NCBI GenBank assembly: GCA_021613535.1
Contig: CP075494.1
Span: forward strand, 12,524,001-12,588,000
Reading direction: 5' to 3'
DNA from: Adineta vaga
Lineage: Eukaryota; Animalia; Rotifera
Length of the DNA stretch: 64,000 bases
Every line of letters starts with the position of its first letter. Within the stretch, counting starts at the first letter, position 1. Under the pieces are notes generated by a model. The model saw only the letters and a program-made list of their open reading frames with translations. It had not been told where the DNA came from and made no database searches. This document shows, one piece after another, positions 1 to 64,000 of this stretch. The position numbers and the translations under genes are program-made.

Positions 1-951
1 GCTCACTCTAATGATTCAAATTCATAGACATCTTGTCTGATTGATTGACCCGTATAATAATAACATCCCCGTTGTATTCATTTCTTACAACTCGGTTGCA
101 AACTATCTCGGTGTTTTGTTTTCTTTTTTTTCTTGTTTATGCCTTTAAAATCATATTTTGTTTCTGTTTTTTGTTTCCTTCTTTCTTTTGCTTGTTTGTG
201 ATCATGTTTAAAGCGTGTTTTGTACGTCAGAACAAACAGATGGTAAGTCGTTTCGATCAAAAAAACCAAAAGTTAAAAAAAAACTCGAAGAAAGTTGTAT
301 CGACGTTTACTGCAAGGTATTAACTTTCATTTTAAAGTAATGAAAGTTCAATTCGTTTTTTTTTCTTCTCTTTATACTATTCAATGACGTCAAAGAAAAA
401 GACTTTCGAACTGTTAATACATTTTTAGATGGAACCTTATTTTTGGTTTTGAATTGAATGATCTTTATGCAAATTGTTATATTGTTTACAAGAAGAACGA
501 TCGAATCTTAAAGAAAAATAAAAACAAAAAAAAAGTTCTAGACAATCAAATAATTTAATTCAAAAATTTCATTCTTTTGATACTCTACTGAAGAATAATT
601 ATTTTCCGGAATTTAAAATGACATAGAGATATTTCAAACAAACAGCTTTTTAAATATTTATAAAGGATAGTTTTTATAATTACTTTTTTATAAAAATAAT
701 CCTTTATTTCTAAAATAAACAGACCATATTAAGATCGATTTATATTTCTGTTCTTGATCTTGAAATAGAAGCATAAGGTCTAGATTAATAAGAAGCTTTA
801 CTAGATCTTTATTACTTCAATCGAATTCTAATCTTTTCTTCATAATCATCATTATCTGTAAACGATTTGTCAATAAACAATATGCACTTAACATAGAAAA
901 TCAATAATTTGTTTTTCTTTCATATGTATATTTGTTCTGTTTTTTGTTTTA

Positions 952-2602
952 TTAAAACTTTGCTTGATAGACGGAACTGTCACGTTTAGATACATTATCG
1001 CATGTTGTTCTTCGAAGATCTTCTTCATTATGTTCGATTGGTATTCTACGACTTCTTTTCCATAAAGGCCAAAAGAAAAGATATCTAAAAAGAAAAACAC
1101 ATCATAAACAATAAAAGAAGGAGCAATAACAATTATTCAACTTACCCACTGATTAACAACGGAAGAATTCCAATTACAGCTAGGATAAAAAAGATGATAC
1201 CTGGATAAACTTCAATAGTTCTTGCATAGATCGCATTAGCAACAATACCAACAACATATGAACCAAGTGTTTCAACAATTCCGGTAGCAATAAATACAAG
1301 TGCAAATTCTGTATCATTGACTAATTTTGTTAAATGTGATCGTAAAACAGCCATGACAACAAAAAATAAACATCCGATAAACACAGCTTTTCAATCGAAG
1401 AAAAAAAAGATTAGTTTTTATTTTTTGTCAAATTTTTCAAGAAATTTTTTACCCAGATAAAGAAACCAGACTGTTTGCGCAAGACCAAATAAAACTAAAT
1501 GAATTACGTACAATAGAATTCCAATAAATGGTAATATTAATGAATTAGTAAATCGATTTTGCCAAAGACTAAGAATAATTGATATGATGATCATTAGAGA
1601 AAATTGTGCACTGGTTAATATTGCTAAAGCTAATACATCAAAACATAATGGTTTTCCATAGAGATAGAGCGGATGAATACTTGCAAAACCAAATAAAACA
1701 ATGAAAAGAAGAATTTGTGCTAATGTTAATAAGATTATTGAACGTTGATTATTACCATGACGTTTAATTAAAAATACTTGATATGTACCACGTATTGGTG
1801 ATAGACGAATTTTTAATAATTGTTTAAAAACATGAAAAATACTTCGACTATTTTCACCACGTGATTCAGGTTGAAAAATTAATAGATAAATTAATGCTGC
1901 AACATTCAAACCTAAATTAACTGCCATTGGTAATGTATAACCATGATAACGTAACCAAAAACCAATACCTAATAATGGAAAAATACGTGTCAAAGCTACT
2001 GCTGCTTCTTCTAATAACATTGCACGTGATCGTTGTTGATCTGTTGTACAATCAGTGATATAAGCAATGGCACCCAATAGAAGAACACTATTCGAACCAA
2101 AGAACCCATCAATAACATTCGAGATAATAAACCAAATATCATCAAGATCTAATTCAACAAGTAATAAGAGAATGATGAATCGAATGATTCTTCCTATACA
2201 TGGAAGAATTAACAGAGGTTTTCGTCCAATACGATCACAATTAGCACCAAGTATAACATAAGTTAATACAGCTGGTAATGCACCAATACCAGCCATTAAT
2301 ATATTCAAATGACTAACTGATTTTTGTACTTGAATAGCTTTTTCAACAAGTGTCGTATCATTTTGTGAAGATTCAGCATTACAAGCTGTTTCACTTGCCG
2401 GAGAACTTGCATTGGTAATTCCGTATTGGATTTGATAACGTCGTATCATTAGATCATTCAAAACAATTGGATCAGTTGTAGCAGCTGTCATTGAAACAAT
2501 AACAACAGGAAGAACAATCCACCAGTAATATGATATTTGTCTTTGTTGTTCAGATGAATTGTTTTCAGATGTTTTTCTTGATGAAATATTTGCCAATTCC
2601 AT
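952..2602 (-). CDS. SLC46/PCFT-like major facilitator superfamily transporter, 3 exons (approx. 2602-1453, 1386-1146, 1084-952)
   Basis: Multiple TM helices, MFS motif A variant CDRIGRKPLLILP and AIAYITDCT motif. GT-AG introns join ORFs 1418-2602 and 1142-1384 in frame to a last exon ending ...SSVYQAKF*. Confidence 0.85.
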
Positions 2603-3750
2603 CGTCGTTTCGTTCTTCTTAATAATATTAATGCCATTTAATTTATATAGTCCGCTTTTATTTTCTCATAGTAAATCATGATTTTATTCATTATATTTTT
2701 TTTTCGTCATCGTACTCTTTCATAAAAATAATAGCGAGTAATCATGTTTTTCGTACGAATTATCGTCCTAAATCTATTCATAAGTTTTCTTTTTGTGTTT
2801 CATTCAATACATGAGAATAAATCATATGGAGATCGCTTGTTTTGCGTTGTCAAATCTATTGAATAAGTTTAATCACTTCTGTCTCTCTATCGACATTAAT
2901 ATCAAGGGTACTCTAATCAATCAAAAGTCCTTTGATATCAGGTACAACCTACCAATCAACGGATATGATTAATATATTTTCTCTCTCGAGTTGATTATAT
3001 TATTATCAATACATATTTATCAATTCGACTTTCTTTCTTCATCTTCTCTTCAGTAACGATATATTGTCAGTTTTTTTTTTCATCATCATCATCATCTCTA
3101 GTAATATTAAAGCAGAGGAGAAAAGAAAGAAAAGGAAAAGAAGAAAAAAAGGGCAAACGATTAGCAATCATTCTATCATTCATACGTGTATATGTGTAAT
3201 CCATTTTGGTGTTGGATCCATTAGTATTATATTGCTTCTTTTTCTTTCTCATATATATGAACAAACATTTTGCCAAAAGCTATCATCACGTCGATCTCGT
3301 CTAAATAACAACATTTTCTTCAAATGAATTATCTAATATCTTCTCGGATAATAACATTTTATCAATATATAAATAAATCGATCGTATGAAATGGATAACA
3401 ACGAAAGAGTGACATTAACAAGAGCAATACAAGAGAAAAACGGCTGTTGTCTATTCAAATGTATCTTAGAAAATTTGACTTATTATGAAAGTAAGAAGTT
3501 CAATTTCATGTTTTTCGATCATTATTGGCATTCAGTAGATTATTCAGTGTGTATTCCTTTGAGATCACAGAGTTAGAAGGATAATTAACATGGGAATGAT
3601 AGATACTTTTCATTAATTAGATAACATGCCTGAAACTGAAGCAGTCTTAATCGACTTATTTTCTATTAAAAATTCTATGGCACGATGATAAAAGCTCAAC
3701 TTGTCATCTGTTTCTATTAATTATATGAACTTAATCTTCGTCATATTTTC

Positions 3751-4863
3751 ATGATCAGCAAATTGACATTATTACGAATAATAGAAATAATATTTCTTTC
3801 TTTTTTAGCACCGAAAATTGTTCGTTTTGAAACAAAATGGATTGGTTGTTTATCTTTATCTGTCAAATTATTTCTTGCTATTGCTTGTTCATATTTAATG
3901 TTTCAACGAACATCCTATCAAATCTTTGATCGTTCACCAATATCAACTGTAACAGTTAAAGTAAAACAATCTGATTATTGTTCAAATCATACTTGTAGAA
4001 AAACATCGTTCGATGTTAATGATTTCATCATTCCTGCAACAGAAAATTCCGCTGTTACAATTACTACACGTATCGTAGAAATAGAACATGTATTAAAAAC
4101 TTGTTATAATCGAACATTAAAGAAAAATTCTAAACTATATCCTTCTATAAAACATCAATGTTATGAACGATCTCATTGTATTTTACCTCCATATCATCGT
4201 CAACGTAATTTATTTGATCGTAATCATTTATGTTGGTTTAAATTACCATCATCACATGTTCGATATAACTATGAAGCATTAAATTATATTATTTTTATCA
4301 AACATTTTGTTGAATTTACTCAATTAGGTTTAATTCGACATAATCTTTTGTCGAAAAAAATAACTCGTCAATATCTCGATACATGTGAATATGATCCAGA
4401 TAATCATCCTCTCTGTCCAAAATTTCGTTTATTAAAAATTTTACAAATGATTGAAAGAAATTCGAGTGAATATGATTCAATGTTTCATTATGGTTCATTG
4501 ATTGGAATACGAATTAGTTGGAAATGTAATCTCGATTTATCAATGAAATATTGTGAACCTATGTATGAATTTGAACGATTAGATGTTACACCTTATGATA
4601 CAAATCCATATGAGCCCGGTTCAAATTTTCTTATATCTCGACATTTTTTTCGACCGAATGATCGTGAATTACATCGTTTACATACAAAGATTTATAATAT
4701 ACACATCGTTGTATCTGTTACAGGTGAAGCGGGACAATTTGATTTATTTCAAACGACAACAAGTATTGGATCATTTCTTGGTATATTTGGAACTGGAGCA
4801 ATTGTCTGCGATTTATTCGCAGCGTTTCTTAAAAATTTTCAAAGAGTCAAACATGAAAATTAA
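3751..4863 (+). CDS. P2X purinoceptor-like trimeric ion channel subunit, intronless, divergent
   Basis: Two TM segments flank a Cys-rich ectodomain. P2X signatures: CEYDPDNHPLCPKFRL, GIRISWKCNLD...CEPMYEFERLD, GEAGQFD...SIGSFLGIFG...IVCD. Confidence 0.9.
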   Translation: MISKLTLLRIIEIIFLSFLAPKIVRFETKWIGCLSLSVKLFLAIACSYLMFQRTSYQIFDRSPISTVTVKVKQSDYCSNHTCRKTSFDVNDFIIPATENSAVTITTRIVEIEHVLKTCYNRTLKKNSKLYPSIKHQCYERSHCILPPYHRQRNLFDRNHLCWFKLPSSHVRYNYEALNYIIFIKHFVEFTQLGLIRHNLLSKKITRQYLDTCEYDPDNHPLCPKFRLLKILQMIERNSSEYDSMFHYGSLIGIRISWKCNLDLSMKYCEPMYEFERLDVTPYDTNPYEPGSNFLISRHFFRPNDRELHRLHTKIYNIHIVVSVTGEAGQFDLFQTTTSIGSFLGIFGTGAIVCDLFAAFLKNFQRVKHEN

Positions 4864-5091
4864 TCTCTTTGATTTTCTTTTTTCTTTCATTCGTATTTTC
4901 TTATCCAAATGGTTTATATATCATTCCAGGGTTCATATTCTATGTCTGTCGACGAAAGTGTGTGTGTATGTGTATACAACATTTGTTTTTCTCTTCGTTC
5001 ATCTTCTATGTATACACAGTTAAAATTCGATATTTCGTTTCAATGAAATTCTAAATAACTATATTGTACGCATCATCGTCCAGATATACAC

Positions 5092-6108
5092 ATGGGTTGT
5101 AGACATTCATCTTCACCTCCCAATTCTCCAACGAAAATCGTTAAGAATGCTGGTCCAATTGCTTTAAAGAAGAAGATACTTTTTTCTCATACACAAAAAC
5201 TTCATCATCAAAAATCGAATCATTTGAAAACATCTTCTCCAATAAAAACATTAGATCTCGAACAAATACTTGATGGCGATGGAAAAAATCTTATGAAAAG
5301 ATTTGAATTTACTTCAACTTGTCTACTTTATGATATCTCTTCAACACATATACTTTTATTTGATAATAATCAATTTCATTTAATTGATTTGAATACAATG
5401 AATATAAAAACATGTGCTCTTTCTATGGATATTCAAGAAATTGTTTGGTCAACACAATTAAATCGATTTCTTATTCTTACAACCGATCAATTATATCAAA
5501 CTGATATTGATCAAATACAATTAAAACCTATTCATCAAATTCAAGTGAGAAATTTTCTTGAATTTCAACAGATTAACTCTGTTATTTTTCTTTAGTTTAC
5601 TCATGAAGGTCCTCGTAAATCTTTTATGACAGTGAATGGAAATGATTTAATCATAAATCGTTCATTTGGATCAGATGTTTATCGTTATTCTCTAACAAAT
5701 TATGAATTTATTCAATCACTTTATGTATATAAAGGCTCTAGAAATATCTGTATAACTACAATTCAATTAAATTCAAATAAAATCTTAGCACTTGCAATAT
5801 CAATTCAAGCTAAACAAATGATTGATTTAGTTCAATTATCAACAGAACAAATTCTTCATCGTATTCAATTGGATTCAAATGAAAATTTATCCTATCCAAT
5901 TGATCTACATGTCAATGGATATTGGTTTGCTAAAACATCGATACCAAATGTAAATATTGGCCATTGTTTAATCACATCCGATGGACAAATTCTTCGTTTA
6001 AAACTTTTCTCTCATCAAGATAATTTTATTCGTTCATTACGAATAAATGATGAGAAAAAATGGTTATTAGTTGGTAGACAATATGCATTAGAACTTTATT
6101 CCTTATAG
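5092..6108 (+). CDS. Hypothetical protein with N-terminal MGC lipidation motif and beta-rich (propeller-like) C-terminal region, 2 exons (5092-5544, 5596-6108)
   Basis: GTGAGA...TTTAG intron 5545-5595 joins ORFs 5092 and 5626 in frame (QIQ|FTHEGPRKSFM). Confidence 0.7.
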
Positions 6109-6374
6109 TAACATTTTGTTTTTGAGATTTGCCTTTTTTTTTTGTTAGTTTATTTATATAGATTATATCTGTTTGGATTTATCAGTGGTTTTTTTTTCAT
6201 TTATTATGTGAAAAGAAAAAAAGAATTAGATGTTTTTTTTAATTTTATGACTTATTTGAAAAGGAAAAAAACTTCTTGTCGTAAACGTGAATAAATATGG
6301 GTAAAACATCAGAAGGTATAGGAATTTATCAGAATAAAATGGTGGGTTATTTTTTCGATAATGTTGGTTTTTTT

Positions 6375-6533
6375 GAGTTGTTGTAATTAACCGAAGCCCA
6401 ACGCCGAAGCCCGAAGCGATTCTAAGAAAATGATTGGTTGAGAGACATCCAGCGACATCCGTCGTAGCCAATTCAATCAATCATTTTTTTAGAATCGCTT
6501 CGACTTCGCCGCTTCGGCCAATTACAATAACCC
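6375..6533. mobile_element. MITE-like ~160 bp element with long imperfect terminal inverted repeats
   Basis: Left arm gagttgttgtaattaaccgaagc...cgaagcgattctaagaaaatgattggttga matches the reverse complement of right arm tcaatcaatcattttttttagaatcgcttcg...gcttcggccaattacaataaccc. GC-rich relative to flanks; no clear TSD. Confidence 0.7.
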
Positions 6534-6573
6534 GGTTCTTTCCATAACTGTGTCATCTTGTCTATCAACCAAC

Positions 6574-6903
6574 ATGCATCCGATTCGTACTGTAAAAGAA
6601 AAAATTGGTTCGGCTTTTGAAGAAATAGCTGTTACAACACCACAAATAGTCAAAGATGCTGTCGTTGCTGCAAGTGATAAAGTGAAAGATTTTAATGAAA
6701 AAGTTCTCGAACCTGAAGAACAACGATTTGCTGAAGAACATGATTATACTCATGGTGGTACGCGAGAAAAGATTGCAAAACATCTGATTGGTGTGAGCAA
6801 ATATGAAACGGGTGCAAAGTTTCTCAATGATCATGTTGTTGATCCAATGCGTCCGAAACATGATCAAGAGGATTCATCTTCATCACCATCGCAAAACGTT
6901 TAA
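6574..6903 (+). CDS. Small hydrophilic LEA-like protein (109 aa)
   Basis: Single ORF from ATG 6574. K/E/D/A-rich, no Cys or Trp, with amphipathic LEA3-like segments (VKEKIGSAFEE, VKDAVVAASDKVKD). Confidence 0.55.
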   Translation: MHPIRTVKEKIGSAFEEIAVTTPQIVKDAVVAASDKVKDFNEKVLEPEEQRFAEEHDYTHGGTREKIAKHLIGVSKYETGAKFLNDHVVDPMRPKHDQEDSSSSPSQNV

Positions 6904-7176
6904 GACAATTGAAATAGAAAAACGAGTCGTATCATCAATTTAAATTGTAAAATTTTTATGCAAAAAAATTTTTAAAGTAAAATATTAAATCACAACTTTA
7001 AAAACACACCGAAAAGAAAGAGCTCTGGAATAGATAACATATAGCGTTGTTTCAGGTATTTAAAATTTTATAAGAAATTAAAAACTCATATGTTCTTCGT
7101 TATCAGAATTTGACAGAAAAGTTGTCACGCTTACAAAGGCTCGACCGAATAATTTTTATCTGACTATGATCGACTT

Positions 7177-8283
7177 TTATTTACTCTCCTTCCCATCATC
7201 CGTTCTTCCTGACGCTTGTGCTTCTGTTGCTTTACGTCGTTGTTCCACTTCATTTTGAATCAATCGTTTTTGTATCGCTACAGGTAATGCAGGATTAAGA
7301 TTACTTACATAAGGTAAACACACTTTTGGTATCGAGTCAAAATCAACTACACATCGAATAAATATACAATTATCACGCAAGTATGGATTGTCAGCTTGGT
7401 CTAAAAATGACAAAGGAAAAAACTTCGGTAATCCCGAAGCGATGTTCATATCCGAGGTTGGTCGTTGGAAACTACTTGATTTAATATCGGGACGAAAAGA
7501 ATCAATGATATGACGTTGACTACCAGTTTGATCGTATAAATAGAAGGTAACTTTATAGTCAAACGGCCATGTTAATATGGGATCATAATCTCCTCGTAAT
7601 AGAACAAAGAATAAAGAAAGATGTGTTCTCCTTGCATTACCATCTCCATTTAGATATAATCTCATACACATTTTATAACCAGTTGGCGAGGAATAGAAAG
7701 CTGGAGAATAGATACTTGTTTGGCGATCTGATATAGCATTTGCTCGATTTTCAGTAAAATTCGTAATTTTCCACATATATGAACCATCATTAGATGATGA
7801 ACTCGATGATTCTGTCATTGTTTGTTTCATTGCTTCCATTTCAGTTTGCAAGATACGACTATTTGTTTGAGCAATTTGAAACATTTGCGAACTTTCTTCG
7901 ATTGATTGTTTTAATCGTATAATTTGTTTCTGTTGGTCCATAATATTACTTTGTAAGTGCACGATATTTGTATGAATTTGTGCACTATCATCATGTATAC
8001 ATGAGACACCTTCAGCGAGTGTATGAATTGTATCGAACATCTCGGAATATTCACAAATTGTTAGGTTTGATTCAGTTTCATTACAAAAAGATGGATTGTG
8101 TATGTTTCGAACATACATTTCTATTGCTTTCATTAGTATTTTTTGATGAATTTCACTTGAATAATGCTCAAGTAAACAATCACAAGTTAGCTCTGTCTTA
8201 CAACCATATTTAGCAAGAGGACATGGAATAAGATGATCTATCGTAGCACATCCACGTTTTCCAGAGATCTCATTATTATCATC
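7177..8283 (-). CDS. TNF receptor-associated factor (TRAF) protein: Zn-finger remnant, coiled coil, MATH domain; 5' exon(s) unresolved
   Basis: MATH signature DGSYMWKI...SIYSPAFYSSPTGYKMCMRLYLNGDGNARRTHLSLFFVLLRG...WPF...FQRP. Frame stays open upstream to an acceptor at 8284 (CPLAKYGC...EH). Confidence 0.9.
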   Translation of the reverse strand, partial: DDNNEISGKRGCATIDHLIPCPLAKYGCKTELTCDCLLEHYSSEIHQKILMKAIEMYVRNIHNPSFCNETESNLTICEYSEMFDTIHTLAEGVSCIHDDSAQIHTNIVHLQSNIMDQQKQIIRLKQSIEESSQMFQIAQTNSRILQTEMEAMKQTMTESSSSSSNDGSYMWKITNFTENRANAISDRQTSIYSPAFYSSPTGYKMCMRLYLNGDGNARRTHLSLFFVLLRGDYDPILTWPFDYKVTFYLYDQTGSQRHIIDSFRPDIKSSSFQRPTSDMNIASGLPKFFPLSFLDQADNPYLRDNCIFIRCVVDFDSIPKVCLPYVSNLNPALPVAIQKRLIQNEVEQRRKATEAQASGRTDDGKESK

Positions 8284-11200
8284 CTAAAAGCACAGATGAT
8301 GAACTACCGTGTATAAATAACAGAAGTATAATTTGTTTTTAGTAACTGTCATATGACTGTACCAATATGTCGACGTATATAAGACATGATAGACAAGTTC
8401 GAAATTTTTTCCAAAATAGATTATATAAAACCAGTTTTTATGAAAACTAACCTTTACTTGCCATATTTGATGATGAAATATATGTGAATATTTACCTATA
8501 TTTATTATTCGATTCCCTGATAGAAAAAGAAACGTAGAACCTGCTTGAATTTCACGTCAATAGCGAAGAAGAGAAGCGTATATTAGATCAAATATTGAAA
8601 TCGATTCAATTTTCGGATCATTATACATCTTCTTTTCTTTATTTTGAAAGTTATTCGTGACATTTGAATATAATCTTGTCATTTAATTTCAAACATCGAT
8701 ATATACTTGTTGTTTCAAAACATTCTACTAATGATTTCTACCGGCATCTATCTCATGTTGTCAATATGTTAGTCATGTTTTCGTATATTTAATGGTAGAG
8801 AATGTTATGTTAGTTAGTAAATAAATATACATACGTAATCAAGATCATCAGAATTTTGTCATTTATTGGAGTTTTGCTGTATCAAATTCAGCCTGCACAT
8901 TGTAGTATTTTCCGATCTAGAAGACATTGTCATAATCCTGACGTGTTTGTTGTATGTTGTATGTCATAGTATGAATTCGAAACACTCTTTTATACTTGGC
9001 ATTAGTCATTAAGTAATCTTTCGGAAAATTCCAAGCTAAGATAAGAAATAATTTCCTCGGAAGGTTAAATGTATATTTCCCCGGCAATGCCTTACAATAG
9101 TAAATATTGAGAAAAATCCAACAAAATATAAAGTATTTCAAACTACTATTTTCTTTCCAATCAAACAGGGTAAGCTGAATGACGATAATAATTGAGTATC
9201 GAATGATTTTTTTTTTATATTAAGGGAAGTATTGACGAATGTTATCATAATAATTACACGCATGATTAAAACAAAGAGGAAGCATGATGTCATGAAAAGG
9301 AAGAAATGTCATTCTCAATTTTAACTATCTTAATTTTGAAGTTGAATTGATACATGTTATATGTCAATAGAATCACTTTGATCAAATGAGATTAAAAGAA
9401 ATCAAAGCAAGTTCTGTCCACAAGTTTATTTAACTTTTCGGCTTACAATACATTATTTATCTTTGGCTTATAATTTCGATTACTACAGACAGAAAATGAA
9501 CATTGTCTGAGGAATGATCATTGGTTAACCTTTATTTTGACTGCCAGATGTATTGATAATGTTTACATATGATATAATCTAATCAAAACAAATTCGTGTC
9601 GTCTTCCGATTCAATATGTAAATATATTCTTTTCTCTATGCCTGAAGATGTATTCCATACATGCGTGTTAAAAAATCATGGCTATGGGACAGTTGTTCAA
9701 ATTCAAGTATATATCGTGATGATGACGCCTTCTTCTTCTCTCTCTCTTTCTATTATTATTATTATTATAACTCTAACACCTGCACTAGTGATAGATTAAC
9801 TTTGTTTGAAAATACAATATCATTGTAGTTTCTCTTCAGGAAATATCAAATGTATATGAAGATGGATGTCATTATTGAAATAGTATTTCCTTGTGTCTGT
9901 CTATTCAATAGAGAGGGAGAGAGAGAGAGAGAAAGAAAAAAGACAAAGGTCTGGGAAAAAAAAAATTCAAATTGATCGAATAAACATGCATTGATAATAG
10001 AGACGGATTGTGGCAACAGACATGAAGTCGATCACGTTATGCAAATATTATTTCAACGACGACTGTTACTAGTGAACAAGAGTGTTGATAGGTTGGATCA
10101 TTGATTAGATTAGCACTTCACATTGTTGAAGACAATATTCTTGATGACAAGTCTTGTGAGATTTACACTTAAAGATAATTGCCATTCTTTATTGAGAATG
10201 AGAAAAAAAATGAGTATATAATCTAGTATTGTGAATGACATCAATCAAGATTTCTTAGGTCACTTGGATAATTTGATTTTTATGTACTAGACAAATTAAA
10301 CTTCCTCATCATCTGTTCATTGATTCATGATTTTGTCCGAGAATGCATTGTGAACTCGTTTTTTTCTCTCTCTCTCTGCTTGTCTTTCTTTTTTTGCTAT
10401 TTAAATTGTCAATTAGAATGATGAGAGGAAGAAGAAGATTATTTTCTTTTCATACGGAAAAATAATGATCGAATCAGGTGAAGAGATTTACCGGCATGTC
10501 GCATGTTAAATTAGACCGTCGGTAACATGTATTCTTATTTTTTGAAAAAACGCTGTATTTTGCTTTCTCCTCCTATAATCTAGCATTGCTCAGATCAAAG
10601 TAATTATCATACCGACAATCAACAACTCGAATAACATTACTATTCGTTTTTAAGACACATGTTAAATTTGATTACTAAAGACAAACGCTAATCATTTAGC
10701 ATTTATTCCAACTTCCGATTTTTTCAATAACATTGATTTCTTCAAGCGAATTCAACGCACTCTCCATACCATATGTCTTTAAGCTAGGATCAAACATTTC
10801 TAAAGATAGCTAATTGTATGTATTGTACGCAAGACGGAAACGAGAGAGAGAGAGAGAGAACGAGAGAGAACGGAGGAAAAATCTCAACAATTTCACTTGT
10901 CTTGAAGACATGTACATGTTATTTTTTGGACAGATAGATAGCATGCACTTTTACTCGCACACCTGCTTGTTAATCTTTTTCTGTAAAATGAAAACAAAAG
11001 AGGAGGAGAAATAAGGTTCATTCTTTATCAAGGTAAGTTCTTTTTTATACACACCTCCTGTGACTAAGATGATGAAAAAAAAATCAAGAGAATATATATG
11101 CCGTTTTCTCTTTTTCGTATGTCAATATGCGACGTTTCTTTCTCCCTGTCTCTCTTTCTCTGTTATACATATAGACATAAACGCTAATCTCATGATGTGG

Positions 11201-12045
11201 ACATACACATAGTTCGTTCGTTTTTATCCATCGTATGATTTGATCAATAATTCATTATTCGAGCACTTAGATACACATTGTTTCGATGATCTCCACCGTA
11301 CATATGTATAAGCGATTTGATGATTATTCGAAAGATCGATCTCCTATTGAACATATGTCGCACTCTTCATCTGATTAAGACAGGTAGAAGAACATCAGTA
11401 ACATACTTCCGATGAAAATTGTTTTCATTGCTTATAATTATACACATCATGTCAGAAAAGTTAATAGTCAGTACATGACCGTGATTACTTTTTACCACGC
11501 TATCACTCATTTATCAAATGGCTTGATTTCCTTTTCTCGTTGATTGAAGCATTTCAATGAACAAAATAAACTTCATCTCTTATTATAAATGATATCCTTG
11601 ATTCCTTTTAAGACGTTAGCGTACAATATATATATTCACATATATAGGAGTTTACGCAATATATCAAATGAAGTTTTACTTCAATGACAAGAGAAGAAGT
11701 GAGATCAAGAAGAAAAATGTACGTGTAGCTTAAAAATACTGTCCGTTTCTTTTCTCTCTCGTTTTCTTTTCTCTTTTTCCTGTCTCTCTTCATTTTACAA
11801 TACCAACAATTACGCTTGGATACGCTCTTATCGAACGTGTGAAGGCGAAAAAGCTTGTCATTTTTTTTCTCTTCTTTTATATATCAAAACGACGGTAAAG
11901 ATCCCATATTTAATAGTAGTACGACTTCTATACATGCAATCACATGTACAAACTCTTGATTGTGCGCTTATCGATCAAATTCTTGAATTCATTTTTTCTT
12001 CTTCTTTTACATTCAGATTGCAAATTTTTCTTGAAATAGTTGATT

Positions 12046-15000
12046 ATGCTCTACATCATACTACTAAATTTTGGTAAGTATATGTTTACTCAACTAAGAC
12101 GATTTGTATCTTGTCTGATTCTTTTTCTTTTCTTTTCGAAAGTTCTTTATCTAATCCATGCTGAATTGGTTATTAAACCAAGTGAGACCTCATTAACACG
12201 AGATCAATACAAATCATTTATTGCTTTGTGTACGGGTCAATCGAATGATCGGATCAGTGTATGGCGATCACCACAACACAAGGATATATCTGAGAACGAT
12301 AATGATCGGTAAACAATGAAAATAAAAGGAATTAGTAGGGTTTGAAAGTGTTGCTCTCGTTCTATTTTAAAAGGGTTATTGCTGAACGACAAACAAATGG
12401 ACTTCGATTAAGAATTCGAAATTTAACCATTGACGATCAAGGTATTCTACATTATGAAGATAAAGTGAAATATATTATTATTTTCTATTCAATAGGTACA
12501 TGGGAATGTATCGGTGCAGATATAAATGGGCAACAAATACGAAAATCATTTCAAATAATTATTAAAGGTTTATTTTCATTTGAGATGAAATTCGATACAA
12601 AGAAAATATTTTTTTCTTATAGTTCCAATCATTTTTCAAGCTGAATCAATTCAATATGTTGCATTGGGAGAATCTGCTACTATTAAATGTAGTGTTCAAG
12701 CTAATCCAATTGCTGAAATATCATGGTTTAAGGGTTCTGAAAAAATTCGTATTGGTTAGTTCATATATTCATTGAAAATGTTTATTTGACTTTGATTTTG
12801 TTAGAAACATCGAAATATGACTCAGTTCAGGATGGTCTACGTATAAATCATATCAATATGTCAGATAATGATACCTTTTGGTGTCGTGCGGACGTTCTCG
12901 AAACTGGCGAATCACGAGATTATCCAATTACTGTGATTGTTTCAAGTATGTCTTGAAATAGTTACAAGTAGAAGATAAGATATGATCATGTTTCTTTTTG
13001 TCTATTTCGATTAGAATTAATCGGTCAAGCACGTATTACTTGTGGAAATCCATGTGCAATTGAAAAGAAAACCGCAACATTGACTTGTGAAGCTTCTGGT
13101 TTACCAGAACCGAAATATTTATGGTTTTATGGTTCGGTAAGGCATTTTATTGAATGAAGAGAAGAAATATTTATAAACTGTCTAGATTGAGAGGTTTCGA
13201 ATAGTTGAAGTAAGACAGAGAGGAATGCAGCATGATCACTTCTCGTTATGAGTACTTGTACAATGCATGAATATATGTTTTTTGTTTGTTCAGATCAATG
13301 TTTTGACTATTGCGGTAATTGAATGTGTGTTTTAGTTTTTGAAACTAATCTTTATGACGTTTTATTTTTGAATAATGATGAATGAGGAATTGTATCATAT
13401 ATACAGGGAGATGAAACAAAATTAATGCCTATAAATTTAACTATGATATTGTATCATCTTATGTCAGAAGTAATTCGAACTGGTGGAGAACGGATTGTGA
13501 GTAATGAGAAAGTTGAATAGGAGATTTCATTAATTAATTTGCATGACACTCATTGCTTTGATTTTTTTATTATGTGTGTGTGTTAGTATTTGATCTTCTA
13601 TACGTGTGTTATCTCTTGTTGAATTTGAAATCATATGTGTATCTATATATATTTAGGAAAAAGCAGTAAGTGCTAGTGAAGTACCGAAATTAGTTGTACG
13701 AGGAAATCAATTGACAATAAATTATGTTGATGAAGCAGATAATGGTAAATATTCATGTCAAGCATTTAATGAATTTGATCGAAAAGGACAACGAGCAGAA
13801 TATAGTTTAAATGTGATTGGTAAGTCATTTTGTTTCATGATAGAAGTTGATCTTTTCATTGAGATTAATTTTAGTTCCACCACGTTTATCACTTATGCCA
13901 CCAATTGAAATTAATTATGATCCACAAAATCCTCAACGTGTTTCTTTTCAATGTCGAATTGAACGTGGTTCCGTCGATGGTCTATCGTTAGAATGGCAAT
14001 ATCTGAATAATACACCCGTGCAATCAACAAATGGCATTTCCATTGATAAAACTCAGTTGGAAACAAATAAATTAATTGAATTACATTTTAATCCTGTACA
14101 ACGTGAACATTTTGGTAATTATTCATGTGTCGCAAAAAATCTGGCAGATAGTACTTATTCAATTGCTAGTCTTTTGATTAAATGTAAGTTTTTTCAATGA
14201 TGACAATCATCTCAATTCAAATACATATTAACACCTATATTCACACTTTTTTCATGAACTATATTTTATTTTAGTTCAACCAATCTATGTTGGACCGAAT
14301 ATTAATACGATATCTACGATTTTAAATTATCGTACAATTATGCGTTGTTTATTTGAATCATATCCTGTTCCACAAATTCAATGGATTAAAATGAGTCGAA
14401 CTTTACAAGATCCTGAAGGACGAATATTAGCTACTGATATTGATAATGGAGTGAATGATATAACTACCAGACAACTTGGATTAACATTATTTGAAAGTGT
14501 TCTTTCTGTAAATATTCAAAATTATCTTTCTTTTTAAAAAAAAAAGAAAACTAAATGAATAAGAATGTGCTTTTTTTCTCTCTATATTTCAGTATACACC
14601 AACTGAACGTGATTTTGGTTTAAGTTTTGAATGTCGAGCATTAAATCCTCGTATTGGTCGACATTCATTTACTCTTCAACGTGCTAAACCACCAAAAAAA
14701 GTCAATATTACCGAAGTGAAATCCTTTTCGACTGGCGCAGAGATCTTTATTCAATCCTTAGAAATGGGTGATCTTCCTATTGTACAATATATTCTAAAAT
14801 ATGATTTACAAAGTACGAAACATAGCCAATTACAAACATTAATCGTTCCAGGTAATCTATATATTTCTTCTGTTTACATTGAATCTATTTCATTGATTGA
14901 ACGCGATTTAGCACAAGTTTCAGCAAAACAAATCATTAAAATTGAAAATCTTCAACCAAGTACTGATTATCATTTAACACTTATTGCTGAATCACAAGCT

Positions 15001-15779
15001 GGTATCGGTCAACCAACAGGTCCAATAAATTTTCGAACATTAGATAAACAAATACCAGATTTTACTATTGATCAAAATTCAAATCGAACATGTCCAAATG
15101 ATGATAGATGTGTAATTACATGGAATGTTCAATCAGATGGTGGAGCACCTATTTTTCGAGTAGAAATACTCTATGCACAAGTTTGAATATCTTCGAAATT
15201 TATTTCAATATCTAATCTTTTCGTTTTAGGCAAAAGATGAAAAAAGTTTAGATTACGAAGATCCATTAAGTTTACCGATCTCTATGGAATCACCAATAAC
15301 AGAATATGAATTGACACGATTGAAAGCAGATACGAATTATATTGTGATAGTTAAATTACATAATGAAGCTGGTATTGCGGAACGTAGATTTCGAATTAAA
15401 ACAAATAAAGAAAATACTGGTAAGTAAAGAAGTTTGAACAAAATTGAATAAACTATTTTCTGCTCTAGAATACAATGAAACACAGAAGAAACCTTTAATA
15501 ACAGATTATCGAAAACCTCAACCAAGCAAATGGGCTATTATTGGTATCATTTTAGCTATTATTGTAGCGGCTGTTACAATCGTAACTATTTGTATTCTAT
15601 TACGTATTTGTCGATTTGATGGAATACATAAAACAACGAATTCGTAAGTAAAGAAATAATTGACCAAATGAAATTTTTTAAAGAATATTTCTTTTAGTGA
15701 TCATCAAACAACACCAATGATGAATGGTGAACCTCATTCTGATAAGACAAATAGTCTTTCATCATCAACAAAGGTATGA
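12046..15779 (+). CDS. NCAM/Fasciclin-2-like cell adhesion molecule (signal peptide, 5 Ig, 2 FN3, TM, short tail ending STKV)
   Basis: Ig Cys/Trp motifs across exons (DDQG|TWEC, DNDTFWC, DNGKYSC, HFGNYSC, DFGLSFEC), FN3 motifs (NLQPSTDYHL; LKADTNY) and TM WAIIGIILAIIVAAVTIVTICILL. Confidence 0.85.
13186..13209 (+). other. Candidate 24-nt in-frame microexon (IERFRIVE) in Ig3 of the NCAM-like gene
   Basis: ctgtctAG|24 nt|GTAAGA, phase 0-0 like the flanking exons; upstream intron 49 nt. Confidence 0.6.
13294..13314 (+). other. Candidate 21-nt in-frame microexon (INVLTIA) in Ig3 of the NCAM-like gene
   Basis: ttttttgtttgttcAG|21 nt|GTAATT, phase 0-0; TGCATG at 13264 upstream. Confidence 0.6.
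13407..13496 (+). other. Candidate 90-nt in-frame cassette exon (GDETKLMPINLTMILYHLMSEVIRTGGERI) in Ig3 of the NCAM-like gene
   Basis: tatacAG|90 nt, no stop|GTGAGT, phase 0-0; TGCATG at ~13540 downstream; weak polypyrimidine tract. Confidence 0.45.
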
Positions 15780-17165
15780 TAATCAAAATGAATTCTTTTA
15801 TACCTTTATTCAGATATTAATAGCATAAAAAATTCGATACAACATCCATTCGTTTATTTCCTGATGATGATTCTCTATAAAAAAAAATCAACTAGTACAT
15901 ATATCTTTGCTTCATCTGTTTGCTAATTCTTCTCCTTCGTCTTTTTGTTTTATTTTTCATACATTTTATACTTTGTTCTTCTCTTTTTAGCTTGGTGATG
16001 CAGTATAATTATCATTGATCTGATCAGATTTTGAAAAAAACTAAATGCACTGCATGAACAAATGTCCATTTAAATTTGAACTACAGAGAATGCTCATCAT
16101 ACATAGAAATATTTGTATATAATATAATCACATATGTATGATAGTGATGCTCTATTTTTCCGTCTAGATATTTCTCCTTGTCATCATCATTTCTTTTCTT
16201 ATTTCCATCTAGTCAAATATTCCTAGAATATCGTTTCTCGATTTAAACTTGTATAACATTTTCTTGTACTGTTTTTCTTCTCTTGTATAAATGTTAAACA
16301 GTGCTTATTCCACTAAAGCAGAATGATATATTCAAATAAATTCAAATTGTCTCCTCATCGTAATTAAATTCTTGTATTTGACACATCAACTCAATCAAAG
16401 CAAGAATTACGCTCTATACAGATATAAATGAGTATAAAATAGAACTGTCTATCATTATTAATACTGTTTAAGCATATTAATATGTAACTTGTGTTACCTG
16501 CTGTTATTAAACACGAGTATAGTATCCTTAACAAATCAAGTTCAGTCTATAGTAAGACACCCTGCAGTTGTATGGATGGTACACAAAATCGATAGGATAT
16601 CTCTTAATAATTAACAGATATGTTCAATGGTTATATTTGTTTCTGATGTTTCAGAATGAAAGAACTCACTGAATCTGACACATTTCTGTTGATTAATGAA
16701 TTTATAATCTGACATAAATCTATTTGAAAATGTCATCTTAAAAATAAGTGTTTTTATCTATGGATTTTTATTAATTCTCTGTTACTTTCTATATTCACCT
16801 TTTATGCAAACGAACTATATTTCGAAGGCAATCAATGAAAAACAACTAAATTTTTTTGCGCACTTGAACCACGCATTGCATCTCATTGTGAAAATCTATT
16901 TCCTCTGTATCTTAATCAAATAGTTCACAATATTAGATGTATATTACACTTTTCTATTAAAAGATCATGATAAAAATCGATCTCTTCTCTCCTACAGAGG
17001 TCACTTTATACAACTAAAGCAAAGAGAAAAGCTTATTAGTGAATAACTCTACACGATATAACAAATCAAAATCATCCAAAATAAATGTGTGTCCATGAAA
17101 AAAAAGAAATCAATCTTGTGAATTGTGATCTTTAATATTCAAGAAATTTTCTCTTTTCGTTATTG

Positions 17166-19635
17166 ATGGTAAAAGCACCGCCTGATCAATCATCTTCAAT
17201 GGCTGTCGATAGCCAAGAATCTCTATCGTCATCTACTCTACTCGAGCCAATAACATCTCCTAGTCAACTTCCAATTCATTCAATGCGTAAAAAAATCATT
17301 CAAACTGTATTTAATAATGATTGTTGTATTTTTCTTGGTGAAACTGGTTGTGGAAAAACGACTCAAATACCACGTTTTCTCTACGAAGCTCGTGAAAAGA
17401 AATTCAAACATTTGATGAATAAAAAATCGAAACGAAATAAAAATTTAATTTGTTGTACTCAACCACGTCGTGTTGCTGCAATATCAGTTGCTGAACGTGT
17501 TGCTAGTGAAGTGAATCAAAAATGTGGTGAACTTATTGGTTATAGTGTTCGTTTTGATGAATCAATTAGTCGTCAAACAAAGATTAAATACATGACTGAT
17601 GGTATGCTATTACGTGAAGCATTACTTGATCCATATCTTCGACAATACTCTATTGTTATTCTTGATGAAGCTCATGAAAGAACATTACATACTGATCTAC
17701 TCTTTGGTATTGTTAAACAAGCATTAACCTATCGAAAGAATTCAAAGAAAAATCCTTTACATGTATTGGTGATGTCAGCAACAATGAATGTAGATTTGTT
17801 TTCAAATTATTTCAATCAAGCACCAGTTTTATATTTACAAGGTCGACAATATCCTATTGATGTTTTTCATGTACAAGAAACTCAAACAGATTATATTCAT
17901 GCAACATTAATAACGTTATTTCAAGTAAAAAGAAAAATTAATCAAATAGAAATTATTCTGTTTTTTTTCCCTCAAATAGATTCATCGATCAACACCATTG
18001 AATGAAGGTATATTAATATTTCTCACTGGACAAGATGAAATTGATTCAACATGTAAAAGCATCAAACAAATTGTTGCTAGTGGAACAGAAGCATTAGAAC
18101 CAATTATTGTCTTACCATTATATGCAAATATGACAACTGTGAAACAAATGCTTGTGTTTAAGCAGACATCGGAAAGTACGAATAATCTCAAAAGATTTCC
18201 TTTTATGATTTATCAATTGATTTAGATATTCGAAAAGTGATTGTTTCGACAAATATTGGTGAAACTTCGATTACAATTCCAGGTATTCGACATGTTATCG
18301 ATTGTGGTCGTGTAAAAACAAAAACTTTCAATCCACAAACGGGTTTAGAAGTATTACAAGTACAAAAAATTTCTCAAGCACAAGCTTGGCAACGTACTGG
18401 ACGAGCTGGACGTGAATGTCCTGGAACATGCTATCGTATGTATTCAGGTAAAAACAAACTTTCTCAAACGTATTCACCTTCTTATAAATCAATAACTTCT
18501 GTATTTTTTTAGAAGAAGAATTCGAACAATTACCCTCTACTCCGATACCTGAACTGCTTCGTTGTAATTTAGCAACAGCTGCTCTACAAATTCTTGCTAT
18601 GGGAATAACAAATATCTCAACATTTGACTTTCTTTCTAAACCAGATGAAAAATCGATAACTGCTGCTTTACGTGAATTAACTTATCTTCGAGCAATTCAA
18701 TCTTCGAATGACAATATCTATGAATTAACTAACGATGGACGAAAAATGGCTTGTTTTCCACTCGATCCAAAGTTTGTTGAATTCAACGATGAAAGACTTG
18801 TATTGCTACTCTTGATTTTTAGATTATCACGATGTTTATTAGCTGCATCGGATCTTAATTGTCTTGAAGAAATGTTGAAATTAGTTAGTATTATGAGTGT
18901 TGATACGATCTTTCTCACTTCAATAAATTTAAATGAAAGAATGAAAATGCAACGACAAAAATTTACAATGAATGAAGGTGATCATTTAACATTATTAAAT
19001 GTTTATAAAAGTTTCATATCCAATAAAAAGAATAAAGTATGATTATTTCATTTGAAATCTAATTATTTCGAATAATTTCATTAGGAATGGTGTCAAATCA
19101 ATAAAATTAATCGACGAAATCTTTTACGAGCATGTGCAATACGAAAACAATTACGACGTATTTGTATTGAATTACAATTAAATATAAAATCGTGCGGAAC
19201 AAAATATAATCTTGTTAGGTAAGAGAAAAATGAATTTCTATTGCAACAAAAATGATTCATAGAATTGTTATTTAGACAAGCACTTGCTCAAGGATTATTT
19301 ATGAATGTTGCTGAATATTTTAAAGAAAATGATTATCGAACTGTAAGTTGAAATATGAAATGAAAAGAGAATTAATTTGAAATTTAGATTAATGATCGTC
19401 ATATTGTTAAAATTCATCCAAGTTCAGTATTATTTGGTGCAAAACCATCTTTAGTTGTATTCACTGAATTAATTCAAACAACCAAACGGTTTATTCGGTA
19501 AATATTTCATTATTTAAATTCAGATTTTTTGTAAAAAGACTAATTTTTTATTCTAGTGATATAACAGTAGTTGAACCCGATTGGCTTATTGAAAGTAATC
19601 CGGACTATTTTAAAACTCGTCTTTCTTCCAAGTAG
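17166..19635 (+). CDS. DHX33: DEAH-box RNA helicase, DHX33-like, multi-exon
   Basis: Motifs GETGCGKTTQ, TQPRRVAA, DEAHER, SAT, STNIGETSITIPGI, QRTGRAGR, HA2 region (GDHLTLLNVY) and OB fold (IHPSSVL). Short N-terminus and QTDYIHATLITLFQIH favour DHX33. Confidence 0.85.
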
Positions 19636-19749
19636 TATGGTTTTGTTTCTATTTGTACAAATCAGTGATATGATTTGTGATTTGTTTATTAGCAAATAAA
19701 AAAGAGCAAGAGGAGAAAAAAAAAAGAAAAATTACCGAATAAGCATCAT

Positions 19750-20016
19750 TTAATTTTCATTTTTTTCTAAAGTTATTAATTCTTTATCATGAACACCTTG
19801 TAAGAGTAATTCGGATGAATAACTAACGACTTTACGACGTTTTGCTGCTTTCAATGTTCCAGCTAAACTTTCCAAAGTATTTTGAACTTCATCATTACGA
19901 AATAAATCACCAAATGTTGTTTCATATTTACCACTTGATGTATTGGGTTTACCAATTGTTCGAATGAAATTTACTAATAAAGTTATTTCATGTTCGACTT
20001 GAGCGTTATTCGCCAT
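19750..20016 (-). CDS. ABRACL: Costars-domain protein (ABRACL)
   Basis: 88 aa; VEHEI..L...I..IG, FGDLF.D.V.N..ESLAGTLKAAKRRKVVSY..ELLLQGVHD consensus. Confidence 0.92.
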   Translation of the reverse strand: MANNAQVEHEITLLVNFIRTIGKPNTSSGKYETTFGDLFRNDEVQNTLESLAGTLKAAKRRKVVSYSSELLLQGVHDKELITLEKNEN

Positions 20017-21066
20017 TGTTTTTCAATTTTGTTTGTGTTGTTGAAAAAGAAACAAGTACAAGTATTCGTTTGTCTTATCATCATATATTTGTCTAATATT
20101 ATCATAGGTCTTGTGATGTCGCTGTTGATCAATCAACATTTCGATATTAGATAATGAAGAATATTAAGAAATATCAATGAGGTATAACATTGTTCTTATT
20201 GTTTTAGCATTGAAACTTAATAATCAATTTCATGCAAGATCAGTTTTGTGAGATGATATTTCCAATATTAATAAAGAACAAACATCTACCATTGACTATT
20301 TCTATATAATGACAAACATGACATAGTGAAGCTTTCGAATGTACTTTAGAAAAGTGAGAGGAACTTTGTTTTATCTTTTGAAGGATTTTATATGTAAAAA
20401 AAACGAGTAATTAGTTTTGACTTTTGGCTATGTCTGTTATAATTATTATCATCTTGTTTATATATGAATAGGCTATTAATAGAAAAATTAATGTCTACAG
20501 GCCTTAGAGTTTGTTCTTATCTGTCCAATGATTTCCATCTGTGTTATTTAATTATCACACAACATGCTTATTATTACTATTATTATTATTTCTGCTTCTG
20601 AAAATTGCCAATACGTATGTCATGATCATTTTCAAAAGAAAAAAGAAAAACTCGATTTAGACAAATCAATATCGATTGAATTGTTTCGACAAGATTCGTT
20701 AAGTGTTCTGAATCTATCGATCCAACTGGTTATATTAAATTCCCCACGGCGTATTCGATTCTATCTCTCTATGCCATCAATTGTTAGAGAGATATTCATC
20801 ATTTAGTTCTATTAAAACTTTTAGTACCAATGACTTTTATTCTTTTTGTTTCTTTTTTGCCTACAGATATACAATTTATTTACTGGAATTGACATCAATG
20901 AAATAGTGGATGTAAGAACGAAAAGAATTCATTGAACTAGAGTAAAGTAGTAAGTAGTGTCCTTCTGCTCCTTGTACGAATCGCTCGAGAAGAAAAGATC
21001 TCCGTTGACATTTAATGCGATGCTTTATTATTATTATTATTACTGCTCTTACTAAGAAAAAAAATT

Positions 21067-21762
21067 TTAATGAGCAACTGGCTCAGCTTCAGGAAAAATA
21101 AGTGTAAATGTTTCATAACCGACACCATATGTATAAATAGGTAATTGGTCATGTGATGGAATTTCTTTTCCATCCGTATGAAATTCAAGTAATTGAACAA
21201 TTGGTCGAAACCATCCACTACATGATGGAACAATCTTGCAATAATTAGTTTTATCCTCTGTTTCTTCTAATGGTGGTTGAAGAAGTGTTCGAAATCCTGC
21301 TGGTACTATTGCACTACTGACAGGTAAACAATAAAACCGTGGTTGAACACGTATTGTGCAAAATGGTTCATCTTGATCAGGCAAATATATCTTTGCATAT
21401 GTACTATCGTCATTCCAACGAAATATTGCGAGTTTTTTTGGAACATTCCAATTACGTCGTCCATTAATGACTGAGTCGAGTGAAGAAACATAGATTTGTG
21501 AAATACGGTTATATGTTCTATCGCCGAATTGATAGCAACCAGGTACTAATATTAATTCATCATAAGGTCCGACAGGCGAATTAGTGTAACGAACAAGAAT
21601 TATTCCACCGAAACCACCACGAAATGGACTTCGAATTGGATCAGGATTTTCATTGAATGAATCTTGGGCAATTCGTGATTTGTGATAAAATAAATAGGAA
21701 ACTGAACCAGTTAAAGTCCATGGAGCAGGAGCATCTTTGATTTTATTCGTGTTATTCTCCAT
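21067..21762 (-). CDS. Acetoacetate decarboxylase-like superfamily protein, intronless, microbial-type
   Basis: APAPWTLTG N-terminus, RYTNSPVGPYDEL and SQIYVSS..SVINGRRNWNVPK motifs typical of bacterial/fungal ADC-like proteins. Confidence 0.8.
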   Translation of the reverse strand: MENNTNKIKDAPAPWTLTGSVSYLFYHKSRIAQDSFNENPDPIRSPFRGGFGGIILVRYTNSPVGPYDELILVPGCYQFGDRTYNRISQIYVSSLDSVINGRRNWNVPKKLAIFRWNDDSTYAKIYLPDQDEPFCTIRVQPRFYCLPVSSAIVPAGFRTLLQPPLEETEDKTNYCKIVPSCSGWFRPIVQLLEFHTDGKEIPSHDQLPIYTYGVGYETFTLIFPEAEPVAH

Positions 21763-24368
21763 GATATAGTTTTGATAATAGAGTTGTTTATCTCTTCTAA
21801 AATTTAAACCATATTCGTTGTCGTACTTTTCGAATTCACCATCAAGGTATACATGACATAGTTTTCACAGTAAGGTGCTGACCTCATCAGGAGAGAATCT
21901 CTAAGGTACATATACTCTACATAATAAATCTTTAAATAGTTCGAACCTTTGACATGAACTATCTACGATAATCTCTATTAAGAGTTTCATTTTAATCATC
22001 ATGCAATTCTTTCTTATATCTCTCGTTTTTTTTTCGTGCTTCAAAAATATCTCTTGCCATTTTTACATTCGATAGTTTCTAAATATTAATATGTATTATA
22101 TAAATACAAATATATATATATATATTCATTCCAAAAAATTAATATCACAATATAACCGATCAATCAATATGTCTTGTAACGGCAAGGAGCGTTGGTGGTA
22201 TTGTTTAAGACGTCATTACATACTTCATAACAAGCTAGAGCGATCATCAATATTAACCGAACTGCAATAACAGCATTGGTCCAATTAGCTCTAGTGCCTC
22301 GTTGTTACAAACAAAAGAGAAAAAACCTAGAGAGAGAAACCGAAGAAAAAGAAGAAGAAATGTTGCCGCATTTTTCTCCTCTTTCACTGTTATTTTGTAT
22401 TGAAAATCGAGAAAGCGAAAGAAAGAGCATACACATAAGATCTCGCCCGTCAACCCACTCATTCAATGAATAGTCGTATAGGCCTATCAAGAGGAGGAGA
22501 AGAGAGGCTGTGACAGAGACAGAGAAGAAGCTTGCTATTACTTCTGTTGAGCGCACAGTGCCGCTTACGCAGACAATACAGACCAGAGATCATCTACATA
22601 CAAAACATATAACAGAGACAGCAGCATCGGCAAAATGAACATGATAAAAGAAATGAGACAACTGCCCTTCTTCTTCTGTTTCATCTTTTCTTCTTATTCT
22701 TCTTCTTCTGCTGCTGCTACGTCCGTTTCATAATTACGTTTAGTGTGTTCCGCTCATCATCATCGTCATCGTCGTTTCGTGATCCATCGACGCAAGTTGC
22801 TCAACAGCACGTCACACGCACCAAATCGCTTGGTTAGATAGAACGATAAATATAAGAAACATTTTTTTTCTCTAAAACTTATTCCTCACTCAAAGTAAGT
22901 AGACATTCTTCTGGATACATTCAACACATATGTCTAACGAAGTCCACCTTTTAATTTGTATCTATATGTTCTGTTTATATATTCAGCATAGATAAATGAG
23001 GAAGTCAGAGAAAGGATTAAACATGATCAGAGTAACAAAATCTCGATGGATAAGTGAGACAGGAAAATAATATTTGCTTGATTCGTGTTAGTTATTAAGT
23101 AATCGGATGTTTTCATGAGGTTAGGAAGAGAAAAAAAAACAATTTCTATTGTCAACATATGGATTAATGTAATGATTTTTAATAATCATCTACATTAGTT
23201 TTCTATTCAAATTCCATACAAAGAAATATTCTTTTGCATTATTCGTATCATGTTCTCTTCTCTTGCATTAGAGCAAAAGTCAGACATGATCGTCGTCGAT
23301 CCAACAGCCTTTTTTTCTCCAATACAAATTGATAATTAAGTTGAGCTATAACACGCTCCAATTAACGGTACTTGATCAACAAATAGATCGGCACAAGTTG
23401 ACGTGTGCTAGCTATTGAAATAACAACAACAACAACAACGACGATGATGACGAACGACAGGAGAAAAAAATATCGATTAATCCTTGATGAGTTTTTTTTT
23501 CTCTTCTCTTATTTAGCAATAGCATCGTATTCTATCGAGATGACGTTGTCAAGCGTATATATCTAATGCCAATTTGGCTTTCAACAGATACAGCTAGGAG
23601 GATCTTCCTAATATGAAAAGACATGGATAATGTCGATTAGAAATGTAAAACTGAGAAATAGTAACGAAGGAAAAAGAAAAGCATCATCATTATCATCATC
23701 ATATACGAAAAGGAAAAATGGAAGCGGATGCGTTTAGGTTTTCTTCGAGTTCTTTTTTTTCTCTATCTCTCTCTCTCTCTCTTTTCTAATGTGCACTATG
23801 TTATGTTATGATGAACAACGTTTCTTTTCTCATGCATTCGGACGTATGCTCTCATGCTCTTATTTTTCTTTCTCGTTCGTTTTTTTTCTTCTTTCTAGCA
23901 TGATGATTCTTGCATGTAAGTGTATTGCGTGTATGGAATACGAGTTGTTTGAGCCACAAAAAAGGTGGAGAAGAACAAGGGAGAAAAAAAGAGGAGGAGA
24001 AGACGAAGAATTTAGATTGTTCAGTAGACAGCATATTCTTCACGATATAAAGCGACTTGCGTGAAGAAGAGTAGAATTGCAAACGAAGAATAGATCAGTT
24101 TTTCTTTCATACATAATTTCTCTCACTTTCCATCGAATTCTCATATAGGTGAAACTATGTAAAAATTAATTTGATACAGAAAAAAAAGAGAAATTTTGTT
24201 TTGAAATAAAATACTTTTTAAATTTTCTTATATAATTGTTTTAAAAATAACATATTAATCTCAGATTTGGATTAATACGAAGATATCTTTATATTTAAGT
24301 TTTCCGTGACCTTTTTTTATTTAAATATTCATTGTATATAATTGGTACTCTTTTTCTAGGATGTCAAA

Positions 24369-25106
24369 ATGGGCACTGCCGAATCGTCTCAATCGCCCGA
24401 AATCGGTGGTCTCGGCGGTTTTAATGCTCCCTCGTCATTTCGTAGACAATCACCTAATGTTGCTCGTTTAATTCATGGTGAAAATTCACAGAAAATGGAA
24501 TATGAATTTCCAATAGCGGATATTAATACTACTAATTTAGGACATTATCGTCATCATAATAATAGTGGTGGTGGAACTAGTAATCATACGATAATCGCTG
24601 GCAATAAGACTTCTCATCTATCTCATCCACAAATCAATCATAATGATAGTTTTCTATCCAATACAAAAATGTCCTCGAATGAAACATCGAGTTTATGGTC
24701 ATCATTAACAAGTTGTTTTGCTTGTCGTACACGTGACGGAACGACATCAACAATGAATCCTCTACGCGATAAAGTTCATGCTATACGTATTGTTCGAGCA
24801 TCGAATGATCTAACACCAGCTGTCTTCGATTCGCATTATAATATCATTACACTTGAACAATTACGTGAATGTGACAATAATATGAGTGGAAATCTTCATG
24901 ATTCATCTGATTCCAATAGTCCTGATAATATTCATTCGGGTCATAGTGGAAATGGTTCTATATCATCATCACCATCATCCAACAATGGAAGTAATCGACG
25001 AATGAAAAAGAAGAAAAAGAAACGAACGACATCAGGAACTTATGCAGTTAAAACAGGTGTTTCAAATGATGATGATGATGGTGGTGGTGGTTACGGACGG
25101 ACGTAG
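24369..25106 (+). CDS. Hypothetical low-complexity protein with predicted N-myristoylation (MGTAES) and polybasic stretch
   Basis: 245-codon ORF just after acceptor ttttctAG (24359). A probable non-coding first exon ends at donor GTAAGT 22894. Confidence 0.6.
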   Translation: MGTAESSQSPEIGGLGGFNAPSSFRRQSPNVARLIHGENSQKMEYEFPIADINTTNLGHYRHHNNSGGGTSNHTIIAGNKTSHLSHPQINHNDSFLSNTKMSSNETSSLWSSLTSCFACRTRDGTTSTMNPLRDKVHAIRIVRASNDLTPAVFDSHYNIITLEQLRECDNNMSGNLHDSSDSNSPDNIHSGHSGNGSISSSPSSNNGSNRRMKKKKKKRTTSGTYAVKTGVSNDDDDGGGGYGRT

Positions 25107-26389
25107 GAGAAAATGCACATGTGTCACCGCTGGTCGGTAGCTCATCTAAAACAAATCAGTCAGAGAATGTACTTTTCGATTGTCTGGTGATAATTGGTCG
25201 AAACCCGTGCAATTCAGTTTAGCATGTGGAAATATTTGGTCTTTTTTTGTATAATTTGTCTCTTTCGTTTGTTTTTTCTCAGATTCTTTGTTCAGTTTTG
25301 ACTTTTTTTTTCTTTCTGTCTCTTTTTTTTCTTGGCTTTGCACACTTAAGTAAAAAGATCGCAATGAAAATTTCACTCTTGGAATTGTATGGAAGAATTT
25401 TGTTTAAATGAATTTTTGATCAAAACAAATCAAGTAAATATTTTGCTTTTTGTTAGAATTTACAACTGAAGTCAATATAAATACATGGCAGAACAATTGA
25501 CGTTTGGCTATACAAATTGCCTCGTTCATCCTTAATGATTTAAAGTTGTATGCCGGAAAGCATTTAAAGAGAGAGAGAAAAAAAATCATTCTAATCAATG
25601 AATTCTAGAAACAAAAATCAAACAAGTTAAGAAAAGAAAAGGTTGGTAAAGAAAATCGATGTATACTCATTTCAATTCTTCATGTCATAGATTACAAGAT
25701 ATAATTAATTATAATTGAAAGTTAGATCTCTTGAGAGAACGATAGAATAAGGTGTAAATTATGTTGGAATAATAATGAAATAATCAGGTTGAAATGCACT
25801 GGAAAAGTGTTCTCTATTGATCTGTTTTTAAGGACAAATAAGACGAAGAAGAATTTTTAGTTACTTCATGTCGAAATTGATGTGTTTCAAAAGGAAATAA
25901 CGTTTCCTAATTAAGTATTTCATAAGTGACGAAAGGACTGAATCTTAACGTCGTCTTTTATGACATTCGGAAATGAATATTAAGACTCTTTTTTTTATCG
26001 ATGTAGAACTCAAAAAACTAAAATGAAACATCTCTTTTCAATAATCTTTATGATAGAAAGTGAAGTCAACCGGTACTGAAATATACTTTCATTGAATTGT
26101 TTCGCTATTAGATCTTTTGTTTTTAGTAGATAAACTCTATTATAATGAATAATATTTATTAATAAACATTGTTTTGTAGAAAACGAAGACTTCTGCTTTT
26201 CTTGTGTTATTTATACAATTCCATAATATCGATGGTCGACTACGAACAACATCCTATTAGAGAATGTATATAAACATAATCTATATACTCGTCTTAAAGA
26301 AGATTATATTTCCATGAATATCTAACGATTTCTATCATAATACAGAAACAAACTATTCGATTGATCATTGAAGCGTATACAAATCAAGA

Positions 26390-27231
26390 ATGAGTGGAAA
26401 ATCTCCACAACATTCATATAAACATCGATTTAGTAAATCTCGTCGACAAGTACGTATTCAACAAATCCATGTTTTGTTTTTATTTCGAATGAACTATTTT
26501 TCTAGTCTTCGAATGGACGTGGTTCACTAATCAACGAAAAGGTTTATATGATTGAATTAGGTGAACGTCGTCAATCATCAATATTTTCATTTCATGATAA
26601 TGATACGTTTGAAGATGATACACCTATAACATCGAAATGGGCTATAGTTCGTCAACGTTTACCTGATATTCTTGCTCTTAGTCCAACATATAAACCTGTC
26701 AGCATACAAACTCAACTTCTTCTACTCGTTGGATCAATCAGTCAACAAGCAAAAAAAGCAGAAAAAACATATGATAATGAAGAACGATACAATCGAGCAG
26801 ATATTCCATCGAATGTAGTTATGGATATTGGTGGTCGTCGACGATTGATTAATTTAAAACGTATTCCACCTGATCAAATGATTCATGTTGATGTTGATCA
26901 TTTATCATTTTCAATTCCAACACGAAAATTTATTCTAGCAATAAGTCGTGGTAATGCTCGTCAAACAGCAAATAGATACTGTCCACCGGCCATTAGTGAT
27001 TTATTAATAAATCTTTCTCAAACGAAAGTTGTCGATGATGGAAGACAATACAAACGAGCACTATATAAAATGCGTATTGGTCAAAGTTTATTTTTTATCA
27101 TTTTTATATTTCTTAGTGGAATGATGCTTGCTTTAATTGTTGGCGCGATGAATACATTATTCAAATTGAATTCATTGAATCATACAAATGGAAGCATTCC
27201 GTTATCGAATATTGAAACAGAGGACTATTAA
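26390..27231 (+). CDS. Hypothetical protein with a single C-terminal TM helix, 2 exons (26390-26449, 26506-27231)
   Basis: GTACGT...TCTAG intron joins ATG 26390 in frame to ORF 26548-27231; TM LFFIIFIFLSGMMLALIVGAM. Confidence 0.7.
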
Positions 27232-27795
27232 AAATGACGACGAGAGAGAGGGAGAGAGAGGTCTGACAACGAGGGTTTTCATCAGTTGCTGTTTTTTATT
27301 ATTCAAAAAAATTCTATTGATATATAATTGATGATATTGATGGAAGTTTTGTATATGTGCAGAACTTTCTGTGATTGTTCTTTTAAATAATAGCAAAGGC
27401 AACAGATGGATTCTTTTTATATGAATCTTTTTATTATCATGTATATCACGTCAGTATTTTCGAGTTTGATTTTAATCAATCACAACTGTGTCCAACAGTA
27501 AGCATGAAATGTTCTTATTGATCTTTATATCGACGTCAGACAAATATTCTCCAAACTCTGAATGTCCTTTCATTAAAACTACTTGAGTACTTTTGTTATT
27601 TCAGTCAATAAATCTCATAGAAAGAGATCAATGAAAGTCAAATGTATTTATACTTAGATTGTTTTTCAAACACTCATTTATTCAAATAATTGATTTGTTT
27701 CGTCTTCATTTAACTCTTGAAAATACAATTATTTTCTGGTTTGAATCATGTTTATTTAGTTTAACTTTCATATCTTTTAGATTTAATCGTCAAAA

Positions 27796-29031
27796 ATGTT
27801 AATAAATAATCAACTTGCACCCGGTGAATATCGGCATAATTATATCCGATTAGCATTTGTCATCGGTGCAGTTCTTTTATTCACTGGTTATGTTGCTGTT
27901 TATCAAATATTTGAACGTGGCAGTAGTTGTAAGTTAATTTGAAAAATTTACTCTCACAAGATCTGCATTTCAATGTTTTCAGATACTTACGAGAATGGTA
28001 CACTTCGTGCTGAAGATTTACTTCTGAATGAAGTTAGTCCATCCGATTGGGTTTATCGATGTTTGAATGCAATTAATTATCTTTGGCAGGTAGAATCTTG
28101 TTTCATTTGTATTTGCCGAACACTTGATTGTTCTTTTAGTTAGCTTGGTTACTTTATTCTTTAACATTCATCTATCGTCGATCATCAACTGGTTATTTAT
28201 ATCTATCACCAGATACATTAACACCAACATTTTATCTTATTTATATCATTTCTTTTGTTTTACCAGCAATTTGGTTAGTATTCTTTCAAAAAACTTATAT
28301 CATTGTAAGATAGAAATTTTTCTTATGAATTTTCTTTTATAAAGAATTTTCTTGCAATTCTAGTGGACTTGGATCGTTTATTCCGTATCCTTCTTATTAC
28401 TATCATTGGCTTTGTATATCATTAATAATAATGTTGCTACCAATAAGAAAATCTACGAAACAGAAGGATTGTAATTATTTGAAAAGAATCCTATGAATGA
28501 CATGTTTTCTTTTCTCTCTCTCTATTTAGTAATCGAGATATTTGGTGTCTTCGATTCTTTGCTCAAAATGGCGTAGCATATTTTGCTTGTTGGACAGGTT
28601 TGTTATGAATAAAAATAGTCTTATACAGAAAAGAAAGATAATGATATATTGAAATTTTAATATTTCTGTATTTTTTAGCTGTGCGAGCTGTTCTCGCTCT
28701 TGATACGTTTCTTCAAGTTCGACTTGTTCTATCAATAGCTAATGCTGGTACAATTGTGTTAGTATTAGCAATTATTATTGCTGCAGCGTTCTTTTTCTTA
28801 CCAAATTTTAACGCAGCTCTAGTCGAAAAATGTGCTTATCAATTTGCACCATGGATTGTTTTTATTATATACTTTTGGGGCGTAGTAGAAAATAATTGGA
28901 TTCCAAAAAATGTTAAACGAAATAATATTATTGCTGCACTAGAACTTTTAGCTACTGTGGTAGCAGCTATTGGTGCATTGGCTCTATTTACAATGCGTCA
29001 TCGTACATCAAAAATTGATCCAATAGTTTAA
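27796..29031 (+). CDS. Polytopic membrane protein, TspO/MBR-like Trp-rich family, 6 exons
   Basis: Exons splice in frame: ...EVSPSDWVY...YLWQ|LAWLLYSL...|...DIWCLRFFAQNGVAYFACWT|AVRAV...; about 7 hydrophobic segments. Confidence 0.65.
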
Positions 29032-29559
29032 AATACAATTTTGCATATGATTTAATCAAGATCGGGCAATATGGATCTTTATAACAATATTCTATTAAAT
29101 TCTTCTTTAAAAGGTGATCTGTCATTTTTTTGTTTGTTAATTTTGCTTATTTAATAAATCTTATGTACTACGGAAACTTTCAACGTTTGTATAAAGACAC
29201 AGAGTAAAGTGAACAAGATTTCTATCGATGAATGATGATAATGAACTACTGTACTCCTCCTAAGACAAACTTTATTTGTAATGGTTTGTTAACCACCAAT
29301 CAAAATGAGTGGCGCCACATTCAATATTTTTTAGGATCTTTGAATTTTTAAGATTTTCTTTTTAAAATTCTATTAAAAATTCGGATAAAAAAGTTCGTTA
29401 TGATAAAAAAGACTTCTCTGCTCGATATGAAGTGTAGAGGTCAAGGCTAAGAATAAACATGGCATTTGTCGATTAAAGCAACTGTGCTGTATTTTCATAC
29501 AAACTTGATTTCTTTGTTCTTCTTCTTTAATAAATCTTTTAAGATAACCGTTCAATTTG

Positions 29560-32178
29560 ATGGCGAACTATGGTGGTCCACGTTTCACAAGACCTTCGAT
29601 GAATGAACGTCCTGGACCTAGGTACAATTCTGTCACTTTTTCTTTATCAATTTCGATCTATATCTAATTTGTTTTTGATAGATTTAACGTACCACAAAAT
29701 CGAAATATGCCAAGACATAATTTTAATGATCATAGGTAAATTATAACTCTGTTCATTTTATTACAGTGAAGTTCATTCCCATTTTTAGACCACAACTAAA
29801 TAAATCAACTACTGGACCGCGCCCTGGGAAATCACCTAATGATACACCGATGTATGTATTGATGTTTCTCTTTCGAAATAGAAAATTCCTTTTTTTTTCG
29901 TTTAGACCGACATCTACGATTCCAAATCAAACAACAGCCAGTTCTACAGCAACGAATGTAACTGATCCAATGTAATTATCGATAATTTCTCTGACAAATC
30001 TATGTATAATCTTTCTAATTTAGTGTCGACCCGTCAAATAAACAAACAAAACCATCCATGTCAGAAGCTTCGTCGGATCAAGCAACAGCAGGATCCTTCG
30101 TAGACAATACATCAATAGCAAAAACTGATACGAAACGTTCTGATGACCAACAAGAAACTGGACAAAAACGACCGCGTATTGAAGGAAATTCTTTACAATC
30201 AACTACAACATTTGATTCTACAACATTATCATCTCAACAACAACAAAATAATGAAAAGAAGATGGCACAAGGTGGTCGCTGTCGTCTATTTATTGGTAAT
30301 ATTCCATCTGATTTAACACAAGAAGAATTTCAATTGTTATTTGGTAAATATGGTGAACTTGTCGAATATTTCGTCAATCCATCACGTGGTTTTGGTTTTG
30401 TAAAACTTGTATGTTACAAAACTATTTGAACAAGTATTATTTTACTATTCTTTTCTAGAGTTCACGTCATTTAGCTGAACGAGCCAAATATGATCTTGAT
30501 AGTTATATGTTACGTGGCAAACCACTTCGCATCCGTTTTGCAAGTCAAGGTGCTACAGTAAAAGTAAAAAATTTATCAGCAAATGTTTCAAATGAATTGC
30601 TCAAAGAAGCATTTGAACAATATTTTGGTGGTATTGAACGTGCCGTTGTCATTGTTGATGATCGAGGAAAATCGACAGGAGAAGGAATTATTGAATTTGA
30701 AAAGAAACCATCTGCACAAAAATGTCTCAATGAATGTACTGAACGTTGTTTTTTTCTTACAAGGTAATTAAAGTATGACTAACCAAACGGATGATTGTGA
30801 ATGTTAAAAAATATAGCTTTTGTCATGTAGAATAATGAATAATGAGAAATTGAATTGATTCAAACTTCTATTTCATATTTCCATTTCTGTCTAGTGAATT
30901 GAGACCGATTATTGTTGAACCATGGGATATTAGAGATGAAGAAGATGGTTTACCAGAAAAAACTTTAACTCGTAATGCAGCATTTGTGAAGTAAGTTAAA
31001 TACATTTATTTATGAATTGATTTTCTTCGAAACTTGTTTTTCATCAATTTAGAGAACGAGAAACTAAACCTCGTTTTGCTGAAATGAATAGTATTGAACA
31101 AACGATTGGTCTTAAATGGAAAGAATTAGAATTACAAGAAAAACAATTATTGGAAGAAGTAAAAAAGCGTATGCAATATGCTACTGAACAGGTGCAAGTT
31201 GAAATTGATCAAATGTATCTGGAACATCAGTCGCATGTTTTGCGAGAAGGTAAGATTAGATGACAATGAATGAGTAGAAATAATATGTATATGAAACTTT
31301 AAAATACATGATTTTGTTCAAAGATTGAAGAGATAGAAATATATTAGAAAGACAAAGAAAGATTTACATTCGAGTTGTAACAAGTTAGAATTTAACTAAG
31401 TGAACATTTTTACAGTGTGTGAGATGCAAAATATATCGTTGGAATTTTTGAAAAGACAAGCTTGTTGAGTTTGTCTCTTTACAGAAAGACTAGAAAGAAT
31501 AACAGTGGATTATAGTTTTGTTTGTGCTATACTTTCTATCAGTATTTATTCTTCATCAATCTGAGCAAAATAGAGTTGCGTTACATTTTATGGTTAAACA
31601 AATAATCTTGTTCGTTTGTACTAACTTTTTGATGCACTAACAAGCAAATACTTGTACATTACTAGTCACGATGAATATCTTTTGCGAATTTTTATGAAGT
31701 AAGTCAGAGAACATCATAATTAACCGTTTAGTTTGAGCAAATGAAGAGAGATGTAATTGAAAGAAACGGTAAGTGTCTTATGTTGTTTCTAGAGTTATTA
31801 CGTCGTCAAGAAGATCTTCGTCGAATAGACGAACTTCGATCGCAGGAAATCGATCGTCGTCGTAATGTTATGCCAATGCATCATTCAGATGCATATAATC
31901 ATCCATATAACATGTCTCCTGCTCCTATAAACAATGTATTTCATCAAAATCAAGCATCAACAAATGCAATGCAATATAACGATTTTCAACAAGGTGCCTA
32001 TCTACAAAATCCTAGTCCACTTATGCAACAAACAGCACCTGTCGGAGCACCTATTGATGCTGCATACACAACCAATCAAGTATCACGCGGTTATGTACGT
32101 CCAAGTGGAGATGATTTTCATCACCAACAGCAGCAACAACAACAACAAGGGTTTGATAGAAAACGACCGAGATATTAA
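29560..32178 (+). CDS. DBHS family RNA-binding protein (NONO/SFPQ/PSPC1/Hrp65-like), multi-exon
   Basis: RRM1 (RCRLFIGNIP...RGFGFVKL), RRM2 (VKNLSANVSNELL...RAVVIVDDRGKSTGEGIIEF), NOPS (RPIIVEP...DEEDGLPEK), coiled coil and C-terminal NLS RKRPRY. Confidence 0.93.
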
Positions 32179-33049
32179 ACATTTGCTGTTCTTTTTCTCT
32201 TGTTTTTTTTTGTAAGAGATGTACAAGAAATTCGATCGTTTATTAGTAAGAGAAATCCCTTCGTACATATGCATCTTCTGTCTATGTTTTGTACGCCATA
32301 CAAATTAATATGTACATGTTTCTTTTTCTTTCTTTGATGTTTATCTTCTCGTTTGTATGTAAAATACTCGTGAGAAATTCGTCGTAAACTACTTTAACAA
32401 ACAATTAATCAAATTTTATGTTTCTGTTTTCTCATTGATGAACGGGAGATTTGTGATTAGATGCATGTTATTTAACTTAAGTTGAAATAGAAAGAAATTC
32501 TTGAAGAAATATCAATCGATCGTTGCACATTTTCTAGAATAGAATTTTTGAAACAGAAATTAGGTGAAAATAATAGTTGCTGGCAAGATTCGTAATTTAA
32601 AGTTAATGACGTCGTGTTAATCGATTTTCTTGTTTATTAGCTCGAACATAATACCGAATCATTGTACTTTTCATTTTTTCCCTAATCTGATCGGATTAAT
32701 TCGAATGTGTCTGATTTCATTTTTGAAAATATATACTCTCTCTTTCTCCTAAATATCGTTTCAATCGAATAAGTTGTGTTTTTTTTTTGAAAAATATTCC
32801 TTTTAAACAATCATTTCCTTTTTCTTTCGCAGTTCTGAATGACTGCACTTGTTCGTCACTCTACAAAACAGGAAATTCCAATCAACAATCATTTGTCATG
32901 TCAAATGATATGTTAAGTAGCCTCTCCAGATGAACTCATCTTTCTTTCCTTGACCAATGATATAATCGTTCATTTAATCTATCGGAAATAGTCATTTATT
33001 TTATAATCAAAAGAAAAATATAACTAAATCGAATATTTTCATTTGCTCT

Positions 33050-33980
33050 TTATTTCACTCTGGTTCGTTGTTGAGGACTTGTATCGATTGGTACTAAACA
33101 ACGACGTTGAGGTGTTAGTTTGAGATTTTGTAAACATGATTGAAGAAATTGTTCGATCATTGATTGAATTTGAATCAGTTCGATTTTCTTACAATCGATT
33201 GTTTGAAAAATATATTCATCAAAATGATGAACACTTTTTAAAGAAAGACCTTTCATTGCTGCTTTGATACATGCACAAGTTAGAAGACTTGGAAGAATTG
33301 TTAATGTATTTAGTTCTAAATAGAAAAAGAAACGATTTGAAAAACAAGAACGTTTTTGATTTTTACCACAGATTGCAATTGAGAGAAGAATTTGAACGTG
33401 TAAACGAATTTGTGTTTGATTATCAAATGGTAAAAAATATTGAATATAATCATGTGGAACAATATTCGCTAAATCCCAATCTAATGTACTGCAAATTATT
33501 TCTTCTGTATTCTAAATGAGAAAGAAAAGCAATATGTTGATTTGAATGAATAAATTCTATTCTTTTCGTATTTACAAAGATTTCTTCATCATGATAGTTT
33601 TCTTTGGAAAATATCTCGGCAAGTTGATCGTTTTCTTTATTATTTACAATATTTGTACGTAATTTTTTTGAAATATGATAACAACAGAGAGCGATTAGTT
33701 TATATGAACGATCGTTGATTGTTGTTTTTGAAGATTTTTTTGAAAGGAAACGATCGAAAATATTCATTGTTAAAGCAAAAATATCATCAGAAATTCGTTC
33801 ATCATCAGTTAACTAAATGAAGAGGAAAAAAAAGGTTGATTCGATTTTCAAATATTTTCTAAAACAAACTTTATGTAAATAATCAGCAATTTGTCGTCGT
33901 TTTGGATGAGATTTGATGGGTAATTTGAAAAAATAAGTTTTTTCAATTGAAAGCATCGTTTTCAATTGTTGTTTCTCCAT
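33050..33980 (-). CDS. D-type cyclin, divergent, 4 exons
   Basis: Cyclin box RRQIADYLHK|LTDDERISDDIFALTMNIFDRFLS...LIALCCYHISKKLR, LDWDLANIVPHDYI and PSLLTCACIKAAMKGL align by eye with cyclin D. Confidence 0.8.
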
Positions 33981-34092
33981 CGTTTATGTCTTTCCGTATT
34001 CTTTTTTTCTAATATTATGACGAATGGTCACACTCAGCTGAATGTAATCATTAAACGAAGAAAATCGATACGATTGGATGGGATAGAAGAAC

Positions 34093-34094
<2 letters not shown>

Positions 34095-34141
<47 letters not shown>
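34095..34141. repeat. (GA)n microsatellite
   Basis: About 22 GA units directly visible. Confidence 0.95.
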
Positions 34142-34145
<4 letters not shown>

Positions 34146-35186
34146 GAAGGAAGATAAGAAAAGCCGAAATTGAAATTCTAATTAGTACTTGTCGATGACA
34201 CACGAAGCCGTGCGCGTGTCTAGAGTCCAATAATCGGGTCGAGAACAGCACGTGTGAAGAGTCCGGCAGTAACAAAACATTATTTAAGAAAATCAATCAT
34301 AAAGGCAATCTTTCGTGTTATATACGAACATATTTAGCGTAAATTTTTTCTCACACTCACAGTGATGTTTATAAATAGAGAGAAGTATTTCTCGTTTGAA
34401 TTTAGAAATTCTTTGACGAGTGAAAAACTTAGCGATTCGTGACGATATATTTAATGTAATGGAACCGTTCTTTTCTTAGAAAGAAGAAGATTGTGTGAAA
34501 AGATGCGCTGACCGATCAATTAGACTATTCGCGTGGGATCAATTTTCACCTTGCATGTATGTTTTGATGACATGATTTGACGTTGACATGCTAATGTATT
34601 AAATAAAAACAAGAACGATTGAATTTATTTTGTAATAACTATGCTACCGTATGTTAAAATGCTTATTTGATAAGACAGAAGAAGAAGAAGAAGAAGAAAA
34701 CAGTGCAACATGTGTTTTTCAACATTGATAAATGAGCATTCGTATACGTAAGATGATCCGATTACATTGAATTTGGTTCGTTAGATTTCAGAAGTTAAAA
34801 TCAAAAGAAATGATCTCTTTTGGAAAAAGAAAAACTGTTCATTTATATCCAACAGAGATAATCGCCTTTGGAAAGAAACTGAGAAGCAACAATTATCAAG
34901 TTTAACATCTCTTACGTCAAAATTTGACCTATTTTCTTTTCTCAGACTGACATGAAGTATGTGTGGATAGAGAAAAGAATGTTTATCGGCCACCCATTGT
35001 GTGCACATGCACACACAGAACTATAACGGATGCATCATTCAATTCTGTGTTTTTTGTTTCAAATCTATAAGCTAATTTGAAAATTTATTTGTTTATAATC
35101 ATACACAGTAGGTGAGAAATATGTTTATGACTTTATTTGTGTAAGAGAATATTGTAATGATAGAAAAGAGAATGAGATAGAGGATA

Positions 35187-35510
35187 TTAATATCGATTGG
35201 ATTTTCGATTTCTTTGGTTTAATTCGTAGAGAACTTCCATTGGCATACCATCAAAAGATTGACTATCGAATTGACGAATACCATTGTCATTGATTGTCTG
35301 TAATTGATCAAATAATTGGTTAACTTCATCCGGTTGTTGTTCATTAGTAAAATATTGTTGTCGCCAACGACGTGGAATATTTCGAGTTGTTAACCATTGT
35401 GATGCTTCCATATCAAGAATTGAAGGAAGCTTTGTTCCTGATTGATAAGATTGAACATATGCCAATTGAAGGAAAACAAGAAAAATAGCTATAACAAAGA
35501 TTGAATGCAT
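35187..35510 (-). CDS. Small secreted protein, possible neuropeptide/prohormone precursor
   Basis: Signal peptide MHSIFVIAIFLVFLQLAYVQS, basic sites (RR, RK) and a TATA-like tatttatata upstream (~35570-35583). Confidence 0.6.
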   Translation of the reverse strand: MHSIFVIAIFLVFLQLAYVQSYQSGTKLPSILDMEASQWLTTRNIPRRWRQQYFTNEQQPDEVNQLFDQLQTINDNGIRQFDSQSFDGMPMEVLYELNQRNRKSNRY

Positions 35511-35760
35511 GTTGCTCTCAAAATTTAGTTCTGTACGAATGAATTAGTTTCAACCAAATATTCAATGGATTATATAAATATAATAATTATGATTCTGTCA
35601 TGCTTCTATTAACCCTTTGGTTAAAAGGAGCAAATACACGAGATGAACTCGTAAAATATAACGTAGGAGATATTGACGTATCAAGATTTTATTGAAACGA
35701 ATGAACAAAAACTAAAGACTATTGTAAATATATCAATATTATCTTTTCAGTATGTGAGAA

Positions 35761-38321
35761 ATGTCTTCGACGAATTCAACAAATTTTTTGGATTCATTTA
35801 CTAGTGTTGATGAATATAAACAGGTGAATGTCGATATTCTTTTCAAAGATTGAAAATTTTGTGTCTACATTTAGAAAATCTGTTCCAAAGTTATTGATGT
35901 TATTCGTACATCAAATCGATTAGGAATAGCAAATTTTGAAGAATTAATGAAGGTGAATTCTTGTCATGAGAAAATGAATCAATTGAGTGAACGAATATTA
36001 AAGAGGTATTCTTATTCAATCAATCTTTCTTCTAAAACTAATTCTCTTACAATCTAGAATTTCTCAAATGAAGTCTCATATTCAAACAACCAATTGGAAT
36101 CACTTAGATATCGAAGAAAAACTTGAACAATTAATTGATATTAATGATACATTATTTGAAAGAATTGTAAGAAATCTAAATTCATATATATATATATATA
36201 TATACTAATTTATTCAATATTAGGCATCTGCACTTGACGAAGCGGACGGAATAACAAAATCAACTGTATCAACAACTGTGGTAAAGATATTTACATAAAT
36301 GAAGAATGTTATTTTTAAGTAGAGTATTTTTAGCGACAAGTTCTGATCAAACCACAATTGAAATTCAAACATCAAATTAATAATAGTACAGATATACCGT
36401 TCATTCCAAAACTACGAACGAAACCAAATGCAATTACACCATTACCAGGTAAAATTTTCTTCATTATTTTTCTTTCTAAACACAGAGAATGTCTTTAGCA
36501 ATGATGATGCAAATGAATTGGGAACCAATCGATCTTGATTTATTACAAAGGCATCCTGAATTGTAAAAGTCTTTGTAATCTCAAGAACAACAAACGATTG
36601 TTTTTCTCTACTTATAGATTAGATCATCCTTATTTTGATGAAATTGAAGCATTTGAACCTGATGATATATTATTAAAACGAAATGAACCAAAAGTATGTA
36701 TCAAAAATATTTCACTATGTACTTTTAGAAATCATGTTATTTTAGTTTCCAAAATCTATGGAAGAAACAAAATGTTTATTTGTTGATACAATCGATAAAT
36801 TAAAAACAATGATGGATCATATTGAAATTCAAACAGAATTAGCAATTGATTTAGAAGTAATTCAATAGATTTTCATTCGTAATTCTATGTATTATTTTTA
36901 GCATCATTCTTATCGATCTTATCAAGGTTTTACATGTTTAATGCAAATATCGTCACGTACTGATGATTTTCTTATTGATACACTTCTTCTTCGAGATGAA
37001 TTATCTATTCTTAATAATGTCTTTACAAATCCTAAAATTTTAAAAGTAATTTTTCATCTTTTAATATTTCATTCACAGAAATATACATTTGAATTGTCAA
37101 GGTCTTTCATGGTGCTGATTGGGATATTGAATGGTTACAAAAAGATTTTGGTGTTTATGTTGTGAATATGTTCGATACACATCAAGCAGCCAAAGAACTT
37201 CAATTACCGACTTTATCACTTGCTTATCTTTTGAAAACTTTGTGTAATATTGATGCAAGTAAACAATTTCAATTAGCTGATTGGAGAATACGGTTTGTTA
37301 GAAAAAAAATAAATGGAAAAGATGATATTTTTGTTTTACTATTTAGACCTTTACCAAGTGATTATCTACGTTATGCACGAGAAGATACACATTATTTATT
37401 ATATATTTATGATCATCTACGAAATCAATTATTAGATATGAATAGACAAAATACGGAAGTTTTACGATCAGTTTATGCAAAATCAAAAATTGTTTGTCAA
37501 AAGGTAATATTAGATTTTGATCTATATTAACGTACATGCTCCAAGAAAATGAACTTTATAATTAGAATCCTACGTGATCTATCAGTTGATTTTCTGAGGA
37601 ATATTAATTGAGCTTATAATCTATGATTACAGAAATATTTTCTTAACTTTCATTGACTCTAAATATTTGCTTTTTTTGATTAGATATACAAGAAACCAAT
37701 CTTTGACAATTCTGCTTACAGAATTCTCTATGCAAAATTTCATAGAACAACTTTTGATACTCGTCAATTAACTGCTTTGAAATTACTCTATGCATGGCGT
37801 GATAAAATTGCTCGACAAGAAGATGAATCACCCAGGTATACATATATAAATCTATTCTTGACGAAATCTATAGTTAAAATACATTTTTCTTCTCAAGTTA
37901 TGTTCTATCTGATCTCATGCTAATGCATCTAGCTGAATTATTACCTAGGTAAATCATTTTTCTATTAAAGAAGTCTTTTGATTCTATGACAGTTGTTGTT
38001 TTGTTTTTTCTTGAAGAGATATTCCAGGCATTCGAGCAAGTTGTAAACTTCTTCCTGAATCAGTAGATAAAAATATCGAAGAAGTTCATCGTTTATTAAT
38101 CGAAGCAATTGAAAAACCTTCATCGGTATGTCAATTATTTCTTTTCATGTAGTTCCTATTTGAATTATTTAATCTATCTTCAGAATTTCAATGAAGAAAA
38201 TTCAGATGGTTTATTACAAACGAAACGTTCGATTTCTTCATCGGATACGAATATACCAACTGAATCACCATCATCATCAGACGATCATATTAAACGTACA
38301 AAACTTGTTCCTGAAACTTGA
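35761..38321 (+). CDS. EXOSC10: Exosome component 10 / RRP6 (PMC2NT, DEDDy exonuclease, HRDC), multi-exon
   Basis: LAIDLE|[55 protein letters not shown] and [20 protein letters not shown]. Confidence 0.92.
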
Positions 38322-39347
38322 CTATGATTTCTTTTTCTCAATGTAATTTATGCTAAAAGCATTTTCTTTTCTCTTCTCTTCATACATGTTCTCAATGTTG
38401 ATTAATAAATCAAATTAAAGAAAAACACGATATTCATCATCATCATCTATGTATTCAAGACATTGAAAAGAAAACGGAATATAATGCAGTTCTTCTTTTA
38501 ATTAGTTTTTCTGGTTTGTTAAACTAAATAATTTAGAAATGATTCGTTTAATATTTTCACTAAACACGCACATAAGGGAAATCATTGGATCAATTTACGT
38601 CACAAATATTTCTCTTAAGAAGAAAAGAAATCACTGAAAATTAACATCGTAAACAATATTTCGACACACTATCTTATAGAAAAAGAAAGACAATCAATTA
38701 TCTTAATTTCTTCTCCTCCAATCTTTAACTTTCAGTCTTGTTTTTCTTCCTACGGTTCGCATGCTATTCCTTACTTTCACTTTATCTTCATTAGAAATGA
38801 CATTCGAAATCAAAGAGAATATCTTTGATTTCATCTTACAGATATGTATCAGGAAGATTGAGATGCAATGAGATGAAACAATGATAATTACAGTTATAAA
38901 TCGTATTTTTATACTCATTGATCACCTCTCGATAGTAATAGTCGCCAATTTCTTCTACTATAAGAACGGAAAAAGACAAATAAGTTTCTGATTACTTGTC
39001 TTTTACTTCTCCTTTTATTTAATACAAGTTCGCCGTGAAATTTACATCTTTCTCTCGCATCGGTAATTCTGAAACGGATCTTTACACTACCGTTCTTTTC
39101 ATCTTTATTTGTTTTCCAGTTGCCAACAAACTATAATTTTAAACTTTGTTATAGGTTTTCTTCCACTTGTTTCTAAAATGAGGTCAAAACGGAATTAGCT
39201 GAATAGCAATTGATCGTTCTATATTTATATATAACGTTATATATGTATACATTACTCGTGCGTCATCATAACTTATTTTACATGTGACTGCTCATATAGA
39301 AATGCTTTTCAATTTGCTTTTGTCGCTAGTACTTCACACTCACTTCT

Positions 39348-39349
<2 letters not shown>

Positions 39350-39380
<31 letters not shown>
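39350..39380. repeat. (TC)n microsatellite
   Basis: About 15 TC units directly visible. Confidence 0.9.
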
Positions 39381-39382
<2 letters not shown>

Positions 39383-40046
39383 CTTCTCTTACGCCTAAAC
39401 CAGAGAAGCAAAAGAATAATGACAACATAGTTATGCCGTATGGTTATTAAAGAAAACGAGATCCGAAGACATTTTCTGTTTGTTTTTTGTCTCGAAGAAA
39501 CTTAAACTGAAAAAAAAAGTTCTACGAGAATACATTTGAGGATAGAAGAAAAACAAATATTTTCGCGTTTTCTCTTCTTCTTCTGTCTATTGTTTCCTCT
39601 ATAATGATACGGACACTCATAATTGCCTTCTAGGAAAAGCAACTCCAGGAAGTCTGAACAATTTCGTCTTGGTATCATTAATTTTTCTCTTGTTTTTCTT
39701 CGTTTTATATCATTTCATAGAACAACAAATGCATACTGATTATTTAAACATCACGATGATTTGCTGAATAATGGTTATACGAAGTAAATATGACATATAA
39801 TGTCATTATTTAACCGATAATCGAATTAGAAATAGTTTCTACTCAGACTCTAGTTATTACATTCTCGAATTCATCATGTTGTCTTCATACTGAAAAGTTT
39901 TCATTGACTGTCACTTTTTCCGATCACATATAGAACATTTTCTATCTCGTAAGTATTGACTAGAAATCGATTGAATAAAGAATATTTTTATTTGAAAGAG
40001 ATTTAAAATGTTTGATCGTATTCTTTAGTTTATCAATTCTATTGTA

Positions 40047-40517
40047 ATGCGAGTCGTTAATTTAACAGAAAAACCTTCGCAAACCCGTTCTCCATCATCT
40101 GGATTTGTTGGAAATAATGATCGGCATGATTCGCAAGCGAAGATTGCTCTTCTTCAACAAAAACGAAAATCAAATATTGATATATCTACTAAACGAGTCT
40201 CATCTGTATCGAATATGGACCGACTTCCACCAAATTTATTACAAATGAAACAACAACGTTTAGTAGCAGCAGCTGATAGAAAAAAACGTCTTATTACTCG
40301 AATTATTAGTATTATTGGACTTTTAATTATACTTCTCTGTGCAGGTATTGTTGCACTTACGCTCAAAATGGCACCAAAAATAGACGAACTCGTTCGAACT
40401 AAAACAGGCGTACACCCACCAGTTCATCTTCAAACTCGAGTACCAACACTCTCATCATCAACAGCAGCAGCAGCACGCGAATCGCATAATTCATCTACAA
40501 ATAACTCTTTAAACTAG
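40047..40517 (+). CDS. Hypothetical single-pass membrane protein (156 aa)
   Basis: Basic patch RKKR followed by TM IISIIGLLIILLCAGIVALTL; acceptor ttctttAG at 40028 just upstream of the ATG. Confidence 0.65.
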   Translation: MRVVNLTEKPSQTRSPSSGFVGNNDRHDSQAKIALLQQKRKSNIDISTKRVSSVSNMDRLPPNLLQMKQQRLVAAADRKKRLITRIISIIGLLIILLCAGIVALTLKMAPKIDELVRTKTGVHPPVHLQTRVPTLSSSTAAAARESHNSSTNNSLN

Positions 40518-41711
40518 CTCAAAACTACTTTTTCTATTTTTATGAAAGATCATTGAATGAATTATAAGTTCTATTTCTGTCAATATCTATTTGATTATTG
40601 TTAATTTCTTATTGCATATGCATCAAATATTTATTGACTTTAGAAGTAACATATGTCGAATGAGATATTTTTTAATTGACTGATTTTCTCTGGTTTTTTC
40701 TCTGTGAAAAACAACGAAAATGTATTATAAATTATTGATTGTCAATAAATGTTTAGTAGCACAAGTAAACCTATTATTATCATCTATATTTATACGAAGA
40801 TTCTATTATAGATGATAGAAATGAAAAGCAATGAGAATGACTTGCTTGATGAATATGAAACTGTTCAGGTGATTAATGAAAGATACTTTTTCAATAGGCT
40901 TCGATCGATGATGAGAGATTCTTTTCTAAACAAATGAAGTTATTAATCATATTTCAAAAAAAAACTAATACTAAATATTTTGTGATCAAGTATGACGCAC
41001 AAGGATGAATTTAAGTACACATCAGCCATCAGAATGACTGACATAAGTACCGGAATATATGTCAGTTTCAATCAAATCATTTGATACAATATATTTAATA
41101 AGTTATAAAATCTAGAAAAAGTCAAGTTTATTAGCAAATAAATGAATGAATAAAGATCTCAGCTGATTTACCACTTTATTAGAATGAAAGAAAAAAATAC
41201 TTCAAAAATCATCTGATCTTCACTTTGATTCACAGTCAAAGTTTCTATTAATGTTCGTTTTCTTTAAATAATCCAATGGATGATTATAAATATTCCATTT
41301 CGAAATACAGACTAATAGCAATGCATATTTCTCATGACCGCATACACACTCTCATATACAATAATCGATTGTTTCTTTCATTTATCATATAGAAAAAATT
41401 ACAATTCATCTAGTTCTATGTACTTTTATATCACCTATGAAAACCATACTTATCCTACACATAAATATCATCGTCAACAGATCAAATGAAGTTAATTTTC
41501 TTTTTCTGAAATCATTCACCGTTTTGCTGCACATACACATCCATACACCTACAAACGTTTACATGATCTGACCGAGACGACGATCTATACTTCAACATAG
41601 AAATCGTCAACCGGGATACACAGTAAGCACACACATAGACAAATTCAATTTAAAAGACCAAGAAGAAAAAAGGAAGAAGTAAAAGAAGAAAACAAACGAA
41701 GAATAAAAAAA

Positions 41712-42720
41712 TCATGAAGTAACAAGATAGGAATACATCGGATTGTGTAGAAGATGTTGACAAAAAAGTGTTTGCATCGTTTCTGCTTTGATCGAATAAA
41801 GACTCGATAGAAAGAGTAGAAGTTTCGAATATATTGATGGCGTATTCGTCATCGATGATTGCTGACGATTTAGAGATTGTTTAAGACTGGTCAATTGTTT
41901 AACATAAAGTTCTTGTAAATGTGCATTATCATTAATTGCTAGAATAGAACAAATAATATAATGCTTTTTACTTCGAACAAGAACTCTACTTACCTTCTTG
42001 CATACTTTTAATCACAATAATTCGACGTATATGATCGAAAATATTTGAATCAATATTAAATTTCGAACCTTTTTGTAGAATTGAACATAATTTATATGCA
42101 TCCTCTTCTGGTACACATGCATATGAATGAATCGAACATGAATCTTGATTGACTGTTGTTAATAATAATGAATGCGTACAAAGAATAAATTGTAAATTAA
42201 CAAAACGTCGTTCAATAAAATATGTTAATAATAATTGTGACCAACATTGTCGATGATATGTTGATGTTGATATTGAATCTATTAAATATGTACTTGCTTG
42301 TAACCAATTCGTTATTTGTGTTTGTAATTCATCGGTTGATGATGATGGTAAATAGAGACGACGTGTACGAAAGAGATCATTTCTTTGTTTCGACATATCA
42401 CTATCGGATCTTGCATGTCGTAATGATAAATGATTTTTTTCAATTAGATTTAATTTTAATTGAACAAGTGGATTTGATTGTCGTAATAATGTACATAAAC
42501 GATTTTGTCGTGGTGAATGATGAATAGAAAACGAATGATTTTCAATATCACTTATATCATCATCACTACTTTCGAATTCATCATTAAGATTATCAGCAGA
42601 AAAGAATTTTTCTACTAGAATTGTTGGTGAATGAATCAAAATATTTTCATTATCTTCATCTTCATCACTTGAGGAATCTTTGTCATTATCATTTTCACTA
42701 GAATCATTTGTTAAATTCAT
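41712..42720 (-). CDS. Nuclear receptor ligand-binding-domain-only protein (NR0B/DAX1/SHP-like), 2 coding exons (approx. 42720-41993, 41938-41712)
   Basis: LBD-like motifs CWSQLLL (helix 5), IDSNIFDHIRRIIVIK (helix 8) and YSKLLLFLSSLYSIKAETMQTLF (helix 10/11). LxxLL (LCTLL) precedes them; no C4 zinc fingers. Confidence 0.65.
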
Positions 42721-43169
42721 CGATTTTATTGTCAAATTACCTTGAAATAAGATATATATATATACATATATTATTAACTTAATATATAGTTAAAATCATA
42801 CATACCACTTTAATACAACTGAAGTAGTTGATATTTCGTCAACATAGATTATATTCTTCAAATTGTTGCAAGATTGTCATTGGAGTATACATCTGAAAAA
42901 AATTACAAAAAAAACTATTAAGTGTAGAAGAGTTGATTTTTCTCTCTCCCTCCCTCTCTCTCTCTCATTTTGTATATCTATCAGTTTCTTCCTTATGCAT
43001 AAACACATACACGCTGTAAACAGCAACAACAGAGAAGAGCTTGGAGAAAGAAAAAAGAGAAGGACAAAATACGGCTCTCATTCGCGTTCGGCCGATGCTC
43101 ATGAATGAATGGGACTGAGAAAGAAAGAGAGAAGAGAAAGAAAGAAGGGCATATAAAAATAAGTTTTGA

Positions 43170-44617
43170 TGACCTTGAATGCTAGAAACAACGATGAAGA
43201 AAAGAACTAAATAAATGGTACACACCTCTATGTAAATGACACCGGAAAGTGTTAACCTTGGATGAATATAATCAATTCTTAATAAGAGTTTAGATATCAA
43301 ACTTGTTCCTAATATTTGATAAGCTCATATAACTTCGTATTATCTTACCAACAATTGCGTTCATATCTATCTTGAAGATCTTTTTATATGAAAAAGATCA
43401 TTCCCAATTTATGTTAGTCTGTCAGTTGTCTTTTGTTCATGTTGAAGAGAAATATCATGTGTAAATAAATCGAACTCTGTACTAACTATTCTAATACATA
43501 AATGACCTTAATCAAAATGGGTTGCATGCGCTTTAAACGAAGCGAAAACAAAAAATCTTTCTCTTCATTTCTTTCATACAAGCCTTCATGTCATTTTTGT
43601 TGTTTTCCGTTCTCTCCTTCTCTTTCTCTCTCTCTCTTCTTTTTTTCCTTCTCGGTGAAGGTGAAGTCGTGTTTTTGCTTTGCAGTTGCATATGCAAAGA
43701 CGCTTACATGACTTTATTACTTATTGATGACAAAACCTTCAAAAACATCCGTTGTTATTCTCAGTTGTGTTTTCCAATCTAAATGTACACGAATATGTTG
43801 TCTTATTTTCAGTTGATTTTTGACTGTATATATATATCTATATGTATATTCATCTAATGATAATAACACAAGAGAATTCTTATATTATGATTGTTGTTGT
43901 TGTTATCCCTATCGTGTAATGTTGTTATGTAGACCTTGGATAAGAAAAAAAGACCGAGAACAAAAATATGATGTCTTTATAGATTGAAGAACGATCGAAA
44001 AGACCTTGCACACATACAATGCCATTGAAAAGACAAGAGAAAACGTCAAGTTTATCAAGGAGAATATCAGATATATATATATTTTTTTTTTCAGGTCCTC
44101 GATTTTTTTTCTTCTTGTCTTTATTATGATGTTTGTATGAAGATGCTTGGCCTTAGATTGAAAAAAGAAAATACAAATATTTTCTCTTTAGTTGACCTAC
44201 AAAATTGAACTTGACAGAAGAAATTGTTTATCACTCAACAGATCCAATATTCTCCAGAGAATTCACTCGAAATATAAATGAGTTTGAGAAGAGGAATAAA
44301 TATATGTCTGTGTGTGTTTATATAAATCTATACAAGGTTTTTATCAGAAAAAACTTAGACCTTGAAAGATCAATAATCTCAAGTTAATATTAATATATTA
44401 TATTTTTTATGAAAAGAATAGACATCGATTTGATTGATCAATAGAATTGAAAGTCTTTTGTAATTGTTAGATTTCTTTTCCTAACTAGAAAATTTTGCTT
44501 TGATTCCTTGATTTCTGAAGGTTCTTACAAGGTTTACTCATTAGTTATCGATCAATGTGCAAGTCATGTGAAGGTTGAAGAAATCCAGAAAGATAGACAG
44601 ATAGACAGACAAGGATA
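43170..44617 (-). promoter_or_regulatory. Cluster of NR5A/ERR-type extended half-sites upstream of the NR0B-like gene
   Basis: TCAAGGTCA 43170-43178, CCAAGGTTA 43253, TTAAGGTCA 43503, CCAAGGTCT 43931, GCAAGGTCT 44001, CTAAGGCCA 44148, TCAAGGTCT 44357 (minus strand); ACAAGGTTT 44332 and 44527, ACAAGGATA 44609 (plus strand). Confidence 0.55.
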
Positions 44618-45251
44618 AACGAAAGGAAAAAAAAGAAATTCTTGCAACCTTCTCATGTTCTAATATGCAGGTTGGAAGCAATATATCTTACCAATGACAT
44701 GTCCTTTAATTGCATACTTTCTTTTGTTTATATGAGAATGTTATTAAGATTCTTTTATGATTAAAAATTCATCAGTATGTTTTAATTGACAAGTAATTGT
44801 TTTTATTATATGATGACAAATTTGAAATATTTAGAAGTGATAAGAAGCAAAAACAAGTTTTTCTAGTTATTTGATGAGATGATTTCGAAAGAAAATAGCC
44901 GATCATTGGATCTGTTTTTGCTACGTCTTAGAGATTGTTTTTCGACTTATGGATATAGAATTTCATAACAATTTTGGCCGAAAGAATGTTAAACTAGAAT
45001 TTCATCGAGAGACAAAATATTTGTTGTCTCGAAACTAAAAATGTAGAGAGTTTTCAGTGGCTATCGATTCAGTTTTCGAACATATTCTGAATAGCAGAAT
45101 TATCGTGAGAAAATCAATGAAGATATTCGATTTTCAAAGTACTATCTTACATTAATAACCTGATCGATAAGGAACAGTCTTTCTCTCAAAAATTGAAATC
45201 ATGCAATGTAAAACATTATTTTTATTAGTAAAAATTCTTTGTAATACTTTT

Positions 45252-47644
45252 TCATTTATGTAAAATCGCTTCATTAAAAGCTGGTCGATCATAATCATCC
45301 AGTGAATAAGTATGAGTTGGTGCTACTTTCTGTTTCAGTTCAAGACGACAAAAGACACATAGAATGGCTGGTGCTGCTGATGTTGCTTCACCTTCATCAC
45401 GTTTGATTTTATTCGACGAGAAATTTTTTCCACATTGATGACACTAAATTTTAAGACAAATTCCAAAATATAAAACTTTATCGTTCGTACTTACATTGAC
45501 AATTTTCAACAATTTACTATTATCCATAATTAATCTATTATCACAATTGCCAATATGCCACAATCGAATTTCACAATCCTAAAATGAGCAAAGACAGAAA
45601 AGAATGTAGATGGAATTTAAGAGATGTTTTCGTCATACACTTGATACAGATACAATCCATTTATCATCATTTGTCAAACAGACATCGTTAATCCAATCTG
45701 AATGTCCCTATTTGAAGAAAAAAAAGATATTTTCTTTTTTCAAAAGACTTTAATCTTATTCTTACACGTAGGACAATTTTATGTGTCATATTTTCTAAAT
45801 CCCATAGTACAACTCGTAAATCATATCCGCCAGTGACAAGGAGCTTTCCACTATCCGACATGTGACATGCCGCTACTGATCCTTCATGTACTTTTGGTAA
45901 TACATACGGGCCTTCACGTCTTTAAAAAAAAAGAAGAAGAAGAACAAAAAACAATATACATATCAATTGAACAGTTGACATGCTCAGCAGGTAGAAAAGA
46001 AGGAGGAGGAGGAGGAGAAGAAGATGAACATCTGAAAAGGCCATCTCATTAATTTGAACACCCACCGAGTTCGAATGAATGGCAAGAGCTAATTGTCTTG
46101 TCGCTCACCTAAAGCTACCAGTTGTAGCATCGTAAAGAAGGACATTTTTATCCCATGAACATGTTGCATATGAACGTTCAAATTTATTGAATGCACATTG
46201 TGAGACAGAACCTTCATGACCCCTTAAAAAAATGAAGAAGAAAATAGCACGTTCCTATATTTCTTATCACAAGTAAATCCATTGATGTCTACTCTACTTT
46301 AATGTAATTGTTGAACGTTGTGAAACAAGATCATAAAATTTCGTTGTTTTATCCATAGATGTAGTGATTATACGATCACCAGCAATATTAAATTGACAAC
46401 TTGTAATTGTTGATTCATGAACATTAGGTATACGAGTATTAACGAGACCATTTTCAGCATCCCATATAGTTACTAAACTATCTAAATCTGTTCCTGAACA
46501 TAATAATTTACCATCCAATGATATCTGACAATTCGTCACAATCTGTTCATGGACACCTTTCCACTAATAAATAGATAAATAAATAAACAAAGAAATGATT
46601 CAATGTTCAATAATATCAATGACAATATCATATACCCTTTCTTTGCCAGTCTCGACATCAAAACAACGAACAGTCTTATCCCAACTACATGAATATAAAC
46701 TAGAAATAAAAATTAATTCATTGATTGTTTGATAATTCAATTAGAAATCTATGAATACCGAGTTCCTTCTTGATTCATTCGTACAGATGGTATATCGGCC
46801 ATATCATGATTAAGTTTATAGAGATGAATTTGCTTTCCACTATTAAAATCCCATACACGAGCTGTATTATCATTTGACCCTGTAATAAGCCAATTTTTGT
46901 CTTCAATCAATTGACATGAATTGATTGCTCCCGTATGACCATGATATAATTTAATTTCAACCTACAATTACGTCTTTCTTTATTTCTTTCTTTATTTATA
47001 GTGTATATATATATGTGTGTTCGATTGCATAAAACTCATGTGGATGACACGTCAATGAAAAGGTGAAGAGTATCTAATTTCATTTGATAAATAGAGAAAA
47101 GAAACTAAGGAAATTCTTAATGATGATGATGATAAGAAATCTTTTGATCAAGAAGAAGAAAAAAAATCAGATCCGTTGTTCGCTCAACATAATGAGTTGA
47201 ACTCTCTTTTCTCGTGATTATCAATTGAATAATAAATGCACGGACGGATTTGTCTTTCTTGCTTTTATCAAGCCTTAGGATAGACACATCTGGGTAACAG
47301 TAACGAGAAAATCATCTATATTTTTTATTACATCATCGAAAGGTAAGCTTATGATAATAGGCATCATGTCGTGACCTGACTGTTATGTTAGAAGTCGAAA
47401 GGCGGGTGAACGTTCGTCATTGTAGCTCATCGATTCTCCTAACCAATGACACCTCCCATTGCGAGCAAGATTAATCACTAAAAACGACGGGTCAGGCGAC
47501 CGATCATATTGTTCACAAGTTATACAGTATTAATAAGAGTACTGAAAAAGAAACACCTACTTCAGCTGAACTTTCATGCACCCATTCAGCATTTGATGCC
47601 AATGGTTCGGCTAAAACATTTGTATTACGTGTTTGTAATGCCAT
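45252..47644 (-). CDS. WDR88: WD40-repeat protein, WDR88-like, with C-terminal CxxC...CxxC motif, multi-exon
   Basis: Exon 1 MALQ...WVHESSAE (47644-47561) splices to VEIKLYHGHTGAINSC. Repeated GH...WD units (GSNDNTARVWD, SWDKTVRCFD, GGYDLRVVLWD); tail CHQC...CVFC. Confidence 0.75.
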
Positions 47645-49666
47645 CGATGTTCTTTTTTTGTTGTTTTTCTATTTATAAGACTATATCACATGTGAAATTT
47701 TACAATTCTTTGTGCGTTTTTTTTTCTCTTCTTGAAAAAATTGAGCAAACATTCACACCCGTCTCTGAGGTGATGATGGAAGCAAAAAGGAAACAGAACA
47801 AATTCAAAGCTAGTGATATTTATTTTGTTTAGTATGAAAATGTAAGAGTTTATTGATTTCGTTTATTGCTGAGTTCAATAAAATGAATATGATCATATTT
47901 ATCGTTTGCAGAATTATCCAAGAAAAGCAGAAAGAGATTAAATTACCTTAATTGCAGAACTCAAAGAGGAGAAAAAAAGCATTGTTCTCGTTTCGCTCTC
48001 CTCTCTTTCTTCTTTTTTTTTCTTCGCTTCTCTTCTCTTCTCTTCTCTTCTCTTCTCCTCTTTCTTTCTCTCTGGACACTTAATCGCGAACTAGAGGAAT
48101 GCTCATCAGCCACTGTTCATAATTCAACTTAACGAATTCTCAAAGCTTTCCGTCTTTTTAAATATCACGCTATCAACAAATGTCCTTCAAATCAATGATG
48201 ACAACAAATCTATAGATTATCGAAGCTGATGGTAGTATCGAACGATTAGAAGACATTAGTATACTTTCAAGTAAGTTGTTTCATGTGAAATTCATCGATG
48301 TGCATATACCGTATCTGACAGACAGGCAATGAGAAGTCAATCGATAGTGAACAATCGAGCATGACAATTGTCTCAACTGAGTTGAACTTTCTTCTATTTT
48401 TCATTAAAAAAATCAATAGATTTGAATGAGTTGCTATTTATTAGACATGCCTAGATGACCACACAACTATTATAAGAATATTAAATATGAAGATCTTGTT
48501 TTTTTCTATAAAAAGAAAATCTATTGCATAAGGTAATGTTATGATCGTAATATTGAAATGTTGAATGAAATGTTATAGGAATAGACGACAACATGTACAT
48601 AGACAAAAGAGAAGAAGAAGTGCATTACATTTATATGAGTGATGATTGATCGTGTCTTTTGCTTTACTTATATAAATGTATGCTTGTATGTATATGTTAT
48701 TGCATCATGGATGCCGTTAGGAGATTCAAGAGCATACATTCGCATAAGATGAACACGTGCACAGTTGTTCAGACATTGTATGAAACTAAATCTTATTTCT
48801 TTCTCTTCTTTTCTTTGACTATGATTGCTGATGAGCGACGATGAGATCCCGTGTGTCATTCATCATCGTTTATATCGATCATATTCTCAGATTCTCAATT
48901 TTGTCTTTCTCATTCTCATCATTGTTAGAACAACTTTAATAGGAAAAGAATAAATTATTCTTTCGCTCGCTCTCTCCCTCTCTCTCTTCATTCGTTCTGT
49001 CTGACTTATTCAACAATCTTTTGTCTGCGTTGAGTCGTTGCATCGATTCTTTTTTATGTAATAAACCGTTCAAGTGCTTGTAGTGACTTAAAAGTTAACT
49101 CTCTCTTTTCGTCTTTGTTCTTTCTATTGTCTGCGCTTGCTGTCTATAAGGGAAAAGATGTAGAAATGAGACAGACTGAACAGTTGTTCTCTCTCTTCCA
49201 TTGTTGACATATGGCAAAAGTTACATCGAATCAAATTTCGTATAAACATATCTCGACGTCAATTAATTGTTTGATCATTAGAAGAAAAAAAGTAGCACAT
49301 ATATGATGTTGTATTTCAATGAGTAAGTGCTTTTCAATTGCGTTCAAAAAAACCGTGATTATAAACATTGATGAAGAAAAAAAAACTTTCTTTTTCGATA
49401 TAAAGACAAACAAATTCGATAGCAGACAATACATACTAGTCAAACAATAAATGAGATTTTAATTGAGAAGAAAGCGATGAAAAATCGAAATTTGTTGTGT
49501 ATCAAACACACATAACAAAAAAGAACAATCGAAATGACGTCTACTATTCAAAAGTTAATCACACCCGATGCATGTGTACATATATATATATATATATACG
49601 ATTGTCCCAAGTGTTTAGTTGTATGTATTATTCTAGACGCAATGTGGCAGACGTGCATCGATAATA

Positions 49667-50872
49667 ATGTTCAACTTATCATTTCAAAGATTTGCTGATT
49701 TTGTCATATTTTATTTCTTTTTCTTCGCGAACTTTAGTAAGTAACGAGTCCATGGGGAATTATGATCATTAGCTTCTTTTTCTTCTTCTTACATTTTAGT
49801 TTCAATTACAAATGGATCGACAACGACAACAATAATCGATGTGGTCTGTGGAACGGATGTTGAACTAACATGTCCAATTCGTTCAATAAAAAAATCCGAT
49901 GAAGTGGTATGTCCTTGTTCTTCTTGGAAAATTCCGATTTCCCAAGAAAGATAAATATCTTGAATTTTAGATTTCATGGTTTCGACCAAATTCATCACAG
50001 AATCATTTAACTTTTATTGCTATTGGTGATATTCTTCTCCCGGAATATGCCGCGATCAGTCGTTTTAATCTCATTTCCTCTTCATCATCAATCTCACGTT
50101 TATTAATAAATAATATTCTACCTGAAGATCAAGGTTATTATAGATGTAAATCAAGTTCAACTGGTCAACATAGTATTAAATTAATTGTTAATTGTATGTT
50201 TGATTTTAAAGAATGTAAGGAACACAATGTATAAAGAGTTTTTCTTTTAGCTCAACCATACCTTTCTCCATCGTCACCCATTCTTTTATATCCGGTCAAT
50301 CGAACATTTTCTATCACGTGTTCATTATTATGTGAAGAATCGATTGAACTTAATCAATTAAGTTGGTTGGTTAATGGACATGCATTAAGCGAAGATCGAC
50401 ATCAATTTTCCATTGAAACAATATCTTTTAATACACAACGTTTAACAATTTTTTTAAATAAGAAAGCCAATCATTTTAGTCAAGCAAATTATACATGTAG
50501 ATATAATGGAAAAGAATCTTCAGTAGTCGTTAGAAAACGGACTAGTACGTATTTGTTGTATTTTATTTTAATCTAGATTGATTTGAAATCAGTTAAGACT
50601 AGCGACAGGCTGAGTGAGACATTTTCGGTATAGCAAAAAATAGTTGTTGACTAGTGTTAGTACTGTTCTATTCATTCTTGCTTGGAATGTTTCTTTTTAT
50701 TCTTATTATTTTAGAAGAAGAATTACATCGTTTACCACGTCAAGAAGGTTCATCTGCTGCTTATTTACTTCAAACTGCATTTGATACAGGTCATACACAT
50801 TATCAAACTACACACAAATATCTTCTACTATTTTTGTTGCTATTATTGAAAATAATTTCTCGTGCAATATAA
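49667..50872 (+). CDS. Two-Ig-domain, probably GPI-anchored cell-surface protein (Dpr/IgLON-like architecture)
   Basis: Signal peptide exon, Ig1 (VELTCP...ISWF...EDQGYYRC), Ig2 (FSITC...LSWLVNG...ANYTC) and a hydrophobic C-terminus with no cytoplasmic tail. Confidence 0.8.
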
Positions 50873-50939
50873 TTCAATAATCACAAAATTGTATTGTTGA
50901 TGTTGTTGGTTTTTTAGTGCCTTATTTTAAAATACATTT

Positions 50940-51648
50940 TTAAATTGAATTGTGTGATGAAGATGAAAGTATATTCAATGTTGTTTGTAATGTTCGATAA
51001 GTAAAATCAATATGATTGGCATTTGTATCTGCTATTGTTGTCGATCGACTATTAAGAATAGTTTGAAGTTTTCGAATCGTTTCTTCAATTAGAAATTTCT
51101 TTTCAGTTTCATTCAATGAATCCGTATCACATGAAAGATCAGTCATATTTCCATCTGATGTATTGATTTTCCAAACGAGCATATGATTGGAATGATATTG
51201 ATTATCATTCAAAGCATTTTGTTCATCTGATGAAAGACTTAAATTGATTGTTATTTGAAAGATTTGATTTGTCTGAGAATTTTTAACGATATCAAGTTGT
51301 TGTTGATGTTTTATTTCTGTACATTTCGTACAGAGAGAACGATGAGATCGACTAGAAAAGTGAGGACGACCGCGACGTGCTAACGGTAAAAATGAACCCG
51401 ACGAAGGATTTGATCGAAGAAGACAACAACAATCACGTTCTAGTTGAAAAGAAAATAATCAATATAATCTTTATTGGAAATAATTTTTTACCTTGTTTAT
51501 GTAAAATTGTTAACAATTCTATATTTGAATGATTTTCACATGAAGTTTGATTGATTTTTAATGTGTACAATGCTTGATTAACATCTGTGAATGTTAATTC
51601 ACGATATAAATCATCGAATTTATCATCATTTTCATTGTTCAATTCCAT
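50940..51648 (-). CDS. Hypothetical protein, 2 exons
   Basis: Donor GTAAAA near 51491 and acceptor near 51440 join ORF 51433-51663 to the frame of ORF 50940-51212 (HKQ|ERDCCCLLRS...). Confidence 0.6.
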
Positions 51649-53054
51649 AGTTGATCTTTTCAAGAAAATAATACAATTCTAATGAAGATTTATTGAACAA
51701 ACTCGATTTAATTCGTTCGTATACCTTTACAAATTGAACTTTAACGTTTATATATCGTTGTCTTTGTATTTCATAAGATGTTTGGTTCTTTTTAACCTGT
51801 TTGAAAGAATAAGAATAAGAGAAAAGAAATGTGTACGTTGGATCTCTTTTTTTTCTCTCTTTTTGGTTGTCATACGAATTTACAGTTGGCAACCGTGATA
51901 CCAATTTCATTGTTCTTACGCAAACATACATTCGTATACTGTATATATCGTTGTATTCGAACATGCATAACTGTATGAACGGAGCGAAAAGAAATAATTA
52001 TAGTTTTTATAAGACAAGCCTTGTACGTGAAGTCTTGTTCGTTACTGTTTTTCATTGAATGGAAAAAGAAAATAAACATGTTATAAAATTAATATTTGCA
52101 ATAGAACATAGTTTTTATCTATAGATCAAGAGACAATGAAAGTATGATTTATATCGATCTAAACGGATTCTGTTATCAACAAGAAATTTTCATCATGTTT
52201 CAAGTCTATGAATTAATTATATCAGATTAATCTTTCTACTGTTGAATCAATTTCTCATATTTCTTTAATATTGTTCATGGAACGACAAATAAGATAATAA
52301 GTTAATCAGTTTTTGTCAAGATTCTGTAACTGAACATGATTATATTGAGCAGAATATCAGAGATAATTTTGATTATAGATGTTTTCATTCCAGAAAATAG
52401 TCATGAGTGAAAGATGTAGGCTACGATTAGAAATATTGATGAATTTGTTTAATTGTCAGAAATAAGTGAAATTATCTCTTGTCACGACATAAAGTCGAAA
52501 TATCGCCACAACTACCTGTTGTATCAGCAGTTAGCGACATCTGTCTAAATCATCTTTTAAAATATAAAGGAAACTATTGGTAAGATCATTTAATCAACTA
52601 TTTTTTTTTCGATATTTTCTAACTTGATCTGTATGGTTAATCACATCGATCAAGGAATATGTCAATGGTTGAAAAAGACATGTCGGAATCCAAGTTATAT
52701 CACATAGTCATATAGTATTGGTAATGGTGCCCTACTCTGCCTCTGCCCTCCTTCCTTCGTTCGTTCCTTCTGTTTGTGTATGTATCTCATCTCTCTGTCT
52801 TCGTCCCGTTCTATCTTCTATGCGATTCCTATGTCTCTGTCTCTGTCTCTGTCCCTCTCTCTCTCTCTATCTCTCGTTATGGGGTCGACCAAACGATCGA
52901 CGTCAGAATGACTGAACAAACATCTGACCTTCTTCTATTGACTATAATTTGAGTTGTTATTTATTATTTTCTTGACGAAAGATTTTTTGTCTTTCAATAA
53001 ATAAATAAATAAATAAATAAAACAATCAATAAGATATTTATTCAATACTCTAGC

Positions 53055-56000
53055 ATGAACAATGGCTCTTTGCCTCTAAAAGGCAATAATTCTCGAACAA
53101 CAACAACAACAACAACATCAATCACTGATCAGTCATTACGAACATCATTATTACGAACTACAAATCAAGATATTCCACTCGATCTAACCGACGTTTCAAT
53201 TCTATCGGTTGGTCTTTCACGTTATCAACATCACGATCACGGCATGTTAACTGATGATGAGGATGACGATGATGATAATGAAGTTGTAAGAATAAATCTA
53301 TTGTTCAATAAAATAAGAAAATTTACACGAAAATCATTTAATTATTTAGGTAGAAACTAGTGATGAAGAAGATGATGATGATGACGATGATGATGATCAT
53401 CATCATCATCAATTTCCAAATCATTCACGAACAACATTATTAAATAATACAAATAATAATAATAATGATGATATGGATCTTGGTTTGATTGATCCTGATA
53501 CTCAAGCAAAACTAGCTGCTATTCTTGAAGCTACAGGTATAACAAATTCTCCTATTCCAGAAGATTTCTGGCGTGATCAACAAGTTGTACGTTTACTAAC
53601 AAGTAGTGTAACAAATAATCTAAATGGTTTACATGAAATAGCCAATGCTATTTCATCATCAAATGCAAATCTTAATTCACATCAAGATAAAAAATCGAAA
53701 TCAATCAATAAAGATACGTATGTTCAAACTTTAAACGATTCAAAAAAAAAAGAACAAAATTTTGCTTATGAATATTTTTCATTAATTTAGATCTGGAACA
53801 TTTGTTCGTGCTTGTGTTAAAAATGATATTCATACTGTAGAAAAAATTTTACAAGCAACAAATGGAAAAGAACATTTAAATGATGTTAATGAAGATGGTG
53901 ATAGTGTTCTAGCTCTTGCATGTTCAAATGGTTATACTGATCTTGTACGATTGTTACTCACAACTATACCTGACATTGATATTGATGATCGAGGAACAAA
54001 ACAAGATTGTACACCATTAATGGAAGGTAAGAAATCAATCGAGAAATACAAAGATCAATCTAACATTTCTTTCTTCATTTATAGCATGTAATGCTGGTCA
54101 TTATGAAATTGTTGAACTTTTATTAAAACATAATGCAAATGTAAATATACAATCAACATCAGGAAATACAGCGCTACATTATTCAGCAGGAGGAGTAAGA
54201 AAAAAGGAATTTTTTTCAAAGTGAATCATTGATTATTGTGTCGTTTTTAGGGTTATGCAGATATTGTTCGACTTCTACTTGAACATGGTGCTAAAGTAGA
54301 AGAAACCAATGAAAATGGACATACTCCTCTGGTGAATAGAATTTGCTATTGGAAAATGAAAAGACAATTACATTGTTTTTAGATGGAAGCAGCCAGCGGT
54401 GGTCATGTAGAAGTTGCTCGTGCATTACTTGATCATGGTGCTGGTGTGAATACACATTCGAATGATTCGAAAGATAGTATGCTAGAAGAAATTTATTGAT
54501 ATGAATAAATCTAAAATTTCTATTTTAATAGAAAATGGAAATGATAGTAAACAACATAAAACAGATGAAATGCATACAGGTAACTTAGAAACAAGAATTC
54601 TATACTGAAAATGGGACGAGTCTTTAACTTTGTATGTACAAAGAAAAAATCAAATTCTATATTTATATTTTTAGCTTTAATGGAAGCCTGTATGGATGGT
54701 CATGTTCAAGTTGCAAAATTATTACTTGATCATGGTGCAGATGTGAATATGCCACCAGATAGTTATGAAAGTCCACTAACATTAAGTGCTTGTGGTGGTC
54801 ATATTGAATTAGCTTCGTTACTTATTGAACGAGGTGCTAATTTAGAAGAAGTTAATGATGAAGGATATACACCATTAATGGAAGGTTTGTAACTTTTTTG
54901 GTTGTGATGTACAAACAAAAATGAATCTGATTGTTTTTAAAACTAATTTTCAGCTAGTCGAGAAGGACATGATGATCTTGTAAATTTACTTGTTTCACAA
55001 GGTAAAATTTCGATATATATATATATATATATTTATTTGTATAACGAGATAACTAATTGTGATTTAGGTGCTGATGTTAATCGAACAACTGAAGATACAC
55101 AAGAAACAGCATGTATGTTTCAAATCTTCATTTATCGAATGATTTGCAATTGAATGAAATTGTTTTCTAGTAACATTAGCATGTGCTGGTGGATTTTTGG
55201 ATGTTGCAAAGATCCTTATATCTCATGGTGCAAATGTCAATTTAGGTCAATCAACTCCTCTAATGGAAGCATCTCAAGAAGGTCATATTGAATTAGTCCA
55301 ATATCTCATACAAAATAGTGCTGATGTGAATCAGACAACACCAGCTGGAGAAACTGGTAAAATATTGTTTGTTTTGATTGTCTTCTATATTGAAAATTTA
55401 GCTTTGGCGTATGCATGTGAAAGTGGACATACTGAAGTCGCAGAAATTCTTTTCAATTCCGGTGCACATATTGATCAAACTGAAAATGAAGGACGAACAC
55501 CACTGATGAAAGCTGCTCGAGCTGGACATACATGTACAGTACGATATTTGATTTCAAAAGGTATGATCGATAGAAAACAACAATAAGTAATAATCAACTT
55601 GCTTTGCTATCAGGAGCGGATGTGAATCGATCAACAAATAGTAATGATTCAACTGTTCTTTCATTGGCATGTGCCGGTGGTCATCTAGAAGTCGCCTCTC
55701 TCTTACTCAAACATGGTTCTGATCCAAATCATCTTCTTAAAGTAAATTCTTTCTTTAAAAACTCAATTCTTTCAAGATAAATTCGTCGTTCTAGGATCGA
55801 TCAAATTGTTTAATTGAAGCTGCTAAAGGTGGTCATACAGAAATAGTAAAATTATTACTTGAATATCCTAAAAGTGTTACACAACGAACAGCTCCAGTAA
55901 ATTCAATTGAACCTTCGACCAATGACGATGATGAAGAAAGAGAAGAAGAAATTTCAACCACTACTATATCGAATTCCTTTCCAGGTTTGTTTGTTTGTTC

Positions 56001-59000
56001 AACTTATTTTTTCCCTGTAATATTTTTTGTTCGAATTGAATCATGATTCATTTAAATAGAGGACAACAAACGATCGTCTCAAACCTCAAATTCACCTATT
56101 CAATTGCTGAAAAGTTTACAAAAGATTGTTCCCAGAAATATTCTTGATGTTCTTCAAACGGGTGTCAATGAATCAACAAAATTACATACTAATAATGACA
56201 TCAAAGGTTTCATTCGATGGAAACGAAAATAATGTGTGATCTTATTGAAATTTTTCTTTAGATAATTCAACACAATCAGAATCGAGTAATGATCGATTAT
56301 CATCATCGAATTCAAACGATGAAAAATGTCAATCATCAGTGATATCCATTCAAAATTCTGAATTAAATACTACTCAACAAGCAAAAAAACTTCAAATACT
56401 CGGTAAGTTATTAATTCGATTCTCTTTTTTTATAGAACAATTAGATGAATCTGATTTTTATTATTGTTTTAGAACAACTTCAACATGTTGAAAAAGAGTT
56501 ACATGATAAAGCTCAACAACATTTGAAAATGAATCAAGAATATCGACAGCATGTTAATGAATATGTGACTTCTAATCCAATTCTTCCTTGTTCTTCTTCT
56601 TCTTCTTCTTCCTCTTCTTCAACAACAACTACTGGAAAAAAGAAACGAACAACTTCGTCATCTTCGACATCAAGTTCATCATCAGCAACTTCTTCATCGT
56701 CATCAACTGCTAAACAGGATGATCAAACAATTACTACAAATCTACCATTATCCCTTCCACCACAAACAATCAATTTCTTTTCATCACCAACTATTGAATC
56801 AAATTCATCATCATCATTGTCATCAAATAAATCGAATATGCCACCATTGTATCACAATCAACATCATCCAAAAACGAAAAAATCTTTTAATCGACAATTA
56901 ACTAAATTCGATCGTCGATTAGAACAACATTTACATGTGAATCAAACTCATCTAGATGAAATGAATCTACATTTTACGAATTTAAAACTACTTTCTTCAA
57001 CGCAACCATCATCGTCTCTTTCATCAACTGATTGTTTAACAGTATCAAGTCCAACGAAACTTCCCATGCGTATTAATACCGATACACAAAAAGCTCTTGA
57101 ACATTTACGTGAATTAGCAAGTAATCCATCAGCTCTAGAACAAATACAAACATTAACGAATAATCCAAATTTAATGCATCAAATCAAAAAGATTGCAAAT
57201 CAATCATTTATTGAACAATTAAAAACATTACCACCATTTGCACCAGCAAATTTACCACACACAACGAATGAATTATTGGTTGTAGAAAATAAATCTCAAA
57301 ACGAAAATCATGAACAAAGTAAGTTTCATACAACTTTTGTGGAACTCAATGGTTACTAATGTATTTCGTTTTTTCTCAGCAGTAGGCCATACTGAACCAG
57401 TTAGTTATTCACAGTCCAAATCAACACTACTGCCAGTCACATCTTCAGCTCAAATCTCTTCTCTACAACAGTCATCTACGATTCAAAGTTTAAATAGAGA
57501 GAACAATCATCAATCATCATCGCCTTCAGTGAACGATCTTTCATATCCTTCTGTAACTAATATAAACAGTTCATCACATGCAATGTGTTGTGCTGAATGT
57601 CCATCACATGGATCAAATGGTCAAAATACTACTCTGTCTCATTTACGTTTTCAAAATCGAATTGATGTTGATTGTGAAACTGAATCAAATCATGACACAG
57701 CATTAACTTTATCATGTGCCGGTGGTCATGAAGAACTCGTTTCTTTACTATTACAACGTGGTGCCAATATTGAACATCGTGATAAAAAAGGTTTTACACC
57801 ATTGATTCTTGCAGGTATGAATGGATTTTTTTTCTTTGAAAACAAAGATGATGAAATCTTTTCTAGCGACTGCTGGCCATGCTAATATTGTTGCAAGATT
57901 ACTTGATAATGGTGCGATTATTGAAGCTCAATCCGAAAGAACAAAAGATACTGCATTATCATTAGCATGTAGTGGTGGACGACAAGAAGTTGTTGAAGTT
58001 CTGTTGAAAAAAGGAGCAAATCGTGAACATAGAAATGTTTCGGATTATACTGGTAAATATTCGATTTGATCTGAAAAAGAAAACTTCATTTTATTCGAAT
58101 AGCTTTGAGTCTTGCTGCATCGGGTGGATATGTGAATATCATACGATTACTATTAAATTACGGTGCAGAAATTAATTCAAGGTAAATTAAATATCTTTAT
58201 TCGAAATTTATAAACTATTTTATACGTATTGTTTTTAGGACGGGTAGTAAATTAGGAATAACTGTAAGTATTGTTGATTACTTACAGAATAAAATAGTAT
58301 TCTTATTATTCTTTTGTAGCCATTGATGCTTGCTTCCATGAATGGACATGTTGCTGCTGTTAAACTTCTATTAGATATGGGTTCTGATATAAATGCACAA
58401 ATTGAAACCAATCGAAATACAGCATTAACATTGGCTTGTTTTCAAGGACGAGCTGAAGTTGTTTCTTTATTGGTCGATCGTAAAGCAAACATTGAACATC
58501 GAGCAAAAACTGGTTTAACACCTCTGATGGAATCTGGTAAGGAAGATTGTATATGTCATCGACGAGGAAAAATATAACGATCTATTTCATTTTCTAGCAT
58601 CCGGTGGTTATGTTGATGTAGGTCGTGTACTATTAGAACGTGGAGCAGATGTCAATGCATTACCAGTACCAACATCGAAAGATACTGGTATGTAGAACGA
58701 GAATTAAAATAAATATTTGCATTCTGTATTTTTCTTTGTAGCGTTAACCATTGCTGCTGATAAAGGTCATCATAAATTTGTTGAATTACTACTTCTGTAT
58801 GGTGCTACCATCGATGTTCGAAATAAAAAAGGTGCCACACCATTATGGCTTGCTTGTAACAATGGTCATCTCGAAGTTGCGCAATTACTTATATCTCGTT
58901 TTGCTGATCCTGATTCCAATGATTCACGAAAAGTGTCTTGTTTAATGGCTGCTTTTCGTAAAGGAAATGCTAAAGTGGTAAAATATTTAGTTCGTCAAGT

Positions 59001-61204
59001 TCGACAATATCCATCTGATGCAGATTGTCGTCGTCTAATTAGTACAATCACTGATAAAGTAAGAAAAAATTCAACTATATCTTTTACTCTTATATGAATA
59101 CAAACGGTTTTCCTCTGTAGGATTTATTGAAAAAATGTCAAGCATGTATGGATCAAATCATATCTGCTAAAGAACGTCAAGCAGCTGAAGCAAATAAAGC
59201 TGCGAATAGTCTATTGAAAGAAATTGATATGGAAAAATCTCGTGAAGAAACACGAAAAGTTGCAGCAGCAAAAAAACGTGAAAAACGTAAAGCAAAAAAG
59301 AAGGGTAAACAAAAATCAACAACGAATACTGATGAACAACAGGAGCAAGAAGCAGAACCAGATGAAGTCGAAGAAGAACAAGAACTTAATGAAAATCAAG
59401 AAATCCCTTTATCAATAACAACACCGATACCAGATCTTGATTATGGTCTTCGGTTGAAAATATTTACAAGAGAGGAAGAAGAAATACTTAGTAAATCTCA
59501 TTCACCTGAACCAACACCACCTCCATCTCTTCCACCAACAGTCCCTTCAACTTCCGTGTCCAAACAGTCTACAAATAGTAATAAGAAGAAGAAAACGAAT
59601 ACAATGACACGTAAAATTGAAAGACATCAAGAAAATCTCGTATCAAAAAATAAACAACAAGAAGCATCATCAACAACTAGTGGAGTAACTGCACCAACTG
59701 TTGATGATGGTTGGCAAGAAGTGATTGGTAAACAGAAGAAAATAACTATTCCACATGAAGAATATTTACGAGTTGTTGGACGAAATGGATCAAATTTAAA
59801 TGTTCTACGTGAAGTCACTGGTGCGTCTCTTGATATAGAAAATAAACGAGCAATTGGAGATAAAACAATTTTAATCAAGTAAAACTTGTTTGTTTATTTA
59901 TTTTTTTGTATATATTATTATTCTATTTCGTAGAGGAAATTGTGATTCGATTAAACATGCTTATCAATTGCTAACGGCATTACTGAAAGATTCTGAAATA
60001 GAACTAATCGATCTTTTATCAACAAATAATGAAAATCAAAAAACAAAGTCAAGATCAATGACTGTAACAACTACGAATGAAAATACTAATAATCTTGACG
60101 AAACAACTAAAATACAAAGGACCAATAGTACAAATTATGGACCAAGGCTGCAAACTAATGGTAAATAAGATCATAATATCATATTTTGAGCACTGAAATA
60201 AATTAATAATGTCGTATAATTTAATTTGTTTAGAATTGTCAACACCAGATATACATGTCTTTATTCCGTCATCGAAATCAACAGCAAGTAATAGTCGTTC
60301 GTCAAGTAAAAAAGTAACAACAACAGCGGTAGGAATAACAAATTCATCGACGAATTCTGGTCGTTCGACATCATCATCATCATCATCGACAGTAAAATAT
60401 TCTCAACCATTAACAGCAACAGGTGCAACATGGGTCAATTCGAATCGATCAAATCGCGGTACATCCTCATCATCCATAACAAATTTCGCATCGTCACATA
60501 TACCAAATACAACAACACCATGGAATCATCAACAAGTATCATCAAAATCTTTTTCAGTTTATAATAAAACGTCCAATTCTAATCATTATTCAACAAATCA
60601 ATCTAATCCGTCAGCATCATATCATTATCCATATTCCAATATGAATTCTAGTAATAATCATAATCATCATGATCACGTAAGCAAACAAGGTACTACGTCG
60701 AGTAAACAGTATGCAACAAATTATCAACAAAAAAATGAACATATAGCACCAATTGATACGATTATCGTTCAACCATCACCGACTCCTTTAGTTCCATCAC
60801 AACCAGGTCATCGAATACCGAAACCATCAATGTCATCGGCAACATCGGATTCTGTTTCATCACCTCCATCATCTTCTTTGCTTGTGGTTTCGTGTCCTAC
60901 ATCTACTCGAACAAATGTTACAGTAACTGGTGAATATAATCCATTTGCTTCGAATATTCTTACAACATCAATTGTTGATGTATTAACAAAAACAAAAGAA
61001 CCAATTGCAACTGCTGATGAATTCAATGCAACTTCAGCGACAAAAATGAATTTTGCTAATGTTGCAAAAATGAATGTATCTACGAAAACAGCTCATCATG
61101 AACCGATTGTTATTACCATGGATGAACCGACTTCACCACCACTGCCTGATCCAAAAATTGCACCTGGATATCGTGGTCCATCAAGTGCTGGAACAACACC
61201 AGTA

Positions 61205-61239
<35 letters not shown>

Positions 61240-62913
61240 ACAACAACAACAACAACAACAGCAACAGCAAATCATTTGTCCAACTAATTATGATTCACTC
61301 TCTCCAACATCACAATTGAGTCGTGCACCTGGTGCCAATCGACATCAACAATCCATATCACCTTCGATGAATAAAGTTCGCCTCGATCAAAATGGACATA
61401 CAGGTTCATCAACAACTTCATCAACTTCTTCATCACCCTCATCGATAAAACAACAAGCAAATCAGTTTATTCCACCACAACAATTATTTACAACATTAGA
61501 TCAGCAACAGCAGCAACAACGATCACAGCCGTTTGGACCTATTGGATCACATCGTGCGCAAATGCCGACCACAACTGATGTCACATATACTGAAAATCCA
61601 CTTCAAATGAGAACAAAATTTAATCGAACGTTATCGGCAAATAATACTCCGATGTACCAACAAATAGCACAGCCATCCCCGTCGCAACAGCCACCACCAC
61701 CACCGATGATGCTAAACAATCCAGCATATGCAAATATGTCACGGAGTCGATCAAGTCTCAATCCAAGTGCACCTGAATTTCAACATTGTAATCGTGTACC
61801 ACCATTATTTATGTCAACACCGCCATCACAAGCGGCCATGTCCAATGGACCATTATCAGCAAATATTATGAATATTGTTCGGATGATGGAACAAAAACAA
61901 CAGCAACAACAACAACAACAACAGTTATATCCAAATAATACAAATATTCCATTACATCCTTCACAACCACCACCGCCGCCTGCACAGCCAATGGTAGCAC
62001 CACATGTACTGCCATCTCCACATCCAATACAGCAAGCGGATATGGAAGCAATGCAACAGCACTTACAAAAGCAAGCGTTACATTTCTGGCATCAACCTAC
62101 CAATCAACAGCACATGTTGCAACCCCATCAACCACCACCACCACCACCACCTCCGCAACAATCGCTATCAACATTACAAATAGCTAATATTCTCGCATCA
62201 AAAGGACAATTACCACAAGATCCTAATCAAGCAGCAGCATTAGTTGCAGCTTACTATACTAATTTGATGTCGAGAACACAACAACAACCAACTAATATCC
62301 CCATATCGTCGAATGTAAATAAAACTGTTTATGAGACGATCAATACACAACCATCAGCCACTTCAAACAGTGATGATATACCACTAACTGCAGGTAAAAT
62401 TATCAAAGAAACAAAAACCCATCTAGCGTAGATTTGTCTATGACAATGAGATACGAGTTGAGTAACGATACGATTTAGAATTATTTTCCGATTTTTCTTA
62501 GTCGATTCGATCAATGGACAAGTTCAAGCTCAAGTAATTGTCGATCAGAATGTTATCATTGCCAATAGTAATAATTCAACCGGTCCTTCTTCATCATCAT
62601 CATCTTCAACTACTAATATTGATCATAAAATGGTACCAGCTGCAATCGGTAGTGAACGTAAACGTCATGTACCTACATCAAACATGATTGGTTCGATGTC
62701 AGCTACTGGTAACAATGATTGGTCTTCCGTTTCAAAACGTAAGATTATCATTTAATATTCGTGTCTTTTCAAGTTAAATTCCATCTTCTTATTCTTCTTT
62801 TAGAATCATACCCAATCGATCCATACCTACAGCAGCACCAACAGCAACAGCAGCAACAAGTTCCTCTCGCTTCTGAATATCAACAACAACCATTGCGTGA
62901 TTATACGCGCTAA
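53055..62913 (+). CDS. mask: Ankyrin repeat and KH domain protein (mask/ANKHD1/ANKRD17 ortholog), many exons
   Basis: Two ankyrin blocks with diagnostic HKTDEMHT-ALMEAC, TESNHDTALTLSCAGGHEELV and QIETNRNTALTLACFQGR. KH domain (RVVGRNGSNLNVLREVTGA), low-complexity tail with IGSER motif, last exon ends ...PLRDYTR*. Confidence 0.95.
61204..61270 (+). repeat. Coding (CAT)n(CAA)n trinucleotide repeat giving polyH-polyQ
   Basis: Direct sequence: about 11 His followed by 11 Gln codons in mask. Confidence 0.9.
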
Positions 62914-63432
62914 AAAAATCTTTCTATTCGATTGAGAATATAATGCATAGATTTATCTCTTATTATTTAAAAGATTTTGTTTGTTTGTTTGTTTTTTATT
63001 CATGCACTCTTCATAACTATGTGTGACACATTGTCTCACTCTCTTGTATTGCTTGTGAGCGTGGTTTTCTCTCACTTTCTCCATTACTTTTGTTTCATTT
63101 TTGCTAACCGATCGTTTACTTTTTTTCTTTTCGTTTTTTTTTGCCCAATTTTATTAGCTCTTTATTCTACAGACGTTTTTCCCGATTTGTTAAAGCAATG
63201 GGTTCTCCCATGTGCCATTCGATTCAGTTCTCTTCGTGTTGAAGACGATATAGCAACAAGTGTCTCTGGCGTTTTTCTTTTTCTTTTTTCGTGTCAACTC
63301 TTTTTTTTTTCTTTTCGATATACATACAAATACATATACAGAAAGTAAAACCTTTCAACTTCTTTCCTATCCTCAGACGTAATATTAATAATAGGTAAGC
63401 AAAACAAACAACGAACAATCTTTTGTCTTTAG

Positions 63433-63846
63433 ATGACTGATGGTTGTTTAAATTGTCGTTTACTTCTTTCATTCACATGTCTCTTAGCTTTTCTCGTTTC
63501 AATTACATTAAAAATTAATCAAACATGGTCACATATTTCATGGCTTTTAATCTTTATTCCAATTTGGTTCTTTAATTGTATATCATTATGTATCATTTTC
63601 TATTTAATTGTCATTAAAAAATGGTTAAAAACAAAAGAAACTTGTTTAAAAATTGTTTATTATCTATTAAGTTTAACTTCATCATGTGCATTTGAAATAC
63701 TTTTATGTGTAAAATTACAATACAAACGAGATATGCCATATTGGATTGTATTTTTACCAATGTGGATATTTATATTTTTGTTATTTAATATTATTACACA
63801 ACAGATGTATCGAACATGTCAGACGACAACGGGAAAAACTTTATGA
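63433..63846 (+). CDS. TMEM60/TMEM203-like (Fragile-X-F transmembrane family) protein, intronless
   Basis: 137 aa, 4 TM, internally repeated LK...W..IFIPIW / LCVKL...YWIVFLPMW motifs. Confidence 0.8.
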   Translation: MTDGCLNCRLLLSFTCLLAFLVSITLKINQTWSHISWLLIFIPIWFFNCISLCIIFYLIVIKKWLKTKETCLKIVYYLLSLTSSCAFEILLCVKLQYKRDMPYWIVFLPMWIFIFLLFNIITQQMYRTCQTTTGKTL

Positions 63847-64000
63847 TCATTTTTATTTGTTTGGAAGATATCATCCTTCAGTGATGACTGTTTGATATCT
63901 CAAGAAACAAACCAACGAATGGATAGACAATTCCATGCAGATGGTGAATATACGTACTTGTATATATACATATATATTTGAAATAAAACTGTTTAAAAAG

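Follow-up and report, generated by a model that had tools for sequence, protein, structure and literature searches.

Structure of the locus and of the encoded protein

The gene described here is carried by the minus strand of a 64-kb stretch of the Adineta vaga genome (hereafter the window), and comprises two coding exons separated by a short intron. Taking the minus-strand open reading frame at 41986-42735 as the starting point and checking the exon coordinates against the database record P0001, we found by sequence comparison that the spliced product is identical to this annotated 317-aa hypothetical protein. An estrogen receptor gene is located just before the window. The main features of the locus are as follows.

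36902-37431, plus strand: part of an EXOSC10/RRP6-like neighbour gene (DNA_pol_A_exo1 domain), which also flanks NR0B in the annelid Owenia
41712-41938, minus strand: coding exon 2 (residues 243-317 and stop), encoding LBD helices H9 to H11 and a C-terminal tail with a short PMYSYLVTS where a canonical AF-2 helix is expected
41939-41993, minus strand: intron of 55 nt (GTAAGT...TCTAG) inside the LBD coding region; annotated homologues splice at the same junction
41994-42720, minus strand: coding exon 1 (residues 1-242 and the first base of codon 243, identical to P0001), encoding the N-terminal acidic region, the LxxLL helix and H3 to H8 of the LBD
41715-42360, minus strand: nuclear-receptor LBD-like domain (residues ~121-317), split by the intron and nearest to the spiralian NR0B1/2 LBD and DAX-1
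42484-42498, minus strand: LxxLL NR box LCTLL (residues 75-79), inside a short predicted helix (residues 73-82) amid a disordered region
42523-42720, minus strand: acidic, low-complexity N-terminal region (residues 1-66), predicted to be disordered

Annotated homologues are found in five bdelloid species, and the start MNLTN is common to all of them (n=25, independent annotations). Three residues of the LxxLL box region (L75, L79 and R80) are invariant across the 25 homologues, while position 78 is occupied by L or I. Purifying selection within bdelloids is strong: the domain is 60-90% identical across Adineta and Rotaria, and many of its residues are invariant. The protein begins with an acidic, disordered segment, followed by a single conserved LxxLL helix and by an LBD in which H3-H4 is shortened and a canonical AF-2 helix is missing.

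A receptor LBD that escapes Pfam

The domain is not recognised by Pfam. PF00104 (Hormone_recep) produced no match at E<=10 in P0001, in its single exons or in seven homologues, and was absent at the position of the gene in a six-frame scan of the genome; nor did a first family profile match any of the PDB sequences. With Pfam blind, receptor homology is visible solely via profiles and ESM features. Of the 30 nearest clusters in ESM features, 28 are PF00104. Searching 1.84 billion representatives exhaustively with a profile returned, beyond the rotifer kin, a sole PF00104-positive protein (P0067, E 4e-4), which is a member of the mollusc/annelid family of DBD-less 'Dax1' proteins. When aligned by hhalign, the spiralian NR0B ('Dax1') family matched with a probability of 96.9% (E 1.6e-10, 176 columns), and the canonical LBD exons of A. 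vaga gave no significant match (E 0.048).

The AlphaFold prediction obtained with a shallow alignment of 14 bdelloid sequences was unusable (pLDDT 38), but became usable after distant relatives had been added: with a 38-sequence alignment, residues 116-317 were modelled as a nuclear receptor LBD fold (pLDDT 83.1, pTM 0.81). The top 50 Foldseek matches of this model are all receptor LBDs. In a VIA-align comparison with 48,161 PDB representatives the best match was DAX-1 (3f5c_C, Z 16.4, rmsd 3.1 Å over 165 residues), a result possibly biased by the presence of NR0B sequences in the AlphaFold alignment. In total, 36 receptor LBDs scored at Z 10.3-16.4 and the next unrelated match at Z <=8; the runners-up were NR2E3/PNR, COUP-TF and TR4 (Z 15.1, 14.8 and 14.1), which, unlike the rotifer gene, are full receptors with a DBD. 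Sequence-profile scores of the spiralian and rotifer group are about tied among NR2E3, COUP-TF, RXR and DAX-1, and for this reason we base the NR0B assignment on domain architecture, on synteny, on the spiralian phylogeny already published and on the first-ranked structural match. We are highly confident that the gene encodes an NR0B-type LBD protein.

The C-terminus of the protein (LFCQHLLHNPMYSYLVTS) aligns to the LFC.HI...DMEVLLKEMLQ segment of spiralian NR0B, but is shorter and lacks the acidic residue of that segment; in the AlphaFold model the terminal helix is just 4 residues long. Because the AF-2 helix consensus and part of H3-H4 are missing, the partner surface may differ from that of spiralian NR0B.

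Absence of a DBD at the DNA level

No frame of 42700-45300 contains a C4 zinc-finger pattern; this interval is the 2.5-kb intergenic stretch that reaches to the WD40 gene. PF00105 has no match on P0001 or on seven homologues, and none near the gene among the matches listed in the genome scan (37 weak matches fall outside this list). These data leave a negligible probability to the idea that the annotation overlooked a DBD exon farther upstream and that the locus in fact encodes a complete nuclear receptor. In its favour, a 5'UTR intron is probably present. Against it stand a stop codon in frame upstream of the main ATG in the candidate 5'UTR exon, the MNLTN N-terminus shared by all 25 independently annotated homologues, and the lack of a DBD in every relative (rotifer type 1 and spiralian NR0B genes, see below).

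The earlier note on this DNA had proposed that the hypothetical reading frame is spliced into a protein with an acidic N-terminus, an LxxLL box (LCTLL) and LBD-like helices, but no zinc-finger DBD. Its description of the coding part was accurate: there are two exons with a 55-nt intron that yield P0001, both N-terminal features are in place, the LBD fold is confidently predicted with DAX-1 as the closest structure (though Pfam Hormone_recep gave no match), and at the DNA level no DBD-coding sequence occurs in the 2.5 kb upstream of a conserved start.

Two probable NR0B-derived families in rotifers

DAX-1 (NR0B1) and SHP (NR0B2) were long regarded as vertebrate novelties. Like the rotifer gene, they have no DBD and carry an LxxLL-type box N-terminal to or within the LBD. 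DAX-1, the best structural match, has a sequence identity of ~13% with the rotifer protein, which is devoid of the DAX-1 N-terminal 65-70-aa repeats and has just one NR box. Conservation between the rotifer gene and DAX-1/SHP does not extend to the AF-2 region.

Spiralian NR0B1/2 genes were characterised just recently (PMC13012086), and the NR0B status of the spiralian family is taken from that study. Its members (scallop 'Dax1', S4T5C6 = P0092; Platynereis nr0b1/2, PMC13012086) are LBD-only, DBD-less proteins, as is the rotifer gene product, with which they share the collinear motifs DWL (H3), W.(R/Q)LLL.Y..E (H5), IxKG...D..EF..LR (H7/H8), and YS+LL..L.SLY and LFC.H (H10/11). Nevertheless, identity between the two is just ~20%, the rotifer domain is undetected by Pfam, its H3-H4 region is 11 residues shorter, PMYSYLVTS stands in place of the DMEVLLKEML-type AF-2 helix, and a short, acidic N-terminus replaces the long, Ser/Thr-rich one of the spiralian proteins. 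The named members of the rotifer gene's family come so far from bdelloid rotifers only.

In an LBD phylogeny constructed without vertebrate DAX-1/SHP and without NR2 reference sequences, the gene (type 2) groups with a second set of rotifer genes (type 1), next to spiralian NR0B. Types 1 and 2 form a clade (support 99/95) that is sister to spiralian NR0B, with type 2 nested within type 1 on a very long stem branch (1.8 changes per site). Support for the whole NR0B-like clade is 100/94, and the canonical A. vaga receptor LBDs fall outside it. The type 1 loci of A. vaga are G000:C4:3609838-3610474 and C1:8779006-8779667. Scallop Dax1 scores the rotifer DBD-less genes above every canonical A. vaga receptor; its best match in this genome is type 1 (E 1.6e-13), compared with E 0.02 for the type 2 gene. 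A genome search also recovered the A. vaga ohnologue of the gene, P0025; an exact-protein look-up identified no encoding contig for this ohnologue or for the nemertean P0115.

Type 1 is a DBD-less LBD protein, like type 2, but it retains the VTL(A/S)KK..P motif and a longer C-terminus, type 2 being the divergent copy. On the other hand, it is the divergent type 2 gene, and not type 1, that retains the EXOSC10 neighbourhood common to Owenia NR0B. The label 'NR0B-like' needs refining: the gene is a fast-evolving, so far bdelloid-only second paralogue ('type 2') of the conservative rotifer NR0B1/2 ('type 1'), and it seems to occupy the ancestral NR0B locus beside EXOSC10.

A cluster of putative receptor half-sites upstream of the gene

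According to the earlier note, the ~1.4 kb upstream of the gene hold seven exact CAAGGT hexamers, including one perfect site, with fewer than one expected by chance, and our counts agree with both statements. Eight exact CAAGGT are located between 42739 and 44533 (1.8 kb, ~0.5 expected), seven of them within 43172-44533 (1.36 kb), and the whole window contains 26 (14.6 expected from shuffles). The upstream density is ~15-fold over the window background, and none of 300 Markov simulations produced a 1.8-kb span with more than 5 copies. In an unbiased hexamer test of the upstream region CAAGGT (7 observed versus 0.57 expected, p 2.5e-6) was the most enriched non-repetitive hexamer of 2080; AAGGTC and AAGGTY were likewise enriched, and the extended contexts agree with a receptor half-site. 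YCAAGGYC was found 3 times (0.03 expected) and CAAGGYC 4 times (0.06 expected), while a perfect YCAAGGYCR occurs once upstream (TCAAGGTCA) and is absent from the other 62 kb. Most of the remaining sites end in T instead of R, or have T instead of C at position 8. No Rfam family was matched within 41500-45400. A role of the CAAGGT copies as splice donors was considered and rejected, since the following bases (GTCATC, GTTAAC, GTCTAC) do not fit GTRAGT.

The sites were compared among six loci, i.e. those of A. vaga, A. steineri and Rotaria sp., and the ohnologous (B) copies of A. vaga, R. magnacalcarata and A. ricciae. The upstream features, with distances to the ATG where applicable, are listed below.

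42739-42744, minus strand: CAAGGT coinciding with a probable splice acceptor in the 5'UTR (tttcaag|GT); 24 nt separate it from the ATG
42806-42892, minus strand: candidate exon of the 5'UTR, bounded by acceptor TTTCAG and donor GTATGT and containing a short upstream ORF; predicted from sequence and conservation
43112-43162, minus strand: candidate core promoter, located immediately downstream of TCAAGGTCA and comprising a TATA-like TTATTTTTATAT and an Inr-like TCAGTC; block kept in 6/6 loci
43170-43178, minus strand: TCAAGGTCA, perfect YCAAGGYCR / TNAAGGTCA site, 458 nt before the ATG; kept in 6/6 loci, as TCAAGGCCA in the A. vaga duplicate
43253-43261, minus strand: CCAAGGTTA, 540 nt before the ATG; CAAGGT core in 6/6 loci, B copies reading TCAAGGTCA or CCAAGGTCA
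43503-43511, minus strand: TTAAGGTCA, ERR-type TNAAGGTCA, 791 nt before the ATG; kept in Adineta and Rotaria A copies
43932-43940, minus strand: CCAAGGTCT, 1218 nt before the ATG; kept in 6/6 loci, as TCAAGGCCT in A. ricciae
44002-44010, minus strand: GCAAGGTCT, 1288 nt before the ATG; kept in 5/6 loci, in three of them as ACAAGGTTT
44333-44338, plus strand: CAAGGT on the opposite strand (ACAAGGTTT), common to A. steineri only
44358-44366, minus strand: TCAAGGTCT, 1644 nt before the ATG; kept in A copies, B copies having the similar TCTCAAGGTCT
44528-44533, plus strand: CAAGGT on the opposite strand (ACAAGGTTT), kept in A copies of three species

The copy at 42739-42744 is probably a splice acceptor junction (caag|GT) and not a binding site. 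We infer the position of the transcription start site.

The sites at -458, -540 and -1218 occupy the same positions in Adineta, in Rotaria and in the ancient duplicate (ohnologue), which amounts to positional conservation both between genera and between ancient duplicates. The upstream 1.3 kb are, however, conserved as long blocks and not solely at the motifs. These blocks hold other motifs (CAATGGCATTG, the GATA-like AGCTTATCA and CGACTTCACCTTCACC), and the CAAGGT columns are marginally better conserved than random hexamers of the region (permutation p 0.06).

NR5A/ERR-type sites are found upstream of both the rotifer gene and spiralian Nr0b1/2 genes. Enrichment of strict NR5A/ERR 9-mers is seen in the upstream regions of rotifer type-1 NR0B, of Owenia NR0B and of two Dax1 genes from scallops. 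Conserved upstream sites of type 1 are TCAAGGTCG and TCAAGGCCA, and this gene also carries GAGGTCAAGGTT, a DR0-like element of the kind that is typical for GCNF. The two scallop genes have three upstream sites with conserved order and spacing, the Owenia sites are all TNAAGGTCA with A or G at N, and no upstream cluster was seen at the Patella NR0B locus. We consider it fairly probable that the conserved sites are functional receptor sites.

Candidate reader of the sites

The NR5A of A. vaga was identified by reading the best zinc-finger loci. It is encoded at G000:C5:6393434-6393699 and C2:13583104-13583372, and has an ESCKG P-box and RGGRNKFGPLYRRSRALRQQ. The best PDB matches of its DBD are those of LRH-1/SF-1 (E 1e-35, 124 bits), followed by RXR/ERR (64 bits). 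A degenerate, shortened DNA pattern for the FTZ-F1 box found no match in the A. vaga genome because the rotifer box is GPLYRRSRA, not GPMYKRDRA. The T/C change at the Y position (TCAAGGCCA) agrees with the NR5A consensus. Zinc-finger receptor exons in this genome exceed 180, and zf-C4 was matched at least 187 times. We give about an even chance to NR5A being the reader of the sites.

A possible NR5A/NR0B feedback circuit

It is well established that the vertebrate NR0B proteins SHP and DAX1, which have no DBD, are induced by NR5A via YCAAGGYCR sites and in turn repress NR5A. The DAX-1 promoter, like that of SHP, carries a cluster of SF-1/FTZ-F1-type sites. At least 5 SF-1 sites are present in the SHP promoter, and LRH-1 and SHP form an autoregulatory loop (PMC3346990). 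The rotifer gene resembles both vertebrate genes in having several putative SF-1/LRH-1-type sites in its promoter.

By analogy with DAX-1/SHP, P0001 would most likely repress DNA-bound receptors by docking, with its LxxLL helix and LBD, onto their coactivator groove. The putative promoter and upstream enhancer of its gene (~1.9 kb) contain conserved monomeric extended half-sites of the form YCAAGGYC(R), whose best candidate reader is the A. vaga NR5A/FTZ-F1 orthologue, a receptor with the FTZ-F1 box that recognises the 5' YCA extension. In this scheme NR5A would activate the gene and be held back in turn by its product, a negative feedback like that of vertebrate SF-1/LRH-1 with DAX-1/SHP. The reading as a whole (a DBD-less NR0B-type gene with half-sites read by NR5A in a negative-feedback loop) appears to us evenly balanced between being right and wrong. 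That a closed NR5A/NR0B loop may operate in A. vaga is a possibility that we put forward tentatively.

The same NR0B-type corepressor could be controlled through half-sites read by another monomeric receptor (ERR, GCNF/HR4, HR3/ROR, HR38, or a lineage-specific A. vaga receptor), in which case there would be no NR5A feedback loop. Similar sites are recognised by monomeric receptors such as ERR and GCNF/HR4, and several observations favour a reader of this kind: TTAAGGTCA at 43503 is ERR-type and not NR5A-type, all Owenia sites are TNAAGGTCA with A/G at N, the DR0-like GAGGTCAAGGTT of the type-1 gene is GCNF-typical, zf-C4 matches in the genome number at least 187, and the window is immediately preceded by an estrogen receptor gene. 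However, the 5' YCA extension is retained in the best-conserved sites, and the tolerance of T/C at Y (TCAAGGCCA) is a signature of NR5A that is disallowed by the TNAAGGTCA of ERR; moreover, a clear NR5A with an FTZ-F1 box is present in the genome. We find control by another receptor rather unlikely.

Even less probable, in our opinion, is that the LBD-like protein has left the NR0B job (e.g. for that of a scaffold, or for a new partner), which would make the promoter motifs uninformative on the loop. Strong purifying selection (60-90% domain identity in Adineta/Rotaria), invariant key leucines of LxxLL and an overall fold to which DAX-1 is closest all oppose such a change, which the very long stem branch (1.8 changes per site), a domain beyond Pfam recognition, the 11-residue gap in the signature H3-H4 and the replacement of DMEVLLKEML by PMYSYLVTS would otherwise suggest. 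It is also highly improbable that the CAAGGT recurrences are incidental to a long conserved regulatory/5'UTR block, reflecting a non-receptor factor or remnants of internal duplication. The blocks do contain CAATGGCATTG, GATA-like AGCTTATCA and CGACTTCACCTTCACC, the motif-column permutation gave p 0.06, and one hexamer is a splice junction, yet CAAGGT is the top non-repetitive hexamer of 2080, AAGGTC and AAGGTY are enriched too in contexts that fit a receptor half-site, the 9-mer class recurs at independent NR0B genes (rotifer type 1, scallops, annelid), and the region is without an Rfam family.

Our analysis indicates that rotifers possess two NR0B-derived families, one of which is invisible to Pfam and will therefore be missed by receptor inventories built on domain scans. 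It is the divergent copy, not the conservative one, that retains the ancestral EXOSC10 neighbourhood. The clusters of SF-1/FTZ-F1-type sites that precede the NR0B genes of rotifers, scallops and an annelid parallel those of the vertebrate DAX-1 and SHP promoters, and in the bdelloid gene the candidate sites are mapped to single-base precision. The conserved motifs in the promoter suggest that the vertebrate wiring from SF-1/LRH-1 to DAX-1/SHP is ancient. More tentative still than the loop in A. vaga is the view that the NR5A-to-NR0B link is an ancestral bilaterian network kernel and not a vertebrate invention, kept in rotifers (both paralogues), scallops and annelids, with the bdelloid copy at the ancestral locus later evolving too fast for standard domain models. 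Should NR5A prove to bind these sites, its feedback pairing with NR0B would count as a circuit conserved across bilaterians.

Gene model and apparent absence of a DNA-binding domain

The product of the minus-strand gene that we call type 2 is the 317-aa 'hypothetical protein I4U23_025967 [Adineta vaga]' (P0001), which is identical to our spliced model. The window spans G000:C5:12524001-12588000.

Features of the type-2 gene and its neighbour (window coordinates)
41994-42720, minus strand: coding exon 1, inside the ORF 41986-42735
between exons 1 and 2, minus strand: intron of 55 nt, GTAAGT...TCTAG (spliced model compared with P0001)
41712-41938, minus strand: coding exon 2 (spliced model compared with P0001)
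42806-42892, minus strand: candidate 5'UTR exon, predicted from sequence and conserved in six loci
36902-37431, plus strand: EXOSC10/RRP6-like gene

The acidic N-terminus and the LxxLL box (LCTLL, residues 75-79) described in the earlier note are both present in P0001, and L75, L79 and R80 of this region are invariant among 25 homologues. No C4 zinc-finger pattern occurs in any frame between the type-2 ATG and the upstream WD40 gene, and none of the 150 matches to PF00105 (zf-C4) listed for the source genome (100.8 Mb, six contigs) lies near the gene. Every type-2 homologue begins with MNLTN, and there is an in-frame stop within the candidate 5'UTR exon. The protein thus apparently lacks a zinc-finger DNA-binding domain (DBD), as had been proposed. 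The same candidate exon carries an upstream ORF, MYTPMTILQQFEEYNLC, that ends in a stop, and its donor is less clear in the ohnologous (B) copies. Another syntenic neighbour, at 40047-40517 on the plus strand, is an ORF of 156 aa with a transmembrane-like stretch. It matches no Pfam family, and its counterparts in A. steineri and Rotaria, with products of 156-180 aa, likewise lie beside the NR0B-like gene.

A diverged ligand-binding domain

The ligand-binding domain (LBD) postulated for this protein is not recognized by Pfam: at E<=10, PF00104 gave no match on the type-2 exons, P0001 or seven homologues, and none at the locus in a six-frame scan of the genome. A profile of the bdelloid family had no match among PDB sequences, and AlphaFold supplied with the shallow, bdelloid-only alignment returned an unusable model (pLDDT 38). 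Across the whole genome, the receptor complement of A. vaga is very large, with at least 187 matches to zf-C4 and only 38 to PF00104; Pfam probably misses many rotifer LBDs on account of their divergence.

By language-model features, 28 of the 30 nearest Atlas clusters were PF00104 clusters (best score 0.95). An exhaustive profile search of 1.84 billion representatives, with the C-terminal domain as the query, yielded only 21 proteins at a cut-off of E 1e-3. These fell into three sets: the bdelloid family including Didymodactylos, a second group (P0061-P0070), and P0067, which matched the type-2 profile at E 4e-4 and is an LBD according to Pfam (71.6 bits). The family of P0067 is composed of mollusc, annelid and nemertean proteins of 370-560 aa containing PF00104 only, one of which is named 'Dax1 [Azumapecten farreri]'; it has been described as the spiralian NR0B1/2 family (PMC13012086). 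With hhalign, the type-2 family aligned to 20 spiralian NR0B proteins over 176 collinear columns (probability 96.9%, E 1.6e-10), and to 17 canonical A. vaga LBD exons at E 0.048. The joint alignment revealed motifs, from helix H3 to H11, common to the rotifer and spiralian families and, when used as input for AlphaFold, gave a model with pLDDT 83.1 and pTM 0.81. All 50 top Foldseek matches of this model were receptor LBDs, at modest E values of about 1e-3. In a Foldseek-independent scan of 48,161 chains with VIA-align, DAX-1 ranked first (3f5c_C, Z 16.4, rmsd 3.1 Å, 165 residues), followed by PNR, COUP-TFII, TR4 and more than 30 other receptor LBDs, after which Z fell to 8 or less. The predicted structure is therefore that of a receptor LBD.

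Relationship to the NR0B family

The genome of A. vaga contains four NR0B-type genes, i.e. the type-2 gene, its ohnologue on contig C2, to which it is 58% identical, and a pair of distant paralogues (26-29% identity), which we call type 1. The latter are DBD-less and more conservative, and are located at G000:C4:3608251-3610474 (L022) and G000:C1:8779006-8781264 (L023). They are multi-exon genes whose products have Ser/Thr-rich N-termini and the VTLSKK..P..R..W motifs found in spiralian NR0B. When scallop Dax1 was compared with A. vaga, the type-1 genes scored best (E 1.6e-13 and 1.3e-11), ahead of the canonical receptors (6e-6 at best) and the type-2 gene (0.02). A maximum-likelihood tree was built from both rotifer types, spiralian NR0B and canonical A. 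vaga LBDs, without vertebrate and NR2 references. Types 1 and 2 group together in this tree (99/95) as the sister clade of spiralian NR0B, and the rotifer and spiralian NR0B proteins are set apart from the canonical LBDs (100/94). Type 2 branches from within type 1, and its stem is 1.8 changes per site long; as judged from the tree, the type-2 gene is therefore a fast-evolving duplicate. Compared with spiralian NR0B, its family is 11 residues short in the H3-H4 signature region and has no AF-2 helix of the DMEVLLKEML type.

The designation 'NR0B-like' in the earlier note is supported insofar as the family aligns far better with spiralian NR0B than with canonical A. vaga LBDs in hhalign, the rotifer clade is sister to spiralian NR0B in the tree, and DAX-1 comes first in the structural scan; the joint profile does not single out this class, because NR2E3, COUP-TF, RXR and DAX-1 all score within 5 bits of one another. 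The type-2 protein is probably a highly diverged, new variant of the known NR0B family. Our literature search found no paper on rotifer NR0B.

The EXOSC10/RRP6-like gene also flanks the type-2 orthologues of A. steineri and Rotaria, and Owenia, an annelid, has an EXOSC10-like gene (L050:1-2300) immediately upstream of its NR0B gene. Type 2, though the fast-evolving duplicate, is thus the copy that keeps the neighbour in common with Owenia, and the EXOSC10-NR0B adjacency is possibly an ancient microsynteny.

A conserved cluster of candidate receptor sites

The window contains 26 copies of CAAGGT (14.6 expected), 8 of them within 42739-44533. When all hexamers were compared with the rest of the window, CAAGGT was the best non-repetitive word upstream of the gene (7 observed versus 0.57 expected, p 2.5e-6), followed by AAGGTC and AAGGTT. 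No 1.8-kb span in 300 Markov simulations of the window contained more than five, so that the clustering noticed previously exceeds chance. The CAAGGT at 42739, 24 nt ahead of the ATG, was left out of the receptor sites, as it falls on a probable splice acceptor (caag|GT). Elsewhere in the window the hexamer is grouped locally only at 30268-30765 (plus strand), where three copies lie within 500 bp. YCAAGGYCR, the NR5A site consensus, has no other occurrence in the remaining 62 kb of the window than the perfect site at -458.

The sites were compared among three A copies (the A. vaga gene and its orthologues in A. steineri and Rotaria sp. Silwood1, which share its WD40 and EXOSC10 synteny) and three B copies, the ohnologues found in A. 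vaga, in R. magnacalcarata and in A. ricciae. In every locus, CAAGGT is found again at corresponding distances upstream of the ATG.

Candidate sites upstream of the type-2 gene (distance from the ATG)
-458 (43170-43178, minus strand): TCAAGGTCA, perfect YCAAGGYCR, identical in five loci; the sixth reads TCAAGGCCA
-540: CCAAGGTTA, core in 6/6 loci; B copies have the perfect T/CCAAGGTCA
-791: TTAAGGTCA, conserved in A copies
-1218: CCAAGGTCT, conserved in 6/6 loci
-1288: GCAAGGTCT, conserved in five loci

T/C changes at the sites coincide with the degenerate Y of the consensus. About 1.3 kb upstream is conserved as long blocks with many other motifs, and the candidate receptor sites are putative footprints whose columns exceed the surrounding blocks in conservation at p 0.06 only (permutation test). 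A fully conserved block that follows closely on the downstream side of the -458 site holds a TATA-like TTATTTTTATAT as well as an Inr-like TCAGTC, which suggest a proximal promoter. The long non-coding blocks of 42745-44060 (minus strand), e.g. CAATGGCATTG, AACAACGGATGTTTTTGAAGGTTTTGTC, CGACTTCACCTTCACC, the GATA-like AGCTTATCA and CATTCATTCATGRGCATCGRCCGA, are shared by the genera Adineta and Rotaria and also by ancient ohnologues, a depth of conservation unusual for bdelloid intergenic DNA.

NR5A and a possible ancient circuit

The FTZ-F1 box of NR5A recognizes the 5' YCA extension of its site. A pair of zinc-finger genes at G000:C5:6393434-6393699 and G000:C2:13583104-13583372 (ohnologue) encodes an ESCKG P-box followed by RGGRNKFGPLYRRSRALRQQ. 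The best PDB matches of this DBD are those of LRH-1 and SF-1 (124 bits; next class 64 bits), by which the pair is identified as NR5A with an FTZ-F1 box, and hence as a candidate reader of the upstream sites. The box is a variant (GPLYRRSRA in place of GPMYKRDRA), and PF00104 has a weak match 2 kb downstream of the C5 DBD.

Site clusters also occur at other NR0B genes. The type-1 ohnologues have in common an island, AGTTCAAGGTCGTCT (perfect YCAAGGYCR), about 1 kb upstream within diverged sequence, as well as a DR0-like GAGGTCAAGGTT, and their conserved upstream sites include TCAAGGTCG and TCAAGGCCA. The Dax1-type locus of the scallop Argopecten contains six YCAAGGYCR in 25 kb (0.82 expected), four of them 1.9-3.8 kb upstream of the ATG, and three of Argopecten's sites are kept in Mizuhopecten in unchanged order, orientation and spacing. 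The seven TNAAGGTCA sites of Owenia (1.3 expected) are all confined to the interval between EXOSC10 and NR0B, and the Patella NR0B locus has no upstream cluster. When strict 9-mers were counted in the 4 kb upstream under one uniform rule, two or more sites, versus about 0.2 expected, were present at 10 of 12 loci; in this count loci within a lineage are not independent, and the patterns were chosen after the rotifer data. The Mizuhopecten yessoensis locus (L052) holds eight more strict NR5A/ERR 9-mers outside the 4-kb region, far above expectation, which might be intronic enhancers or a motif-bearing repeat.

In vertebrates, SF-1 has five or more sites in the SHP promoter, and an autoregulatory loop links LRH-1 with SHP (PMC3346990). 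The gene model, LBD tests and site counts confirm the initial observation of a putative DBD-less receptor gene preceded by a CAAGGT cluster, and the NR5A-NR0B reading of the locus is supported as far as sequence goes. Taken together, the conserved cluster of sites, an NR5A encoded in the genome and the parallel clusters of other spiralians turn an ancient NR5A/NR0B circuit into a concrete hypothesis that can be tested.
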